DNA from: a virus
Length of the DNA stretch: 64,000 nt
Strand: one strand, 5' to 3'
IMG/VR virus record: IMGVR_UViG_3300025133_000042
Span: 32,001-96,000 of that record
The position numbers and the translations under genes are program-made. The notes below the pieces were generated by a model. It saw nothing but the letters and a program-made list of their open reading frames with translations, did not search any database and was not told the origin of the DNA. Below are positions 1 through 64,000 of this stretch, in pieces. The stretch's first letter is position 1. Every line of letters starts with the position of its first letter.

Positions 1-518
1 GAAGGACTGCCGTAATAGTGTGTCTCGCTAGCGTCCAGATCCTGATGAGAACGCAGTTCATGAATACGAACACCGGTGACCAGAGCAAGGTGGGGCTGCT
101 GGTTATACATAACCTCAACTAGCGTGCCGATGCCAAAACCCTGTTCGACCATGCTGCGAGTATATCGCTCGTGCTGACGCTTGATTGCTGCGGTCCAGTT
201 GACAATCTTTTGCTTGCGGTCTGGACAGGTGCGCTTTGTGTGACCAGGCTCGTGGCAATGAGAACACTTACGATTCTTGCCACGCTTGGCAGACACTTTA
301 AGCGCAGCCTTGTGGCTTTCAAGATTCCGCTTTGCATAATTGCGCTCCCAGTCGTCAGTAAAGTTGTCTTCTGCGATTTGCTTTTCGTAGCCAGCAATCT
401 GATCTTTGTGGTTCTGCGTCTTTGCCTTGCATGAACTCTTGTTGTGTCCCTGCTCATAGCAATAGCCGCATGTCACTGTGCGAACATACTTTCCATTCTC
501 ATCTAGTCTATAAGCCAC
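1..518 (-). CDS. Protein with two CCHC zinc knuckles (runs off the window edge; missed by the ORF track)
   Basis: GTG at 518 after GGAGG, open to position 1: MAYRLDENGKYVRTVT-CGYCYEQGHNKSSC...RK-CSHCHEPGHTKRTC, i.e. two C-x2-C-x4-H-x4-C motifs. Confidence 0.85.
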   Translation of the reverse strand, partial: MAYRLDENGKYVRTVTCGYCYEQGHNKSSCKAKTQNHKDQIAGYEKQIAEDNFTDDWERNYAKRNLESHKAALKVSAKRGKNRKCSHCHEPGHTKRTCPDRKQKIVNWTAAIKRQHERYTRSMVEQGFGIGTLVEVMYNQQPHLALVTGVRIHELRSHQDLDASETHYYGSP

Positions 519-587
519 AATACCCTCCAGTATAATTATCAGACTTGCATAAAACATAGCCACTTTTCTGGGCTAGTAAAATATATT

Positions 588-663
588 TGGTGCCCCCTGT
601 CCGGGTCGAACGGACGACCTATCGGTTAAAAGCCGAGTGCTCTACCAACTGAGCTAAGGAGGC
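588..663 (-). tRNA. tRNA-Lys(UUU)
   Basis: Cloverleaf GCCTCCTTAGCTCAGTTGGTAGAGC...CTTTTAA...GTTCGACCC...GGGGGCACCA, CCA encoded. Confidence 0.95.
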
Positions 664-672
664 GAAATGTGA

Positions 673-813
673 ACTGGCGAGGCCCAGCCTACGCCCCCAG
701 AGCCCGCATGACAGGATTCGAACCTGCAACCTCTAGCCTAAAGCTAGCGCTCGATCCTAGTGAGCTACACGCGAGATGGGCTGCGATGCGGGGAGTTGAA
801 CCCCGTCGCCAGT
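673..813 (-). ncRNA. Putative structured RNA enclosing the atypical tRNA
   Basis: 8-bp inverted repeat ACTGGCGA/TCGCCAGT (673-680, 806-813) closes a second T arm CGGGG-TTCAACT-CCCCG and a small GGC-TGG-GCC hairpin. Confidence 0.4.
703..774 (-). tRNA. Atypical tRNA-like gene, shortened anticodon arm, anticodon UUA (ochre-suppressor-like)
   Basis: Acceptor TCGCGTG/CATGCGG, D stem GCTC/GAGC, T arm GCAGG-TTCGAAT-CCTGT; anticodon arm CTAG-CTTTAGG-CTAG is 2 nt shorter than canonical; no CCA. Confidence 0.7.
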
Positions 814-849
814 GATACAACTATAAGAGCCGAGCGCGCAGAGTAAAGA

Positions 850-1170
850 CTAATCTTCCATTATCTTGCTAAGGGCTTCCAATGTCTTTTCCAAGACCTG
901 TAGCGCTGCGATGTCTTTAACGGTCTCAAGAGTGCTTGAGGCTGCATCATTGTGGAGCGATAAGAAATCTTGGGAACTCATCTGGGCCGGCTGATAGAAC
1001 TTGTCTTGAGAATCAGAACTTATAGAAGTGTTTTTCTCTTCTGCGTTCTTCCCCGCAGCCTTGTTCTGCTCTTGCCCTTGAGCACCGTTTGTGCCAACAG
1101 ATTGGCCTTGACCAACAGCGGCGGGGCGTATCATGCCGCTGGACGCGGGTGATACTGAACCAACTTTCAT
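850..1170 (-). CDS. Hypothetical protein, low-complexity N-terminus and helical C-terminus
   Basis: ORF; start moved to MKVGSVSP after AAAGG. Confidence 0.7.
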   Translation of the reverse strand: MKVGSVSPASSGMIRPAAVGQGQSVGTNGAQGQEQNKAAGKNAEEKNTSISSDSQDKFYQPAQMSSQDFLSLHNDAASSTLETVKDIAALQVLEKTLEALSKIMED

Positions 1171-1406
1171 ATTTTTGCCTTTTTCTCTTTCTACTAACCT
1201 CTTTTGTCCTGTAAGTGGTAAGTACATAATATAACTAGGCAAAAAATATGAAAATCTCTATACATATATGCAGGCAAGCATAAAATTATCTAATAACATG
1301 CATGATAAGCAACTACCAGCGCGACGAGGAGCACAACATCGATCATGAACCATTCTAAACTCGGGCGAAATTCTTTCATACAAATAACTAGATGCCGAAT
1401 ATGTTA

Positions 1407-1688
1407 TCAACTATCTTCTTTCGGTACGAAGTCAATATAAGAGCCAGCTTCAAATAAACAAGAATTTTTTTCGACCTTGCTTACAACCTGTAGTTGATCG
1501 ATCAAAAAACTCATTACCCTTTCTTCAGGATAAAGAAAAACGGCGACACACACGTTGGCCTCTCTTCGTATGACGAGGCCAATTTCATCGTATGGTATAT
1601 CTCGGATGTCAGCGGGGAGATTCCCAAGACTATAAGCAGAAAATCTTACTTTTACTAAATCACCAACGCATATTTCTTTTTCAGGCAT
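1407..1688 (-). CDS. Hypothetical small beta-barrel (SH3/KOW-like) protein
   Basis: ICVGDLVKV...GLVI pattern. Confidence 0.6.
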   Translation of the reverse strand: MPEKEICVGDLVKVRFSAYSLGNLPADIRDIPYDEIGLVIRREANVCVAVFLYPEERVMSFLIDQLQVVSKVEKNSCLFEAGSYIDFVPKEDS

Positions 1689-1706
1689 CGGCCGCGAAAA
1701 ACCTTG

Positions 1707-2270
1707 TCAAAAAATCTCCTCCGCATAAGAGACTTTTCTTGCATCTAACTTAATTTGCGGATATTTCTCTTGTAAGCGCCTAACGCAATCAACATTGGCG
1801 CGAGAATCATCTAAAAACAATATGTCTTTGTGACCTCTAAGAATCTTTTTCTCGATCCAGTCTGCTTTGGCTTGACTATCAGAATCATCCAAAGTAACCA
1901 ACTCTATCGTATTTGTCATATCGAAGCCTAAATCTTCTAAATATGTGATGATAGCCATTCGTGCGGCGTTCTGACGAGCGGTCAAAATAACAACTTTCTC
2001 GTCTGTACCAGCGTCACATGATTCTCTAAGCAAGCTGGTCACCTGTGTAATCTCGCGAGGGTTGACGACGTTTTCAAAATCTGAAAAATCGTACTCATTG
2101 CGCGAGTTTTTATTGTGAAGCTTAAAATCTGAAGTTGAAATATTTTCCTCGCGGCCATTTGGATAAGTTACGTTTACCACGCAATCTGTCTTGACCAGAG
2201 TGTCATCAAAATCAAATACGCACAGCTTTTCTTTTAGCTGGCGAGCTTTATAATTATACCATTTTCTCAT
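1707..2270 (-). CDS. HAD-superfamily phosphatase (PNKP 3'-phosphatase-like)
   Basis: Motif I VFDFDDTL, motif II ILTAR, Lys in AKADW, motif IV FLDDS. Confidence 0.85.
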   Translation of the reverse strand: MRKWYNYKARQLKEKLCVFDFDDTLVKTDCVVNVTYPNGREENISTSDFKLHNKNSRNEYDFSDFENVVNPREITQVTSLLRESCDAGTDEKVVILTARQNAARMAIITYLEDLGFDMTNTIELVTLDDSDSQAKADWIEKKILRGHKDILFLDDSRANVDCVRRLQEKYPQIKLDARKVSYAEEIF

Positions 2271-2286
2271 ACTATGAGTATAAGAA

Positions 2287-3144
2287 CTATTTTGTTGTGA
2301 GTAAAACTTCTTTTGCGGGCTTTGCTACAAAGCCGTTCTCCGTCTTCTTTCTGCGGCCGGCTGTGTAGGTTACATCAAAGTATTTGATCTTGTCGGCGTC
2401 CCATCGATCTTCAAAAAAATTATCGCCTGAATCGCGGTTGGATAGCCAGCCTGTTGCTCCTACTTCGCCACAATGTTGTAGGCAACCGATGACTCTCTCT
2501 TGCTCGGAATCATTAAAATCAGTGTTATACTGAGTAAAAGAATCGCGATAAGGAGGATCCATAAATACAAAGCTATTTTGACTTGCGTACTCTCTCACAA
2601 CGGGCTCAAAATCATTGCAAAAAATAACGGTGTTCTGAAGTGCATCATGCCACCACTTTACAATCTCTCTGTCATACACCTTGTCTTTCTGCTTCCCCAA
2701 GCCAAACGGAGTTCCAAATCGATTATTGGTGTTCTTGTTGATCTGCCAAATGCCATTAAAGGCCGTCTTCATCATAAAATAAAGAGTGGCTGCTTCCTCG
2801 GTTTTGGACCACTTTTCATAGTCATAAGCGTGCTCGTGACGAAGGGCATAAAACCAGATCTTTCTGTCAGCATGACTGAGAGGAAGATATTGCTTCTCTA
2901 GTTCGTCGAGCCTAAGCTGAAAGGACACAAGATTATGCTTTATTTCTCGATAAACAGAGACAATGCTAGGATTGCTATCGTTGATAATGAACTGTGCCTT
3001 TGGGTTCTTTTTATATGCCCAAATGAACATTGCTCCGCCTCCGAAGAAAGGCTCAATATACTTATCAAAATTCTCCGGCAAACAAGGCATATACTTTTTG
3101 AGCATTTTGTTTTTGCCGCCGGCCCAAATGAATAATGGCTTCAT
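2287..3144 (-). CDS. N6-adenine DNA methyltransferase, D12/Dam (alpha) class
   Basis: WAGGK, EPFFGGGA, IND, FNG, DPPY motifs. Confidence 0.95.
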   Translation of the reverse strand: MKPLFIWAGGKNKMLKKYMPCLPENFDKYIEPFFGGGAMFIWAYKKNPKAQFIINDSNPSIVSVYREIKHNLVSFQLRLDELEKQYLPLSHADRKIWFYALRHEHAYDYEKWSKTEEAATLYFMMKTAFNGIWQINKNTNNRFGTPFGLGKQKDKVYDREIVKWWHDALQNTVIFCNDFEPVVREYASQNSFVFMDPPYRDSFTQYNTDFNDSEQERVIGCLQHCGEVGATGWLSNRDSGDNFFEDRWDADKIKYFDVTYTAGRRKKTENGFVAKPAKEVLLTTK

Positions 3145-3677
3145 ACAATCTCCATGATCTGTTTAGCCACCTTATCAATATTGGAGTTTTCTCTATCAAG
3201 AATAGCGTAGTTCTCCCCAGCTAAAAATAAAGAAAATTCATCTTGGTAGTGCTGAGGATTGACCAAATACGGCTTCTTGTCCTTTCGTGCAACGTAGAAG
3301 GGCTCACCCGAAAACGTTTTACCCGCAAAGACCAAAAAGAAAGGTTGCGTTGGCGTATCGTATAGCAACTTTATTTTTTGCTTAAGTCCTGGTGATAAAT
3401 ACCTATACGCGCGCTCATGAGCATTGCCGCCTTTATTGCCTGTTTTGTTCTCAACAAAAAGATGTTTTCGCGTCTTTAAATTAAAAATACAGCAATCGGG
3501 TTTGATGCCCCTGCCGTCGTCATATATTTCAATTTTTTTAAATTTTGTCCTAACTTCATAAAAATCAGGCAAATGTGTTGCTATTTTAACAGCAAAAGTT
3601 TGTTCGCCTGCGGTACCTATCACCTTCGCGTGCGCGACCCAGCTAGAATTCCTTGCAGATAATGCTGCACTTCCCAT
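3141..3677 (-). CDS. MunI/EcoRI-family type II restriction endonuclease
   Basis: MGSAALSAR..W N-terminus, GIKPD...LFVENK (PD-ExK), GNAHER..Y.SPGL recognition motif; stop overlaps MTase start. Confidence 0.8.
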   Translation of the reverse strand: MGSAALSARNSSWVAHAKVIGTAGEQTFAVKIATHLPDFYEVRTKFKKIEIYDDGRGIKPDCCIFNLKTRKHLFVENKTGNKGGNAHERAYRYLSPGLKQKIKLLYDTPTQPFFLVFAGKTFSGEPFYVARKDKKPYLVNPQHYQDEFSLFLAGENYAILDRENSNIDKVAKQIMEIV

Positions 3678-3716
3678 AATAATCTCCTGTCTAGACAACA
3701 TAGGAATGGTCGCGTG

Positions 3717-4349
3717 TCAGTCAAGAACTATTTTGGAAAGAGCTTTAGCAGCCATGCGCTCTAATCGGCTCAATGATTTCAGGGTCTCAAGGCCTTCGGA
3801 GAATGTGAATGGCCGGCCTTGGACGCGCGTCATAAACTCTGATTCTTCGCCCATCTTGAGATTCCCAACTTCGATTTTCTGGTCTAGACCAGGAAATTCA
3901 CTATTGTTTGTGCCATACAAATAGGCGCCTTGACCACCCATGGGAATTATCAAAACTGAATCTTGACAGAACTTTTTGCCTAACATTATTATATTATTAA
4001 TAAAGTTTGAATCTTCCTCAAGGTTGACTACGATTAGGCTCTGCTCACCGACCTCGACGGCATCAGGGGTCTCAAAGTCCTCGATATAACTGCCCTTCGC
4101 CTTTGTTACTCCATACTTTAAAGACAGCAACGCAGCCTTTAAATTGCGATTTCTAAGCATGTTTGACCCCGAGATGCCCCCATGGTCGTCGGAAGCTGTC
4201 GGATCCGGGGAAGAGCACTTAGAGAGGTCAGCTGGGTCATCCCTGAAGGCAGTTATAACTGCAACATCAGTCTTCCCGATAAAATGGTAGACCCTCGAAA
4301 GAGAAGACTCATTGAGAAAGGACTTCCACTTTTCAGGCCCCGAACTCAT
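3717..4349 (-). CDS. Conserved phage hypothetical protein with WKxFLNE leader
   Basis: VITAFR...RN..L...G.Y.E...E.S...G.KFCQDSVL pattern typical of large myophages. Confidence 0.75.
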   Translation of the reverse strand: MSSGPEKWKSFLNESSLSRVYHFIGKTDVAVITAFRDDPADLSKCSSPDPTASDDHGGISGSNMLRNRNLKAALLSLKYGVTKAKGSYIEDFETPDAVEVGEQSLIVVNLEEDSNFINNIIMLGKKFCQDSVLIIPMGGQGAYLYGTNNSEFPGLDQKIEVGNLKMGEESEFMTRVQGRPFTFSEGLETLKSLSRLERMAAKALSKIVLD

Positions 4350-4621
4350 TGGGCCACCTCGGCGCGGCGCAGGCAGGCTTTCAGTGTTCTAATTTCCTTA
4401 CCGGCGTTAATAACTCTAACCTCATCAGTGCGATATTCTGTTTTAGACAGATCTGTGCCGCGCAGTAACTTTAAGTGTGCCATGGCAGAAATATATTTAT
4501 CGTCGCTAACCCAATCAATGCCGGCATATGACCAGCCATCTTCTTTAATTTCAACTTTCTTGATCACCCCGTATCTTCGGATGCCTTGATAGTCTTGAAA
4601 CACTACATCATCAATCTTCAT
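4346..4621 (-). CDS. Hypothetical protein
   Basis: Coupled ORF with 4-nt overlaps on both sides. Confidence 0.7.
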   Translation of the reverse strand: MKIDDVVFQDYQGIRRYGVIKKVEIKEDGWSYAGIDWVSDDKYISAMAHLKLLRGTDLSKTEYRTDEVRVINAGKEIRTLKACLRRAEVAQ

Positions 4622-5136
4622 TTTGTCTCCTTGCGAACTTCAATTGGCTCAAACCATACAACGATGTCTAAGCCTGATGTGTTATAATATGCACCCTTGT
4701 AGGGGGAGCCTTTCGGAAGTAGGCTCTCAGGTGGTGGGCCATATTTTGATTGTCTTGGCTTGTTGCCTAAACTTCTTAATATTCTATCATAATCTGGAGT
4801 GACTCTGTAGGGGGAAATAGACTTTTGTTTCAATTCCAGGGGATCTTCAGACAAATTATAAATCTGAGATGCAAGCACTTCAACAGAATACAAAGTTGCG
4901 CTCTGAGATACTTGATCTTCTGCTTGGTCTAAGTTGGTGTAAAAAAATATCCTTGGCATATCAGAAACATTATAGTCATTGCGAGAATAGGGTTGTCTTT
5001 TATCCAGAAAATACCCTGGGTCGAGAAAAAGACTTTCTTCGTCTGCGCCGGAAAAATGATACAAAGTCACGTTGCCAGATAAGCCGACAGACTCTACTAG
5101 GGTAAAATTCTTCCATTTTTTAAAAAGATCTTTCAT
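4618..5136 (-). CDS. Putative ADP-ribosyltransferase-fold protein
   Basis: TLYHFS...RIFFYTNLDQAE resembles the H-x-S / aromatic-T strands of ART folds; late motif upstream. Confidence 0.5.
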   Translation of the reverse strand: MKDLFKKWKNFTLVESVGLSGNVTLYHFSGADEESLFLDPGYFLDKRQPYSRNDYNVSDMPRIFFYTNLDQAEDQVSQSATLYSVEVLASQIYNLSEDPLELKQKSISPYRVTPDYDRILRSLGNKPRQSKYGPPPESLLPKGSPYKGAYYNTSGLDIVVWFEPIEVRKETK

Positions 5137-5149
5137 TCTAAATAAATAG

Positions 5150-5548
5150 TCACCCCTCGTAATGTTTCGCCTTTACATGTTCAGCAATGGGAATCGCCTC
5201 GCCATCGCCGTCGACTCTAACGAATTTAATGTTAGTCTGACAAACGACTCTCTCTGTCCCGTTATAGACGCTATATCTTCTAGCCTGTATACTGACAGTA
5301 CATGATGTTCTCCCAAAATTTACCAATTCGCCATAAATTTTAATAACTTGGCCGGGACGAACGGGCTTCAAAAATTCAACCTTGTCCATGGAAACCGTAA
5401 CCATCCTGGGCGTATCGGACAACTCGCTGGCAAAAGCCACGGCGGCCTCGTCGAGCCAAGCTAACATCAGGCCGCCGAATAAATTTCCGTGGTACCCACA
5501 GTCGCCCTCTTTGCACATATGTGTTGATATTAGTTTCATAGTATTCAC
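5150..5548 (-). CDS. HotDog-fold acyl-CoA thioesterase (YciA-like)
   Basis: HGNLFGGLMLAWLDEAA, VTVSMDKVEFLKPV, GRTS motifs. Confidence 0.9.
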   Translation of the reverse strand: MNTMKLISTHMCKEGDCGYHGNLFGGLMLAWLDEAAVAFASELSDTPRMVTVSMDKVEFLKPVRPGQVIKIYGELVNFGRTSCTVSIQARRYSVYNGTERVVCQTNIKFVRVDGDGEAIPIAEHVKAKHYEG

Positions 5549-5560
5549 TCAAATATATAG

Positions 5561-5634
5561 CGCGCCCGGCAGGATTCGAACCTGCGGCCCTCGGCTTAGA
5601 AGGCCGATGCTCTATCCAGCTGAGCTACGGGCGC
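5561..5634 (-). tRNA. tRNA-Arg(UCU)
   Basis: GCGCCCGTAGCTCAGCTGGATAGAGC...CTTCTAA...GGTTCGAATCC. Confidence 0.95.
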
Positions 5635-5639
5635 AGAGA

Positions 5640-5714
5640 TGGAGCTGGCGGTCAGATTCGAACTGACAACATTCACGTTGGCAACGTGACACTCTGCCAT
5701 TGAGCTACGCCAGC
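5640..5714 (-). tRNA. tRNA-Gly(GCC)
   Basis: Loop TTGCCAA, T arm GTCAG-TTCGAAT-CTGAC, ends TCCA. Confidence 0.93.
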
Positions 5715-5717
5715 AAA

Positions 5718-5816
5718 TTATAGTCCAAATAGCACAAAAATTACAGTACCAATGGTCAAGCCAATCATAATCCTTGTAAAGAACTTATCGCTTTCTAGGT
5801 GATGCAAATTATTCAT
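5718..5816 (-). CDS. 32-aa single-pass membrane peptide
   Basis: AAGGAG RBS; MNNLHHLESDKFFTRIMIGLTIGTVIFVLFGL. Confidence 0.55.
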   Translation of the reverse strand: MNNLHHLESDKFFTRIMIGLTIGTVIFVLFGL

Positions 5817-5831
5817 AACTTCTCCTTTTGT

Positions 5832-6089
5832 TTATTTAAAATCTGGTGTGGGGATGCACGTTTCAGGATCGATTGTGACCTGGCCTTCTTTGTGCGCGCT
5901 AACAAACCTCTCCGCTGCTTTCTTGTTGCGAAAATTAGTAAGGTACGTCATTCTTTCGGCTTCGCGAAGTAATACTTCGTAGCATCCATGGCGTGCATGA
6001 TTGATAATATAGTTACATACTTCTTTATTCTCTTTGAGTCTCTTAAAATTTCTAGGGTTCTTACGAAACTTTTTAGATCTGGTAGCCAT
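5832..6089 (-). CDS. Basic hypothetical protein
   Basis: AAGGAG RBS, ORF. Confidence 0.75.
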   Translation of the reverse strand: MATRSKKFRKNPRNFKRLKENKEVCNYIINHARHGCYEVLLREAERMTYLTNFRNKKAAERFVSAHKEGQVTIDPETCIPTPDFK

Positions 6090-6109
6090 ATTCTTCTCCT
6101 TTTCGTGAA

Positions 6110-6185
6110 TGGTGGGCTCTCTCGGATTCGAACCGAGGACTAACCGGTTATGAGCCGGCGACTCTAACCGCTGAGTTAAGAGCCC
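6110..6185 (-). tRNA. tRNA with CAU anticodon (probably Ile2, otherwise Met)
   Basis: GGGCTCTTAACTCAG...CTCATAA...GGTTCGAATCC...CCCACCA. Confidence 0.9.
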
Positions 6186-6189
6186 GGGC

Positions 6190-6242
6190 TGGCAGCCGAG
6201 GCGGGACTCGAACCCGCAAGCCCTAAGGGGCGACAGATTTTA
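6190..6242 (-). pseudogene. 3' half of a class II (Leu-like) tRNA truncated at the anticodon loop
   Basis: TAAAATCTGT-CGCCCCTTAGGGC-TTGCGGGTTCGAGTCCCGC-CTCGGCTGCCA; no 5' half upstream. Confidence 0.8.
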
Positions 6243-6303
6243 CTTTGTAACAAACCACCCTCAACTTGTGGCCTTGAACTCAATATTATTGATATTCACT
6301 CTA

Positions 6304-6465
6304 TCATTTATTTTCATTTCTTATATCCTCAGTATCAGTGTTGGGATCTTTATTCTTTTTAAATAAGTCCTCATTCGTTTCTGATTTACCCATCTTAAAG
6401 ACCATCGATATTACAACGAGCGTCCAAATATTTAAACATAAAAGAAAGCAGAGCCAAAACATCAT
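6304..6465 (-). CDS. 53-aa membrane-anchored peptide
   Basis: MMFWLCFLLCLNIWTLVVISMVF followed by a charged tail. Confidence 0.5.
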   Translation of the reverse strand: MMFWLCFLLCLNIWTLVVISMVFKMGKSETNEDLFKKNKDPNTDTEDIRNENK

Positions 6466-6494
6466 TTTATAAAGTATAAGACATATAAGTTACT

Positions 6495-6580
6495 TGGTAG
6501 CCTCGGAGGGACTCGAACCCTCAAGTCCATTAGGACGTCAGATTTTAAGTCTGATGCGTATGCCATTCCGCCACAAGGCC
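6495..6580 (-). tRNA. tRNA-Leu(UAA)
   Basis: Loop CTTAAAA, long variable arm, ACCA end. Confidence 0.93.
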
Positions 6581-6605
6581 AAAATGGGCGCAAAGCGCCC
6601 GCGGG

Positions 6606-6947
6606 CTAAGGAACAAATGGTGCAGGAATAAATGCAGCAGAAAAAGCATCCGCGCCGAAACGAGTGGGATCCTCGTCTAGCGGGGGCTCATCTTCTTCAT
6701 TAACATCTGCAAATTCTTCGACGTCAGGCAAAACAGCCGACGACGCGTCATCACTTAGCTGCTCCGAATCCAATGTAGAAACATCTTCTTCAGAGTCAAC
6801 ATCCAAGCCCAAAACTACAGCATCAGACTTGCCCACATTCGACACAATGTCAGGCGTGGGTTCTAGCACAACGACTTCGCTGGGGTCGCTGCAGCCAACC
6901 ATAACCAGCATCAATACCGGCATTAAAAATACATTCTTCATTAACAC
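6606..6947 (-). CDS. Acidic lipoprotein
   Basis: Signal peptide with lipobox-like MVG-C, then D/E-rich region. Confidence 0.7.
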   Translation of the reverse strand: MLMKNVFLMPVLMLVMVGCSDPSEVVVLEPTPDIVSNVGKSDAVVLGLDVDSEEDVSTLDSEQLSDDASSAVLPDVEEFADVNEEDEPPLDEDPTRFGADAFSAAFIPAPFVP

Positions 6948-6969
6948 TCCTTTTAAAGATAATAAAAAA

Positions 6970-7042
6970 CTGCGTAGACAGGACTCGAACCTGTGACCCG
7001 GCGGCTAACAGCCGCCTGCTCTACCAACTGAGCTACTGCGCA
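6970..7042 (-). tRNA. tRNA-Asn(GUU)
   Basis: TGCGCAGTAGCTCAGTTGGTAGAGC-AGGCGG-CTGTTAG-CCGCC; unusual G38. Confidence 0.9.
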
Positions 7043-7175
7043 CTAACAGTTGAATTCTTCTTTAAGAAGAAGAAGAACCTCTTCCAGTTCTTCAAATATT
7101 TCTTCCTCGTCGTACCCTTGATCTAAAAGGGCAACGATCTCTGGCTTGAGTATGCTCTGCAGCTCTTCTTGCAAA

Positions 7176-7367
7176 CTAAGTGACATCTTCTGGCGCCTCT
7201 TGTTCATTCTGCAGTAGCATGCGCAACTTATCTCTAATTTGATCGACCATGCCAATCCTGCTATCTGGCGTGCCAGTATTGTAGTCGATCGCCTTTTTCA
7301 ACATATATAAGTCTTTAAGCACCTCGTTGATCACGTCCTCTTCCTTGTTCGGGACATAAACTCTCAT
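7176..7367 (-). CDS. Hypothetical protein
   Basis: GGAGG RBS, ORF. Confidence 0.65.
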   Translation of the reverse strand: MRVYVPNKEEDVINEVLKDLYMLKKAIDYNTGTPDSRIGMVDQIRDKLRMLLQNEQEAPEDVT

Positions 7368-7379
7368 TACTTCTTCCTC

Positions 7380-7535
7380 CTAGAGCTGAATAATAATGAC
7401 TCTTTCTTCCTCTTCTGGATCCCCCCAAGTTTCCCAGCCTTTTTTCTTGTCTGGGTTTAATTTTTCAGGATCTTCCAAGGGTATATAGTCTGGTACGGGT
7501 ATTTCCAGCCATGGCCGTTGGTCTTGGCCGCTCAA
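7380..7535 (-). CDS. 51-aa hypothetical protein (not in ORF track)
   Basis: TTG start coupled to upstream stop: MSGQDQRPWLEIPVPDY...EEEERVIIIQL. Confidence 0.6.
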   Translation of the reverse strand: MSGQDQRPWLEIPVPDYIPLEDPEKLNPDKKKGWETWGDPEEEERVIIIQL

Positions 7536-7717
7536 CGGCCTTGACCCCTGTATGGCTTGCGTCGTCGCCTGGCCTTGGATGGCCGAGTGCCGGCGCGCTT
7601 TCCTTCGTGAAAGGTCTCTCCGCCAGCAGCTGGCTTCTTGCTGTAAAGCCCATTACCCACGGTGGTCTTCTTCTTCGGAGAAGACCAAACATAATCTGTA
7701 TTTTTCTTAGCCATCAA
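7532..7717 (-). CDS. Small basic protein ending KPYRGQGR
   Basis: K/R-rich; AAGGAG RBS; C-terminal YRGQG motif familiar from T4-like aquatic phages. Confidence 0.75.
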   Translation of the reverse strand: MMAKKNTDYVWSSPKKKTTVGNGLYSKKPAAGGETFHEGKRAGTRPSKARRRRKPYRGQGR

Positions 7718-8153
7718 ATAACTCCTTGTCTACGGCTCGATCAAACATCGTAACTCCATTCAAATGATCTATTTCGTGTTGCACACATACGCACTCCAGC
7801 GCATCGTCCTTAAACGAAAAGAATAATTGATTTTTATGATTATCAGAAGCGACGACGATGTCTGTCCATCGTTCAGTTAGAACATAGTCACCTTTAAAAG
7901 AAAGACAACCTTCTTGAAAGAAACTTTTACCAAACTTGCCTACGATCTTTGGATTGATTAAAATTGTAGGCTTTCGAACTCTAATAACACATACAGCATA
8001 GTCAATGCCAACTTGGTTGGCGGCTAGGCCGGCGCCGTCGGGCTGGTCAGATAAGATCTCCAATAATCGATTTCCGATCTCCAGGCCGACGGGAACACTG
8101 GCGCAAGGCTTGCATGGTCTGCTAAGCTGTTTTATGTCGGTAACGAAATCCAC
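7707..8153 (-). CDS. def: Peptide deformylase
   Basis: GAGLAANQVG, EGCLS, QHEIDHLNG. Confidence 0.95.
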   Translation of the reverse strand: MDFVTDIKQLSRPCKPCASVPVGLEIGNRLLEILSDQPDGAGLAANQVGIDYAVCVIRVRKPTILINPKIVGKFGKSFFQEGCLSFKGDYVLTERWTDIVVASDNHKNQLFFSFKDDALECVCVQHEIDHLNGVTMFDRAVDKELFDG

Positions 8154-8205
8154 AAGCTCCTCCGTCTTATATAAATATGTCGACGGAGGAGCAACGGCAA
8201 GTCAA

Positions 8206-8634
8206 TCACTTGATGCTGACGTTAATTGCCTGGGTCTCCGGGCGCTGTGGAACAACAAGACGCAGCAGGCCATTTTCAAAATCGGCTGTGGCGGCGTTGA
8301 GATCCAAGTTGCTGTCATAATTGACATATGTCTTGGAAAAGTTCCGGCGGGCGACTCGTCGGCCGCGTTCTTCAGCGGTGATGTTCTCAGAGTTTGCCGA
8401 GACCGTGATCGACTTCTTCTCTGGTTTGATTTCAATTGAAAGGTCTTCTTTTCGAAAGCCAGCCAAAGCGAACTCCATCACAGTATCGCCATTGTCTTCT
8501 CGATAAATATCGGCCACGGGGTACCCCTGTGTTGTCTTTTGCATCAACTGTGGGAAATCCAACATGGTGTCAAAGATATCGTTAAAAACGCCTCGACCCA
8601 AGACACTTGGGCGGTAAGTAGTTAAAGTAGTCAT
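8206..8634 (-). CDS. Small heat-shock protein Hsp20/IbpA family
   Basis: YPVADI, ALAGF, A.FENGLLRL alpha-crystallin motifs. Confidence 0.93.
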   Translation of the reverse strand: MTTLTTYRPSVLGRGVFNDIFDTMLDFPQLMQKTTQGYPVADIYREDNGDTVMEFALAGFRKEDLSIEIKPEKKSITVSANSENITAEERGRRVARRNFSKTYVNYDSNLDLNAATADFENGLLRLVVPQRPETQAINVSIK

Positions 8635-8639
8635 AACAA

Positions 8640-8692
8640 TTTTCTCCTATTATAGCAAGTTATGTTTTGGCGACCTCGATGAGCGTCGCCAA
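8640..8692 (-). promoter_or_regulatory. ROSE-like RNA thermometer in the hsp20 5' UTR
   Basis: CTTGCT-ATAAT-AGGAG hairpin pairs with the SD; upstream hairpin TTGGCGAC/GTCGCCAA. Confidence 0.65.
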
Positions 8693-8696
8693 GGAA

Positions 8697-8724
8697 ATAA
8701 TACGCACCCCTCTTCGAGAGTCAA
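8697..8724 (-). promoter_or_regulatory. Sigma70-like promoter of hsp20
   Basis: TTGACT-N16-TATTAT. Confidence 0.65.
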
Positions 8725-8727
8725 GTG

Positions 8728-9075
8728 TTATTTCCAAAAAAATTGTATATACATTATTAAGCATGCAAGAAAAAAGCACACTAATGTCTTGGCAGTGAAC
8801 ATGCTTTCGTTTAAATAATACCACGTCATCACAGGGAAAACAGCGTATGACGCTCCAAAGCCAAGAAACCTAGTGTACCATAACTCGCCTGATTCAGCCA
8901 TTAATAATCTTGTGCCATAAGCAAAACAAATTCCAGTCGGTGTTGCCAACAGTGCAACTGAAAATAATAAATTATTTCTTGGCCAAGGCCAGACAAACTG
9001 AGAATTGACTTGATACCAAGCCAATACATGGCCCAGCGAATAAAGCACCAAGGCTAGAAATATTCTTTGGCTCAT
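8728..9075 (-). CDS. Four-helix small membrane protein (DMT/SMR-like)
   Basis: Four hydrophobic segments; loop YYLNES before the last helix. Confidence 0.7.
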   Translation of the reverse strand: MSQRIFLALVLYSLGHVLAWYQVNSQFVWPWPRNNLLFSVALLATPTGICFAYGTRLLMAESGELWYTRFLGFGASYAVFPVMTWYYLNESMFTAKTLVCFFLACLIMYIQFFWK

Positions 9076-9438
9076 TTAATTTAATTTTGCTGATATCGAT
9101 AGATTGCGCAATTGACTTTCGCAATATACCTGAGAAAGCGCTATTGTCTCTAAAAGATACATATCTTCTTCTACTATCATGATTTTTTCAGGATTATCTT
9201 CCACGAAAACTGGCTCTTCCATGGCCTCGTCGGCGAGGGCCATCATTTGGCAAGAAAGAGTCAGCCCTTGGCACAACAAAGAAAGAACGGGCATGGACTG
9301 AAGTCGTGGATCCTTAGCCAAATAACCTTCTATAAGATCCGCATATATCGCAGCCTTTTCTTCAGATTCCATTGCAAAATCTTCCAAAGATGACAACTGC
9401 ATTGCATATGCCATTTTAGGCTTGCCTTCTTTACTCAT
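9076..9438 (-). CDS. Hypothetical protein
   Basis: ORF in operon. Confidence 0.65.
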   Translation of the reverse strand: MSKEGKPKMAYAMQLSSLEDFAMESEEKAAIYADLIEGYLAKDPRLQSMPVLSLLCQGLTLSCQMMALADEAMEEPVFVEDNPEKIMIVEEDMYLLETIALSQVYCESQLRNLSISAKLN

Positions 9439-9697
9439 CGGACAACATATTTTTTAAATCTGTATATCCGCCTATGAACTTAGTCGTATCGATAGGGTTA
9501 TCGCTGTCACACTGGAAGACCATTGGCACTGTCTCGTGGGACCAAGCAGACTTCATCTCCTTCAAAACTCCAGGTGAATCGTCAAGCGAGATAGTATAGA
9601 ACTCCTTTTCATAAATAGAAAGGAGTTCTCTTGCCTTAATACAAAAAGGGCATTTTTCTTTTATATAGAGAATGTATTTTTTATCTTGCTCTTCCAT
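9431..9697 (-). CDS. Glutaredoxin
   Basis: CPFC, TVP, FIGGYTDL. Confidence 0.92.
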   Translation of the reverse strand: MEEQDKKYILYIKEKCPFCIKARELLSIYEKEFYTISLDDSPGVLKEMKSAWSHETVPMVFQCDSDNPIDTTKFIGGYTDLKNMLSDE

Positions 9698-9698
9698 G

Positions 9699-10010
9699 CT
9701 ACTTCTCTTGTAGCCTCCTAGCAACCTGCTCAGTGGTGGCCACGATTGTCATGCTTGTCGACGGGCCGTGCTTAAAAAACACTCTTGTGTAGGACGCGTC
9801 CTTATTTAAATCTAGTTGGGAGCAAATATTTTCTCTGTTTGTTTCTGCCTTCTCGTCAATACAAAAATGACTAATATTTGTTGAATCTACAAAAACTTCG
9901 CGAAGGGTCCAGCCATAAATTAGTTTGCCCTTTTGTCCAGTGTTGGAATTGACCACATTTGGATCATAGTACCCTGAATCCTCTTTAATTTCAATAAACT
10001 TAACAATCAT
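9699..10010 (-). CDS. Hypothetical protein
   Basis: ORF with AGGAG RBS. Confidence 0.7.
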   Translation of the reverse strand: MIVKFIEIKEDSGYYDPNVVNSNTGQKGKLIYGWTLREVFVDSTNISHFCIDEKAETNRENICSQLDLNKDASYTRVFFKHGPSTSMTIVATTEQVARRLQEK

Positions 10011-10013
10011 TTT

Positions 10014-10238
10014 CTAAAACTCCTTTTTAATATATTTGTTCATTACCCACGCGTGGGCGCCATTATAGATAATGGTAGTCACGCCGGATTCCATCCACGC
10101 TCTCGCAGGGCCTTCTCTCTGCTCGCAAACAACATAGTATCCCGGCTTATCGGGGTAAAGCACTTCCCAGCTTAAACCATCGTTACTAAGGATGGGGGCG
10201 TTCGACGGAACGTACACCAAATCACCGGGTTTGCTCAT
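10014..10238 (-). CDS. Hypothetical SH3-like protein
   Basis: MSKPGDLVYV after GGAGG. Confidence 0.6.
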   Translation of the reverse strand: MSKPGDLVYVPSNAPILSNDGLSWEVLYPDKPGYYVVCEQREGPARAWMESGVTTIIYNGAHAWVMNKYIKKEF

Positions 10239-10557
10239 CTTCGGCCTCCTGCGAGGGCGCCTGCAGGTCATCAGCAGGGGCGCCTTGTTGGGCTTCAGAC
10301 GCGTGCTGATAGAGCTTGTCAATCACGCTGGAGATTTGTTCCATGGACTGATCAACGGCATACAGTTCTCTTCTTAGAGCGTGGATATTGTCTTTTATGT
10401 TGAGCAGGTTCACTACGCGTAGTTGAAAGCAGTTTGATAAGTTATTCGAAGACTCTAGAGCTGCGGACAACATCTTCAGCGCATGATCTACTTGCTCTCC
10501 AATATCCTCTCTTATCTCGTCATATGTATATTCTTTTGTTAATTTCATAATTTCCAT
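10222..10557 (-). CDS. Hypothetical coiled-coil protein
   Basis: Heptad-like helical ORF. Confidence 0.65.
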   Translation of the reverse strand: MEIMKLTKEYTYDEIREDIGEQVDHALKMLSAALESSNNLSNCFQLRVVNLLNIKDNIHALRRELYAVDQSMEQISSVIDKLYQHASEAQQGAPADDLQAPSQEAEDEQTR

Positions 10558-10560
10558 TTA

Positions 10561-12126
10561 TTATTCCTCTATCACTGCAGCTGCAGTAGTTATCAGAGTC
10601 GAAGAAACGCTAACAGCGTTAGCCAAAGCATTTCTTGTCACCTTCACAGGATCAATGATTCCAGCATCATACATGTTAACTAGGTCGTTTCTAGCGAAAT
10701 CCCACCCAACGTCTAAGTCTGTAGAATCAAGCTTGTTGAGGATGACCTCGTAGCTAAGATTTGCATTATTTGACATCTGCTTAAGAGGCGCGATGAGGCC
10801 ATTTCTGACGATTAAAGCGCCCGTCAGGCGGTCACCGGACAGATCGTCTGTGGCAAAGTGCCGGCAGCGCAAGAGCGCGACGCCTCCGCCGGGGACGACG
10901 CCTTCTTCCTGCGCGGCTGTGACGGCTTCGAGAGCGTCCTCAATCCTATGTTTTTTCTCTACCATTTCAACATCTGTTGAAGCGCCGACTTTAATAACAG
11001 CGACTCCAGAAGCTAATCTGGTGATTCTTTGTTGCGTCCTTTCACACTCAACAATATCGTCAATCTGTCTAACCAGCTCTTTGAGCATTTCAATTCTTTC
11101 TTGAATCACGTCGTTGTTGCCCAAGCCGCCGACAAAAGTAGTTTTGTTCTTTAGAATTTCAACGCTCTTACATGTTCCCAGGTCAGACATTTGCACATCT
11201 GCCAAGAGTTTGTCTTTCTTCGCGGAGACAAAAGTAGCGCCAATAGACAGTGCCAAGTCTTCCAAGGCTTCAGTTCTCTGCTCTCCGTAGCCGGGAGCTT
11301 TTACTGCAGCGACACGCATGGAGCCACGGACGGTATTCATGATAAGCGCTGCGAGAGCCTGGCCCTCAATTTGCTCGGCAACAACAACGAAGGGCCGGCC
11401 GTCGCGGGCGGCTAATTCCAGCACTGGGAGGATTTGAGCCACTTGGTCTATCTTATGATCTGTGACCAGGACCAAGCACTCGTCGTACTCAACGGCCGCT
11501 CGTCGTTGGTTTGTAATAAAAGAAGTAGAAAAGTATCCAGAATCAAACTGAAATCCCTCGATAACATCAAGGGAGGTGTCAAGCGATTTGGCTTCTTCAA
11601 CTGCGATGGCTCCGTTGTTACCAACCATCTCTACAGCCTCGGCAATGAGCCGGCCAATAGTTTCGTCGCCATTTGCTGAAATAGTCGCGACGCTCTCAAT
11701 CTCCTCCAGAGACTCAACATGCCGGGCCATTCCTTTGAGTTCTTCGAGGACGCGGCGTAGAGCCATATCCATGCCGCGCTTAAGTTCGACAGTACTCGCG
11801 CCCGCAAGAATATATTTCTGTGCTTCGTTGAGAAGCTCGCGGGCCAGGACGGTCGAAGTAGTAGTGCCGTCTCCAGCATTGGTGTTTGTCTGTGACGAAG
11901 CCTGCTTTAAAATCTGTGCTCCAGTATTTTCAATCGGGTCATCCAAATCGACAAACCTAGAGACTGTCACACCATCTTTGGTAATAATGGGCATGCCATC
12001 TTTTTGTTTTAAAATGACGTTGTTCCCGCGAGGACCCAGCGTGCACGCAACCAAATCAGCCAGCTTATTCGCGCCGGCTAATACTCTAGAATTAAGCTCC
12101 TGGCCGGAGCTACATATCTTTGACAT
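10561..12126 (-). CDS. groEL: Chaperonin GroEL (phage-encoded)
   Basis: TLGPRG, ITKDGVTV, AGDGTTT, KAPGYG, EDAL, VPGGG, IDPVKV. Confidence 0.97.
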   Translation of the reverse strand: MSKICSSGQELNSRVLAGANKLADLVACTLGPRGNNVILKQKDGMPIITKDGVTVSRFVDLDDPIENTGAQILKQASSQTNTNAGDGTTTSTVLARELLNEAQKYILAGASTVELKRGMDMALRRVLEELKGMARHVESLEEIESVATISANGDETIGRLIAEAVEMVGNNGAIAVEEAKSLDTSLDVIEGFQFDSGYFSTSFITNQRRAAVEYDECLVLVTDHKIDQVAQILPVLELAARDGRPFVVVAEQIEGQALAALIMNTVRGSMRVAAVKAPGYGEQRTEALEDLALSIGATFVSAKKDKLLADVQMSDLGTCKSVEILKNKTTFVGGLGNNDVIQERIEMLKELVRQIDDIVECERTQQRITRLASGVAVIKVGASTDVEMVEKKHRIEDALEAVTAAQEEGVVPGGGVALLRCRHFATDDLSGDRLTGALIVRNGLIAPLKQMSNNANLSYEVILNKLDSTDLDVGWDFARNDLVNMYDAGIIDPVKVTRNALANAVSVSSTLITTAAAVIEE

Positions 12127-12143
12127 AGAAACCTCTCTAATAT

Positions 12144-12171
12144 AGAATAATCACATTATATATCAAGTCAA
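12144..12171 (-). promoter_or_regulatory. Sigma70-like promoter of groEL
   Basis: TTGACT-N16-TATTCT. Confidence 0.55.
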
Positions 12172-12179
12172 TACTATAT

Positions 12180-13604
12180 TTAACTTTGATCCGAATATCT
12201 TGGATCTTTTTCGAGCACGTCAGTAATCTTTTCACTACTCTCTAGAGCTGTGACTGCTGATGCTTGTGCCTTTGCTCTTCGCTTTTCTCTGTAATAAGAT
12301 CCAATATTATCAGCTAAGTTTTTTGTTTCAGTCAACAAAGTCATGACGTCGCCTTTGAGCTTTTCGGTATAGATTTCAGCTAGTTGGTCAATTCTATCTT
12401 GTGAGAGTTCAAGCGATCCGAAAGTGTGAAGGCCAATTTCAGCATGCAAGTCTTTAATCTGCTTCCACGTGGCTTTCCACTGCGTCCCGGCGTCTTTGCC
12501 TTCTACTAAAAGCTCTTCTTTCATGAGTCTTTTTTCTCTGGCGTGGAAACTCTCTGCCATTTCGTTCTCGCGGTCCATAAACGCCGCCATGTCTCTCTCG
12601 CCTCCCGCTTTTTTCCTATCGAGTTCCGTGCGCTTCTTGAGGGCTTTCTTTTCCGCTGCAGCGATTTCTTCCGGGGTCCTAAACTGCTCAGCTTCTTTTG
12701 GGTTGTAGCCGCCAGCTTTCAAGAAAGCAGGAATCATTCCTCTTCCATAGCCAGGAGTCTGCATTATGGCGGCACCTGCTCGCATTCTATTTTCTTTAGA
12801 ACCGTCAGCGGCCATGGCAGCAAAAGAGTTTTCAAGCTCTGTAGTGCGCATGCGACCTAGCAGCCCTTCACCACCGCCGACGCCTTCAATAAACGTCAAA
12901 AAGTTAGATCTATTGATTTCAAACTCCCAAAGCTGAAGCTGGTCTACGTTCTCACTTGGAGTGTACTTGAATGCAATTAGATACTTAATCATTGGTTCGC
13001 CGCGAACAATAAGATAATCGACTAAGTTTGTATAGCTTCCTTTGGTAACTCCCTGAAGGGTTAGCAGCTTCAGACTAACCGGAACTCCGCCACCGTAGTC
13101 CGAGAAGGCGACAAAATCTTCGATTGGAAGAGTGCCGCCGACCTTGCCAGCTATTTGCTTGCCACCTGTTAAGGCGGCCATGAAGCCCTCAAACACAAAG
13201 CCTGCGGCAGACTCGTTAAAATCGTTTAATGTTGCCTGCAGGGCCTCGATGACCAACATCATGTTAATGATCACGCCAGGAGATCGTTTTCTGGCTGCGG
13301 CCTTAGGGTCGAGAAACTTATTAAGGTCTAGTAGCTTCGCCTTGATGTCTCTACCACCACGAACAACAGAAAATATTTTCATTATCTGTTCTCTATCTTG
13401 AGAGTTGGGATCTCCCCAGGCCTCAGAAGGAGTCCAGGAAGGAAGATCAACGTGCATACTGAATCGTCCGCCAGTGGATTCTTTGGCCTCTGTTAATAAG
13501 CCAGCGCCCGACAGCTCGGCTTCAACCAGCTTAGCCAAGTCATTTAAATTAAACTTCTCTGCATAAAAATCTTCAACGTACTTTTCCATGATGTAACTCC
13601 TCAA
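12180..13604 (-). CDS. Late protein with possible PD-(D/E)xK nuclease-like core
   Basis: AGFVFEGF...PIEDF...VSLKL; late motif upstream; LLTE site. Confidence 0.55.
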   Translation of the reverse strand: MRSYIMEKYVEDFYAEKFNLNDLAKLVEAELSGAGLLTEAKESTGGRFSMHVDLPSWTPSEAWGDPNSQDREQIMKIFSVVRGGRDIKAKLLDLNKFLDPKAAARKRSPGVIINMMLVIEALQATLNDFNESAAGFVFEGFMAALTGGKQIAGKVGGTLPIEDFVAFSDYGGGVPVSLKLLTLQGVTKGSYTNLVDYLIVRGEPMIKYLIAFKYTPSENVDQLQLWEFEINRSNFLTFIEGVGGGEGLLGRMRTTELENSFAAMAADGSKENRMRAGAAIMQTPGYGRGMIPAFLKAGGYNPKEAEQFRTPEEIAAAEKKALKKRTELDRKKAGGERDMAAFMDRENEMAESFHAREKRLMKEELLVEGKDAGTQWKATWKQIKDLHAEIGLHTFGSLELSQDRIDQLAEIYTEKLKGDVMTLLTETKNLADNIGSYYREKRRAKAQASAVTALESSEKITDVLEKDPRYSDQS

Positions 13605-13631
13605 CTTATAAATAGATTCAAGCTGCTAGAA

Positions 13632-14312
13632 TCAGACGATAATATCTGCGATTCCCAAATCAACTGCTTGCTGGGCGTCGAGATATACATTTGTCTTCTT
13701 GGCCATCAACTTTTTGATGTAGGCAGGAGTCATGTCTGTCTCGGCGGCGAGGGCGAGGGCATATTGTTTCTGTGTGAACTTCGTCTCAGCAAACTCGTTC
13801 TCCATATCAGCAATATGCCCGCTGTGGCCTGAGTTGACTCCATGAATCATGACGCGGCAATGCTTGCCAATCTTCCTCTGTCCTTTCGTGCCTGCAGCAA
13901 GAAGAAGCACGCCGGCGGACATGACCTTGCCAATGCCACAAGTAACGACTGGGATTGTTTCTCTCACGTATCTTATCACGTCGTATACTGAAAACATCTC
14001 CGAGGCTTGTCCGCCATAGGTACTAACATAAAACTCAATGGGGCCAGGCTCTTCTTCAGCTGGGTCTTGCATGATGTCCTTCTGAAAGAGGAGGAGGCTA
14101 AAAACAGCTTCCTGGGCCTTGATTTCGTTGACATCTCCATAAATACCCGTCATATGCACTGGCCTCGGAGCCGCGGCTAGCATATCCATGATCATGCCCT
14201 TGTCTTCTTCGGGTGGATTTTCAGCGGTATCCGGGACGTGCGGGCCAGGGTCCGAGTCCGAGTCCGAGTCCTTGGTGCCTCGACGGCTGGGCTTGGTTGT
14301 CTTGGTAATCAT
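13632..14312 (-). CDS. clpP: ClpP protease
   Basis: STYGG, GKVMSAG (Ser), RVMIH (His), YLDAQQAVDLGIAD. Confidence 0.92.
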   Translation of the reverse strand: MITKTTKPSRRGTKDSDSDSDPGPHVPDTAENPPEEDKGMIMDMLAAAPRPVHMTGIYGDVNEIKAQEAVFSLLLFQKDIMQDPAEEEPGPIEFYVSTYGGQASEMFSVYDVIRYVRETIPVVTCGIGKVMSAGVLLLAAGTKGQRKIGKHCRVMIHGVNSGHSGHIADMENEFAETKFTQKQYALALAAETDMTPAYIKKLMAKKTNVYLDAQQAVDLGIADIIV

Positions 14313-14680
14313 TTCATCTCCTCGTCTATGATTCTCATTGCGCTATTCCAATCTTTAAATTTCAGATTTCTCATTATGTGTTTGGGCAGTGCAGCTAATA
14401 ACGAATTAATCGCTATTATTCTCCATAACTTAGACATCTCCTCGTCTTGATTCTTTATGGAATCTAGTTCTAATATAGGCATGCCCGACTCTTCTAACAA
14501 GGTGTATTTTATATTTTCCGACATTTTCTTAGTTTCGTCGGCAATTCTCATAGCTCCTATGCAATTTTTAATTGTTGTGTTATAAACTTCAATTGATTTG
14601 CCTACGTCAAAAAGCCCAGACAAAAACTTATAACTAATTACACCAGCCAAAAAATAGAATAAGGCCTCGTATTGCTCCAT
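14309..14680 (-). CDS. N-terminally membrane-anchored hypothetical protein
   Basis: Hydrophobic N-terminus. Confidence 0.7.
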   Translation of the reverse strand: MEQYEALFYFLAGVISYKFLSGLFDVGKSIEVYNTTIKNCIGAMRIADETKKMSENIKYTLLEESGMPILELDSIKNQDEEMSKLWRIIAINSLLAALPKHIMRNLKFKDWNSAMRIIDEEMK

Positions 14681-14690
14681 AAAACACCAT

Positions 14691-14721
14691 AAAAAAAGGC
14701 AGGGGGATACCCTGCCTTTTT
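14691..14721. terminator. Bidirectional intrinsic terminator
   Basis: A7-GGCAGGG-GGATA-CCCTGCC-T5. Confidence 0.8.
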
Positions 14722-14743
14722 AGTTAAAAATCTCTTTTTATTC

Positions 14744-15277
14744 TTACTGCCCTGCCAAAATTCTTTTTGCGACGCGGCGGGCGACCATGTTGACCACCTC
14801 GTCGAGAGTCTCCTCTGACTCTTCCAAGTTATTTTCCTTCTCTTCAAGAGTCTCCTCTGACTCTTCCAAGTTATTTTCCTTCTCTTCGAGCGGGTGCTTG
14901 GACTGCTCCATCATCTCCTCCTCAGGCTCAGGAGGAGGGCCTTCTTCCTCAGGAACAGGGACTTCTTCTTCGGCGGGGCCGGCGTCATCTTCGACTTCAA
15001 TGTCGGCGCCGGTGTGCTGCTCAATAACAGCTGCCAGATCCCGGACCAAAGCCTCGACATCGACGGAGCCGTCTGCTGGTGCCTCCATCTCATCTTCGGG
15101 TCCGGGGGAGAGGTCGACCGGCGCTTCTTCGGGCTCGGGGCCCATGTCCAGCTCATCGTCCTCAGACACGTACTCCTCTGTTAAGCGAGTAACAAAGCCA
15201 TCAGCCAGCTTATTCATGTTGGCATATTTCATCATATTGCGAATTTCATTTTCTGTAAGAAGGTTTTTCATAAACAC
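14744..15277 (-). CDS. Acidic scaffold/internal-head-like protein
   Basis: Very E/D/P-rich, several L-x-E sites, late motif upstream. Confidence 0.7.
   Translation of the reverse strand: MFMKNLLTENEIRNMMKYANMNKLADGFVTRLTEEYVSEDDELDMGPEPEEAPVDLSPGPEDEMEAPADGSVDVEALVRDLAAVIEQHTGADIEVEDDAGPAEEEVPVPEEEGPPPEPEEEMMEQSKHPLEEKENNLEESEETLEEKENNLEESEETLDEVVNMVARRVAKRILAGQ
14805..14887. repeat. 42-bp tandem duplication encoding LEEKENNLEESEET x2
   Basis: AGAGTCTCCTCTGACTCTTCCAAGTTATTTTCCTTCTCTTC at 14805 and 14847. Confidence 0.95.
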
Positions 15278-15330
15278 AGTACTCCTAGCGTCTTTTATAA
15301 ATAGTAGTTAAGTTTTTATAAAGCAAATTT

Positions 15331-15564
15331 TTAATCACGGTCAAAATGCTTCTTTATTTTGTGCAAGATCTTGTCTTCTAGCTGCTTTATTCTAACATAG
15401 CTCAAGCCCAAGCGATCTCCGATTTCGCGAAGAGTCATTGGCCCGTTGATGTTAACACTTTCAAGCGTACAGTTTAAATCTTTACTATAGCTTATCCAGT
15501 ATCTGCATTCTTCTACCGGGCATTCTACGTTTAATCTTTTGCATGTTTCTAGGCACTTTCTCAT
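15331..15564 (-). CDS. Stand-alone sigma70 region-4 HTH with Cys-rich N-terminus
   Basis: GPMTLREIGDRLGLSYVRIKQLEDKILHKI; five Cys upstream. Confidence 0.85.
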   Translation of the reverse strand: MRKCLETCKRLNVECPVEECRYWISYSKDLNCTLESVNINGPMTLREIGDRLGLSYVRIKQLEDKILHKIKKHFDRD

Positions 15565-15914
15565 AATTCGGGGTGCTCCATTTCAATTATATCAAAAATA
15601 TCATCTAGCTCGTCCTTGTCCAAGCCAAAATTAAGTGAGGCTTCTGTTGACGCGGCGTGCATCTTCTTTATATATTCTCTCTTGGGCTTGCCCTGTATCA
15701 CGTGCAGCTCTTTGAAATTCTCTATAAAAGACAAGATATTTGAATCACTTTCTAGATATCCTGTAATCATCATTCTAAAGAACTGAGATTGGCTTAAGTT
15801 GTCGTACTGACATCTTATTCGCAGCTGCGCTTGGCGGTCTTCCGAATCATAAAACATGAACTTCTTTCTGGTTTTTGGATCGGGCCTTGTGGGATCTTTC
15901 AACCGTTCCTCCAA
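15561..15914 (-). CDS. Putative ribbon-helix-helix DNA-binding protein
   Basis: KKFMFY strand, helix, SQSQFFRMMITGYL. Confidence 0.5.
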   Translation of the reverse strand: MEERLKDPTRPDPKTRKKFMFYDSEDRQAQLRIRCQYDNLSQSQFFRMMITGYLESDSNILSFIENFKELHVIQGKPKREYIKKMHAASTEASLNFGLDKDELDDIFDIIEMEHPEL

Positions 15915-16921
15915 AGAATGTGCGTGTTACTTTCTAATTGTGCTGCGCTTGACTGTAAGATGAAATGTCTCTTACTTTGAAGTTCTTTAATGCTTCGCAC
16001 GCCTGTATAAGACAAGCCGCTACGAATGCCACCATCGATATCTTTAAGGATATCATCAACGGACCCCTTATAAGGCACCATAGTTGCGACGCCTTCTGGA
16101 GTGGAGCTTTTCCCCCTCCAATCTCGTTGGGCCTCCTTCGACGCCATGCCTCTGTATTCCTTGTACTTTTCGCCCTTCGCACCCACTAGGACCTCGCCGG
16201 GTGTTTCGTCCGTGCCTGAAAGCATTGAGCCGATCATTATAAAATCAGCGCCTGCTGCTAGGGCCTTCACCATGTCACCTGTTGTTTTAATGCCGCCATC
16301 AGCAATGATTTTGGTATCATAACTAGTCTTCGAGCACTCCAAAACACTTTGAAACGTGGGTACCCCGTGGCCGGTCACGATTCTCGTAGAACAAATAGAG
16401 CCGCCGCCGATGCCGACGCGGATTGAGTCCGCGCCCCACTCTGACAGAGTCTCGAAGGCCTCAAGTGTCGCGACATTCCCAGCCATAACATGGACAGCCT
16501 CCCCAAACAAATCTTTAAGTTTCTTAAGACAGCCTTCCATCATCTTGTGGTGGCCGTGGGCAACATCGACACAAAGAATACTTGCGCCGGCAGAATAAAG
16601 AGCAACAGCGCGGTCCTGATAGTCTCCTGACATTCCGATGGCTGCAGCAATCTTTTCTTGACGCGATACATCTTTGATATACGACACCATCTCCACTTGC
16701 TCAGGAATGGTGTTGTATCTGTGTATTATCGCTAGGCCGCTGTTCTTATCCATCGCCAGGGCCATCATCGTTCCTGAGACAGTGTCCATGGGCGAAGCAA
16801 TCACCGGAAGTCTAAAATTGTGTTTACCCAACTGGGAGCTGGTATTCACCTCGCGCCTGGACTTAATATCACTCAGCTGCGGGACCAGCAGTATATCATC
16901 AAACGAATATGTTTGTTTCAC
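15899..16921 (-). CDS. guaB: IMP dehydrogenase / GMP reductase family, without CBS domains
   Basis: [50 protein letters not shown]. Confidence 0.88.
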
Positions 16922-17265
16922 TTTAAAGTCTCCAAATATCTCTGCAAGTACCAAATCGCCTTTTCTATATCTTTTTTCGGCTCGCCCTTCATGTTGTGCC
17001 GTGCGACGTATTTAATCACGTTGCCGCAATGAAAGCCTAGGCCCCAATCTTCAATAATATCAATAACTTCGTGCTGGCCTTGGTTGTAGTGTTTTGGGTG
17101 GTCAACTTTCGAAGCGGGCGCAGGGGCCGGATCTCTAAACTGCAAGTCCTTATAGGGGTCCTGGTTATATACAATGTCAGGCTCGCTAGGCATGGAGCCT
17201 TGATGGGGCCAAGGACTTTTGACCTTCTTAACTAGCTCTCTCCACTCTTCTTTGCTTATCTTCAT
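16918..17265 (-). CDS. DUF3310 (T7 gp1.7-like nucleotide kinase) domain protein
   Basis: VDHPKHY...EVIDII...GNVIKYVAR..KG...DIEKAIWYL. Confidence 0.85.
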   Translation of the reverse strand: MKISKEEWRELVKKVKSPWPHQGSMPSEPDIVYNQDPYKDLQFRDPAPAPASKVDHPKHYNQGQHEVIDIIEDWGLGFHCGNVIKYVARHNMKGEPKKDIEKAIWYLQRYLETLK

Positions 17266-17268
17266 TTA

Positions 17269-17778
17269 TTAAAATCCGTGCCCGATGCCATCATTGAGGG
17301 GGTTCTCGCTGGCCGGCTTGATATCCGTACTTCCCAAAGCACCGTGGCCTCGGTCGCTCATAGTAATAGGATACCAATCATAAAGACCGCCATCGACGCG
17401 CTCAAGGGCTCTAAAGTGAACGACGGGGACCATAACTAGCTGTGCAATCTTATCGCCGGCGGCGATGTGTTGCACCTCAGTTCCAACATTGTGTAAGTCG
17501 ATGAAGACTTCTCCATCATAGCCGCTGTCGATGATGTGGGCTCCGACAACAAGAGAGCGCTTGGCGCCCATGCTAGAACGATTACATACTTGCAACATAT
17601 AGCCATGTGGAATTCCAAATGTCAATCCCGTTGATAGAAGCTGGCTTTCGCCCGGCTTAATCGTCGCCACGGAGACGTTTGGGTCTCTAGGACAATAAAA
17701 AACGTCCAGCCCAGCATCGCTGGGGTTCGAGCGCATCGGTGGCCTTGCATCAGGCCTCATTTTATATTCTAAAATCAT
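17269..17778 (-). CDS. dut: Trimeric dUTPase
   Basis: DAGLD, RSS, IIDSGYDGE, KIAQL, RGHGALGST. Confidence 0.95.
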   Translation of the reverse strand: MILEYKMRPDARPPMRSNPSDAGLDVFYCPRDPNVSVATIKPGESQLLSTGLTFGIPHGYMLQVCNRSSMGAKRSLVVGAHIIDSGYDGEVFIDLHNVGTEVQHIAAGDKIAQLVMVPVVHFRALERVDGGLYDWYPITMSDRGHGALGSTDIKPASENPLNDGIGHGF

Positions 17779-18053
17779 TATAATACTCCATTTTCTTTCT
17801 CTACTTGTTCGATAATTGATTGAGCTTTGTTCCAGCAATCTGGACAATATAGTCTTACAACTTTTTGCTCCTCTCTCACGATCACATTCCATGTCGTTAC
17901 GTGCTCTTTCGATTTTTTATCAAAAGGCGCAGCACACGCTGCACATTCGTCGTCAAGCATATCAAACATCATTAGCTTCTTGGCCATTTGCTTTTCTGCT
18001 TTCTTCTGCTTTTTTAAGACGTTGCGCGCCATTTTTCTTTTTAAGCTTCCCAC
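17778..18053 (-). CDS. Zinc-ribbon hypothetical protein
   Basis: CAAC...CPDC. Confidence 0.75.
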   Translation of the reverse strand: MGSLKRKMARNVLKKQKKAEKQMAKKLMMFDMLDDECAACAAPFDKKSKEHVTTWNVIVREEQKVVRLYCPDCWNKAQSIIEQVEKENGVL

Positions 18054-21000
18054 TAGCCTAGCATCCTAAACGTGTGGCGAATTGATCGGGTGCTAAACCC
18101 CCAGTCTTCGCTATATTGAAGCTTTGCGGCATAAGGCCTGTTGATGTAAATATGATCATCATCTTTAATCCCCCAGCACTTAATAGAGCTTGTCGTTGAA
18201 GTGTCGTCGATGACCTTGACAATCCAATAAAGCTTGTCATTTTTAGTTTTCTTGGGAATGATTTCTCTCGGTATGAACCAAGAGATGCCCAAATCCTCAT
18301 CGTAGTTGCCCAGCGGCGGGACCATGTTTCTGTTGATGGCCTCTCGGATTCTCTTAGTCAGGACCAAATCGAAAGGAAACATACCAGTAAGAGAAGAGAC
18401 AAAATCAATCTTCTCTTCTCTCGTAAAATCCTCTTCTGGGGCGTATAAATTAATGTTTTCTTCCAGCTTCTTCTGACTCTTTGGCTTGTCTTGGATGCAT
18501 GACATCCAAAAATGCTTGCAGCCAGTAAACCTCTCGTCGACTAATGAATCTAAAGCACCGCTGCGACAGAGCACATCTAGTGCTTTTTTGTTCAATTTTG
18601 AATATACGATCTCTTCATTATATAGCAACTCCTCGACAGTGGTAAAAGGACGATTGTTGAGAATCTGCTCAACAGCCTTTTCGCCTAGGCCCTTGATGGA
18701 GCTGAAAGGCTGGATGAGGGTCTTCCCATCGCCTGCAATCTCCCATTGTTCAGTCGAGGTGTTGATGTTGATCTGCTCAATATTAAACCCATGTTTCTGA
18801 GCAAGGCTAATAGCTGCCTCTTTGCGAGATTCTGGCTCTTTGTCAAGGAAAGCTGCAGCCCAGCACTCAGGATAGTAGTTAAGAAGCCAGGCGCACTGGA
18901 AAGACAAGATTGAGTATGATACCGCATGCGACTTGTTAAAGCCATAGCCAGAGAAGTACTCAAATTTCTGCCAAAGGCCTTGTGCCGTTGACCGATCGAT
19001 GCCCTTCTCGACGCAGCCGGCAATAAACTTATCATAAATCTTGTTTTTTGCCTGTGCCCCCTTACCTGTACCTTTCTTGGTAAGGAGCTTGCGCAGCGCG
19101 TTGCCTTCATCCATTGTCAAATCCTTACCCAGCTTGTGAGCAAGAAGCGCAATCTGCTCTTGGAAAATCAAGAACCCTGCAGTTTCTTCGGTCACTCCTT
19201 TATCTAAGTCATTGAGATAATTAATCTCCTCAGGGCTGTGCTTGGCCTTAACATACCGCTTGTCCACTCCTGCGCTCAGGGGGCCTGGTCGATAAATAGA
19301 AGTAATGGCCGAGATATCAATAATATCTTTTGGCTTTGCGCGCTTGCAAAACTTTTGGGCTCCAGCGTTTGTAAACTGAAAAACGCCCATGAAATTTCCC
19401 TTTTGGAAAATGTTCTCATATACTTTTTGATCACTGAGATCGATCTTATCTGGGTGGAGCTTGGAATCATAATACTCCTTAATATCTTGGAAGGAGGGAT
19501 TCTCGTTTCCATGGTATCGTTTTAAAACATGCCCGACTGCAGATTGGATCATCTCCAGGGTAGAGAGGCCGAGCAGATCAAACTTAATAAAACCCAAAGG
19601 CTCAAGGTGTCTAACGTTCTGGCCTTCCGACCAGGGCGTCTGGACAACCCCCTTCGAGCAGATAAGAGGCATGTGCCTGTCAAGATCTTCTCCAATCACG
19701 ACGCCGCCGGCGTGGCGGCTCGTGGACCTCACTTGTCCTACTAGTGCTTCGACATGGGTCTTGATATCGGGATACTTGTCTAGAAACTTAATCAGCGAAT
19801 CGGAATACTTCATCACCTCCTCGAAAGTTGGAATGTACATTCCTGCGCGAATGCCATGATCTGCCTTTGCTTTTGGGGTTGCCTCCCTCACCATTCTTCC
19901 GGTGACAGAGTTGACCTCGACGAAAGGTACGTCGTAGAGCTTGCTAATATCCTTAATCAACGAACGCAACTGAAGTGTGTTGAAGTTTGAAATGGGCACG
20001 ACAGTTGTGTCTCCCCATTCCTTGGCAAGAATTTCTTTAAGCCCGAATGCATCGCTAACATCGTAATCAATATCAGGATAGTCGGTCGCATCCGAGCGCA
20101 GAAAGCGGCTGAACAGAAGGCCATACTTAATCGGATCTACCTGAGTAATCCCAAGCGCGTACGCGACAAGAGAGCCCGCAGCGGAGCCGCGGCCGGGTCC
20201 GGAGAGCATGTGCTTGTTTGCCATGTCGCTAATCGCCTTCATGGTTAGGAAGTATTTGCTAAACCCCCTCTCGTTAATAACTGTAAGTTCATGCTTAAGA
20301 CGGTCAATATATTCTTTGTTGTTGTCGAAGCCAAGCTTGCGAAGGGCAGCGATGGACTCTTTGATGAGCGTCTCCTCTGCATCAGCGCCGGAAGGGACAA
20401 CGAATCCAGGCAAGCGTACTGTGTCGTCTGGCATAAAAGCCTCAATTCGCTCATTCGCAATCCAGTGGGTTTTCACGAGAGAGTCATAAATCAAGTCATC
20501 ATCATACTCAACGCCACACTCTTTGGAATACTTCTTATAGGACTCCCACATCTGATCGCCGTTCTTGGGGTATAGCTCCATGCCCATCTCGTCAACGTCA
20601 ACTGGAAGTTCAGACTTGAGATATTCGGGCTTGTTCTTCGATTTACCAAGCCAACCTAAGCGCTTATAAAGCTCTCGGTCTTTCCAGGCAGCGGCGCTTG
20701 GGTAATGTGAATCAGCAGTAGAGATAAGGTCAATGTCAAACTCCTCATGCATCTGGATGACATATTTATTTAGCTCGTGCTGCTCTGGTACATTGTTCCA
20801 TTGCAGCTCGCCATACCAGCGGTCTCCAAGACAATCCATCATCTTGCGTGTGGTGGCCCTCATGGCGCCCAGGACTGCTTCAGGGCCGTCGTCGCGATTG
20901 TTCCAATAGTCTTTGGCGTAAACGCCGCCAAGACACGCAGAAGAGGCAATAACTCCCTCGCCATGCTCCTTTAAGAGCTTGTAGTCTAGCCTAGGCTTGC

Positions 21001-21484
21001 GATAGAAGTTATCACCCTGGTGAGAGTCAGAAACTATCTTGAAGATATTGTTCAAGCCAGTCTGATTCATAGCTAGCAACACAAGATGACCGCTATTATT
21101 AAGTTTGCTGGACTTGCCCTTAGAAGCCGTTTCGTCTTCTGCTTCGACTTTATCTGTGTCGTTGATGACCTTACGTGCTTGCTTCTTATCTTCTTTAATT
21201 CGATCGTACTCTCCCCTCCACTCCTCGATGGAGGCAATAAAATAGGCCTCGACGCCGAAGATTGGCTTAAAGGTCTTGCCTTGGGACTGCATCTTCTTTG
21301 CATGCAGAACCTGATAAGACAGACCATTCATGTTCCCATGGTCTGTCAAAGCAAGGGCCTCCATGCCATTTTCATATGCAAAGTCCATATGGTCTTGCGG
21401 ATATCCAAAACCATCGAAGACCGAACCAGCAACGCTGTGTGCGTGCAAACCCACGAAGGGAATCTTACTCTCTTTTCTATTCAT
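18053..21484 (-). CDS. dnaE: DNA polymerase III alpha subunit (family C)
   Basis: PHP HAHS/TDHG/GVEAY/ADSHY, GRGSAAGS, PDIDYD, KFDLLGL, YGFNKSH, IKGLG. Confidence 0.97.
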   Translation of the reverse strand: MNRKESKIPFVGLHAHSVAGSVFDGFGYPQDHMDFAYENGMEALALTDHGNMNGLSYQVLHAKKMQSQGKTFKPIFGVEAYFIASIEEWRGEYDRIKEDKKQARKVINDTDKVEAEDETASKGKSSKLNNSGHLVLLAMNQTGLNNIFKIVSDSHQGDNFYRKPRLDYKLLKEHGEGVIASSACLGGVYAKDYWNNRDDGPEAVLGAMRATTRKMMDCLGDRWYGELQWNNVPEQHELNKYVIQMHEEFDIDLISTADSHYPSAAAWKDRELYKRLGWLGKSKNKPEYLKSELPVDVDEMGMELYPKNGDQMWESYKKYSKECGVEYDDDLIYDSLVKTHWIANERIEAFMPDDTVRLPGFVVPSGADAEETLIKESIAALRKLGFDNNKEYIDRLKHELTVINERGFSKYFLTMKAISDMANKHMLSGPGRGSAAGSLVAYALGITQVDPIKYGLLFSRFLRSDATDYPDIDYDVSDAFGLKEILAKEWGDTTVVPISNFNTLQLRSLIKDISKLYDVPFVEVNSVTGRMVREATPKAKADHGIRAGMYIPTFEEVMKYSDSLIKFLDKYPDIKTHVEALVGQVRSTSRHAGGVVIGEDLDRHMPLICSKGVVQTPWSEGQNVRHLEPLGFIKFDLLGLSTLEMIQSAVGHVLKRYHGNENPSFQDIKEYYDSKLHPDKIDLSDQKVYENIFQKGNFMGVFQFTNAGAQKFCKRAKPKDIIDISAITSIYRPGPLSAGVDKRYVKAKHSPEEINYLNDLDKGVTEETAGFLIFQEQIALLAHKLGKDLTMDEGNALRKLLTKKGTGKGAQAKNKIYDKFIAGCVEKGIDRSTAQGLWQKFEYFSGYGFNKSHAVSYSILSFQCAWLLNYYPECWAAAFLDKEPESRKEAAISLAQKHGFNIEQININTSTEQWEIAGDGKTLIQPFSSIKGLGEKAVEQILNNRPFTTVEELLYNEEIVYSKLNKKALDVLCRSGALDSLVDERFTGCKHFWMSCIQDKPKSQKKLEENINLYAPEEDFTREEKIDFVSSLTGMFPFDLVLTKRIREAINRNMVPPLGNYDEDLGISWFIPREIIPKKTKNDKLYWIVKVIDDTSTTSSIKCWGIKDDDHIYINRPYAAKLQYSEDWGFSTRSIRHTFRMLG

Positions 21485-21500
21485 ATTTGCCTCTGCAGAC

Positions 21501-21528
21501 ATTATAGAGACACAAAAGAGGAAATCAA
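21501..21528 (-). promoter_or_regulatory. Sigma70-like promoter of dnaE
   Basis: TTGATT-N16-TATAAT. Confidence 0.6.
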
Positions 21529-21725
21529 ACAGAAAGTGAATTATCTTTTTCAAAGAGGTAGAGACCAGTCTCTTCTAGGTTCAGCCTCTTTGGGATGGCT
21601 GCAAGCGGAAGAAGGCCATGAATGACAAAGACCAGGCCGGTGAGAAGCAGGCGCGCTCCAATTCCGCATGCAAAAAGTAAATGCTCCAGATATGACATAT
21701 TTTTCTCTTGTAAGTGTTTAAACAT
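21525..21725 (-). CDS. DUF6356-like small protein
   Basis: HLQEKNMSYLEHLLFA...IHGLLP. Confidence 0.7.
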   Translation of the reverse strand: MFKHLQEKNMSYLEHLLFACGIGARLLLTGLVFVIHGLLPLAAIPKRLNLEETGLYLFEKDNSLSV

Positions 21726-22494
21726 CGTCTTCTACTCCTATACCGCTTAACTCGTTTTTCGGTATTAACGCGGGCTTTTGCAATGACTGCGAAAGAGCCT
21801 CTAAGTAAGTATCCCAACAAACAATACTGTCATAAGTTTTTATCTCTATCTTTTTAAAATTATTTACTTCTTCAAATATTCTTATGTCTTGGTCATTGTA
21901 CCTATCATGAGAATATTTTTTTATAATCACATCCAAAGTTGAAGGGGGGAAGCTGGCGCCCAAGAAATCATTAGTCGCTATTGACTTGCCCTCAGAAGAG
22001 AGAGATATGCTTTCGCCTGAGCTTATTTCAGATCGGTATGGCTGTATGCAGCTTGGGTCGTATACCCCGCAAGGAAATGAAACATAGTAGCTTGTGGGCT
22101 TGAGCCATTTGCTCATCCCAGCTGATATCTTCTTCGATGTCAAGCCGCCGGCTAGAATTGAAAGCCAAGTGTTCTTCTGTTTGTAGAACCTTACGCCAAC
22201 AGGAACATAGTATATCTTTATAAGCTTTCGATGCTCGTCAGGATATCTAGCTCTTGTTCTATTAAAGTAAACAGGATCATAGACGTAATCGCCGATTGCG
22301 TGGCGGACCAGCGGCTTGGTGTCGTCGTCGCACACTAGCCAGATTGTATTACATCCAGCATATGCGCACTCTATTACAGCGCGTTCGATGGCCAAGTAAT
22401 TTAATGATATTGGCAACAAGGCGGGCCCGACAGGGCTGGTGATTTCAGACTCAATGCCTGAAACAGGGATTATTCCGGCTATATGTCGTATCAT
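21718..22494 (-). CDS. Degenerate sugar-nucleotidyltransferase-like protein
   Basis: AGIIPVSG...LLPI...AIERAVIECAYAGCNTIWLV, lacking the G-x-G-T-R and K residues. Confidence 0.6.
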   Translation of the reverse strand: MIRHIAGIIPVSGIESEITSPVGPALLPISLNYLAIERAVIECAYAGCNTIWLVCDDDTKPLVRHAIGDYVYDPVYFNRTRARYPDEHRKLIKIYYVPVGVRFYKQKNTWLSILAGGLTSKKISAGMSKWLKPTSYYVSFPCGVYDPSCIQPYRSEISSGESISLSSEGKSIATNDFLGASFPPSTLDVIIKKYSHDRYNDQDIRIFEEVNNFKKIEIKTYDSIVCWDTYLEALSQSLQKPALIPKNELSGIGVEDDV

Positions 22495-22504
22495 TAAGAA
22501 CCTT

Positions 22505-23155
22505 TCAGGAAGTTAATTCTACCACATGATAAAGTTGTTTTTCAATTGGGTAGACATCTCTCTTCCAGAGATTCATCTTGGTCTCTACTCCAGCAGAGGA
22601 GAAAAGCTTTTCTAACTTCTGTCTTATAGTTGTGTCCGAATACTCTAGATCTTGAAGGTCTTCGGAAGTGAGATGCTGTTCGACGAGAACATCCCTCTTG
22701 TCGTTCTTTTGATCTATTCTTGTAGAAGGAAATGTCTTAATTGATTTAACCTTGCCCCAAGTATGGTACTGGACTTCCAGGGTCTCTGATGAGCCTCGTA
22801 CATCAAGCCAGTCTATGACCCTGTAATAGTCTACTTCGCTATCTACTTCCGAACAAGCGACGTTCGACGCGCTGAAGAGATGCACCCTGGGACAAACAAT
22901 GCTTGTCTTAACTCGGGGATGATGCACTATCATTCCGTCACGCAAATCAATAGCGACGGGCGGGGTGGTAAAAGGCGTACGCCCTTCAAGGGCGGCGTTC
23001 CAGAGCATGCTAGCTGCCATTTCTTCTTCTGGTTCATATGAGTGATATTTTAACCTAGAGTTGAGGATGATGTTTAAGCCGCACTCATCTGCGAACTGCA
23101 TAGCGGCCATGGTGTGGCCAATAACAACATCCTCTTCCAGATTTAAAACTAGCAT
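22505..23155 (-). CDS. Hypothetical protein, degenerate Rossmann-like N-terminus
   Basis: DVVIGHTMAAMQFA. Confidence 0.55.
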   Translation of the reverse strand: MLVLNLEEDVVIGHTMAAMQFADECGLNIILNSRLKYHSYEPEEEMAASMLWNAALEGRTPFTTPPVAIDLRDGMIVHHPRVKTSIVCPRVHLFSASNVACSEVDSEVDYYRVIDWLDVRGSSETLEVQYHTWGKVKSIKTFPSTRIDQKNDKRDVLVEQHLTSEDLQDLEYSDTTIRQKLEKLFSSAGVETKMNLWKRDVYPIEKQLYHVVELTS

Positions 23156-23835
23156 CCAGGCACAAAGTTTCTTTCTACTTTAATAAGGCGATGCCATTTT
23201 TTGAGCAAGGATAGGTGCAACGGCTTTTCTCGGCAACGGCCGTCGGCTTTTGGGGCTCTGATTGCGGTGACCCATGCAGCAACCCACCGTCGTTCCGGAG
23301 TTTTGTATCTGCAAAGACTTTTGACTTTTGGCAACCTCTTTATTATGTGCTGCATCCAAGCATGGGCCGCGGCCACGTGGTCGGATCGATCGATCCCGTA
23401 TCCCCTCTTCTTATTTTCCCACCATGGCCACATCTGTAGAATGCCGAGTGCCATGGGCTTCCTTTTCGATTTGCTGAATTTATGATCCCCCTTGGCATTG
23501 GGATTGTATCCGCTCTCCTTGCAGGCGGCTGCAAGGAGCATCCCGCGAAGTGACGCAGGAACTGAATATTGTTTTTCAATTTCAATCAAATCATTAATTA
23601 TGCCTTCACTTGCTAGCGACACGTTCTTCACGTTCCTGCAGTTGATAATGGCCTGCTCTCTTATTTCTTCATAAGTTACAGGGCCGTCGACGTCATTTGA
23701 GATGGGGTTGACGAACGCCGGCGCCTCAGTCTCATAAAGATTAATCAAGCTGACATAAGGATTCGTGTCTCCAGGAGCCAGCGCTTGCATCACAAGGATA
23801 GGTAATATATACTTCATACTTAAAGAGATCTCCAA
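23149..23835 (-). CDS. Lytic transglycosylase (SLT-like), candidate endolysin
   Basis: KESGYNPNAKG...ALGILQM; hydrophobic N-terminus. Confidence 0.8.
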   Translation of the reverse strand: MEISLSMKYILPILVMQALAPGDTNPYVSLINLYETEAPAFVNPISNDVDGPVTYEEIREQAIINCRNVKNVSLASEGIINDLIEIEKQYSVPASLRGMLLAAACKESGYNPNAKGDHKFSKSKRKPMALGILQMWPWWENKKRGYGIDRSDHVAAAHAWMQHIIKRLPKVKSLCRYKTPERRWVAAWVTAIRAPKADGRCREKPLHLSLLKKWHRLIKVERNFVPGC

Positions 23836-23852
23836 AGCTCCATATAAGTAGT

Positions 23853-24125
23853 TTACTTATCAGAATCAACAAAAGCAATTACACTATTTTCTGGAATAAT
23901 ATGAAATACTTGGCCGTCATACTGGACTTCTTCTAAAAGGTGAGCATGAACCAATAGTCGTGAACCTCTGACAAGGTCAGTGTAGTCATTAGGCTGTACA
24001 AGCTTAACAAATACATAAGGCTGGTCTCTTTCCTTAAAATTATCAGGAACCAACACAAGATTTTTTTGCTCCTGTGCTGATTCCACTGGCGTAACTATTA
24101 AATATTTATTAACTGGGTGTAACAT
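23853..24125 (-). CDS. groES: Co-chaperonin GroES/Cpn10
   Basis: LHPVNKYLIV, mobile loop LVLVPD, EVQYDGQVFHIIPENSVIA. Confidence 0.8.
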   Translation of the reverse strand: MLHPVNKYLIVTPVESAQEQKNLVLVPDNFKERDQPYVFVKLVQPNDYTDLVRGSRLLVHAHLLEEVQYDGQVFHIIPENSVIAFVDSDK

Positions 24126-24126
24126 T

Positions 24127-24375
24127 TCACACCTTTTTATCGTTTAGTTCGTTAAAATAGCTAGTAAACTGAGTAATATCATCGCCCTTGCGAAGCATTC
24201 TATAAGCTCGAACAGCTTGCCTCATCTCATCTCGGGAGAGCCACCCATTTCGAGCATAGTTTGTACGCAAATCGCGCTTATGCTCCTTATATGGCTCCAT
24301 CTCATCTTCAATCGCCTTCAGGGCCCGAACATACTCAACAACATAATCTTCTTTCGACATATAATCAGTAGACAT
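24127..24375 (-). CDS. GapR/DUF2312- or T4 DsbA-like DNA-binding protein
   Basis: YVRALKAIEDE...KRDL...NGW...MRQAVRAYR pattern. Confidence 0.55.
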   Translation of the reverse strand: MSTDYMSKEDYVVEYVRALKAIEDEMEPYKEHKRDLRTNYARNGWLSRDEMRQAVRAYRMLRKGDDITQFTSYFNELNDKKV

Positions 24376-24406
24376 ATCAACCTCCGTGTGTCATAACTGC
24401 ACTACA

Positions 24407-24434
24407 ATAATAAACACATTAGTTTTCTTGTCAA
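24407..24434 (-). promoter_or_regulatory. Sigma70-like promoter
   Basis: TTGACA-N16-TATTAT. Confidence 0.7.
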
Positions 24435-24443
24435 GGCATTATA

Positions 24444-26300
24444 CTAAATAACCTCGCAAGACCCTCCCGAACAGGCCAGCTCGCCAGTTAAATTAGTATT
24501 GTCATCAAACTCAACAACTTTTGCGATATCAACTTCGCGCAGAGAGCATGCGAGATTTTCGTACTCTTCCTTTGTACAGTCTTCAAATGGCGCCTGCTTG
24601 TACGTGTGGTCCGAAAAAGGCAAAACAGATAGGCCGTTATAAGTCGCTCTGTTCTCCCACATCCATTCACGAACAACATCCCATTCGTCCTCTCTGATAG
24701 AAACAGTCGCAGATACATTATGTGTATTCTGGCCGCGGCCATGGCCGGGGCGGACCCAATCAGAAGATATTTTCTTAATCCGACGAAGCAAATCCAAGCA
24801 CCCTTCCTGTCTTGTAATCGCATTCTCTGGGGCCCTCTGGGGAACGGAAATAACAGCTGTATCATGGGGCCTAAAAAATTCATCCTCAACCAAATCGGCG
24901 TTATGAATAGCCAAATGCGTATAGATGGCTTCATTCTTGCCAACACGTAGTCGACGAATATAATAGTCGTTATGCCATGCATGGATACCACTAGATGTCC
25001 CCAGCGTTAAAGATGTTGTTCCTGCAGGCTTAACACAGGTTGTCCGAGTGGCCGGCCGAATGTTGATTAAGGACGCGACGCGTCGGTTTTCTCTCCTAAC
25101 AACGGAAGAAGCCGATTTCATATTTAAATCCAAAACGCGGCCGGAGGCAATACCAGTCATGGAGACCCCAATAAGCGCATCCTTTTCTGTTGTCCGGCGC
25201 CACACGTCGCGGAGATAATGAAAATCAGTATATCCTGCTTGCAAGGTTGCAATGAAGCTGGCTGCGCGGCAGCGGCTCTCATAGTCCTCTTGGCCGGTAA
25301 GATCAGAAGCGTTAACCTCGACCAAGTTGCAAAATTGATATGGCCTGAGGGCGATCTCGCAACACGGATTCGTGCCCCAGTCTTTGTCGTTTGAAAAATA
25401 GAACCCGGGCTCGCCGGCGCCGCTTGCTCTCACTCTTTCCCAAATTGAATTGAAGAAATCTTTTGTTATAAGGTGTCGCATGAGGACAACTGAGTTGTTG
25501 GCTCTTCCTCGCTGAGGATTTGTCTCCCACCAATCTCCTGTCTTTGCTGCAAGCATTTCTTCATCTTCTGCGGAAAAAAGTGAAATAAGAGCAGCCCGAC
25601 GGATCCCCCCGGCAAGAACAGCATCAGCAATATGACAAATGATATCATGCACTTCGATAGGCTCAAGCTTGTCACCGCTCTCCTTCGCATCAAGAATTCC
25701 TCGTATCTTAAGGAGGCATTCTTTCAACGGTTGAGGGCCGGGAGCTTTGCCTCCAGATGTAACTAGTCTGCTGCCTTTCGGACGGATGTCAGAAAAATCA
25801 AATTTTAATTTTGATCCGCCTTTAAAGTATGAGTTAACTAAAACCTTTACTGCGTCGGCCCATCCTTCGATCGAATCACCGATAAGATATCGCCTAGAGC
25901 GCTTTGCACTCGGCATCTGAAGTTCCGGGAGCTTATCAACATGGTGCCTTTGAACAGAATATCCAACACCAGTGCCGCCAAGAAGGAGAAACATGCACTC
26001 AGAAAAAGAAGCGACATGATCGATAGGCATATAAGCACAGTTGTATATCCTGTTAGGTGCCACTTCAATCGGCTTGCCCCCGAATTGCATGGAGCGCATG
26101 GATGGTAAAACTTTTTTCGCATAGACGTAATTATAAGCCTCTTCGACTTCAGTCCTTAAATTCGGATACTTCTTAAGGTGCATGGCCTTGTTGCGATCGA
26201 CTAATTCCTCCCAGGTTTCACGTCTGTCTTCCTGCTTCAGATATCTTGCATATTTCATATAAACAGTGATATCTGACAAAATTTTACTAGCTAGGTCCAT
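24444..26300 (-). CDS. nrdJ: Class II (B12-dependent) ribonucleotide reductase
   Basis: YNCAY, GGIRRAA, TNPCCEI, CVKPAGT, C-terminal ACSGGSCE; no beta subunit nearby. Confidence 0.88.
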   Translation of the reverse strand: MDLASKILSDITVYMKYARYLKQEDRRETWEELVDRNKAMHLKKYPNLRTEVEEAYNYVYAKKVLPSMRSMQFGGKPIEVAPNRIYNCAYMPIDHVASFSECMFLLLGGTGVGYSVQRHHVDKLPELQMPSAKRSRRYLIGDSIEGWADAVKVLVNSYFKGGSKLKFDFSDIRPKGSRLVTSGGKAPGPQPLKECLLKIRGILDAKESGDKLEPIEVHDIICHIADAVLAGGIRRAALISLFSAEDEEMLAAKTGDWWETNPQRGRANNSVVLMRHLITKDFFNSIWERVRASGAGEPGFYFSNDKDWGTNPCCEIALRPYQFCNLVEVNASDLTGQEDYESRCRAASFIATLQAGYTDFHYLRDVWRRTTEKDALIGVSMTGIASGRVLDLNMKSASSVVRRENRRVASLINIRPATRTTCVKPAGTTSLTLGTSSGIHAWHNDYYIRRLRVGKNEAIYTHLAIHNADLVEDEFFRPHDTAVISVPQRAPENAITRQEGCLDLLRRIKKISSDWVRPGHGRGQNTHNVSATVSIREDEWDVVREWMWENRATYNGLSVLPFSDHTYKQAPFEDCTKEEYENLACSLREVDIAKVVEFDDNTNLTGELACSGGSCEVI

Positions 26301-27660
26301 TTTTTCTTTCCTTCTTGAATTGTTTGTAGTGTTCTGTTAGGCTTTTTGCTAACTGCCGTGGTGAGCTACTCTGGTTTATAACAGAAGGATCAATAGGTTC
26401 CAATACTTGGAGTGTAACATTGCTTGTGTCGATATGCATAGGGAACACTAGGCCGTCGGGGCCGTTGCGATTTTTTGCAACAAACATTCTTGCAGTATTC
26501 GCATTTTTGTCCCTGATTGTCCTTGAAATAGAACAAATAAAGTCCGCTACAAAACACTTGTTAAACGCCTCCGAAATAGATTCCATAGTTACAACTTCTG
26601 CGTTCAATCCAGTCCTGTTTGTTTGGGATGCCGTCCACAGCGGGCACTTGTTTTCTTGCGCAATTGCCCTAAGGTCTTCATAAATAGACTCTAGTTCATT
26701 CCTTTTCTCCTTGAAGTTTGTGCAGCTTCGGAGCAAATCAGCGTAATCTACTATAATCATGTCGATTTTTTGATTTTGTTTTTTTAATTTTTCTATATGA
26801 GATCTGATAGTATTGGGCGAGGCCGTTTTGGTCGGATACTCTTTAATAATCAATCGACCTGGAATATCAGCAATGGCCTCCATGACCTCGTCCTTTCTAT
26901 TAAAAAGAGTCGACAGAGGAATTCCGGATATGCAACTATCATATCTCTGACCAGTAATTTCTTCGGAAAGCTCTAATGTGTAGTGCACTACATTTTTTCC
27001 AGTCTTAACGGCTTGGACGCCGAGGTGCGCTAGCGCCATAGATTTGCCGGCGCCCGTTGGTGCAATAACAACTCCCAGCTCGCCGGTCCCTAAGCCGCTC
27101 TTTGTCAATTTATCAATTCTGCTCCATCCAGTGGTAATCGGATTTCGTATTTTAATTTCATATCGGCGCTCAAAGTCTTTAATAAAGTCATGACCAAAGT
27201 CATTGTCCATGCCAAGCTTAAGTGCGTTGTCAATCACATTCTTGACTTCATCATAAGATGAATTTTGAACCAGATCAACAGATTGTACCAAGGCCTCTTT
27301 CAGCTTTTGCCTCTTGCAGAAATCAAGAGAAGTAGATTTAATATACTTCTCGTCTGGAATACTGTTCTTTATCAACAGTCGGGCAAAATAATCTCGAACC
27401 TGCTTTTGGGTCGATTCATTCTCGTTATCCATCTCGGTGCGCAAAATCGTTGCCAATGTCTGCTTCGTTGGATGGACGCCATATTCATTACGATAATCAA
27501 ACAGCTTCTTGATAAACACCCTCAGGTATTTAAGCTCGAAAAAGTTAATATCTACAATTTCTTCCATTTGATCCGCGAATGGACGATCTTCAATTATTAG
27601 ATGAAGAAGGTCCTCTTGGAATCTCTTTCCATATTTTGAAAAGTCCGCTTCTAGTTTCAT
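26287..27660 (-). CDS. Replicative SF4 helicase (T4 gp41/DnaB-like)
   Basis: APTGAGKS, YTLE, IVDYADL, TASQTNR, KNRNG. Confidence 0.93.
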   Translation of the reverse strand: MKLEADFSKYGKRFQEDLLHLIIEDRPFADQMEEIVDINFFELKYLRVFIKKLFDYRNEYGVHPTKQTLATILRTEMDNENESTQKQVRDYFARLLIKNSIPDEKYIKSTSLDFCKRQKLKEALVQSVDLVQNSSYDEVKNVIDNALKLGMDNDFGHDFIKDFERRYEIKIRNPITTGWSRIDKLTKSGLGTGELGVVIAPTGAGKSMALAHLGVQAVKTGKNVVHYTLELSEEITGQRYDSCISGIPLSTLFNRKDEVMEAIADIPGRLIIKEYPTKTASPNTIRSHIEKLKKQNQKIDMIIVDYADLLRSCTNFKEKRNELESIYEDLRAIAQENKCPLWTASQTNRTGLNAEVVTMESISEAFNKCFVADFICSISRTIRDKNANTARMFVAKNRNGPDGLVFPMHIDTSNVTLQVLEPIDPSVINQSSSPRQLAKSLTEHYKQFKKERKNGPS

Positions 27661-27676
27661 TTCCTACCTCTTAAAC

Positions 27677-27704
27677 AGAATAGCTACATTTTATTAGTTG
27701 TCTA
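27677..27704 (-). promoter_or_regulatory. Sigma70-like promoter of the helicase operon
   Basis: TAGACA-N16-TATTCT. Confidence 0.5.
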
Positions 27705-28659
27705 GACACATCTTGTTGAAGTGTGCAAATAGATCAATAAAGTTTGATTCGCCAAAGCTATCCTTGGCCATCATCGTGATAAGCTTGGTTTTTGAGTACT
27801 CAAAAGAAAACCCCTTAACAACCTCCCGAATGTGCTTTTTGGCGCCAATGGTCAACAAAGGGGCGTACAGCTGCATCATTTGGTAGTTTCTATCCAGAAT
27901 GTGCTGCTTATCCAGCACAGTCTGGTAGATTTTCACATTAGATTTTCTAGATGTTTCCTCAGCGAAATCCAACACATCGCTAAGTGTTGCTGACTTGTCT
28001 TCACAAAGAAAAGGAAATCGCTTAGCCACGGTCTTCAGTCCAGCGCCTCCGATACCCTCAAGATTGTCCGATTTGTCGCCGGCCATTGCACGGGCCATGG
28101 CAAAATTGCAAGGGTGAATGTCGAACTTTTCAACAATTTTGTTTTTATTAAGAATTTCTTTCTGGATTGGCCGGTAAAGCACAGTCTTGTCATCCAAGAG
28201 TTGAAAGAAATCTTTATCGCTCGATACAATAATTTTCTGATGATCTGAAAGCTCCGGCATTTGGCAGAGATGCGCAATGATATCGTCAGCTTCAGTTGAC
28301 TTAAATTTAAATTGCACTATTGGCATCTCATTATAAAATTCAATAATCCTAGTTTGCTGCCAGAGCTTGTTCTCAAACTCTTCTTGCTCAGAAAGATTTC
28401 TAATTGCTCGATTCAAGCGGATTGCTTTACGGCCGGCTTTGTAGTCTTTCTTGATAGATTTTCTTTTCGCGGAGCCGCCTTCGCCATCCCAACAGATGTA
28501 AATTTCATCTGGCTTCGTCTCTCGAACTAGCTTTTGAAGCGACTGTATGCACCCCTTTAGGCCGCCGATGGGGTTGCCATTAGTTGAAATGCTGGGGTTA
28601 ACAATATAGTTGCGAAAAAAAAGATTTAGCTGATCAATTATCAGCACTCTTTGTGTCAT
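27694..28659 (-). CDS. 5'-3' exonuclease / flap endonuclease (T4 RNase H-like)
   Basis: IID, WDG, YKAGR, EADD, SSDKDF, GDKSDNLEGIGGAG. Confidence 0.93.
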   Translation of the reverse strand: MTQRVLIIDQLNLFFRNYIVNPSISTNGNPIGGLKGCIQSLQKLVRETKPDEIYICWDGEGGSAKRKSIKKDYKAGRKAIRLNRAIRNLSEQEEFENKLWQQTRIIEFYNEMPIVQFKFKSTEADDIIAHLCQMPELSDHQKIIVSSDKDFFQLLDDKTVLYRPIQKEILNKNKIVEKFDIHPCNFAMARAMAGDKSDNLEGIGGAGLKTVAKRFPFLCEDKSATLSDVLDFAEETSRKSNVKIYQTVLDKQHILDRNYQMMQLYAPLLTIGAKKHIREVVKGFSFEYSKTKLITMMAKDSFGESNFIDLFAHFNKMCLDN

Positions 28660-28999
28660 TGAGGTCCTCTCTGTAAATTCTACTTTTAAACTGTTTTGCA
28701 CGGGTGACCAGGAACGAATATACGCCATCAATTTTTAGCGCTTCGGCTGACATCCTGCTGATGTGCCTTTTTAATGTAGGCTCCAAGATAAAAAATTTAA
28801 CCTTTAAAATAGTTCTTTCTACTGTTTCAGAAACAGGCTTCGCTGGTTCAACAACCGTCGTTGTTGTGATACCGCAAACGCCTCTTAGATTGTCAGTCAG
28901 AACTGTTAAATTCTTAGATCGATCGGACCTTAAAACGACAGTAGCTACATAGAGTTGGTCTCTAAAGACTTCTAATATGAGATCTTTCAAATTCTGCAT
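28634..28999 (-). CDS. Hypothetical late protein
   Basis: Late motif upstream; leader MQNLKDLILE. Confidence 0.7.
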   Translation of the reverse strand: MQNLKDLILEVFRDQLYVATVVLRSDRSKNLTVLTDNLRGVCGITTTTVVEPAKPVSETVERTILKVKFFILEPTLKRHISRMSAEALKIDGVYSFLVTRAKQFKSRIYREDLNDTKSADN

Positions 29000-29026
29000 T
29001 TTTTTCCCTCGCATATTAATTAGTCT

Positions 29027-29488
29027 TTAAAGTTTGTACATCTCTATTCCACCGTAATTTGTAGTATAAAAAACTCGTTTAATCCCCGCAGACTTCATAA
29101 TTGAATGGCACATCTTACATGGCTTGCTCATTCTGAACTCGCCTTGGTTATTGATCCGGCAAACAAAAATATCTGCGCCGGCGGTTTGTTCCTTCGACAA
29201 TCCAGAAACGCATTCAGTCTCCGCGTGTCTTGTTGCAGGGCCGCAGCCTTGCGGTCGAAAGCGATCAGCGAAAGAAGTAAAATCATCTTTGTTGTAAGCC
29301 GATCTAATAACTGAGCCGCCTTTGACTAAAACTGCGCCATGGCGGAGCTTTCCGTAATCGCTATTCGCCGCTTGGGCTCGTGCCGCTTCAAAATATCTGT
29401 TAATTCTACCAGACATCCGAACAGCGGTGCCGGCAATAGAGGTGCGATTTGTATTTTCCGTTGCCACTTTAAAAATATCGTCGCGCAA
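29027..29488 (-). CDS. Cytidine/dCMP deaminase family
   Basis: HGAVL, HAE, SKPCKMC. Confidence 0.88.
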   Translation of the reverse strand: MRDDIFKVATENTNRTSIAGTAVRMSGRINRYFEAARAQAANSDYGKLRHGAVLVKGGSVIRSAYNKDDFTSFADRFRPQGCGPATRHAETECVSGLSKEQTAGADIFVCRINNQGEFRMSKPCKMCHSIMKSAGIKRVFYTTNYGGIEMYKL

Positions 29489-29780
29489 TCTTTCGGCGCT
29501 TCTTGGGCCGGGTGGGAACTGGAGGGCCGGCCCTAAGGCGCGTCATGGCGTTGTGGAGGCGAATACGAGTAAGCGAATTCATATCACTGTGGCGCTGGGC
29601 GCTTTCAAGCGATAAGTTAGAGGCATTCGAATTCGCAGAATAGTGTGGGACGCCTAGGGAATAAGAAGAACGATAAGAAGGCAGATCATGGCCCGGGCCA
29701 ACGTTGATGGTAATCGGCGTACATGCTGTAGCTGCGGTAGCCATCGCTATGGCCAGAATGATTCCCCTATAATACTTCAT
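29469..29780 (-). CDS. Putative lipoprotein
   Basis: Signal peptide ending ATA-C. Confidence 0.6.
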   Translation of the reverse strand: MKYYRGIILAIAMATAATACTPITINVGPGHDLPSYRSSYSLGVPHYSANSNASNLSLESAQRHSDMNSLTRIRLHNAMTRLRAGPPVPTRPKKRRKIARRYF

Positions 29781-29783
29781 TTA

Positions 29784-30893
29784 TTATTCCTCTTTATCAA
29801 TATCATAAAAGCTAGATGCATCTGCCTCTCTCTTTTCAAACTTTAATATAACCTCGTCGTCCATCAAAGTCAATACGCGGGTCCTAAATTTCTCACTTTT
29901 TAGCTTTTCCATCCATCTAGAAGCTTGAAATTTCTCAGAAGTTCCATCTTCATAGATCAGGTTGTACCATGCGCCTTTCTGTTCGACGCTTTTAGAGCCT
30001 TTAATCGCCTCGAACCAGCTTTCTTCATCTTGAATGCCGATTCTGCTCCCCCACATAATCTTGAAAGTGCATTGGCGGCCTTCGGTGCCAAAGCGACTCT
30101 TTTTAAGTGTCACTTTTACTTCCGAACCCACCCTAAAGCCATTCTCATCCAACAAAAAGCTGGCCTTGGCTTTACGCTTGGTCAGCCAAATGCGCAGAGA
30201 ATAAGCATAATGCATTGCTTTCCCGCCCGGGGTTACGTAGGGCTCGACCATAGCCTCCGAAGGACTTCTTGTGATATTCGTCTTAAGCTGATTAAGCACG
30301 AGCAACGTTGATTTGCTATCGGCAATCGGAATCGCCAATTTGGACATTCCCTTTGCCAGAATACGAGCCTTGACTGCCATGGACGACTGTGGATTAAAAT
30401 CTCCCTCGACGTCGCTAATGGCAGGCGTTAAGGCAAGGCTATCCCAAATAAATAGCATTCTGTTGTCATTTGACCCTAGAAGCTCTTCGACGGTCTCCAG
30501 AACAAACTCCACACTTTGCGCCTGCACGTACAACAAATTATCTAAGTCGCAGCCCGCGTTACTCAAAAAAGTGGGATCGATGGCGGACTCAGAATCAAAA
30601 TAAATGACATCAATACCCATCTTTTGGGCGTTTGCAGCAACTTGTGCTGCCATATAAGACTTTCCAGACCCTTCGAGGCCTGCAATTTCAACAATTTTGC
30701 CGAGTGGGACGCCTGCGAGGCGGCCCCTGCAAATCATTGAATCGAGCCAACGAGATCCAGTACCAATCCAATCGGTTACTTCTGTTGGATTTTCTTCTTT
30801 CAAATCGTAGGCAACATGCATGCCTGCTTTCTTGTTGATGAGAGTCCTCATCTCATCTAAATTCAACTTACCAAGTTTCTTTCTCTTCGCCAT
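29784..30893 (-). CDS. recA: RecA/UvsX recombinase
   Basis: GLEGSGKS, DSESA, WDSL, NQ, TPGGKA, KSRF. Confidence 0.93.
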   Translation of the reverse strand: MAKRKKLGKLNLDEMRTLINKKAGMHVAYDLKEENPTEVTDWIGTGSRWLDSMICRGRLAGVPLGKIVEIAGLEGSGKSYMAAQVAANAQKMGIDVIYFDSESAIDPTFLSNAGCDLDNLLYVQAQSVEFVLETVEELLGSNDNRMLFIWDSLALTPAISDVEGDFNPQSSMAVKARILAKGMSKLAIPIADSKSTLLVLNQLKTNITRSPSEAMVEPYVTPGGKAMHYAYSLRIWLTKRKAKASFLLDENGFRVGSEVKVTLKKSRFGTEGRQCTFKIMWGSRIGIQDEESWFEAIKGSKSVEQKGAWYNLIYEDGTSEKFQASRWMEKLKSEKFRTRVLTLMDDEVILKFEKREADASSFYDIDKEE

Positions 30894-31161
30894 TGGAGCC
30901 TCTTATTTCCGGTATTTCCATTGTCTGATCAGGGTCTTGGACCGGGAGATCAAACGGTGTATAATTAATATAATCACGTTTTAGCTGGTCGGCAAGAGAA
31001 ATCAGCAAGGGCTCTACTCGATCCACCTTGGTGACTATTTCCTCGTGCTGTGCGTGGTGTCGCTGGCGTGAGCTGAACATCTTACTTTCCAAAATAGCCC
31101 CAGTTCCCAGGCCAAGACAAAATAAACTTATTCCGAACCCAGTATATAATAAAGCTTCCAT
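30868..31161 (-). CDS. Single-TM hypothetical late protein
   Basis: Hydrophobic N-terminus; ACTAGTTA upstream. Confidence 0.65.
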   Translation of the reverse strand: MEALLYTGFGISLFCLGLGTGAILESKMFSSRQRHHAQHEEIVTKVDRVEPLLISLADQLKRDYINYTPFDLPVQDPDQTMEIPEIRGSNGEEKETW

Positions 31162-31195
31162 AGCTATTACTAACTAGTGCTAAGTATTTGAAAAT

Positions 31196-31238
31196 AAGGC
31201 CTCTGTAAACCCAGGCCTTCCTGTGGGATATAGCTACT
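31196..31238 (-). repeat. Intergenic structured repeat, copy 1
   Basis: 42 of 43 nt identical to 31684-31726; stem AAGGCCT/AGGCCTT. Confidence 0.9.
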
Positions 31239-31659
31239 CTAGCTCGACCAGCTCGACTTCGAAGTTAAGATGTTTCCCCGCAAGGGGATGATTGTGATCT
31301 AACACAACTGTATCTTCCTCTACAGAAGCAATCGTCGCGGCCATCGGAGCACCGGTGTCGGTGGCGCCATAGACCGTCTCGCCGACATTGAAATCGAAAT
31401 CACCAGGAAACATGTTCTTTGAAGTTGGCACTAAAGCGCTAGGGTTCACGGGGCCATAGGCTTCTTCAAGCCTAAACGTCTTTTTCTCGCCTACCGACAT
31501 TCCAACCACTGCAGACTCAAAATCTGGCAAGAGCATGCTCGAACCAATCTCGAAATCAAGAGTCTCGTCGCGATAATGCGAATTGTCGAACTCCGTTCCA
31601 TCATCTAGGGTGCCTCGGTAGTGTACCTTGACTTTCTGTCCATTTTTTGCTTTAAGCAT
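31234..31659 (-). CDS. FKBP-type peptidyl-prolyl isomerase (SlyD/SlpA-like)
   Basis: VHYRGTLDDGTEFDNS, AYG, DHNHPLAGKHLNFEV. Confidence 0.95.
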   Translation of the reverse strand: MLKAKNGQKVKVHYRGTLDDGTEFDNSHYRDETLDFEIGSSMLLPDFESAVVGMSVGEKKTFRLEEAYGPVNPSALVPTSKNMFPGDFDFNVGETVYGATDTGAPMAATIASVEEDTVVLDHNHPLAGKHLNFEVELVELE

Positions 31660-31683
31660 AATATAATCCTTATTTTTAAGTTC

Positions 31684-31726
31684 AAGGCCTCTGTAAACCC
31701 AGGCCTTCCTGCGGGATATAGCTACT
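31684..31726 (-). repeat. Intergenic structured repeat, copy 2
   Basis: Near-identical to 31196-31238. Confidence 0.9.
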
Positions 31727-32663
31727 TGCCTAGAATATCTTCTAGTTCGTCAATATAAGACTTGAAAATTTTATTAAAAGCCCTCTTGGAGATTTGGTGG
31801 TCCTTGCACGTGCTCTGAAAATGCTTCAAAAATCCAACGGCAATAGACTCTGCGGCCCTGTTGGTCACATTGCCACCCTCTCTCTTATAATGTGTGGTAA
31901 AACTCCTTGCGTTCTTATGGTAGTTGACCGCACCATCAAAATAGGAAATAAAAGCCTCTTTCGCATTGGAGCGGCTATGCAGATCGGTGTTTTTGTAGAT
32001 CAAAGCCATGGCGTGTAAAAGCTCTGCTTGACAGCTAGACTGCTCGGGCCATGTGCTTGTGTACAGCTTAGCCGCACGTTCCAGCGCTTGCAAATTGGTT
32101 GCAGCCAGCGCTTTTCGAAAAGCCTGAATCTTGACTCGCGTTTCAATCGTAGAGCCTGTGCAGCCAACAGAACTGCCTTTTTCCCCAGTTCCCATGCTAA
32201 CAGTAAGTCCACACTTTTCTAGGCACTTTGCTGTTTTTCGTGCCTCGTCGTGGTTGGCGTGATATTGATGGACAAAAAGCTCTTCGCTGGTAAGACATAT
32301 CTTGCCGGTCTTATTACGGTGAATAAACAACTCACTAATCTCCCTCTTGTCTTTCACCAGACAAACAACAGCTTGCATGGTCTTGTCCTCTGGAAACGCC
32401 AGGTTCCAAAGTGCTCGACTGTGATCACCATCAAATAACAGCATCTCGCCGTCGGGGAGCCTCGCCACATGAGGGGGGTCCCACAAGCGCATATCAAATC
32501 CTAGCAGTCCGCCAACATACTGATTGAGTGCTTTTGTGGTTGTCTTTCTATTGAGATATGAATCGATATCAACAGAAACCTGCTCAATCGTTGGCTTCTT
32601 ACTATAAGTGATCTTAAAATTATTCTGCAACGTAACTTCGTTGCCGTATATTGTTTTAGACAT
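31722..32663 (-). CDS. ParB/Srx-like (DGQH-type) domain protein
   Basis: PPHVA...LLFDGDHS...ELFIHRN. Confidence 0.55.
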   Translation of the reverse strand: MSKTIYGNEVTLQNNFKITYSKKPTIEQVSVDIDSYLNRKTTTKALNQYVGGLLGFDMRLWDPPHVARLPDGEMLLFDGDHSRALWNLAFPEDKTMQAVVCLVKDKREISELFIHRNKTGKICLTSEELFVHQYHANHDEARKTAKCLEKCGLTVSMGTGEKGSSVGCTGSTIETRVKIQAFRKALAATNLQALERAAKLYTSTWPEQSSCQAELLHAMALIYKNTDLHSRSNAKEAFISYFDGAVNYHKNARSFTTHYKREGGNVTNRAAESIAVGFLKHFQSTCKDHQISKRAFNKIFKSYIDELEDILGK

Positions 32664-32690
32664 TATTTCTCCTTTTGTAAATTAATGAAT

Positions 32691-32723
32691 AAGGCACCTC
32701 TTAGCCCGTGCCTTCCTGCGGCT
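32691..32723 (-). repeat. Intergenic structured repeat, divergent copy 3
   Basis: CCGCAGG-AAGGCAC-GGGCTAAGAG-GTGCCTT with compensatory stem changes. Confidence 0.8.
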
Positions 32724-32735
32724 CATACAGAGAAC

Positions 32736-33197
32736 TTAGTTCTCAATATTCAAAACGCCTAGGTCGGTGCGAACTGACGTTGACCAGCCATTAAAGACGT
32801 ACTCTGGGGTTGATAATACATCTCCAACAGTTGTTTTTACGCTAGCTTCTAGATTGAAGAAGCCACGCTTATAATCGTAACGCTCCGTAGAGCGTTCAAT
32901 AAAGCCCATATCCCAAAAGTTCTCAGCGATCACATCACTAACAAATTCTTGAAATCCAGAATAATCACGAGGATATTCTTCTAAATAGTCGCCATCGCGA
33001 AGGTCCTGAATCACACTGTTAAGGAACCCAGTCGTAGCTACTAGGCCTGCCACAGTGTCGGCGAAGCCTGTATCGCGCAAAACTTCTTCTTCATAGCCAT
33101 CCCAAGCATGAACGACATCGCCGCCGGTGGTATAAGTCAGAGTGATATTCTTGTCGTTGCTTAGGCCTGCGGCCTTTAGTTTCTGATGAAAACTCAT
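32736..33197 (-). CDS. Hypothetical protein
   Basis: ORF downstream of ssb. Confidence 0.75.
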   Translation of the reverse strand: MSFHQKLKAAGLSNDKNITLTYTTGGDVVHAWDGYEEEVLRDTGFADTVAGLVATTGFLNSVIQDLRDGDYLEEYPRDYSGFQEFVSDVIAENFWDMGFIERSTERYDYKRGFFNLEASVKTTVGDVLSTPEYVFNGWSTSVRTDLGVLNIEN

Positions 33198-33207
33198 TTT
33201 TTGTCCC

Positions 33208-33960
33208 CTAAGAACCAAGAAGCTCGTTAAAAGCAGCGTCAACTTCGGTTACCTGCGTGGATTTATTGTATCGACTTGACTCGCTTGAAACCTCCTCTGC
33301 GTCCTCTTCGTTTAAGAGGAATTCATCAAGCATTCCTTGAACCTCCTGCGGCGTCTTGCGAGAATTCTCAAAAACCACATTAAAATCAGGCACTTGGTCC
33401 AACATCGAGGAGATGGTATCTTCATCGCCGGCGAGTGGGGATGATTTACGACGGGGCGTGATAGTTGTCTGCGGGAACTGTGCGCCGGGAGGCTTTCCGT
33501 AGGTAAGAACAAGGTCAGTGCCCTCGTTAACATCAGTAATGTCTCCATACTCAGGATTCAATACCAAGTTGAGCAGCTCCTTGTAAGCCATCTTGCCAAA
33601 TCCCCAAAGGCGTACGCCTTGGTCTTCCTCACCGCGGACGAGAACGGGAGCGAAAAAGCGCTGACGGGCGCTCAAATTCTTTGCCATCTTGACGGCGTCA
33701 TCTGACCCGTCGCGATAGAGTTGACGAACAAAATCATCCAAAGGATCTTCCTCTCCAAAGTTCTTCTTCGGGCTTAAAAAGCTTGCGTTCTTGCCCAAGT
33801 TGTAATGGAACCAGTACTCCTTAAACGGGTCGCCGTCAGAAGTGGGAACAATGCGAATTGTCTGCTCTCCGTCCTCTGGGCGCCAAAAAGCACTCTTTCC
33901 GTTGCCGCGATTTTCCAAGGCCTCGCGCTTTGCCTTCATCTTCTCTAAATCAATACCCAT
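33208..33960 (-). CDS. Single-stranded DNA-binding protein (T4 gp32-like)
   Basis: FWRP, IRIVP, HY, LWGFGK, DITD..EG.D, acidic tail DAAFNELLG. Confidence 0.88.
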   Translation of the reverse strand: MGIDLEKMKAKREALENRGNGKSAFWRPEDGEQTIRIVPTSDGDPFKEYWFHYNLGKNASFLSPKKNFGEEDPLDDFVRQLYRDGSDDAVKMAKNLSARQRFFAPVLVRGEEDQGVRLWGFGKMAYKELLNLVLNPEYGDITDVNEGTDLVLTYGKPPGAQFPQTTITPRRKSSPLAGDEDTISSMLDQVPDFNVVFENSRKTPQEVQGMLDEFLLNEEDAEEVSSESSRYNKSTQVTEVDAAFNELLGS

Positions 33961-34043
33961 AGTCTTTCTCCTTTTGCTTTAAGCTATAGTACGGTCAGCG
34001 AATATTCTGACCGGCTTTGTTATATGATAGCTACCATTTTTTA

Positions 34044-34883
34044 CTATGAAAATAAATTTTCATTTTGTATGATAGTCGCCGAATGGGTCGTAAAAACATA
34101 ATCATTTTCATACTTTGTAGCATAAATGCTGTATGACGCTCTGACGTTTTCATTAGAAGTAGATTTAATTTTTTGATTTATTTTCTTAAGCAGGCCAGGC
34201 GTCTCTGCGATCTTAGATTCGCTAAGGGCGAATATGTACTCCTTCTCGCGCACGTAATTTAATTTATAAAACAAGCTTTCATCATTTGTGTCAAAATTCA
34301 TCTGCCCTATTGTTTTGATTTTAGCTGTAAGAGGCGGTTCCGACGAGATGGACATCACGGGAGCAGAGTGACTGAAAATATTCATCATGTGGATGGTGTT
34401 CACTATGGCTTGATTTATCGAGTTCCAATATTCACTGAGAGTTGTGTCTCCCACTATTCCTTCCATCTCTAAGTTTGAGATGAGAATAATCTGCTCCAAC
34501 AAGCCCGATCTTGTATATTCTTGAAGTATGTTTCTAACCGCGAACTCTCTCTTTTTCGCATCTGGCGAAAGCATTTCGACATCAGGCTGGATATAAGCGA
34601 CAGAAAGGCTATTGCCTTTTAGGCCCTCAAGCAACCTCAGTGCAGCGCCAGTTATGTTTCCTGAGCCTGCGAGGACGAGACACACAGCACCAAGCTTGTC
34701 GCCAAACTTAATGCGACGAAATCTTTTCTCATAGTCTTCCATGCTGACTTGCTCTTTAATCTTTTTAAAGCTTTTATAGCCCTTGTTGGCTGTGTCGACA
34801 CAAAAAGTATTATATTGTGGGTGCTGAGCAAAAAGATTGGCGATCTTGCAGCCGGCCTCGCCGAGACCGATAATTGTTTCCAT
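34044..34883 (-). CDS. Divergent tubulin/FtsZ-like protein
   Basis: IIGLGEAGCKIA, VDT, LAGSGNITGA, YIQP, ILISN, N..I. Confidence 0.75.
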   Translation of the reverse strand: METIIGLGEAGCKIANLFAQHPQYNTFCVDTANKGYKSFKKIKEQVSMEDYEKRFRRIKFGDKLGAVCLVLAGSGNITGAALRLLEGLKGNSLSVAYIQPDVEMLSPDAKKREFAVRNILQEYTRSGLLEQIILISNLEMEGIVGDTTLSEYWNSINQAIVNTIHMMNIFSHSAPVMSISSEPPLTAKIKTIGQMNFDTNDESLFYKLNYVREKEYIFALSESKIAETPGLLKKINQKIKSTSNENVRASYSIYATKYENDYVFTTHSATIIQNENLFS

Positions 34884-34912
34884 TATAAACCTATTCGCTT
34901 TGCGCTGGCAGA

Positions 34913-35260
34913 TCAGGCTTGGGCTGTTTTGGCGGCCATCTTGGCACGGCGTTTGGCCGTCGCGGCTTGCTCGCCGCCAAGACGAGATACGTCGGATTTA
35001 ATATTAATTCCTAGATAATCAGCAATAAGAGTTAAATACTGTCTTTTCTCTACGTCGCTAGCGCGTTCTTTAAATATGTCCATATGCGTCTGAGCGCGAC
35101 TCATCATCTTCTCGAACGCTGTCGTTACCGCGGTTTTTGAGGCGTCGCGGCCTGAAACTGCAGTCGGTGGAGCGCCTAGGCGATCGGCGGGCTCGGCCTC
35201 TAACAAGCCAGAGATTTCTTCTTTGATAATCTGTTTAAGTCGTTTTTTTGTCATGCTCAT
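34913..35260 (-). CDS. Late protein with KRLKQIIKEE...LLE leader
   Basis: Leader motif plus CCTATTTA upstream. Confidence 0.7.
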   Translation of the reverse strand: MSMTKKRLKQIIKEEISGLLEAEPADRLGAPPTAVSGRDASKTAVTTAFEKMMSRAQTHMDIFKERASDVEKRQYLTLIADYLGINIKSDVSRLGGEQAATAKRRAKMAAKTAQA

Positions 35261-35281
35261 GTTAAATTTCTCCCAGTAGCA

Positions 35282-36469
35282 CTATAAATAGGCCGATAAG
35301 TTCTTTAAGTCCCCGTAATTTTTACCGGCGCTTAAACTAGCTCTAAACTTGCCAAACTGTGTATCAGAGAATATTTCAATCATGTCTTTTAGAATATCGC
35401 GGTCTGAATCACTGAAGTCGATAACAGCACTATCATGCACACAAAAAGAAATATACGACTTTCTACCTTTTAACATTTTATCAATTTTCATAAGCTGTGT
35501 CAAGAACAAATCGCTTGTTGTGCTCTGAACAAGATAGTTCAGCGCTTTGTGATCTGTTGCCGCTATTCTTCTTCCGAATGGTGTGTGGACAAACCCATCG
35601 TAATAATACTCATCTAAAACCTGCTCTCTGCTAAAAACCGCTTCAAGCTTCTTGTTGGAAGCTTTCGGGTTGTAAAGCCATGCAAAGACTTTCTTTTTAA
35701 CCTCATCCCTTGTTTTCTTGCCCTTAAAGACAGTTTCCCCAATCCACTCATGGATGTCCCCTTCAGGCTGGGAAGCGCCGTTAAGGGCCAATAAAGTGCG
35801 TAATTCGGCGGCATTATAGTCAATCTCGACAAACCAATCGTTGTTAGGCCGGATAACATGGCGATGTCGCTTATCTAGCGTCAGAATAGGAAAGCTGGAT
35901 GTCTTTGTCGTGAGCCTTCCGGTGGTACTTTTCCACTGATCATACAAGATACTCGCTTGGCCAGAGTCAATTTTGTTTTTCAACTTACGACCGGTCAAAC
36001 TAGCCAGATTTATATCCTTTGCTGAGAGATTTAATCTCTGATTCGACATTTTTGTCACCATTCTTGCTAGATCAACAAGAAAATCATAATTTTCTGGCTT
36101 TTCGATTGTGTCAAAGACGTGCTTGGAGATTTTATTTTTCATTTCGCAAAGCTTAATTAAGTAATTTTTTGGCACCAAATCGTAAAAACAAACATCATTC
36201 AAATCAACCTTACAAGTTGCAAAAGCTTTAATAAAAGCCATTCCTTTTTTGTGCAAGATATCGTATTCATCCTTGAGATCGACGGGGCATGCTTGCTGAA
36301 GGCTGCTTCCCAGAGACCAAATATGCGCATACAAAATTTCTTCGCCTTGAACGTGTTCAGTGTATGCCCAAGTTTTTTGCAAATCTAGATCGGTGGTGTC
36401 ATAATGCAGCTCGTTGTTGCAATAAACGGCATGACATTCTTGCTTTTCGTCAAATGCTTGAAAAAACAT
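35282..36469 (-). CDS. Minimal family A DNA polymerase-like protein
   Basis: TTGRLT, DYNAAELR (A), R...K...F..LY (B), NYLVQST, VHDS (C). Confidence 0.85.
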   Translation of the reverse strand: MFFQAFDEKQECHAVYCNNELHYDTTDLDLQKTWAYTEHVQGEEILYAHIWSLGSSLQQACPVDLKDEYDILHKKGMAFIKAFATCKVDLNDVCFYDLVPKNYLIKLCEMKNKISKHVFDTIEKPENYDFLVDLARMVTKMSNQRLNLSAKDINLASLTGRKLKNKIDSGQASILYDQWKSTTGRLTTKTSSFPILTLDKRHRHVIRPNNDWFVEIDYNAAELRTLLALNGASQPEGDIHEWIGETVFKGKKTRDEVKKKVFAWLYNPKASNKKLEAVFSREQVLDEYYYDGFVHTPFGRRIAATDHKALNYLVQSTTSDLFLTQLMKIDKMLKGRKSYISFCVHDSAVIDFSDSDRDILKDMIEIFSDTQFGKFRASLSAGKNYGDLKNLSAYL

Positions 36470-36545
36470 CTTTCTCCTTACTTTGAAGGCCTATCTGCGA
36501 CTGATGCTGCAGCGATGTGGAGGCCAGAAAACCACTCAGACACCT

Positions 36546-38093
36546 CTAATAGCCGCCTGGTGACTGGCCAGAAGTATTGCTAGGTGCAACTGAAGGCGTC
36601 ATTGCTGCCTCCAACAGGTCGTCTCCGGCCGGCGGTTCGGAGAACTGCTCATCGTCGACTTCCTGAGCGGTTTGATCATGAAAAGGGCCCTTTCGGGGGG
36701 TGTGTCTTGATAGTTCATCATAAACTATAAGATCGCGGACGGCCTTCGTAAAGAATCCAGTTTTAATATTTTGCTTCTTGCGATATGCATTGATGTCAAA
36801 TAATATTTTTTTAACAGTTTTTTGGAATCCGTAGGCCCTATAATACGACATTAGTCTCCCAAGATCGGAAGCTATTTTAGCTGGCTCAATTTTTATCTTA
36901 TGTTCAGCCACTTTAATCTGATAATAAAAATTTAACCAGAATTTATCATCGTAATCGATATAATATGCGGAGTTGGTACGGAGATTTCGTTCTTCGTCAA
37001 ATGCGCGCATGGGCGTTCTTGTCGCCTTGCCAACTTTTAATGTCTCGGTACCGTTGATGTGGCATCTTCTGGTGTATGGAACGTCAACATCTGGCATGAA
37101 ACCAACGTAATTGTTGTAAAAAGCCACCATGTGAAACTTTAATAACTCCACATCAATCCTGAAAGCATCTTTGTATATTCTCTTCATTAATGATTTCATG
37201 GTTAAGTCATCACCGAGCATAATTTGCTTTTGTGCGCCGGCGCGCATCTTCGGGTGATTTAAATTTGCCACCAGGCGCCAAGGGATGTTCTTATCAACCA
37301 TAAAGCCATGAGTCGTTGCCATTCTTTTGTAAATTGGAAAGAGCGGAGATATAAAGAAGTTTGAAAATTTATTTGCATCATCATCGTAGTCAGACTGATT
37401 TACTTCTATTGTGCAGCCGTTTACATTCATTGGGCAATATGCAGACTGTATGAAAGAGCTGAATGTTATAGGTATATCTCTGGCAGCTAAGTGACAAAAA
37501 TCTATGAAATGCTTAACAAAGTGTTCAAAAATTAATATTTTTGAATGCTGGTTTGATAAATAATCCGTCGTAAGGGCGCGATACAAAGTCGACATATGCT
37601 CGTGGTACAGAATCGAAGGGGATTGCCAAGCTTTCGAAACGTTCAAAGGAAACATAGATTGTTCTTCTAGCGCGTCGATGGGCAGAAAGCCGCCTGCTTT
37701 ACGAATATAACTTTCAGCGTTAACCACCATCTCTTCAAACAGATCAACAACATAATTTATAGCGAAAAGATCCTGGCTGACGGCAGAGGTAAACTGCTTT
37801 AAATATATCATATCTGACAAGTGTATGGGCATGCCAGCAGGGTCGACCTTACCAAACTCAGTTGTGGTATTCCATGTGTCGATTAGACCAAAGTCTTCAC
37901 CTTCGATCTGCTGAAATGCCTTTTCTTTGTAATATAGCCTCTCTTCAAACAGCAAGCCTGAATCAAGATAATTGACGCCAACTGGCAAATCTCTTTCTTC
38001 ATCAAATGGCCTTGCGCCGCGGTCGGCTAATATCCTTTCTTCTTCGAAGGCCAATTCGGGAGATGCTTCATATATTTTTACATTATCACTCAT
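36546..38093 (-). CDS. Hypothetical protein at the end of the tail operon
   Basis: Long ORF; position only. Confidence 0.75.
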   Translation of the reverse strand: MSDNVKIYEASPELAFEEERILADRGARPFDEERDLPVGVNYLDSGLLFEERLYYKEKAFQQIEGEDFGLIDTWNTTTEFGKVDPAGMPIHLSDMIYLKQFTSAVSQDLFAINYVVDLFEEMVVNAESYIRKAGGFLPIDALEEQSMFPLNVSKAWQSPSILYHEHMSTLYRALTTDYLSNQHSKILIFEHFVKHFIDFCHLAARDIPITFSSFIQSAYCPMNVNGCTIEVNQSDYDDDANKFSNFFISPLFPIYKRMATTHGFMVDKNIPWRLVANLNHPKMRAGAQKQIMLGDDLTMKSLMKRIYKDAFRIDVELLKFHMVAFYNNYVGFMPDVDVPYTRRCHINGTETLKVGKATRTPMRAFDEERNLRTNSAYYIDYDDKFWLNFYYQIKVAEHKIKIEPAKIASDLGRLMSYYRAYGFQKTVKKILFDINAYRKKQNIKTGFFTKAVRDLIVYDELSRHTPRKGPFHDQTAQEVDDEQFSEPPAGDDLLEAAMTPSVAPSNTSGQSPGGY

Positions 38094-38120
38094 ATTTCTT
38101 GAATTTCCTAAAATAGCTCG

Positions 38121-40802
38121 CTAAATGCCGACCACGTCGCTGACCGCGTCAACGGCGGCGTCCCACAGTCCGCCAGCCGGGGCATCTCCGGAGGGTTGCT
38201 CAGGGGCGGGCGCTGTAGCATCTGAGGTGCCTTGCAGCTTACCGGCGGCCATAAACAGTGCTTGGATCTTTGTAATAAACTCCGATGCCGTTATAATATA
38301 GTTAAGCTTGTTGCATTGGTAATACCCTCCGATGCCCAAGCGCTGAGATAGAGATTCAGCATCATTTGTATTTCCTAAACTCAAGGAAGACAGGTTAAAG
38401 AAAAAAGGATATCCAATTTTAAAAAAAGTATGCCCAAGCATCTCAAGAGTCAAATCATATCTTGCGCCGCCTGAGATGTCGCCGCCTAATTTTGGCCGGC
38501 CATCCTTGGGGAAAGTAAGCGCCTCTGCCATGAATGGCTGCGTATTCGTGTCTATTGAGAACGTTTTAACTGGGGTGTCCGATGTGCCAGCAATAATATG
38601 ATGAATGCCCTTGCCCTGGTCGGAAGAAGCATCGCCACTTAAGCCCGTAAAAACATAATTCGGAATATATATCAAATTGTATTCTTTAGTTTTGACCAGG
38701 CTGACGGAGGTCGAGAGATACGAAAGGTTGTTTAGTTTCATTCTTGCGTAGCTCTCATCAATATAATTTTGGCCCGTGCGGCCGTCGGCGGTGGCGTAGC
38801 CCAGACAAGGGTCGTCCGGACCATGTTTCTTGATGCTGATAGGCATGCTATGAGCATATTGGACATTCTGACCAGAGGATTCTAGACGACATGTCTCGCC
38901 GAGGGCGCCTGGGAGCACTGATTTATTTAATAGGTGCACAAAATCTCTAAAAAGGAGGTTCCCTCTGGCCGGCTTAATAAATTTATTTGTCATGAAGTCG
39001 ATAAAGAAATCAACAGAAATTGGAATGTCCGCAATGTTTGCGCCAGATCGGGGATTTGACTGGCCGGCGCAGGATTCAGTTCTTAGCAACACAGGGCCTA
39101 GAATAGGCGTCGGAAAAGTATCCATTCGGCCGCCCTTGACATACTCCTCGTGGAACGGTCCGTCGGGCTTCCTAAGGATATTTAATGCAACCTCTAGAAT
39201 ATCGCCATAATGAAAAAAGGAAATATCCATAAATTTATCAGATTCAAACTCGGGATGGGCATCGCCTAGGGCGACTTCGACAGCCTTGGTGGCTTTTTCT
39301 AGTTTTTCGGGACTTGCGCTGGTCGAATAATGTATAGAAAACTTGCCATTTATATCCTCAAGCTTCTTCGTCCGCTTCGAGGTGGCATCGTCGCCCGACT
39401 GGCCTTTGGTTTTTTCTTCTATCACGGCTTGGAGCTGGCGGGCGGCATCAAGTTTGCCCTCAACGGCAGAGTTGCCAGATGCGACAGTGGCGGCGCCTAA
39501 GAGTTTATTATAGACTGCGCATTCATCGGCTGCCAACTTTCTAACATCTTGGCTTTGTAAATTTTCTCCCTTCGCTATTGCTCCCAATAATGCAGTCGGA
39601 ACTGTAATCACCTTTATATAAGATCTCTGGGGAGAGGTTTGTTTATATTTATTTCCTGCGTTAAACAACTCTTGCATAAATCTTGACATAGCCTCGTCTT
39701 TTAAGTTGTTTGTGGCTTTCGATATAAGATTGTTATATCTTTTTATATCCTCCTGGTCGGCGGCGTCGACCTTCGACCCCCTGGCCCGGGCTTCGCTTTT
39801 TACTTCTTCAATATTTTTCCGAAGAATATTAATGCGCTTCTGCTCGTCGGCAGTCATCATCAAGTCCGTTCGAGGGTCTCTATAAATGCCATCCACGGCG
39901 CCGTTATAGGTCATTTCAAGCTCGACGGAGCCATCTTCGTTAAAAGACAGTTGGTGTTCCCGCAAATGAAGTCTAAGGACCCGTTTAGACTTCTGTATGG
40001 CTTTTTTGATCTCTTTAAATTTTCCTCTAGAAACTCCAATCTTTGAAGGATCTAGCTTTGGTATTTTATACCCAACATGCAAAATTGCCTGAGTATCCAA
40101 GGGGTCATATCCTTTTTCCGTGTTTATGCTTCTGGTCACCAAATCAGAATAAGGCTTGCCAGATGCGGTACCGGCTTTAGATGTGAACGTTCCAAAACTC
40201 TTAAAAAACAATTTGACTTTCACAACTAGAGTATTGCCTTCTTCGGCTGGCTGGCTTGTGAGATCCTCAATCTGCACCTCTAAAATTCCAGCATCAGTGC
40301 CTTTTTTCTCCGATATTGATCGCCCGGGCCCGGTACGGCCTTTCTGAGAGCCTGGCATGTTGGCTAGCGTGTCGCTACTATCAAAAAAGTATTCGTGCTT
40401 GACATTATTCCTATCGACTCCAAACAGCCTGATCTCTGGCACCATATGCGATATTAAAGGAGAGGGCATCTTAAAGAATGAGCTGGCTTCTTTTACTTTA
40501 TGAATATAGCTGATCATTCCAGCTGGATTTTGCGAATCCATCATAATAAAGTTGCGATATAAATTTTTCTTATTTTTTGTACGTGGGTTTTCCACCAAAG
40601 GAGAGCGCCCAAAAAGAGCTGCCAGCACACATTGCGCGTGCTCCAGCCTTGTTTTTCGAACAACGTCTTCGTCCGTCGTAGTTTTGGCGCCTTTTTCCTT
40701 GGCTGCCAGGCTGCGAGCTTTTTTATCTTTTTCCACACCAGCTCGCACTTCAGCGGCCTCAGCGGCATCGTCGGCACCGGCCAGGTCCTCGTCGCTAATC
40801 AT
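38121..40802 (-). CDS. Probable baseplate hub protein
   Basis: Follows LysM-like gene; C-terminal L.MLG..FF.IG..F...GGYY....Y.I..F.T pattern. Confidence 0.6.
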   Translation of the reverse strand: MISDEDLAGADDAAEAAEVRAGVEKDKKARSLAAKEKGAKTTTDEDVVRKTRLEHAQCVLAALFGRSPLVENPRTKNKKNLYRNFIMMDSQNPAGMISYIHKVKEASSFFKMPSPLISHMVPEIRLFGVDRNNVKHEYFFDSSDTLANMPGSQKGRTGPGRSISEKKGTDAGILEVQIEDLTSQPAEEGNTLVVKVKLFFKSFGTFTSKAGTASGKPYSDLVTRSINTEKGYDPLDTQAILHVGYKIPKLDPSKIGVSRGKFKEIKKAIQKSKRVLRLHLREHQLSFNEDGSVELEMTYNGAVDGIYRDPRTDLMMTADEQKRINILRKNIEEVKSEARARGSKVDAADQEDIKRYNNLISKATNNLKDEAMSRFMQELFNAGNKYKQTSPQRSYIKVITVPTALLGAIAKGENLQSQDVRKLAADECAVYNKLLGAATVASGNSAVEGKLDAARQLQAVIEEKTKGQSGDDATSKRTKKLEDINGKFSIHYSTSASPEKLEKATKAVEVALGDAHPEFESDKFMDISFFHYGDILEVALNILRKPDGPFHEEYVKGGRMDTFPTPILGPVLLRTESCAGQSNPRSGANIADIPISVDFFIDFMTNKFIKPARGNLLFRDFVHLLNKSVLPGALGETCRLESSGQNVQYAHSMPISIKKHGPDDPCLGYATADGRTGQNYIDESYARMKLNNLSYLSTSVSLVKTKEYNLIYIPNYVFTGLSGDASSDQGKGIHHIIAGTSDTPVKTFSIDTNTQPFMAEALTFPKDGRPKLGGDISGGARYDLTLEMLGHTFFKIGYPFFFNLSSLSLGNTNDAESLSQRLGIGGYYQCNKLNYIITASEFITKIQALFMAAGKLQGTSDATAPAPEQPSGDAPAGGLWDAAVDAVSDVVGI

Positions 40803-40803
40803 T

Positions 40804-41148
40804 TTAATACCCCATGTAGTCTAAAATATACTCTAAAGGCAGAGGAATGTTAATTATATCTCCAGGAGATAGTAGAAATTCAGCCGGCTTTTTGTTGAAA
40901 GCAGCGATGACCCACCACATTTCAGGATCATCGTAAAATTGAGCAGCCAATTTTTCAAATCTATCTCCCATCTCCCATGGCCTTGTCACAATATTTAAAG
41001 TTTGGATTTCTCCTTGTGTTGGATATCTGATGGTTGGGCTTCGATACTGGAGGATGGAGTTTCGGCCAAGACGTCGCCGGAAATCCTCATATATAACACT
41101 CCTGTTCCTCTTTACTCTTCTGTTGTTAAATCTAGATATAATGCCCAT
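40804..41148 (-). CDS. LysM-like baseplate wedge protein (gp53/tail X-like)
   Basis: GDRFEKLAAQFYDDPEMWWVIAAFN...PGDIINIP. Confidence 0.88.
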   Translation of the reverse strand: MGIISRFNNRRVKRNRSVIYEDFRRRLGRNSILQYRSPTIRYPTQGEIQTLNIVTRPWEMGDRFEKLAAQFYDDPEMWWVIAAFNKKPAEFLLSPGDIINIPLPLEYILDYMGY

Positions 41149-41166
41149 CTTTTATTTACCTTATGG

Positions 41167-41955
41167 TTAGTTGACCGTGCTCTGGTGTTTAGGCAGCGAC
41201 CGGTCGACGTCGGTGCCGCCGCTGGAGCCCCCAATCACCGCGTCAGCTCTTGCTTGTGCAACGGCGTCGCCGGTGACGCCAGTATCCGCGGTGGGGGTCG
41301 TCGGGCCGGCCGTATTTGGACCACCTTTCCAGCCAGTATCAGAGAAAGTACTAATAGCGTGGCCATCTTCGCCCCAGCCGCGTGCCTTTCCTGCGTGCAG
41401 GGGCTTAAATGTAACTGACAATTTTATTAGTTTTGGATAAAACTTGCTTCCTTCATAGAACATGCCCGGCTCCATCTCTGGAGTAAAATTAAGTCCAGGT
41501 ATTATTCCCAACAAAAGACCATTAGTGCCCTGCTCATCTTCAATCAGATTATTAAATTTGATCTGAAACAAGGGAGCTGTGGATATAATATAATGATCTC
41601 CGGCACCTGCGTGAGCATAAGAAGGATATAACAGCGACTGAAGTCGCTTAACTTTTTGTAAGTTCTCCTGCGCCGTGGTGGCATCTTCAGCGGGGATATC
41701 GATCGCAAAATCTATCTGCCTTTTTGTATTTTGAAAGGAATATATTGGGTCCATGCGACCATAAGTGTTGGTTTCGACGAACTCCGCCGTGACGTTGTCA
41801 CTAAAGCTGGTTAGAAATGCAGGAAAAATAATTGGCTCATCATAAAGACCCCGCGGATTGTGGAACTCTATCACCTGGCCGGCCGCGATGAGAGCCGTGA
41901 CGTTAGCGCGGGACTGGGCCGCGTCCATCTTACCTTTTATAGTACCTAAACTCAT
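41167..41955 (-). CDS. Tail tube initiator-like baseplate protein
   Basis: FPAFLTSFSD...YGRMDP....NT.R.I.F...YPSY; directly after tape measure. Confidence 0.7.
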   Translation of the reverse strand: MSLGTIKGKMDAAQSRANVTALIAAGQVIEFHNPRGLYDEPIIFPAFLTSFSDNVTAEFVETNTYGRMDPIYSFQNTKRQIDFAIDIPAEDATTAQENLQKVKRLQSLLYPSYAHAGAGDHYIISTAPLFQIKFNNLIEDEQGTNGLLLGIIPGLNFTPEMEPGMFYEGSKFYPKLIKLSVTFKPLHAGKARGWGEDGHAISTFSDTGWKGGPNTAGPTTPTADTGVTGDAVAQARADAVIGGSSGGTDVDRSLPKHQSTVN

Positions 41956-41961
41956 TAAATG

Positions 41962-44900
41962 TTATCCCGTTATTTGAGAGCCTCCAGTAATACGTAGTTT
42001 GCGATCTATTTCCGGCTTCAATTCTTCAATAATTCCTTTGGCAAAAGCCTTTCGGCCGTCGCGATCCATATATAAGTTAAGCGTGCGTGCGCTGCCGCCT
42101 GCAGCCGGCGCAGTTGTAGTATCTGCGGACTTTTCAGCGTTCAGGCCGATCAATTCTCCAATCATGTTTCCTATTTGCGTAAACACGCCACTTTCGGCTG
42201 CTGCAGCTGCCTCGGCCAGGCGGGCGGTCTCTCGCATCATTTCCGCAATGCCTGCTGATTGCTCTGGCGAAGAGGCTGCGGTGGCCTCCACGACGCCACG
42301 TACGTGCGCCATCGTCTCGGATGTATCAGGCGTGAAAGAGCCGATCTCTTTCATCGTCATTCCTATTGTCAGCATATTGAAGGCGTTGAGCTTGTTAACA
42401 ACCTCAACGAGCCGCTCAAATTCGCTAACCATGAGAGATAACGTGCTAATTTCAACTAGATCTGCCATTCCAAAGGTCTCAAGAACAGCGTTGAGATCTG
42501 TCAATCTCCCAATCATCGAGCCTAGAACATCGTTTTGCTGTGTAAACGACAGAGCCATCAATGCCGCGCCGGTGCCGGCAGCGAGCATACCTGCTGCTAT
42601 GGCGGCTAGCATGGGCAACGTCACAATAGATGTCACTGAAAAAGCCAATAAGGCTGCGTCTAAAGCTAAAATGCCGGCCGAAAAGGCTAAAAGGCCCGGG
42701 CCGGCGAGAGCGGCGCCGATACCAGCAAGAACAGTGGCTCCGGCAAGAAGAGCAACGCCGGCTGCGGCTGTGATCGCAGTAATCGTGATTCCCAGTAGGG
42801 CCAATGCAACGAGGCCAAGGCTGGCTGCGAGACCAACCATGGACGCAGCTGCGGCTGCAGTGCCCTTAGCTAGCGCCATCATGGCCGTGGCTGAGAGAGA
42901 AATGCCAGGGGCGCCAACTTTAGAAGCTATACCTAATGCAACCATAGCTCCTGCCAGTATGCCTAATCCAATGTACAAGGGCGGAGAGAACATCGGCAAC
43001 AGAATAACAGCTGCAAGAGCTAACAAAATGCCTGTCGCGAGCATCAGCTTCACGCCCAAAGAGGCCGAAGCCAAGCCTAGTACACTAAAGGCACCGGAGA
43101 GCGCATAAGAGGCAGCTGCCATGGCGTATTCAGCTGCAATCGCGAGGCCCCTTTGGATTATGGAAAATCCTCTAACTATAATCCCGCGAGATTCCGCTGC
43201 AGTCTCAAGTCCGGTGGCTGCGGTGCTGGCCCCTTTGGCGCCGATGCCGAGCCAAGACTGGGCCCTTTCTGAAATACGACTCAAAATGCCCTGTTTTCTC
43301 ACAGTATCTGCAGAAAGCTCTGCTGCAGCTTCGGTGCCTATAGCCAGAGCCGCGGCGACCCTTGAGGCGGCTTGCTTATCTGTCGCAGCGCTTTCAAGGC
43401 TGCGTGTTCCGGTCCGGACGAGATCTTCGGCTGCGCCGGCGCCTTCGACGCCGGCCTCAGTAGCCGATGCTGCCATTGAAGCGATAGTCGACGCGGTGAG
43501 CTTATCGATGGCTTTTGTTAGGGTGCCGACGCCGGTCACCTTTGCAAACATGCCTGCGGTGGCCCAGGCGGTCGCCTTCGCGAACAAGAGCATACTGCCG
43601 ATGGCGGCGGCGAGACCGGTGACGATCACAATCCATGGAGATTCATCAAAATAATCAACAAAAGCAATGAAGGCATCTAAAAGGCCGCCGACCAAGCCCA
43701 TGAGAGGCCCGATGGCGATCGTAAATCTCTCAAGCGCGGAGTTCCATTTTGCTCCAAATGAGGCGGACGCTTTAGCAAGTTCCTTCATCCTTTCTGGGCT
43801 CATCTTCAGGCCTTCGACCTCGCTCATTTGAGCGTCCAGCTCAGCAGTGGACATACCCAGCAGCTGATTCGCTTTCGCCATATCAGTGATGCCAAGTTTG
43901 GCAGCAATAGCTTTTTGCTCATACTTGCTCAACGAGCTGAAAGACATATTTGCGGCTTCCATGGACCCAACAAGCAACCTAATTCTTTCTTCCTCGGAAG
44001 CTCCAACCATTTGCAAAGAATTTAAATATTGACCGCCTAAAATAGCGTTCAATCCTGACACAGCTTCAGCTGCGCCTTGAAAAGTGTCAAACTGCTCAGT
44101 TATTCCAAGCAAGTCTGAAGTTGACATGCCGGCAACTTTTGCTGCAGCTGCAACGCCCAAAAACACCTTTTTAGCGCCGGCGCCATATACAGCCAAAGTC
44201 GACAAGCTATCTTGGAACTCTTTTTGCAGTCTGTCTTGTTCGCCATACAGCTTACTCGATGCAGCGGTGAGGTCCATTGTCATTTGTATGGCGTCATCCG
44301 TGGTCATATTAAGCGCTGTCGTTGATTCGTTTAATAGCCTAGCACTTGTTTCGCCAGACACGCCGATAGCATCAAGCTGAACAACGACATTTTTTAGGTG
44401 TTTTCGGGCGTCGGGGGCCACAGTGGAGAAGGCCCTGAAATTGCTCAGCAGGGCCGTTGTCGCTTTGGCGCCATCTTCCATAAGAACATGGAATTCTTTG
44501 TTTTCTACGTTGGTTGTGGTGATCATCTGGTGATATTCACCAGTCAGGCCTGTAGATTTTGTAAAGTTGGCCAAAAGCTCATCTTGCGTTTTGATGAGGT
44601 CAATTGTGTTCTGTGTCAATGAGGCCATTGCAGTGCTAAAGAGACCTGCGGGATGGACGGCGCGGGCGAGGGAAACGCCGACTTGAGCGATTGATTGACC
44701 GGTGGCGGAGAGCATCTTTCTCATGTCGCCACCAGAGGCTTTTTCTATCTTACCAAAAACTGAGTTTTTATATGCGTCTGTTTTCAACATCACCAAGCCG
44801 GTGATACTGCTGATTTTGCTGTCGATGCCGTCAAGAGTGCCGTGAAGATCTTTGTTAAACTTGGCATGCTTAGCCAGCTCGCGACTTTGAATCTTGAGCA

Positions 44901-45342
44901 TGGCAATTCTTTTATCGAGTTCTTCGTTGTGCTCGACGGCCTCGCCGGTCTTGTCGTACGCGTCCTCAAGCTCTTTAACATTTGCCGCCAGCAGCTGCTG
45001 CTGGAAGTCCAGGTCTTTGTTCTTGGCGTCAAGGCGTCTTTGGAGGATGTTTTGTTCTATAGCATTTTGTTGCTGGATGTGGCTGCCCAAGGCCTGTTGC
45101 CTTTTTTCTTTTAGCTCGACGACCTCCAGCTGCTTTTCTAAGATACCCAAAAGATCTTTTTGATCTTTGATTTGTGCTCCCATGTCCGCGATTGATGACT
45201 CAGACACAGCTTGGCCTAGGGCGGCCTTCGAGGCTGCTTCGTCGAGAGGTGATTCGCCCGTATCTGCAGTTCCCTTCTTCGTACCCACAAGCTTTTCAAG
45301 TGCTGTTATAAGCCGACTTAGTTGTGCATCGTTGACCGCCAT
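41962..45342 (-). CDS. Tail tape measure protein
   Basis: 1126 aa, Ala/Gly-rich helical, hydrophobic segments, canonical position. Confidence 0.85.
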   Translation of the reverse strand: MAVNDAQLSRLITALEKLVGTKKGTADTGESPLDEAASKAALGQAVSESSIADMGAQIKDQKDLLGILEKQLEVVELKEKRQQALGSHIQQQNAIEQNILQRRLDAKNKDLDFQQQLLAANVKELEDAYDKTGEAVEHNEELDKRIAMLKIQSRELAKHAKFNKDLHGTLDGIDSKISSITGLVMLKTDAYKNSVFGKIEKASGGDMRKMLSATGQSIAQVGVSLARAVHPAGLFSTAMASLTQNTIDLIKTQDELLANFTKSTGLTGEYHQMITTTNVENKEFHVLMEDGAKATTALLSNFRAFSTVAPDARKHLKNVVVQLDAIGVSGETSARLLNESTTALNMTTDDAIQMTMDLTAASSKLYGEQDRLQKEFQDSLSTLAVYGAGAKKVFLGVAAAAKVAGMSTSDLLGITEQFDTFQGAAEAVSGLNAILGGQYLNSLQMVGASEEERIRLLVGSMEAANMSFSSLSKYEQKAIAAKLGITDMAKANQLLGMSTAELDAQMSEVEGLKMSPERMKELAKASASFGAKWNSALERFTIAIGPLMGLVGGLLDAFIAFVDYFDESPWIVIVTGLAAAIGSMLLFAKATAWATAGMFAKVTGVGTLTKAIDKLTASTIASMAASATEAGVEGAGAAEDLVRTGTRSLESAATDKQAASRVAAALAIGTEAAAELSADTVRKQGILSRISERAQSWLGIGAKGASTAATGLETAAESRGIIVRGFSIIQRGLAIAAEYAMAAASYALSGAFSVLGLASASLGVKLMLATGILLALAAVILLPMFSPPLYIGLGILAGAMVALGIASKVGAPGISLSATAMMALAKGTAAAAASMVGLAASLGLVALALLGITITAITAAAGVALLAGATVLAGIGAALAGPGLLAFSAGILALDAALLAFSVTSIVTLPMLAAIAAGMLAAGTGAALMALSFTQQNDVLGSMIGRLTDLNAVLETFGMADLVEISTLSLMVSEFERLVEVVNKLNAFNMLTIGMTMKEIGSFTPDTSETMAHVRGVVEATAASSPEQSAGIAEMMRETARLAEAAAAAESGVFTQIGNMIGELIGLNAEKSADTTTAPAAGGSARTLNLYMDRDGRKAFAKGIIEELKPEIDRKLRITGGSQITG

Positions 45343-45353
45343 CTAAAAAATAC

Positions 45354-45659
45354 CTATTTAACTGGCCACCTCAGGCCTGTAACTTTCTCAAAAGCCGACA
45401 CGGCGCGAGTGAGCATGCTAGCATTACGATGCGTCCTCGCATCTGCCAAACCATGCTTTATATATGCATCCATATATTTCTTTTCGCTCGACAAGGCTCT
45501 GCCAAAAGCTTCAACTTTTCTTTTTTCGCCTTTGATCATTGCTGTTATAGGGGCATTTCCAAACATTGAATCCAACATATAACGAATTTGTGCACCCATG
45601 AGCATCAATTTGCTCTCATTCATGGCGTCCAGATCTATAACTATTTGCTTGTCTTCCAT
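45354..45659 (-). CDS. Hypothetical late protein
   Basis: Late motif upstream; FEKVTGLRWP C-terminus. Confidence 0.75.
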   Translation of the reverse strand: MEDKQIVIDLDAMNESKLMLMGAQIRYMLDSMFGNAPITAMIKGEKRKVEAFGRALSSEKKYMDAYIKHGLADARTHRNASMLTRAVSAFEKVTGLRWPVK

Positions 45660-45698
45660 AAAATTTATCCTCTAACTAAGTTAATTAGTTATTTATAC

Positions 45699-45730
45699 AA
45701 AAAGAAAGCCGCTACTTGAGCGGCTTTCTT
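45699..45730. terminator. Intrinsic terminator
   Basis: AAAGAAAGCCGCT-ACTTG-AGCGGCTTTCTTT. Confidence 0.8.
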
Positions 45731-45937
45731 TATCTAGACCTCGACTTTGCTTTCTGATTTGCCTCATTAGCTGCAGCCTTTTCTTTTTCCTTTTCTTTGC
45801 TAAGGCGCTCTAGAAACCACTTTCTCAAACCCACTGGGAGACTGTATGCCTCAGTAAAGCTCCAGCCGCCATAATATTTTAGCAAAAAGAACTGTTCGTA
45901 GACTTGTTCAATATATTCATCATTTAGGCCAAAAAAA
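45730..45937 (-). CDS. Frameshift extension of the tail assembly chaperone (GT-like)
   Basis: No good start of its own; FFGLNDEY... entered at a T7 run; W.F.EAY.LP..LR.WF motif. Confidence 0.65.
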
Positions 45938-46804
45938 CTCCGCAGTAAGCGGAACCTCCACGTCTGATGTCTCTCCACAAAAGTTACAGAAAAACTCTTG
46001 GCTCAAATCATAGTTTGGCGTTAGTTTACTGTAAACCGATCGAAAGTGACGGGCGTCAGCTGCCGGCATGCTCATGACAAATTGATTAATTTGGCCGCGG
46101 TCTGTAACACCATTGAGAGTTACGATTGCGCGCTTCATCTGCTCTGTCAGAATTGAGTCGCCTAGATGACCTAAGAGCTTTTGCTTTTTGCGACTTTCCA
46201 CAACCTTTGAAAGATAGTTCTCGTCATCGCCAGTTAACAAGCGAACTTGAGCCAGGACCTGGGTTCTCGGCAAAACAAACGCAAAAGTAACATCGTCAAC
46301 CCTAGTAAACCCTTCTATCTCTGGCTCATCGATTGAATCGGGGTGGACATTTTTGCCTGCGGCCAAGTTAAAACTAAAGACCGAAGCCTCGTCGCAGCTT
46401 GGACATGAAATCTTAGCTGAATAATCAGCACCGTAAGCCAGCATTCTGGTCATGACCAAAATAGCATTTTTATCGCCAATTAAAAGATCGGAAACTTTTA
46501 TCCTCTTGTCAACAACAAGTGATTGAAGCAGACGATCAATAGCGATGCCTTTCTTGAGCAAAGTACGAGAAGTCAAAATCTCCTCGTCTTTTGCTGTCAT
46601 ATGGCGGATCTCTATAGTCTCTTGCCCGTGCAAAGGATGGTCCTCTGCGTAAAACATGCCCCTAGAAGGCAAGTCAACATGCTCCGTAGGAACGACAAAA
46701 GTCAAGCCAACTGGGTTGTCAACTTGACCGGTCGGTTGAACAGCTGCGACGGGCGCCTCTTGTGCGGAGCTGGCGCCCGTCCTGTTCTTATTATTTCTAG
46801 CCAT
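45920..46804 (-). CDS. Tail assembly chaperone / T4 gp26-like baseplate hub assembly protein
   Basis: LPSRG.FY, MTAKDEEIL, L.GD, CPSC and CNFC, ends FFWPK. Confidence 0.85.
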   Translation of the reverse strand: MARNNKNRTGASSAQEAPVAAVQPTGQVDNPVGLTFVVPTEHVDLPSRGMFYAEDHPLHGQETIEIRHMTAKDEEILTSRTLLKKGIAIDRLLQSLVVDKRIKVSDLLIGDKNAILVMTRMLAYGADYSAKISCPSCDEASVFSFNLAAGKNVHPDSIDEPEIEGFTRVDDVTFAFVLPRTQVLAQVRLLTGDDENYLSKVVESRKKQKLLGHLGDSILTEQMKRAIVTLNGVTDRGQINQFVMSMPAADARHFRSVYSKLTPNYDLSQEFFCNFCGETSDVEVPLTAEFFWPK

Positions 46805-46848
46805 TTATACCTCTTTGTTTTAAATGATTTTTAGCTATTAGCCGACGA

Positions 46849-47478
46849 TTAGTTACCGACGATTAGGGTCCCCGGCAAAGTAGAGAATGCTTGCGGCTTC
46901 GTCCTGACCAGGCCGGTCAAGTTGTGGGCATTTAGCTTAGCGTAGTCATATCTCATCGTCATGGTGATCTCAACAAGATCGTCGCTGGTGTAATCCAAGT
47001 CGCCAAACTTGACTTCTTTTAACCATGCATTATAGAGCATCCACTCTTCTAATACTTCACCGCCTGTAGCGAGGGGCTCGCCGGTCGAGTTACCGCTCTC
47101 GCCGCCGGCGAACTGATCTCCAAGCATCTGGATTCTTATGTCACCCAGGGCCGCGACGGCTGCGCCTTTGGACATGGTGATGACATCGCTAGAAGTCTCA
47201 GGAGGGAAATAGCCACTATTAATCAAAATATCATAAACGCTCTGGGTTGTGTCAGGAGATCCTGGATCGACAAACGTAACATCAACAGTGTTCCACTCGA
47301 CGCGGCCGGGGTAATAAAACTTATGATTGATGTAAGTATGCTCACTCTCAGAAACTGAAAAAGAAGGCTTTGTAACTTTCTTTGCCACCCAAGGCTCAAA
47401 GCCGCCGACATAGACTAGAAATCTATAATTTCTTTTGGGCTCCGGCTGCCCTAAATTTGTACTTGACCAAAATGCCAT
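46849..47478 (-). CDS. Tail tube protein (gp19-like)
   Basis: EPKRNYRF, YPGRVEW, EEW.L..AW....FGDLDY, RYDYA. Confidence 0.92.
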   Translation of the reverse strand: MAFWSSTNLGQPEPKRNYRFLVYVGGFEPWVAKKVTKPSFSVSESEHTYINHKFYYPGRVEWNTVDVTFVDPGSPDTTQSVYDILINSGYFPPETSSDVITMSKGAAVAALGDIRIQMLGDQFAGGESGNSTGEPLATGGEVLEEWMLYNAWLKEVKFGDLDYTSDDLVEITMTMRYDYAKLNAHNLTGLVRTKPQAFSTLPGTLIVGN

Positions 47479-47559
47479 CTGAGTGATCTCCTGTTTGTAC
47501 CCTATCGTACTGGTGTATTGTAAATAGTAGGACGATTATAAATTCGTCCCGTGTTTTTG

Positions 47560-50500
47560 TTAGTCATCGAAGGCAGCACCTTGATTCGTAATGTTGAAGT
47601 CGATTGCAATGTACTCAATCGATTTCGCTGGCTTCAAGAAAATCTTAGCGTATAGCACGTTTCTGTCAACCAAATCTGGCGTCGTAGTTGTATCGTCCAA
47701 GACTACTCGATAGTCTTCGAGGCCCATGCCAGCTTTCACGCTTTTCAAGAACGGCTCGACCTGGCCAGTAAATCGGTTCCAAGTGACCTTGCTATTCTGG
47801 TCAAATAAAACGCTGTTCGCAATTCTTGATATCTTCTTCTTAAGGAAGATGAGCAGTCTTCTGACATTTACCCTGTCGAGCGCGCTCGGTGTCGCTTGAA
47901 GCGTCTTCTGTCCAAACACGACGAGACCTTCGGATGGGAACGACGCGATTGGATTAATATTAGCATCGTACAAATCATCTCTGTCCTTCTTCGAAAGCTT
48001 TTGCGTGACGTTCACAACAGGCAGACCTGCTGCGCCCTGAGAAAGGCCACCGCGGTTGAAACCAGCTGGCGCGAACCAGACGCTTGATTTTCTCTCAGAG
48101 TTCGACATGACACCCAGAGCTATTACCGAGGGCGGCATGAACAGCTTGTTGTTTGATAGCTTGTCGACGATCTGCACATATGGGTAATATGCTGCAGCAA
48201 AACTAGAATCAATATTTCTATCTTTCATCAGCTTGACCGCGTTGTTAACGTCGCCTAGGCGTGCCTTGTAGCTGGTTACATCCTCTGCTGCCGGCGTGTA
48301 ATCAGACTCGACATCGATAATTGCCATGGCGTCGGCGCGGGCCTCAACAGTGTCGATGAGGTGCTGCGTCAGCGTTGCCGACCTGATATTTGGCGCGACA
48401 GCGAGGTTGTATTCGACATCTTCTGGATCTGAACATATATCGATGGCCTGCTTTACAGTATTGTAAGCGTAGGATGACTTTTCAGTCTGCCCATTAACGA
48501 CATGGTGGCCAAAGGGATCCTTTTCTCTAATGTTCAAGCCATCGGAGCCTCCGAATAATGGGAATGTGAATGCATCAGCGCCATACAGAATCGTCGCCTC
48601 CCAGCCTGTCCTGGTTAGCGCGCCCTTCGTATGACCGTCTTGATCCGCTGAGATCGACAAGCCAGCTATACGGGAGCCCGAAACGTACGCATGACTCACG
48701 GTATCAGATACCCCCAGAGCATTAGACCCTGAGATGACGTCATCAAGCGTAAATATATGAGGGATCTCAAGATTGGCGCCGAGAGAGCCCTCGTCAGAAA
48801 AGACCATCTCCGCGCCGTCCGAGTTCAGCAGGCGGTCCGGAAGACCCCTCAGGAGATCGACCATGCTCTCATCATAGAGGCTGCTGGCTGAGCGATGAGT
48901 CCTCATGCCATGGAAGGCAGTTGCATTTGAAGGCAATGGGTTGTCCGAAGAAGAAAGCCTCATGGCGATAGTGGGGAACAAGAACGACGCAGTAAGATCG
49001 TGGGTGCCAGATGTTGTTGTGACGGCTCCAGTTAAATGGTAAACGGCATCGGCGAGCGATCGCAACGGAAGATCGGTGGTGCCGGCATTGGTGTAAGCGG
49101 TACCTGCGCCGGTGGCGCCGTCCGGGGTGTGGCTGTCGCCAAAGACTTGGAACTCGCCGATGGATGGCCCGGATCCGGTGCCCACAAGGGAAAATCCCTT
49201 GAACCTTGGGGGGCCATAGAAGCCAAAAGGCGCCATGGCGGGACTCGGCGGGCCTGAGTCTTCGATATCCGCATGCATCTCAATACGAACAAACTCAGAT
49301 GCGTTATCATACTGTCCGTACTCTTTGTTCCGGCCTTCAACACTATCGAACTCAATGTACTTATCGCCAATTCTACTGGCAATGTAATTCGCTGAATTGG
49401 GATTCAAAGTCAGATTTGTATATCGCTCTACCTCGCGAATCTTGCCGTCGTTGTCGCTCAGCATTCTTAATGATAGCGTAAACGTCGACCATGGATTCGC
49501 ATTGTTTTTAGGCGCTCTGATGTTTTCGATGCTTGCCTTGAGGTTGTGCATTTCGTACGAGCCTGCGCCGCGAGAGTGAAGCTTGAAGAGCTTTGTTTGT
49601 GCGCGGGCATTAAATGCAGAATACGCGCCCATGTCCTGGCTGATAACCCAGCCAGACTGGGCCGGGCGATGGGCGTACTTATTGTTACCGAAAGCTAGCG
49701 AACCATTCGACAACTGAAGAACGATGCCCAAACTGCCGCCGGCTGCTTCCACGTGACCATCGCCGCCGGTGCCGACGGTGTCTTCTAAGAACTGGTCATA
49801 TGTTTCGCCCAGCCAATAAGCTTTGGCCGCTGTGGTGACACTTGCATTCGTTGCGGCCGGATTTGTGCTCATAACCTCTCGAATATATTCTTGGCTGTTT
49901 CTATCAAAGTTGACAGCAAACTTCTCCACATCCACACTAGGATCCGTGCCAGATATGACTTCTAGAGTAAATGTGTGATTGCTGCCCTGGCTGTACATCA
50001 TCACGCCTGCAGAGGCCGTCGTTTCGGAGCACACCACGGCTGCCGAGCCGCTGGCGCGCACGGTGCCAGACAATCGCAGGGCAGAGCCGCTGTTGCAGTA
50101 AACTATTGCAGCCAATGCGCCGGTGGAGGGCGTCAGGTCCGCGCCGATGGTGGCATCTGTAGAAGATGAAGCACAAATAAACAAGCCGTAAGCGCCGCCT
50201 TGGTGAGCGATGCCTTGCGCGGTGGCAAACTGCTTTTCCGTTGCCCAGCCAGCATATCCTGCTGTGGCCGCCTCTGAGTGTTCTTCGCCAAGGAGACGCA
50301 CAACAGTGATAGGCGAATTATTCTGCAACCAGGCTTGTGCTGCATATGAAGCATAAGTGGGACTTGTGAGGATGCCGGCACCGTTTCTCCAGACATCCTG
50401 CGGGGGGATACCAGCGTTTGGTGTGCCAAACTTTTCAATAAACTCCGAAAAAGAGTCGACTCTGACAGGGCGCATGGCTGGGCCTCTGCGAGTGGCGCCA

Positions 50501-50604
50501 ATAACCAGCGGGCCAATATTGGCCGGGCTGGCTGGCAAGGCAGAATTATCAATTTCATTGATGAAAACGCCTGGTGAAATGAATTTATACTTCTTGACGG
50601 ACAT
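47560..50604 (-). CDS. Tail sheath protein (gp18-like)
   Basis: FISPGVFINEID, WFAPAGFNRG, INPI, FGQKT, DRVNVRRL. Confidence 0.96.
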   Translation of the reverse strand: MSVKKYKFISPGVFINEIDNSALPASPANIGPLVIGATRRGPAMRPVRVDSFSEFIEKFGTPNAGIPPQDVWRNGAGILTSPTYASYAAQAWLQNNSPITVVRLLGEEHSEAATAGYAGWATEKQFATAQGIAHQGGAYGLFICASSSTDATIGADLTPSTGALAAIVYCNSGSALRLSGTVRASGSAAVVCSETTASAGVMMYSQGSNHTFTLEVISGTDPSVDVEKFAVNFDRNSQEYIREVMSTNPAATNASVTTAAKAYWLGETYDQFLEDTVGTGGDGHVEAAGGSLGIVLQLSNGSLAFGNNKYAHRPAQSGWVISQDMGAYSAFNARAQTKLFKLHSRGAGSYEMHNLKASIENIRAPKNNANPWSTFTLSLRMLSDNDGKIREVERYTNLTLNPNSANYIASRIGDKYIEFDSVEGRNKEYGQYDNASEFVRIEMHADIEDSGPPSPAMAPFGFYGPPRFKGFSLVGTGSGPSIGEFQVFGDSHTPDGATGAGTAYTNAGTTDLPLRSLADAVYHLTGAVTTTSGTHDLTASFLFPTIAMRLSSSDNPLPSNATAFHGMRTHRSASSLYDESMVDLLRGLPDRLLNSDGAEMVFSDEGSLGANLEIPHIFTLDDVISGSNALGVSDTVSHAYVSGSRIAGLSISADQDGHTKGALTRTGWEATILYGADAFTFPLFGGSDGLNIREKDPFGHHVVNGQTEKSSYAYNTVKQAIDICSDPEDVEYNLAVAPNIRSATLTQHLIDTVEARADAMAIIDVESDYTPAAEDVTSYKARLGDVNNAVKLMKDRNIDSSFAAAYYPYVQIVDKLSNNKLFMPPSVIALGVMSNSERKSSVWFAPAGFNRGGLSQGAAGLPVVNVTQKLSKKDRDDLYDANINPIASFPSEGLVVFGQKTLQATPSALDRVNVRRLLIFLKKKISRIANSVLFDQNSKVTWNRFTGQVEPFLKSVKAGMGLEDYRVVLDDTTTTPDLVDRNVLYAKIFLKPAKSIEYIAIDFNITNQGAAFDD

Positions 50605-50680
50605 ATACGTGCTCTCCTTTAAAGGCAAACCTAAGTTTTCTCTATTAAATAGTGTTAAAAAAGTCGAATAGTAATTTTAC

Positions 50681-51562
50681 TTAGTCTCTATAGTCTGTTA
50701 GACGCCCGTCTACGACCATTTCCGGCGAGTCCCCAGTAATTACCCTTTCTCTGCCTATTTTAACGGTAACAAAATTTTGCCTAGTTTCTATTTTTGGGAG
50801 ATCGTCATTCTTATCATCTCCTATAATATATCCTAAAACTTTAAAGTTTAATTTGGTCTCATATTTTCTTTCTTCCTGAGCCAGAGAAGAAACGTTGTTA
50901 TTGGCGCTATAACTGTCCTGTAAAAACAGCTCATAAGTATGACCATTGTGATGTAAAGGAACATAGCTTATGCCCAACCCAGCATTGAGAAATGGAGTTG
51001 TCATTTCGTTCATTTGCTGCAGATACTCAGATCTAATGCTTATATTATATTCAACATCGATATACATTGGCATCGGCACAGTGATCGTTTCGTATACAAC
51101 TTTGGTGTTTTTAAATTTATTTGTCGACTGGCCGTAAAGACGCTTCGATACTGCATTGGCGTTGTCGCTCGTCTTATCTGCAACAATACGACGAGCAATT
51201 TCAATCCGACCACGCTTGCCGTCGCCGGGCTGGGCTATGTTACCAAAAACGCCGCCTTTTCTCGACATGTCCTTGTTTATATTGGTTCTCTCAATCATGA
51301 TTGACGGTAATATAAAAACGCCGTTCGCATCTCTTAAGTCCGGATTATTTTTGACTTGGAAGGAGCGCTCGGCTGATACCCACGTCACTGGTACCTCTTT
51401 TCGGCCGGTATTCGCGTCAACATATATATTCAGAGATTTTATATAATTATAAAGAGCTGTGTCGATATCCTCCAAGGTTGAAGGGTAAATTATATCCTCT
51501 TTAACGACAGAGGGATCATCAACTTCTGTGTAGCTGTAATCTTTTTCTTTATTGTAGCCCAT
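50681..51562 (-). CDS. Tail completion / sheath terminator-like protein
   Basis: Between neck and sheath genes; LP.I.I.R, P.P.Y....Y pattern. Confidence 0.65.
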   Translation of the reverse strand: MGYNKEKDYSYTEVDDPSVVKEDIIYPSTLEDIDTALYNYIKSLNIYVDANTGRKEVPVTWVSAERSFQVKNNPDLRDANGVFILPSIMIERTNINKDMSRKGGVFGNIAQPGDGKRGRIEIARRIVADKTSDNANAVSKRLYGQSTNKFKNTKVVYETITVPMPMYIDVEYNISIRSEYLQQMNEMTTPFLNAGLGISYVPLHHNGHTYELFLQDSYSANNNVSSLAQEERKYETKLNFKVLGYIIGDDKNDDLPKIETRQNFVTVKIGRERVITGDSPEMVVDGRLTDYRD

Positions 51563-52043
51563 TGAACGTCCCCTCTCGTGCCCTCACACACTTCGCAGAT
51601 ATCTCATAGCGATGATCGACCTGGCCAAATAACTGCTTAGGCTCAGATAAAGTGACAATCTCATATATAATGTCGCCATATTGCACGAAGTCGCCGGTTC
51701 GAACAAACAAATCTTGATCTTCCGTTAATCTTCTCTTGTGAAAATGAATAGTTATCTCAGCGTCTCTGTCCATGCCGTAAGCCTGGTGGTTGGTTTGATA
51801 TGACTCCCACTCTACCAAAGCGTAAACTCTTATCGGGGGCGCAAAGGCCTTGGAGATCGACTCGCCATAAATCGGATGAAAGTTTGAAGCGTCGATATCA
51901 ATTGGGTAGTAAACAACCTGCTGGCCGACGACGCGCTCAATAATTTCATCGTTAACTTGTTTTACTAAATCGCGCTCTTTCTTGTTTATAAAAAGAGGCG
52001 GTGGTGGAGCAGTAGGTTGTGACCATTTGTTTTCATTCGACAT
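51549..52043 (-). CDS. Head closure / neck protein (gp14-like)
   Basis: GQQVVYY...HPIYGES...GDFV. Confidence 0.75.
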   Translation of the reverse strand: MSNENKWSQPTAPPPPLFINKKERDLVKQVNDEIIERVVGQQVVYYPIDIDASNFHPIYGESISKAFAPPIRVYALVEWESYQTNHQAYGMDRDAEITIHFHKRRLTEDQDLFVRTGDFVQYGDIIYEIVTLSEPKQLFGQVDHRYEISAKCVRAREGTFNGLQ

Positions 52044-52047
52044 TTAT

Positions 52048-53334
52048 TTACCCAACATATATGTTATAAGGAACATTCTGCATGATCTTGTTTGTATTAT
52101 CCATCATCTCAGAGTCGCTAGCAACCAACTTGGGATATGTAAGCTCGTCAAGCACAGTTTTAAGCTCCTCACGGAGGGCATTTTGTTCCTCTTTGGCTTG
52201 GGACAATAATTCGGAATGATTTAATGTTACACTTTCTCCTGGGATTGGTATTGTCGCGAATTTACCTCTAATTTGCCCTAACATCTCTTTGCATAGAGAT
52301 AGTGCGAATCTTCTAATCCATTGTTTGCCAATACTATTGATGCTCTTGTAGGGAAGATTGCCAAACGGCAAGGTATTTAAGTTATTGACGCCCTCTGTGC
52401 CTGATGCTCGCGATGACTCACTCTCGTCCCATGGGTCAGTAGCCAAGGTAAACTCCACGTAAAGATTATCTGGGCTGATATCCTGAGGCACAGGAAATAA
52501 TCTCAACTTGTTATTTTTAATTTCGTATGAATAGTGAGAATTTCTTGTATAAATGGTGTCTTCGTAGGCCATGGCCTGCATTTTATTCTGCCACGCTGGA
52601 ATAACCTCAAAAGTAGAATCATCTGCGTACATGCCATAAGTCGACAAGTTACCAATTGCATTAATGCCGCCATAGTATCCAAAAAACCTCCACATTGCGT
52701 GCGGCGTCTTGTAGTACACTCTGCGAATCGTAACCCTCTTGTCGCCAACCTTGTTGTAAAAAGCGCTAGTTGCGCTATCCGAGGAAGAGGAGATCATTGT
52801 CTGCAAGTCATAATCTTGTTGACCGGAGGTTAAGTCAATCGATGCAGAATATATATTTTCAGTCCCGCCGATGCCTGCTTCCATCGCAACTGTATCGCCA
52901 ATGTGCTTGGCATAGCCCAGAGTAAACTTGGGCATACGCAGCTCGATGCTGGAACCTGAAAGTGGAGAATCGCTGGTGTGCATGCCATCATGATCAAAAG
53001 ACCCAGTTGTCGCGCCGAGGGCTTGCCCAAGGGTGTTCTTCCCTTGGTGTATGTTGACGATATACGAATATTCTAGAACCGATTCTTCATAAGCTGCAAA
53101 AATGTTTTTTTGAGTTATCTCAATATCTAAAACATCACCACCAAGTTTACGAAATGTGTAGTTTACTTGATCTATGGCGCCTGAAACAAAGTTGGCATCG
53201 TAAAGATCGGATCCGGTATCGGCGTATATGCCATATGGATAATTTGCTACTGTTGCAGCGTCAGATGTGCTACCAGTTTCAGGTAAAATATTAGTTGGCG
53301 CCGTTTGGGACGGCCTTAAGGTTGGTAGCGACAT
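52048..53334 (-). CDS. Neck/adaptor protein (gp13-like)
   Basis: RKLGGDVLDIE, WIRRFAL.L.KE.LG.IRGKF..IPG..VTLN. Confidence 0.85.
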   Translation of the reverse strand: MSLPTLRPSQTAPTNILPETGSTSDAATVANYPYGIYADTGSDLYDANFVSGAIDQVNYTFRKLGGDVLDIEITQKNIFAAYEESVLEYSYIVNIHQGKNTLGQALGATTGSFDHDGMHTSDSPLSGSSIELRMPKFTLGYAKHIGDTVAMEAGIGGTENIYSASIDLTSGQQDYDLQTMISSSSDSATSAFYNKVGDKRVTIRRVYYKTPHAMWRFFGYYGGINAIGNLSTYGMYADDSTFEVIPAWQNKMQAMAYEDTIYTRNSHYSYEIKNNKLRLFPVPQDISPDNLYVEFTLATDPWDESESSRASGTEGVNNLNTLPFGNLPYKSINSIGKQWIRRFALSLCKEMLGQIRGKFATIPIPGESVTLNHSELLSQAKEEQNALREELKTVLDELTYPKLVASDSEMMDNTNKIMQNVPYNIYVG

Positions 53335-53372
53335 TCATGAGATCTCCTAGAATGTAATTAGTTTCTAGAAGC

Positions 53373-53681
53373 TCATTTCGCCGGCTTGCTTTTTTTCTTT
53401 GGCTTTGCAGCGGCTTTTTTTCTCCAACTCTTCTTCGGTGCGGGCTTCGCTACTTCCACAACTTTCTCAATAACCTCAGCTACTTCCTCAACAGCCGTTT
53501 CAACAAGGGCTTCCACCACTTCTTCTTTTGCCTGTTTAATTTGTACAGTTTCTTCTTCGGTAATTACGCCGTCAGCTTCAGCTTCTTTTATGACGCCTCG
53601 TAGGCGATTGTAAGTTTCTCTTACAGAGGCATACTTTTTAGCATATTTTGGACTATGAAGTCTCTTTTTACGTTTACCCAT
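53373..53681 (-). CDS. Small late protein with basic ends and acidic middle
   Basis: MGKRKKR...KKAAAKPKKK; late motif upstream. Confidence 0.7.
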   Translation of the reverse strand: MGKRKKRLHSPKYAKKYASVRETYNRLRGVIKEAEADGVITEEETVQIKQAKEEVVEALVETAVEEVAEVIEKVVEVAKPAPKKSWRKKAAAKPKKKSKPAK

Positions 53682-53722
53682 TATAGGTCTCCTTGGTTGA
53701 TAATAAATAGTGTGAATATAAC

Positions 53723-53758
53723 AAAAAACCCCTTGTCTGTAAAAGAGCAAGGGGCTTT
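53723..53758 (-). terminator. Intrinsic terminator
   Basis: CCCCTTG/CAAGGGG stem followed by a T tract on the minus strand. Confidence 0.7.
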
Positions 53759-53778
53759 GATGTTGTGGATATTAGGGA

Positions 53779-54243
53779 TTAGCCTTGTACACCAGCGTCC
53801 GCACTTATATCTAGTGTGACTCCATTAACATAATATTTATTACCATCACAAATAAATTCATAATGGGTTCCACCTTTAGCCTCTCCGTTAATCTGAAGGT
53901 AGTCAGCATTTTCATCTAGTAGATATTGCCCCGCGTCTGCCTGGGCTTCGCCAACCAGGATGGTTATTAAGTCAGCAACAAAAGTTGATGCCCCGGCTGC
54001 TCTAACCTTAATAAGGCAATTGTCGCTACCAGCATCCAAAACTGTGGTTTTAACGATAAATTTGCACCACCAGCCAGCACCAGCTTCAGATGGGTGCGGA
54101 AGGGAGTGTACCATGGTCTCACTGTAATCAGTACCATCCAACATGAAGACGGTGCCGCACGCGGCGGGTTGTATCGAGGTTGCGGTGGTTGTCAGCGCTT
54201 CAACCTTCTTTCTATCTGCTGAATATCTTCCTAGTTTACTCAT
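53779..54243 (-). CDS. Probable capsid decoration protein
   Basis: Directly after major capsid gene, own late motif and AAGGAG RBS, beta-rich. Confidence 0.6.
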   Translation of the reverse strand: MSKLGRYSADRKKVEALTTTATSIQPAACGTVFMLDGTDYSETMVHSLPHPSEAGAGWWCKFIVKTTVLDAGSDNCLIKVRAAGASTFVADLITILVGEAQADAGQYLLDENADYLQINGEAKGGTHYEFICDGNKYYVNGVTLDISADAGVQG

Positions 54244-54322
54244 GTTCGTTTTCTCCTTTTAAAAAGGCGCCTTGCCTTATCAATCATTATAAATAGTGTT
54301 TGGATATCATAAATACCAAAAT

Positions 54323-54357
54323 AAAAAACCCCGCCAAGAGAAACCTCAAGGCGGGGC
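54323..54357 (-). terminator. Terminator after major capsid gene
   Basis: CCCCGCC/GGCGGGG stem plus T6. Confidence 0.8.
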
Positions 54358-54379
54358 TAGTTTGTTGGCTATCTAGCTA

Positions 54380-56197
54380 TTAGCTTGCGCCAGCTTCACC
54401 AAGGAGTCCGCGTACAACCACGAGGCCATACATATCAGGTCGGACCATCTTCTTGGCGTAGCGGGTCATGACTCCCTTACGGGGCACGAAGTCCTCTACA
54501 CCAAAGATGGTGGGAGTGACCTGTAGCGGGACGTAAGGAGCGTAAACATATCCGCTCTCCAAGAAGCTTCCGCCCTTGCGGCCAACGAGGACCACGTTGC
54601 GGGGGAAGTAAGGATCAACCCAGACATCCCACTTGCGGCTTAAGCTACCAGCCTTGACAGTGCCGATATCACCCTTGTTAGCGTCGGCAGTAACGTTAGC
54701 ACGGAAACCGGACGTGAACTCAAGGATATTGGCGACCTCGGGAGAAGTGACGAGGAACGTCGCTCCACCGCGAAGTGTCTTTCTGTGGATCTGAGCCGAA
54801 ACATCATTGACCGTCTCAATGAGGGTCTCGTACCACTCGCTTACCGTACCAGTGAAGTCCGGAGCTGCGGCGGTTGCGCCAAGCTCTGCACCGGTAGTGC
54901 GGTTAACGAATAGACCCGGGGCACGTGACCAGTAGTACGTACCAGCCTTAGCGCCCTGAATGAGATCGTTGAGGATCTCACGATCAACCTCTAGAGCAAT
55001 CTGCTCGGAGAGGAGCGAAGTAAGCTCAACCTCAGCGTCGAGGTTGTGATAAGCATTGAGATCCTGAGCAAGCTCGGGAGTCCACTTTGCCTTGAGCTTC
55101 TTGGTCATCGCAGTGACAGGCACTGAGTCGACATTGAGGTCGATCTCGGGGATGTCAACGTTAAGACCAGAAGTGCCAGACTTAGTATCAGGCGAGCCTT
55201 CCAACGGGAAGTTAGAGCCACGAACATTACCAAGCTCGACATTTGCAAAAAGGTCAGCGACAGGATAACTAGCAACACCAAGCTGATCCTTGTCGGCGCC
55301 GACTTGGAAATCATCACCTTCAAAGTTAATATCGCCGGCGGCAGAGTCCACGAGAACGATACGAAGACGATCCATCACAGCGGTGCCTGCTGAAGAAATC
55401 AGCTGAGTTAGGCGACGTACGTGAGACGTCGTTGATAACATGTCATTGACGGCTCCGCCAGAATCGTCGAAACCACGAATCTGGCCGGAAGCCGTTTGGA
55501 GTTCGATCGCAATTAAGTTATCTCTATTCAAGGTAGACGAAATCGAATCAAAATCGCAATCTAGAACCTGGATCTTGTAAGTTGAATTTGCCAAAACGTC
55601 GGGATCCCACTTGATAAGCTTCTTCTCTGCGTCCGTAAGAGCGCTAACAAGCTTGCCGTTGGTGGTGAGCTGCTCGGTGATGATGCCCAAACCAGCCGTA
55701 TCGGCCGCGTCGACAGAACCAGTCGGTGAAGAATAGCCGGTCTGCAGGCCGTAAAGACCTCCGCCGGACTCCAAGATATCAGTGACACCGCCAGTCAGCT
55801 GCGAACCAACCACGCCGCCGCCGTAAAGCGATTGATTGGCAGTGAGCCCAGCCGTGCCATCAGTGTACTGGAAGTCCATGAAGAAGATGAGGCCGGATGG
55901 CAAACTCATCGCTTGGACAGAAACAAGTTCGTTAGCAACGAGGCTACCGAAGACGCGGCGGACGATGGGGAATGCGACGGACGCAAAACCCTGGACATCG
56001 CCAGCTGCCATTGATGAAGCTTCCTTTAGAAGCTGCTTGGCCTGGTTCTCTAAGAGAACTGCCATTGTGTTTTTTGATTGATCATTCTCAAGACCCTCAA
56101 GAAGTCCTGTGCGTTCCCACTTTTCTAATAGGGCAGCACCTTCCTTCTGAAGAGATCTCTCTTGAATGCCTTCTGTTAATTTATCGAGTACAGACAT
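54380..56197 (-). CDS. Major capsid protein (T4 gp23-like) with large central insertion
   Basis: LLENQ, P.VRR, VSVQAM..PSGLIF, KLKAKWT.ELAQDL.AYH.LDAE.EL, YAPYVPL, TRYA. Confidence 0.96.
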   Translation of the reverse strand: MSVLDKLTEGIQERSLQKEGAALLEKWERTGLLEGLENDQSKNTMAVLLENQAKQLLKEASSMAAGDVQGFASVAFPIVRRVFGSLVANELVSVQAMSLPSGLIFFMDFQYTDGTAGLTANQSLYGGGVVGSQLTGGVTDILESGGGLYGLQTGYSSPTGSVDAADTAGLGIITEQLTTNGKLVSALTDAEKKLIKWDPDVLANSTYKIQVLDCDFDSISSTLNRDNLIAIELQTASGQIRGFDDSGGAVNDMLSTTSHVRRLTQLISSAGTAVMDRLRIVLVDSAAGDINFEGDDFQVGADKDQLGVASYPVADLFANVELGNVRGSNFPLEGSPDTKSGTSGLNVDIPEIDLNVDSVPVTAMTKKLKAKWTPELAQDLNAYHNLDAEVELTSLLSEQIALEVDREILNDLIQGAKAGTYYWSRAPGLFVNRTTGAELGATAAAPDFTGTVSEWYETLIETVNDVSAQIHRKTLRGGATFLVTSPEVANILEFTSGFRANVTADANKGDIGTVKAGSLSRKWDVWVDPYFPRNVVLVGRKGGSFLESGYVYAPYVPLQVTPTIFGVEDFVPRKGVMTRYAKKMVRPDMYGLVVVRGLLGEAGAS

Positions 56198-56198
56198 T

Positions 56199-57329
56199 TT
56201 AAGATTCCTCCTTGTTGTTAAATGAATTATTAATACCTGCTAGTATTTTCCAGCGATCTATTGCTGGGTCTTTTTTAAATTGCTGTCTTTCCGTATTACG
56301 TCTAGACATAATCAAAGTTGAAGTCGTTTTGTTAACTGCCTCGCTCAACGATTGTGGCTGATTGGTGGTGCTGCCCGCTGCGCTCTGAAGTGTTTCAAAG
56401 ATTATCTTTGCTTCCTCAACTGTCTTCGATTCTGACAATGCTTCGACAACTTTTTGTTTATGCCGCTCATTAATGGAGTTGTTTGTCAAAACCTGATTTG
56501 TATATAAAAGACGCGCGTTGGTTAAATTAGTCTCAACCAACTTATCTTTAGCCTCTTCTATAATACTAATGTATGTTTGTTTTTCTTTGTTGGAGTTTGA
56601 TAGCGCTTCATTAAGCTCTGCAATCTTAGCTTCCAAACTTTCGTTCGTCTTCTCAAGACCTTCCGAGGCCTTCCTCATGGCAGCCATCTTCTCGCGACGT
56701 TCAGAGTCCTGCTCTAGAGCGAGAAGTTCTTCTTCTGCTAGCTCAACGACGGTGTCGGCAACCAAATTATGGCCCGGGCGGTGTGTGTCGACGCTAAGAT
56801 CTACCGTAAGGTGCTCTTGAATCTCTGTGGAGTCGTCTGCAGATTGCTCACCTTCTCTTGCAGCCTCTTCGGGCGTGGATGAAAATGCGTCCTCTTCGAC
56901 GAGTGTGCGGAGCTGATCGAGGTCTACGTCAAACACCTCTTCTAGCATGGGCTCTTCTCCAGTCATTTCTATTGCTGCAGCTTCTCGGTCAAAAGCCGGG
57001 GGCTCTGGCTCGCCGGCTTCAAGCTGCTTAAGAAGATCGTCGACATTAATCTCTATTTTTGTAGTTTCTTGGTCGTCCGGACACGCGCAAGCCTCTTCGC
57101 CATCGACGCTAGCCATGGGCAGTTCTGGCATTTCTGCCTCTGGCTCGGCCAGGGCCGGCTCTGGGAGGGGATCTTCCAACGCCATTTCTTCATCTTGTTC
57201 CAAGATGGTCTCAACAGCCTCTTTAATTTGGCTAGAATACTTTTCTAACAACGATGCCTCAGCTGACCTTACTGCAGCTTCCTTCAACGCAGTGGCATCA
57301 ATTATGGCCTGATCAAGCATGTCTGACAT
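56199..57329 (-). CDS. Prohead core scaffolding protein (gp22-like)
   Basis: Acidic coiled coil directly before the capsid gene; NARLLY.N; RWKILAGI. Confidence 0.8.
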   Translation of the reverse strand: MSDMLDQAIIDATALKEAAVRSAEASLLEKYSSQIKEAVETILEQDEEMALEDPLPEPALAEPEAEMPELPMASVDGEEACACPDDQETTKIEINVDDLLKQLEAGEPEPPAFDREAAAIEMTGEEPMLEEVFDVDLDQLRTLVEEDAFSSTPEEAAREGEQSADDSTEIQEHLTVDLSVDTHRPGHNLVADTVVELAEEELLALEQDSERREKMAAMRKASEGLEKTNESLEAKIAELNEALSNSNKEKQTYISIIEEAKDKLVETNLTNARLLYTNQVLTNNSINERHKQKVVEALSESKTVEEAKIIFETLQSAAGSTTNQPQSLSEAVNKTTSTLIMSRRNTERQQFKKDPAIDRWKILAGINNSFNNKEES

Positions 57330-57354
57330 ATCACAACTCCTAGAGATTCAAATG

Positions 57355-57362
57355 TAAATAGT
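57355..57362 (-). promoter_or_regulatory. Putative late promoter ACTATTTA (representative copy, before scaffold/capsid)
   Basis: Same motif precedes tube, sheath, neck, decoration and other late-type genes. Confidence 0.7.
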
Positions 57363-57408
57363 ATATATTTTTGGAAAAAGACACTTTATATACAGCATGG
57401 CAAGGTAG

Positions 57409-57978
57409 CTATATATTGATGCCGGATCCAGAAATATATGTATCGGACATTCTCTCTGCGGGGATATTAGTCAATTCTGCGTATACTTGATAGCTTGATG
57501 TCACATTCGCGCCGGCGCCGACGTTCATCAAACAAACATGATCAGTTCGCACGCCGAAAGTGATCTTCTGTCCATAATTAGTAGTGCCTGTGACATACTG
57601 CAAGATATGTACATGTCCTTTTGAATACTGCATCGGTGCAGAATTAGCTGCACTAGTTCCAGTCAGGGAAAAGGTATTTTTGCCAGCTTTATCAGTTCCT
57701 GCGGCATCTTGCGGACTACCAAAAAACACCAACAAGTTGTTGGTAAACTCGTTGGTGCTGCTAGCAACAACGAACTTATTTGGGATAGTCTGAACAGTTA
57801 CCGACTTGGCGACCCGCGGGAACTCAAATTTAATGATACTGCCGCTATTCTGCGAGGCCTCTAGGTACGAACAAGTTAAAAATGGCGTGCCGGCGGCCTG
57901 GTAGGATCCAACATGACCCAAACCAACTCCCGTTGATCCACCAAATATCGCCTGTTTTGTGGTTGCGTCTGTTGCCAT
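57409..57978 (-). CDS. Probable virion structural protein
   Basis: GLGHVGSYQAAGTPFLT, beta-rich, in head module. Confidence 0.65.
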   Translation of the reverse strand: MATDATTKQAIFGGSTGVGLGHVGSYQAAGTPFLTCSYLEASQNSGSIIKFEFPRVAKSVTVQTIPNKFVVASSTNEFTNNLLVFFGSPQDAAGTDKAGKNTFSLTGTSAANSAPMQYSKGHVHILQYVTGTTNYGQKITFGVRTDHVCLMNVGAGANVTSSYQVYAELTNIPAERMSDTYISGSGINI

Positions 57979-57981
57979 TTT

Positions 57982-58209
57982 TTACCTCTCTCCGTTGCAT
58001 GGGTTTCTCAAAGCTTCTGCTTTTTGAGCATTTCGCTTCTTTTTGAGCTTTTCTCTTCTTCTTTTCGTTGAGGGCTTCTCATAGAACCTCTTATCCAGGA
58101 ATCTCTCAACAACTTTTTCTTTCTTACATTTTTTAATGAATCTTTTTATTAGTCTTGTCTGGTCGCCTCTGCAATCTTTCAAGCGAACTACAACGTTTGC
58201 GCTAGCCAT
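57982..58209 (-). CDS. rpsU: Ribosomal protein bS21
   Basis: LIKRFIKKCKK...RFYEKPSTKRRREK. Confidence 0.85.
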   Translation of the reverse strand: MASANVVVRLKDCRGDQTRLIKRFIKKCKKEKVVERFLDKRFYEKPSTKRRREKLKKKRNAQKAEALRNPCNGER

Positions 58210-58627
58210 TATTTACCAACTTGCTCCAATTATTACTTGCCAGCTTCATTATTCCAGCTATATCTACACCAGAATCTTTTGGTGAATAGCCAGACAACGG
58301 GTTGGCGCCTGATTTTGCTTCGGGAGGTATCTCCTCCACTCCACTAAATAGATCCACATTTCCAAAACCAACTGATTCATTTAATCTTTTAATTCTTTCT
58401 TGTCGTTGGGCTTCCATCTCTGTAGAGCGCCGGTCGAGATCTTGTTTCGTTGGTCGAGCCTTCTTGGGACTCTCTACCGTAAGGCCTTCGACAACAACTT
58501 TTTGTGTACTTAAGCCTTGCGCAACTTCTGTTACTATTCCAGATAAAACGCCCTCTTCAAAAATGCACTCTTTTATACACTCTTTTATAAGGGGTTTAAG
58601 TATTTTTTTTAATTCTGTTTTATTCAT
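58202..58627 (-). CDS. Hypothetical head-module protein
   Basis: MNKTELKKILKPLIKECIKE leader; D.GVDI..I. Confidence 0.75.
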   Translation of the reverse strand: MNKTELKKILKPLIKECIKECIFEEGVLSGIVTEVAQGLSTQKVVVEGLTVESPKKARPTKQDLDRRSTEMEAQRQERIKRLNESVGFGNVDLFSGVEEIPPEAKSGANPLSGYSPKDSGVDIAGIMKLASNNWSKLVNNG

Positions 58628-58651
58628 TACTAGCCTTTTCTTATATTTTTT

Positions 58652-59296
58652 TTAATCCTTAAGTATGTCTCTGATGATATCATTAATCTTTTGATCTCTG
58701 TTGCCAAGAGATTCATTCATTCCGATAGTTATGCCGGCGGGGGCCGTATTATTCCCAGTTGATAAGTACGCTCCGGGGGTGGAGGGCTCCGAAACAATAT
58801 CAAAACAAATTAGTTGAAAGTCGTCTTCGACAATTGTCTGGCCATTGTGCTCTTTGACCGTACCTAGGCCGCGGGATGAAATACCTAATTTGACACCAGA
58901 CTTAACCAATGCCTTTAGAATATTGCCGGATGGAGTATCGAGTACCTCGATCTTGCCAATAACGTCACTGCCCATAAAGTGCAGCTTGCTGACCAAATGA
59001 CTTGCATTCTTTAAATTAATTACAGAACTCTCTGGATGGTCCAGCTCACCTAGGGCTCTTCTTTCTTGAATCGACCTCTGGTAAGCCTCCACTTCTCTTT
59101 GTAGCGTCGGCAAACGGTATATTCTTCCGTTTCCATTCTTAACGCCTGCTCTTTGACATACGCCAACGAGATAGACAGTACCATTATTGGCGCGATCGCG
59201 CTCAGATTCAGTCAAAACGTCTACGGGGCAGCGGCCCTCAGGGCATAGTTCAAAATATTCTTGTAAAAGTTGTTTAGCCATTGTATTGTCATCCAC
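58652..59296 (-). CDS. Prohead core protease (T4 gp21-like)
   Basis: NGNGRIY, LGELDHP, SH, LDTPSG, GISSRGLG, FDIVSEPS. Confidence 0.95.
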   Translation of the reverse strand: MDDNTMAKQLLQEYFELCPEGRCPVDVLTESERDRANNGTVYLVGVCQRAGVKNGNGRIYRLPTLQREVEAYQRSIQERRALGELDHPESSVINLKNASHLVSKLHFMGSDVIGKIEVLDTPSGNILKALVKSGVKLGISSRGLGTVKEHNGQTIVEDDFQLICFDIVSEPSTPGAYLSTGNNTAPAGITIGMNESLGNRDQKINDIIRDILKD

Positions 59297-59307
59297 ACAA
59301 AATGTAT

Positions 59308-59330
59308 AAAAAAGCGGGGCTCACCCCCGC
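59308..59330 (-). terminator. Terminator-like hairpin upstream of prohead protease
   Basis: GCGGGG-GTGAG-CCCCGC-TTTTTT. Confidence 0.75.
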
Positions 59331-59386
59331 ATGCTATAGCTGCCAGAACAGCATCGACGGACATCCGGCATGTTTTGCCTTCTCAT
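59321..59386 (-). CDS. 21-aa Cys-Cys peptide (not in ORF track)
   Basis: ATGA-coupled start with GGAGG RBS: MRRQNMPDVRRCCSGSYSMRG. Confidence 0.55.
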   Translation of the reverse strand: MRRQNMPDVRRCCSGSYSMRG

Positions 59387-59697
59387 TGTGAATCACCTCC
59401 TTGCGTCCTATTTATTTTCAATCCAAAATCATCTAAAATCATACTGAAAAAATAACTTGTTCCTGCAGAAATACAACCACATAAAAATGCATTTACTAAA
59501 TTGTATTCAAAGTTAAATAGTTCTGTAAAGCTATTGATACTCCACAAAAATACTCCAACCCAAAAACCGACACAGAGAGGGCAATGAAATAAGACGCTCA
59601 GCTTGCCATCTTTGGGCCTTATTGGGTTAAAAATTGAGCCGTAAACTAAAATAAAAGTCATGCCATACGCGGCCAAAATAAAATATAATAAACTCAA
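59383..59697 (-). CDS. DUF1360-like membrane protein
   Basis: LFHCPLCVGFWVG with hydrophobic helices; TTG start after GAGG. Confidence 0.75.
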   Translation of the reverse strand: MSLLYFILAAYGMTFILVYGSIFNPIRPKDGKLSVLFHCPLCVGFWVGVFLWSINSFTELFNFEYNLVNAFLCGCISAGTSYFFSMILDDFGLKINRTQGGDSQ

Positions 59698-59713
59698 AGC
59701 TGCCTCTTTTTTA

Positions 59714-60292
59714 TCAAGCTCTATAAGTTGTCGTCGCAGAAATACCAAAAGGCATGTGGCCGGGCTGGATGGAACCCTTTTTCTCCCTGTGGTACTTTTG
59801 CGGATCAAAATCAGTCGACTCGTCAGGCAGAGGCGCCGCGAGGCGTTGGTCCTGCTCCTTCTCAAACGCTACCTCGAAGTCAATCTGAGGTCTCTCGTTA
59901 TCCAAGAACTTGGCTATCGTTAAAAGCGCATGAGGGACAGGCTTGTAATCCGTAGACTCTAACAAATCAGCTTCAACGCTAGCATAAAAATCGCCGCCTT
60001 GTACAGTTTTTAAATCAATTATTCCCCTTTCAAAAAGGAACTTAAACAGTCGATTTTGGGTTTCATAAATGGCTTCGCCAAACAGCTCTTTAGCAAAAGC
60101 AACAATTCTCTTATCCTTTGTAATGACAATATCAATGTCGTTATGATCGAAAATCATAACATCGCCGCGGAGATTTCTCCTAGCTTTTAAGTCCAAAGTC
60201 TCAACAACCTTGGGGCGCTCGGGAGAGCTAACTTTGATTCTCAGAGCATCTGATCGCTTTTTGTTCTTAAATACTTTAATATTAATTGCCAT
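59714..60292 (-). CDS. Hypothetical protein
   Basis: ORF in head operon. Confidence 0.75.
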   Translation of the reverse strand: MAINIKVFKNKKRSDALRIKVSSPERPKVVETLDLKARRNLRGDVMIFDHNDIDIVITKDKRIVAFAKELFGEAIYETQNRLFKFLFERGIIDLKTVQGGDFYASVEADLLESTDYKPVPHALLTIAKFLDNERPQIDFEVAFEKEQDQRLAAPLPDESTDFDPQKYHREKKGSIQPGHMPFGISATTTYRA

Positions 60293-61076
60293 TTTCTTTC
60301 ATCTCGTGTGTTAGCTGCTGCAGCTTGATTATCTTCTCCACCAAACTATAATTAATCTCGTGTTCCCTGAAAGAGCCTAAAACTTCTAACAAGCTTTCTT
60401 TCTCGGATACATGAGATTCTAATATTTCTTTCTTTATTCTTCCTATTTCCTCGTTTAAGAACAACTTAAACTCTAGGTTGTCCCCAGGATCAGTAATAAA
60501 ATGTCTTAAAACCTCCCTCTGCTCTCTCAAGAGGGCCTTGTTGTATTTCTCATTGAACTTCTTGAAGAAGGTCTTCACAACCAAGCTATCAACTTTGTGT
60601 CCTGGCTTCTCAAGCTGTTTGCTCTCCTTCGTCAGAAGGCCAATAACTTGGTTTTCTAAAAGCACTTGCTCTTTGGCATTGCCAGATTTGTTAAAAATCT
60701 GATATATCGTAGCAATATCTTTATATTGTGGAACAAAGTTGCCAAAAACGGAATTTCCGAGCTGTTTGTTGATCTTGTTGATTAGTGTATTTTGTTCATT
60801 AAATATTTTTTTTCGATCCAGGCTGCTGTACCTCTCTTTTGACTCGGACAAGAGGCTTCTGGAAAGGTTCTTATCGAAGCTTGAAGTCTCTAGAAGGCAT
60901 TTATAGATCTTCAGCTCTCTTGAAAGCTCTCTTGACTTAGAGAAGCATTCTTTAATAATCTTCATCGCTGTCTTTTCTCTTCCTTTATCACTTTCAGCCA
61001 CCGCCTTCGTGACTTCGCGAATAAGAGCTTCAAATAAAAAAGCTGTATTTCTTTTTTTATTATGTTTGAACTTCAT
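60282..61076 (-). CDS. Conserved helical protein following portal
   Basis: KHNKKRNTAFLFEAL; late motif at 61160-61167. Confidence 0.8.
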   Translation of the reverse strand: MKFKHNKKRNTAFLFEALIREVTKAVAESDKGREKTAMKIIKECFSKSRELSRELKIYKCLLETSSFDKNLSRSLLSESKERYSSLDRKKIFNEQNTLINKINKQLGNSVFGNFVPQYKDIATIYQIFNKSGNAKEQVLLENQVIGLLTKESKQLEKPGHKVDSLVVKTFFKKFNEKYNKALLREQREVLRHFITDPGDNLEFKLFLNEEIGRIKKEILESHVSEKESLLEVLGSFREHEINYSLVEKIIKLQQLTHEMKENGN

Positions 61077-63045
61077 CTTTATTGTCTTTCCTTTCCATGA
61101 CTTCAATTAACTTCTTAATTTCAGCATTTGTTGTGAGGATTTCGTCTTCCACCTGAGAATAATTAGTCTCTATACCTTCCATTGTCATTTTGCCGATGCC
61201 AAGTAGCGGGGAATAGCCTTGTAAAAAGTTTCTGTCGACGGCCTTCACGCCAGAAACGCCTGACATAGCATGGGCTCTTCGACGTCGGGCGCCGGCGTGT
61301 CGATTATCTCCCTTTCCGCCATCTTTTGCCTGTTTCGGCAAATACCATTTTGAATTGGACTTATCTGTCGTAGTTACTTTTTTACCAAATATGCTCTTTC
61401 CAGTGACCTTTACTGGCTCGTCTCGCGACCCTTCGCCCTCGGGGGTTGCCAGGAGAACAGAATCGTTTTCTTCGGCTCCAGGCTCTTCATCGCCTAGACC
61501 GAGATCTGGCTCGCCCAGCGCTCCGGCGCCGAGATCTTCTCCTGGGCCAGCGCCTAGGGCGCCTAGGCCTGCTTCGTCTTCCGCGGTAATAGACTCGGCT
61601 GCTTTTTCCAGCGATGCTATCAGCTTCTTATCGTAGAACATCTCTTGGGTCATACGAACAAACTCTTTTTCAGAAAGGTTGAATAAGTTTTCTGCGACCC
61701 AGCGCTTAGAGAAGTAGCCCTCTGTGGCCGCAGAGGCAACTTCAAACTTGGTTCTCCAAGATTCCAGCTCTTGAAGCTGCGCTAGCTTTGATGGATTGTT
61801 AAGTTTGATTTGAAACGAAGTAAGATCCTTTCCGCGGTAGCCTCTCGTAAACAAATGGACAACACAAATCTTCTCCAGCTCAGATACAATTGAGCGCTGA
61901 AGTCTCTGGACTGTCCTTGCGAAACGAATATCCTTTTGAGCCAAAGTAGTCTTGTCCTCGTCGGCGCCGTCACCTCTAGAAAGATAACTAGCTGGAATCT
62001 TAAGGGCACTAAAGAGCTTATCTCTAAGATATTTAATATCATCGATGTCGCCGGTATATTGGCCCCCGGGGAGACTTTCAATCCTAGAATTCTGGCCGCC
62101 GCGGACGGGAACAAAGTAATCTTCTTCAATACTTAGCGGATTGTAGCGAAGATCAACTTGCCCGGTGTCTGGGTCGACAATTTGGTTGCGTTTCATTTGA
62201 GTCATAACACGTTGCATATATTGTTCGACATCTTGCGGCGCTATATTTCCAACATCAACGTAAAAAACCCTCCTTTCTGGAGAGCGAACGATACGATAAG
62301 CCATAACTGCATCTTCCATGAGAGTCAACTGACGCCAGATGCGGCGAGCCGGCTCCAAGATAGAGGTGCCATATGGAGAGTACTTGTCGTTGCCCAAGAT
62401 ACGAAAATGCGCGACCTGCCAGTTCTCAAGCGTCAGGCCGGCGGAGTTCCATTGGTATTGAACATAGTTGGGATTCTTATCATCTTCGCCTTCTAGCCGT
62501 TCGATCTCTGCCAGCGGAAGAGAGACAGCATATTTGATCCCTTCGCCTTCGTCAATATCTAAATATAAAAAGAAATCTCCAAACTTGCACATCGAGCGGG
62601 CCCAGCCGAAAAGATTGAACTCGATGTTTAAAACCTTAAACATTAAGTTCTCTATCTCAAGCTTAATTTCCTCGTCATATGTCTTTACTGTCAAGATCTT
62701 GTGAAGTTCTGAAGATGTAGAGATCTCATCTGCATATATGTCCATGGCAGAAGCAATTTCAGGCATGTACTCCATTTGATCAAAATCAATATACCTTTCA
62801 GCACGATTTTGATTTGACATGTAGTTGGCCGTCAGGTTGCCATACGCCGAGTGATGCTCATCTGACCTCTTGAATGTTTGGCCGCTGGCAGACTTTATCC
62901 TGCTGCTGTGCATGTCAAGCTGCGATCTTCGCATGCGACGTTGATCTTGCTTACGATATGTTTGCAGCGGGCCTGATAATAGCCTCGTCAGTTGTCTAAA
63001 CAGTTTATTTTGTGGATTGTTTGGGTTTGATTTTCTATCTGCCAT
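61060..63045 (-). CDS. Portal protein (T4 gp20-like)
   Basis: YRIVRSPERRVFYVDVGN, EDYFVPVRG, I.SLPGG, DI.YL..KLF.ALKIP. Confidence 0.96.
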   Translation of the reverse strand: MADRKSNPNNPQNKLFRQLTRLLSGPLQTYRKQDQRRMRRSQLDMHSSRIKSASGQTFKRSDEHHSAYGNLTANYMSNQNRAERYIDFDQMEYMPEIASAMDIYADEISTSSELHKILTVKTYDEEIKLEIENLMFKVLNIEFNLFGWARSMCKFGDFFLYLDIDEGEGIKYAVSLPLAEIERLEGEDDKNPNYVQYQWNSAGLTLENWQVAHFRILGNDKYSPYGTSILEPARRIWRQLTLMEDAVMAYRIVRSPERRVFYVDVGNIAPQDVEQYMQRVMTQMKRNQIVDPDTGQVDLRYNPLSIEEDYFVPVRGGQNSRIESLPGGQYTGDIDDIKYLRDKLFSALKIPASYLSRGDGADEDKTTLAQKDIRFARTVQRLQRSIVSELEKICVVHLFTRGYRGKDLTSFQIKLNNPSKLAQLQELESWRTKFEVASAATEGYFSKRWVAENLFNLSEKEFVRMTQEMFYDKKLIASLEKAAESITAEDEAGLGALGAGPGEDLGAGALGEPDLGLGDEEPGAEENDSVLLATPEGEGSRDEPVKVTGKSIFGKKVTTTDKSNSKWYLPKQAKDGGKGDNRHAGARRRRAHAMSGVSGVKAVDRNFLQGYSPLLGIGKMTMEGIETNYSQVEDEILTTNAEIKKLIEVMERKDNKDEVQT

Positions 63046-63051
63046 GTTGTA

Positions 63052-64000
63052 TTATCCCTTCAGGAGCCATATATATTCTAGTTGTTGCTCAATAGCGCGA
63101 CGGTCAGTAACCGCTTTGTGGCCTTCCATGCCAGAAATCGTCGTGTTCATTTTTGTATTTGATTTCGTCATGCAATCTAAAAACGCTTTCTTGTAGCTGA
63201 TTTCTCTCTGGTTAACTGAGAATGCAATGTCTCTCACCCAACAGCCTATAGCACAAGACATAATTAGGTCGTCATTGTACTTTTTCATCGCTTGGGGTTT
63301 GCCATTGTGCCACACGAATGTTTTCATCTCATTATAAAGCCTTTTCGAATATATATTAATCATTTTGTTGCGAATAAACTCCTCAAACTTCGCGACGACA
63401 AGAGGCCTAGTCTTCGATGTCATTGAAAAGCCGACGACCGTATTAGTTGAATTCTCGGCAACGAGAGGGTCAACGTATTCATGAGTTGATTTATAAGAAT
63501 AAAATAAGTTAGGATATTGTCGCTCTTGAAGCTTATCTAAGACAGTCCAGCCTACAGTATTGTTTTCTACTGCAACCATGCAGTTCCCATACTCTTTTCC
63601 TGCTTCCTGTACAATATTTGCAAATATATCAGGAGTTGGCTTGCCCTTGTATTCCGCGACGATTTCCATGGTTTCTATTTTGAAAATGTGAAAAGCAGAG
63701 AAATCTTTTCCGTCTCCTCTGGCGACGTCGCCTGCAAGAAGATATGTGAATTGTGGGTCGTGCTCTTCCCAGATCCAAAAATTCCTATCGAAACCTGTTC
63801 TATGCTTTGGATCTTTTATATTCTCCTCAACGCGTGTCATATCGTCTGGATGGAAAACAGTCTCTCCAGACATATTGAAGTTACATTCAAGCTCCTGGGC
63901 GATTTGGCGACGGGACATATTCCTCGTCTCGTTGTCAAACCATTCTCTGTCGCGGTCAGGATGGGCGTCCCAAGGAAGAGTTGTCAAATAAAAATCATTT
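63052..64000 (-). CDS. Terminase large subunit, C-terminal nuclease part (5' truncated)
   Basis: QELECNF, GDVARGDGKDFS, VENN, NDDLIM. Confidence 0.93.
   Translation of the reverse strand, partial: NDFYLTTLPWDAHPDRDREWFDNETRNMSRRQIAQELECNFNMSGETVFHPDDMTRVEENIKDPKHRTGFDRNFWIWEEHDPQFTYLLAGDVARGDGKDFSAFHIFKIETMEIVAEYKGKPTPDIFANIVQEAGKEYGNCMVAVENNTVGWTVLDKLQERQYPNLFYSYKSTHEYVDPLVAENSTNTVVGFSMTSKTRPLVVAKFEEFIRNKMINIYSKRLYNEMKTFVWHNGKPQAMKKYNDDLIMSCAIGCWVRDIAFSVNQREISYKKAFLDCMTKSNTKMNTTISGMEGHKAVTDRRAIEQQLEYIWLLKG

What the first reader, a model, noticed from the sequence alone, without database searches (positions are those of the whole stretch)
668..820. Nested RNA: a permuted-tRNA / Y-RNA-like frame wrapped around the UUA tRNA
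Seen on the minus strand, in order: ACTGGCGA, a perfect T arm (CGGGG-TTCAACT-CCCCG), CGCAGCCCA, the whole atypical tRNA, TGGGGGCG, a mini hairpin GGC-TGG-GCC, then TCGCCAGT, which pairs 8 bp with the first element. Known: the order closing stem, T arm, acceptor-like stem, D-like arm, closing stem is the topology of bacterial YrlA Y RNAs and two-piece tmRNA tRNA-like domains. Inference: excising the inner tRNA would leave a two-piece tRNA mimic. Caveats: acceptor-like pairing is imperfect, and no Ro60 motif or gene is visible.
Basis: partly seen in the sequence, partly recalled or inferred. Interest (0 to 1): 0.7.

Follow-up and report, generated by a model that had tools for sequence, protein, structure and literature searches.

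The report
Structured flanks around odd phage tRNA
The hairpins and 8-bp closing helix around this marine phage's odd UUA tRNA are real and fold as described, but they look like the cut-off tail of an older tRNA gene behind a phage promoter plus a GC-rich spacer, not a Y RNA or permuted tRNA, and no related sequence was found to test whether the fold matters.

Summary
Observation confirmed, with slightly different coordinates. On the minus strand the order is: closing helix 813-806/680-673, T-arm hairpin 805-789, UUA tRNA 774-702, mini hairpin 689-681, then tRNA-Lys 663-588.

A promoter of the phage's own family (847-820) should start transcription at about A813, the first base of the helix. 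For that transcript the proposed four-way "frame" is the minimum-energy fold, with helix probability about 0.7.

The Y-RNA and permuted-tRNA reading is not supported:
- The Rfam YrlA model scores 15-27 bits against a threshold of 69, and it scores the same at ordinary tRNA-tRNA junctions.
- No Ro60, RtcB, RNA ligase or tmRNA family is found in the held record, which is 58% complete.
- The junction linkers (0/3/2/0) differ from YrlA (4/0/2/0).
- The re-joined halves are not called a tRNA.

The leader reads best as the last 37 nt of a truncated tRNA-like gene: variable loop, T arm, 7-nt acceptor strand, discriminator and a CCA-like end.

No homologue exists in related phages, IMG/VR or GTDB genomes, so covariation could not be tested. 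Strain variants keep the flank parts they cover unchanged, with unlike sequence beyond about 825 and 672.

The 8-bp helix has a chance probability of about 0.01 for this tRNA and about 0.07 across the phage's seven tRNAs.

Verdict: a relic-derived structured precursor, function unproven, modest interest. The scan noted this same stretch before, in this genome only.

The parts
820..847 (-). Promoter-like site: -35 TTTACT (847-842), 16-nt spacer, -10 TATAGT (825-820). Predicted start is about A813.
   Evidence: One search gives 9 of 12 consensus matches. One search finds 7 sites of the family TTTACT/TTGACT-N16/17-TATA(G/C)T in the 104.9-kb record, all on the gene strand, against my estimate of about 0.5 expected by chance. 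Relatives carry TTGACT-N16-TATAGT at the same place, right after the upstream gene's stop and before their tRNAs. The start site itself is inferred.
806..813 (-). 5' strand of the closing helix; the first 8 nt of the predicted transcript.
   Evidence: 8 of 8 Watson-Crick pairs with 680-673. Pair probabilities are 0.34-0.71.
789..805 (-). Orphan T-arm hairpin: 5-bp GC stem and 7-nt T-loop UUCAACU.
   Evidence: It is one of only two all-Watson-Crick orphan T arms in the record. Pair probability is 0.93-0.97. The same T-loop occurs in tmRNA and tRNA-Glu of other phages.
777..788 (-). Tail of the leader. It reads as a 7-nt acceptor 3' strand, a discriminator and a CCA-like end with one extra C. 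In the frame model, 785-783 and 780-777 pair with 694-692 and 699-696.
   Evidence: Spacing is canonical tRNA 3'-end spacing, read directly. The leader's similarity to the 3' halves of 213 tRNAs gives z = 5.4, p < 0.005. Frame pairs have probability 0.6-0.95.
702..774 (-). Inner tRNA with UUA anticodon. The anticodon arm is 2 nt short and there is no encoded CCA.
   Evidence: ARAGORN. Rfam tRNA 47.4 bits, with a deletion in the anticodon arm. Four strain variants (736, 747, 759, 770) keep all pairs.
692..699 (-). 3' strand of the acceptor-like pairing.
681..689 (-). Mini hairpin: 3-bp stem and loop UGG. It directly abuts the closing helix.
   Evidence: pair probability 0.92. In an alternative fold it is the tip of a local 8-bp spacer hairpin.
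673..680 (-). 3' strand of the closing helix.
   Evidence: Homology of a strain-variant contig stops at 672 (record 29).
664..672 (-). 9-nt single-stranded tail before tRNA-Lys.
588..663 (-). Normal tRNA-Lys(UUU) with encoded CCA; the second gene of the unit.
   Evidence: Rfam tRNA 64.6 bits.

Best explanation
Positions 847-588 on the minus strand form a small tRNA transcription unit of a marine T4-like phage.

- A promoter of the phage's own family starts RNA at about A813.
- The unit encodes an aberrant UUA tRNA and a normal tRNA-Lys.
- The 39-nt leader is the surviving 3' end of an older tRNA- or tmRNA-like gene whose front was replaced by the promoter cassette. It keeps the variable loop, T arm, acceptor 3' strand, discriminator and a CCA-like end.
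- The 38-nt spacer is a GC-rich, hairpin-forming segment.

If the helix forms in the cell, its most likely effect is on the precursor. It would bury the triphosphate 5' end and extend the acceptor helix of the CCA-less inner tRNA, and so stabilise the precursor or delay and order RNase P and 3' trimming.

It is not a Y RNA, a tmRNA or a permuted tRNA gene.

Shown: the sequence elements, the promoter family, the energetics, the tRNA-3'-end character of the leader, and the absence of the element from relatives.

Inferred: the start site, that the helix forms in vivo, and any effect on processing.
For: - Promoter: with positional homology in relatives.
- The frame is the MFE of 813-664, with helix probability about 0.7.
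- The flanks are 63-67% GC in a 45.5% GC genome. Their fold is the most stable of 39 natural tRNA contexts.
- The trailers of the other CCA-less tRNAs, Arg and Asn, are AT-rich and unstructured.
- The leader resembles tRNA 3' halves (z = 5.4), whereas the spacer does not resemble 5' halves (z = 0.9).
- No full tRNA is called upstream, even at relaxed settings.
- A second tRNA-like relic lies 4 nt before tRNA-Met. It has an intact acceptor stem, T arm and CCA but a degenerate core, which shows that this phage keeps such remnants next to tRNAs.
- Relatives have promoter + tRNA-Ile(UAU) + tRNA-Met at the matching place, with short leaders and no frame.
- A contig in run X4 matches only 756-813, at 88% identity, and is unlike beyond 813. 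That is what an intact ancestral tRNA at this spot would give (record 24).
Against: - No transcript data exist, so the start at 813 is only predicted.
- With upstream read-through the frame is not the MFE.
- Two local hairpins are a competing fold and would form first during transcription.
- The 8-bp helix is only modestly improbable: 0.011 for this tRNA and about 0.07 across the phage's seven tRNAs.
- The relic reading does not explain why strain variants show 4 changes in the 73-nt tRNA but none in the 45 flank nt covered by record 29.
- It also does not explain why homology ends within 1 nt of the helix's 3' end. Both points hint at a selected or mobile unit.
Confidence: 0.5

Rival explanations
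1. The frame is a functional tRNA-mimic RNA, Y-RNA-like. After RNase P and 3' processing release the inner tRNA, the leader and spacer stay annealed as a two-piece RNA. That RNA displays a T-loop and a GG loop and binds a protein partner or acts as a decoy.
For: - The element order matches the YrlA consensus, including the UA linker before the D-like hairpin.
- M. smegmatis YrlA is cut by RNase P into two pieces.
- The frame is the MFE.
- The flank parts that were covered are unchanged in strain variants, and block ends lie at the helix ends.
- Earlier notes of this scan report many permuted tRNA mimics in phage tRNA clusters. These are unchecked leads only.
Against: - YrlA hits reach 15-27 bits against 69, the same as at control tRNA junctions.
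- The held record has no TROVE or RtcB gene.
- The Rsr-binding motif GNCGAA is missed by one base and lies in a fully paired helix.
- The linkers are 0/3/2/0, not 4/0/2/0, so the T arm stacks on the closing helix and not on the acceptor-like stem.
- The D-like arm is only 3 bp with a 3-nt loop.
- No homologue exists in relatives.
Confidence: 0.12
2. The closing helix never forms. The leader and the spacer each fold into a local hairpin that flanks the tRNA as separate processing, pausing or stability signals. These are the extended T-arm hairpin 812-781 and the spacer hairpin of about 695-676.
For: - Both local hairpins are predicted when each flank is folded alone.
- They would form first during transcription.
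- The gain from pairing the two flanks to each other is not significant against shuffles (p = 0.25).
Against: At equilibrium the frame is 8.7 kcal/mol better and takes about 70% of the ensemble.
Confidence: 0.2
3. Positions 813-673 are a discrete, exchangeable DNA cassette with 8-bp terminal inverted repeats that carries a tRNA. It moves between phage genomes by recombination, and the RNA fold is a by-product.
For: - Variant contigs share the block but have unlike sequence beyond about 825, 813 and 672.
- The genome is built of shuffled cassettes. Relatives carry different tRNAs at this spot, and first-stage notes describe cassette arrays.
Against: - No target-site duplication is seen beside 813 or 673.
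- There is no second copy of the 8-mer pair or of the block in the record.
- There are no copies in IMG/VR or GTDB genomes.
- Logan contigs often break at variants, so the boundaries are soft evidence.
Confidence: 0.12

Closest known systems
YrlA, the bacterial and phage Y RNA with a tRNA-like domain (Rfam RF02553; Chen et al. 2014, PMC4201824)
   Same: - The order of elements is the same: closing stem, T arm, acceptor-like stem, UA linker, D-like hairpin, closing stem.
- One YrlA, from M. smegmatis, is cut by RNase P in the acceptor-like stem and becomes two pieces.
   Different: - The model score is far below threshold.
- There is no Ro60 gene.
- The Rsr-binding motif is absent.
- The linker lengths are wrong for a tRNA-like L shape.
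- The D arm is minimal.
- The acceptor-like stem is closed by a whole 73-nt tRNA instead of a short loop.
tRNA gene remnants and pseudo-tRNAs in phage tRNA clusters
   Same: - The leader has the exact layout of a tRNA 3' end and sits 2 nt before the next tRNA.
- A second tRNA-like relic in the same phage sits 4 nt before tRNA-Met.
   Different: - The relic lies directly behind a promoter, so it would be transcribed as a leader.
- Its first 8 nt pair with the downstream spacer.
Leader-trailer pairing in tRNA precursors, which lengthens the acceptor helix and affects RNase P processing (my own knowledge of tRNA processing, not checked in a paper here)
   Same: The sequences on either side of the inner tRNA pair and prolong its acceptor helix.
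   Different: Here the pairing is part of a four-way junction with two extra hairpins. It ends in an 8-bp helix that includes the predicted 5' terminal base.
Phage T4 stable RNAs rnaC and rnaD in the tRNA cluster (NC_000866: 70908-71171)
   Same: - They are non-coding, tRNA-derived RNAs next to tRNA genes of a T4-type phage.
- rnaC ends in a T arm plus acceptor-like stem.
   Different: - In T4 rnaC the T arm is at the 3' end of a free-standing RNA.
- Here the T arm is at the 5' end of a leader, and the RNA encloses a tRNA.
- There is no sequence similarity.
Two-piece (permuted) tmRNA
   Same: - The piece carrying the T arm lies upstream of the piece carrying the 5' acceptor strand.
- There is no variable loop.
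- The T-loop is UUCAACU, as in tmRNAs. A relative's tmRNA has the same loop.
   Different: - No tmRNA family or ARAGORN hit.
- No tag reading frame.
- The acceptor pairing is poor.
- There is no ACCA end.

Membership tests
YrlA / bacterial Y RNA | Match to Rfam RF02553 at or above the gathering score of 69 bits | tested here: not met
   The best hit in the record is 27 bits, at the ordinary tRNA-Gly/tRNA-Arg junction. The hit at 608-753 scores 21.6 bits and uses the inner tRNA's T arm with the D arm of tRNA-Lys. The orphan T arm with the inner D arm scores 15.2 bits.
YrlA / bacterial Y RNA | Ro60 (TROVE) gene nearby, typically within 4 kb on the same strand (PMC4201824) | tested here: not met
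   PF05731 finds nothing at E <= 1 in the 104.9-kb record, while the control genomes give hits. Neighbouring and large unknown proteins show no TROVE domain. The record is only 58% complete.
YrlA / bacterial Y RNA | GNCGAA(N0-1)G motif near the 5' end (the Rsr-binding region) | tested here: not met
   The nearest string, at 810-805, differs at the sixth base and lies inside a fully paired helix.
YrlA / bacterial Y RNA | tRNA-like junction: about 4 nt before the T arm, 0 nt between the T arm and the acceptor-like stem, UA, then a full D arm | tested here: not met
   The linkers here are 0 / 3 / 2 (UA) / 0. The D-like arm is 3 bp with a 3-nt loop. This comes from comparing the frame with the Rfam consensus line.
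Two-piece or standard tmRNA | Match to the tmRNA models, a tag reading frame, and an alanine-type acceptor end | tested here: not met
   RF00023, RF01849 and RF01851 give no hit on the frame. ARAGORN tmRNA mode finds nothing. Only 9 nt follow the helix before tRNA-Lys.
Permuted or split tRNA gene | The re-joined halves form a recognisable tRNA | tested here: not met
   ARAGORN calls nothing on the re-joined pieces at default settings. It gives only an undetermined call at a lowered threshold with an artificial loop. Acceptor pairing in register is 4 of 7, the variable loop is 0-1 nt and the D arm is 9 nt.
Permuted or split tRNA gene | Bulge-helix-bulge motif at the joined ends, together with a splicing endonuclease and a ligase | tested here: not met
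   The terminal helix has 8 perfect pairs and no bulges. No RtcB, Rnl1 or Rnl2 is found in the record. The Rnl1 search rang in no control genome either, so it is not informative.
tRNA gene remnant (3' part) | Canonical layout: 5-nt variable region, 17-nt T arm with T-loop consensus, 7-nt acceptor strand, discriminator, CCA | tested here: met
   Positions 810-777 read this way, with one extra C in the CCA. Similarity to tRNA 3' halves gives z = 5.4. No matching 5' half is called upstream.

The most novel reading that the evidence does not exclude
The 141-nt RNA from 813 to 673 is a purpose-built phage RNA. In it, a non-decoding tRNA look-alike (UUA, short anticodon arm) is mounted on a rearranged tRNA-mimic scaffold. 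Processing then yields a tRNA-like piece and a two-strand T-loop-bearing duplex. These would act as decoys or handles, for example against host tRNA-targeting nucleases. That idea fits the adjacent tRNA-Lys(UUU) and a Pnkp-phosphatase-like gene 0.9 kb upstream.
Probability: 0.1. Interest if true: 0.7.

Novelty: new member of a known kind. Interest (0 to 1): 0.3.

Why it matters
If the helix only reflects a tRNA relic behind a promoter, this is a small example of how phage tRNA clusters are rebuilt by cassette exchange and leave transcribed tRNA fragments behind.

If the fold is selected, it would be a new way for a phage to package or time the release of an unusual tRNA. It would also be a Y-RNA-like scaffold without Ro60. 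Either would bear on how phages counter host attacks on tRNAs. The present evidence does not justify that stronger claim.

Tried and rejected
- Close relatives by DNA. Megablast and blastn against GenBank phages found only generic tRNA matches.
- Exact or degenerate pattern scans. IMG/VR gave no relative of the module. The 15 hits are ordinary tRNA-Glu or tmRNA junctions. GTDB genomes gave nothing.
- Upstream ORF as an anchor in IMG/VR: no relatives.
- Capsid-based relatives. Eleven long records were screened for tRNAs, orphan T arms and the frame model R1. No frame was found. The one full-length R1 hit is a tmRNA 3' end followed by tRNA-Gly.
- Relatives of the downstream Zn-finger gene from metagenomes. 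They carry tRNA-Ile(UAU) + tRNA-Met instead. The closest complete relative has no tRNA there.
- Protein homologues of the Zn-finger gene are at most 51% identical over their full length.
- Sequencing runs: no RNA holder listed.
- Contigs from 4 DNA runs gave 4 variants inside the tRNA and none listed in the flanks, so no covariation test was possible. The 7 differences of record 24 were not itemised.
- The region upstream of 813 as the missing 5' half of a tRNA: alignments to the phage's tRNAs were not significant (z <= 2.5).
- The spacer as a tRNA 5' half: not significant.
- Plus-strand reading: its loops lack T-loop and D-loop identity, and all genes and promoters are on the minus strand.
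- The 8-mer as a repeated protein-binding site: no enrichment.
- Insertion of a tRNA-carrying element into a tRNA gene, as in earlier notes of this scan: rejected, because the half order here is 3' then 5'.

Full report
**Setting.** The window is bases 32001-96000 of a 104,857-base IMG/VR virus record, estimated to be 58% complete. It encodes a T4-type major capsid protein and portal, plus GroEL, a DnaB-like helicase and a ribonucleotide reductase. Nearly all genes are on the minus strand. GC content is 45.5%. The runs that hold the stretch are recorded as marine or seawater metagenomes. The closest capsid relatives in IMG/VR are only 59-69% identical.

**What is there.** Reading the minus strand, the elements come in this order:
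- stop codon of a small gene at 852-850;
- a promoter-like site with -35 at 847-842 and -10 at 825-820;
- the 8-nt strand 813-806;
- a perfect T-arm hairpin at 805-789;
- a 12-nt tail at 788-777 and a 2-nt spacer;
- tRNA(UUA) at 774-702;
- a 38-nt spacer that holds a G-rich strand (699-692), UA, a 3-bp/3-nt hairpin with loop UGG (689-681) and the 8-nt strand 680-673;
- nine further bases;
- tRNA-Lys(UUU) at 663-588.

The two 8-nt strands are perfectly complementary. Its span of 668-820 is slightly too wide.

**Promoter and 5' end.**
- The site at 847-820 belongs to a family (TTTACT or TTGACT, 16-17 nt, TATA[G/C]T) with seven members in the record, all on the gene strand. I estimate about 0.5 would be expected by chance on both strands.
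- Relatives carry TTGACT-N16-TATAGT at the same position, directly after the stop of the upstream small gene and before their tRNAs.
- A start about 7 nt after the -10 element falls on A813, the first base of the helix. This start site is inferred, not measured.

**Does the frame fold?**
This holds whether or not the inner cloverleaf is forced (-51.9 kcal/mol when forced).
- The closing pairs have probability about 0.7, the T arm 0.93-0.97 and the mini hairpin 0.92.
- With 32 extra upstream bases the frame is not the MFE, so the result depends on the 5' end.
- Each flank can also fold alone, into an extended leader hairpin and a spacer hairpin. The frame is 8.7 kcal/mol better than that pair of hairpins.

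**Is it more than chance?**
- At least 8 contiguous complementary bases between leader and spacer arise in 1.1% of dinucleotide shuffles. That is about 7% over the seven tRNAs.
- The total flank stability has z = -2.9 (p = 0.009). It is the lowest of 39 natural tRNA contexts.
- The inter-flank gain is not unusual for such GC-rich sequence (p = 0.25).
- The flanks are 63-67% GC.
- The trailers of the other CCA-less tRNAs are AT-rich and unstructured.

**Known families.**
- *YrlA.* RF02553 gives 21.6 bits at 608-753, using the inner T arm and the D arm of tRNA-Lys. It gives 15.2 bits at the orphan T arm with the inner D arm, and 27 bits at the plain tRNA-Gly/Arg junction. The threshold is 69 bits. 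These are generic T-arm/D-arm matches.
- *Deinococcus Y RNA.* 14.4 bits, E = 8.7.
- *Partner and repair genes.* No TROVE, RtcB, Rnl1 or Rnl2 genes were found. The Rnl1 search rang in no control genome either, so it says little.
- *tmRNA.* No tmRNA family or ARAGORN tmRNA was found.
- *YrlA motif.* Chen et al. define YrlA by a nearby Ro60 gene, a GNCGAA motif and tRNA-like T and D arms. The motif is missed by one base here.
- *Geometry.* In the YrlA consensus the linkers around the junction are 4/0/2/0. Here they are 0/3/2/0. The T arm is therefore continuous with the closing helix and not with the acceptor-like stem. This does not reproduce the acceptor-T minihelix of tRNA.
- *Re-joined pieces.* ARAGORN does not call them a tRNA at default settings.

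**What the leader is.**
- Positions 810-777 read as a 5-nt variable region, a 17-nt T arm, a 7-nt acceptor strand, a discriminator and CCA with one extra C. They lie 2 nt before the next tRNA, which is the normal layout of a tRNA 3' end in this phage.
- The leader is significantly similar to the 3' halves of 213 tRNAs (z = 5.4). The spacer is not similar to 5' halves (z = 0.9).
- No 5' half is detectable upstream.
- The same phage has a second tRNA-like relic at 6262-6189. It has a 7-bp acceptor stem, T arm and CCA but a degenerate core, lies 4 nt before tRNA-Met, and is not called by ARAGORN or Rfam.
- Orphan T arms next to tRNAs were not seen in 417 kb of relatives.
- A relative carries a tmRNA ending in the same T-loop directly before tRNA-Gly, so a tmRNA origin for the relic is also possible.

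**Comparative evidence.**
- No homologous module was found in GenBank phages, IMG/VR, GTDB genomes or related phage records.
- Loci with the downstream Zn-finger gene carry promoter + tRNA-Ile(UAU) + tRNA-Met.
- Contigs from marine runs show strain variants.
- Records 23 and 29 share 702-825 and 672-789. Their four itemised differences (736, 747, 759, 770) all lie inside the tRNA and preserve pairing: G.U to A-U, two C-G to U.G, and one D-loop change. No flank differences are listed.
- Their sequences become unlike beyond 825 and 672.
- Record 24 matches only 756-813, at 88% identity.
- This pattern is compatible with a conserved or exchangeable block. It is also compatible with record 24 representing an intact ancestral tRNA. 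The counts are too small for significance.

**Conclusion.** The structure is real on paper and plausible in the cell. Its Y-RNA or permuted-tRNA identity fails every membership test I could run. The most economical account is a promoter-started tRNA precursor. Its leader is a truncated tRNA tail, and its ends happen, or have been selected, to pair. I give about 0.5 to this account, 0.2 to separate local hairpins, and about 0.12 each to a functional tRNA-mimic RNA and to a mobile cassette.

**Related observations.**
- TAA is the commonest stop in the phage, ending 46 of 98 long frames. The inner UUA tRNA is therefore unlikely to be an efficient decoder.
- A Pnkp-phosphatase-like gene lies 0.9 kb upstream.

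Noticed in passing
window 6189-6262 (minus strand): An unannotated tRNA-like element with a 7-bp acceptor stem (two G.U pairs), a perfect T arm at 6217-6201, a discriminator and CCA. The D and anticodon regions are degenerate, with a 4-bp stem capped by CUUA. It lies 4 nt before tRNA-Met, where relatives have tRNA-Ile(UAU). Neither ARAGORN nor Rfam tRNA calls it.
   Followed up: partly
window 702-774: The inner tRNA has a UUA (ochre) anticodon, an anticodon arm 2 nt short and no encoded CCA. TAA ends 46 of 98 long frames in the phage, so efficient suppression would hit its own genes. Four strain variants keep the pairing.
   Followed up: partly
window 1707-2270 (minus strand): A 187-aa protein matches PHROG 415 'polynucleotide kinase' (E = 6e-9) and weakly matches the Pnkp HAD phosphatase domain. 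It lies 0.9 kb upstream of tRNA-Lys(UUU), which suggests a tRNA-repair or anti-anticodon-nuclease theme. No RNA ligase was found in the held part of the genome.
   Followed up: partly
G000 genome-wide, e.g. window 2305, 847; genome 31441, 24693, 23788, 20785, 96807: Seven promoter-like sites of one family (TTTACT/TTGACT, 16-17 nt, TATA[G/C]T), all on the gene strand. They are likely the phage's early promoters.
   Followed up: partly
L083:1163-1572 (a complete 187-kb relative): A related T4-like phage encodes a 332-nt tmRNA (tag ANNNLYFEEALAA) directly upstream of tRNA-Gly(GCC).
   Followed up: no
L108, L109, L112, L117 versus window 517-850: The tRNA pair in front of the conserved Zn-finger gene differs between relatives (Ile-UAU + Met) and this phage (UUA + Lys). 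Extra small genes are inserted in some relatives. This points to cassette-like turnover at this spot.
   Followed up: partly
window 6581-6600 (minus strand): A GC-rich hairpin followed by a T run lies immediately upstream of tRNA-Leu(UAA). It looks like an intrinsic terminator ending the previous unit.
   Followed up: no
G000:713-1696 and 21127-23718 (minus strand): A nucleotidyltransferase-fold protein (NTP_transf_2, at the Pfam threshold), and a MoxR-type AAA ATPase next to a DUF2201 vWA-like metallopeptidase. Neither is Ro60-like.
   Followed up: no
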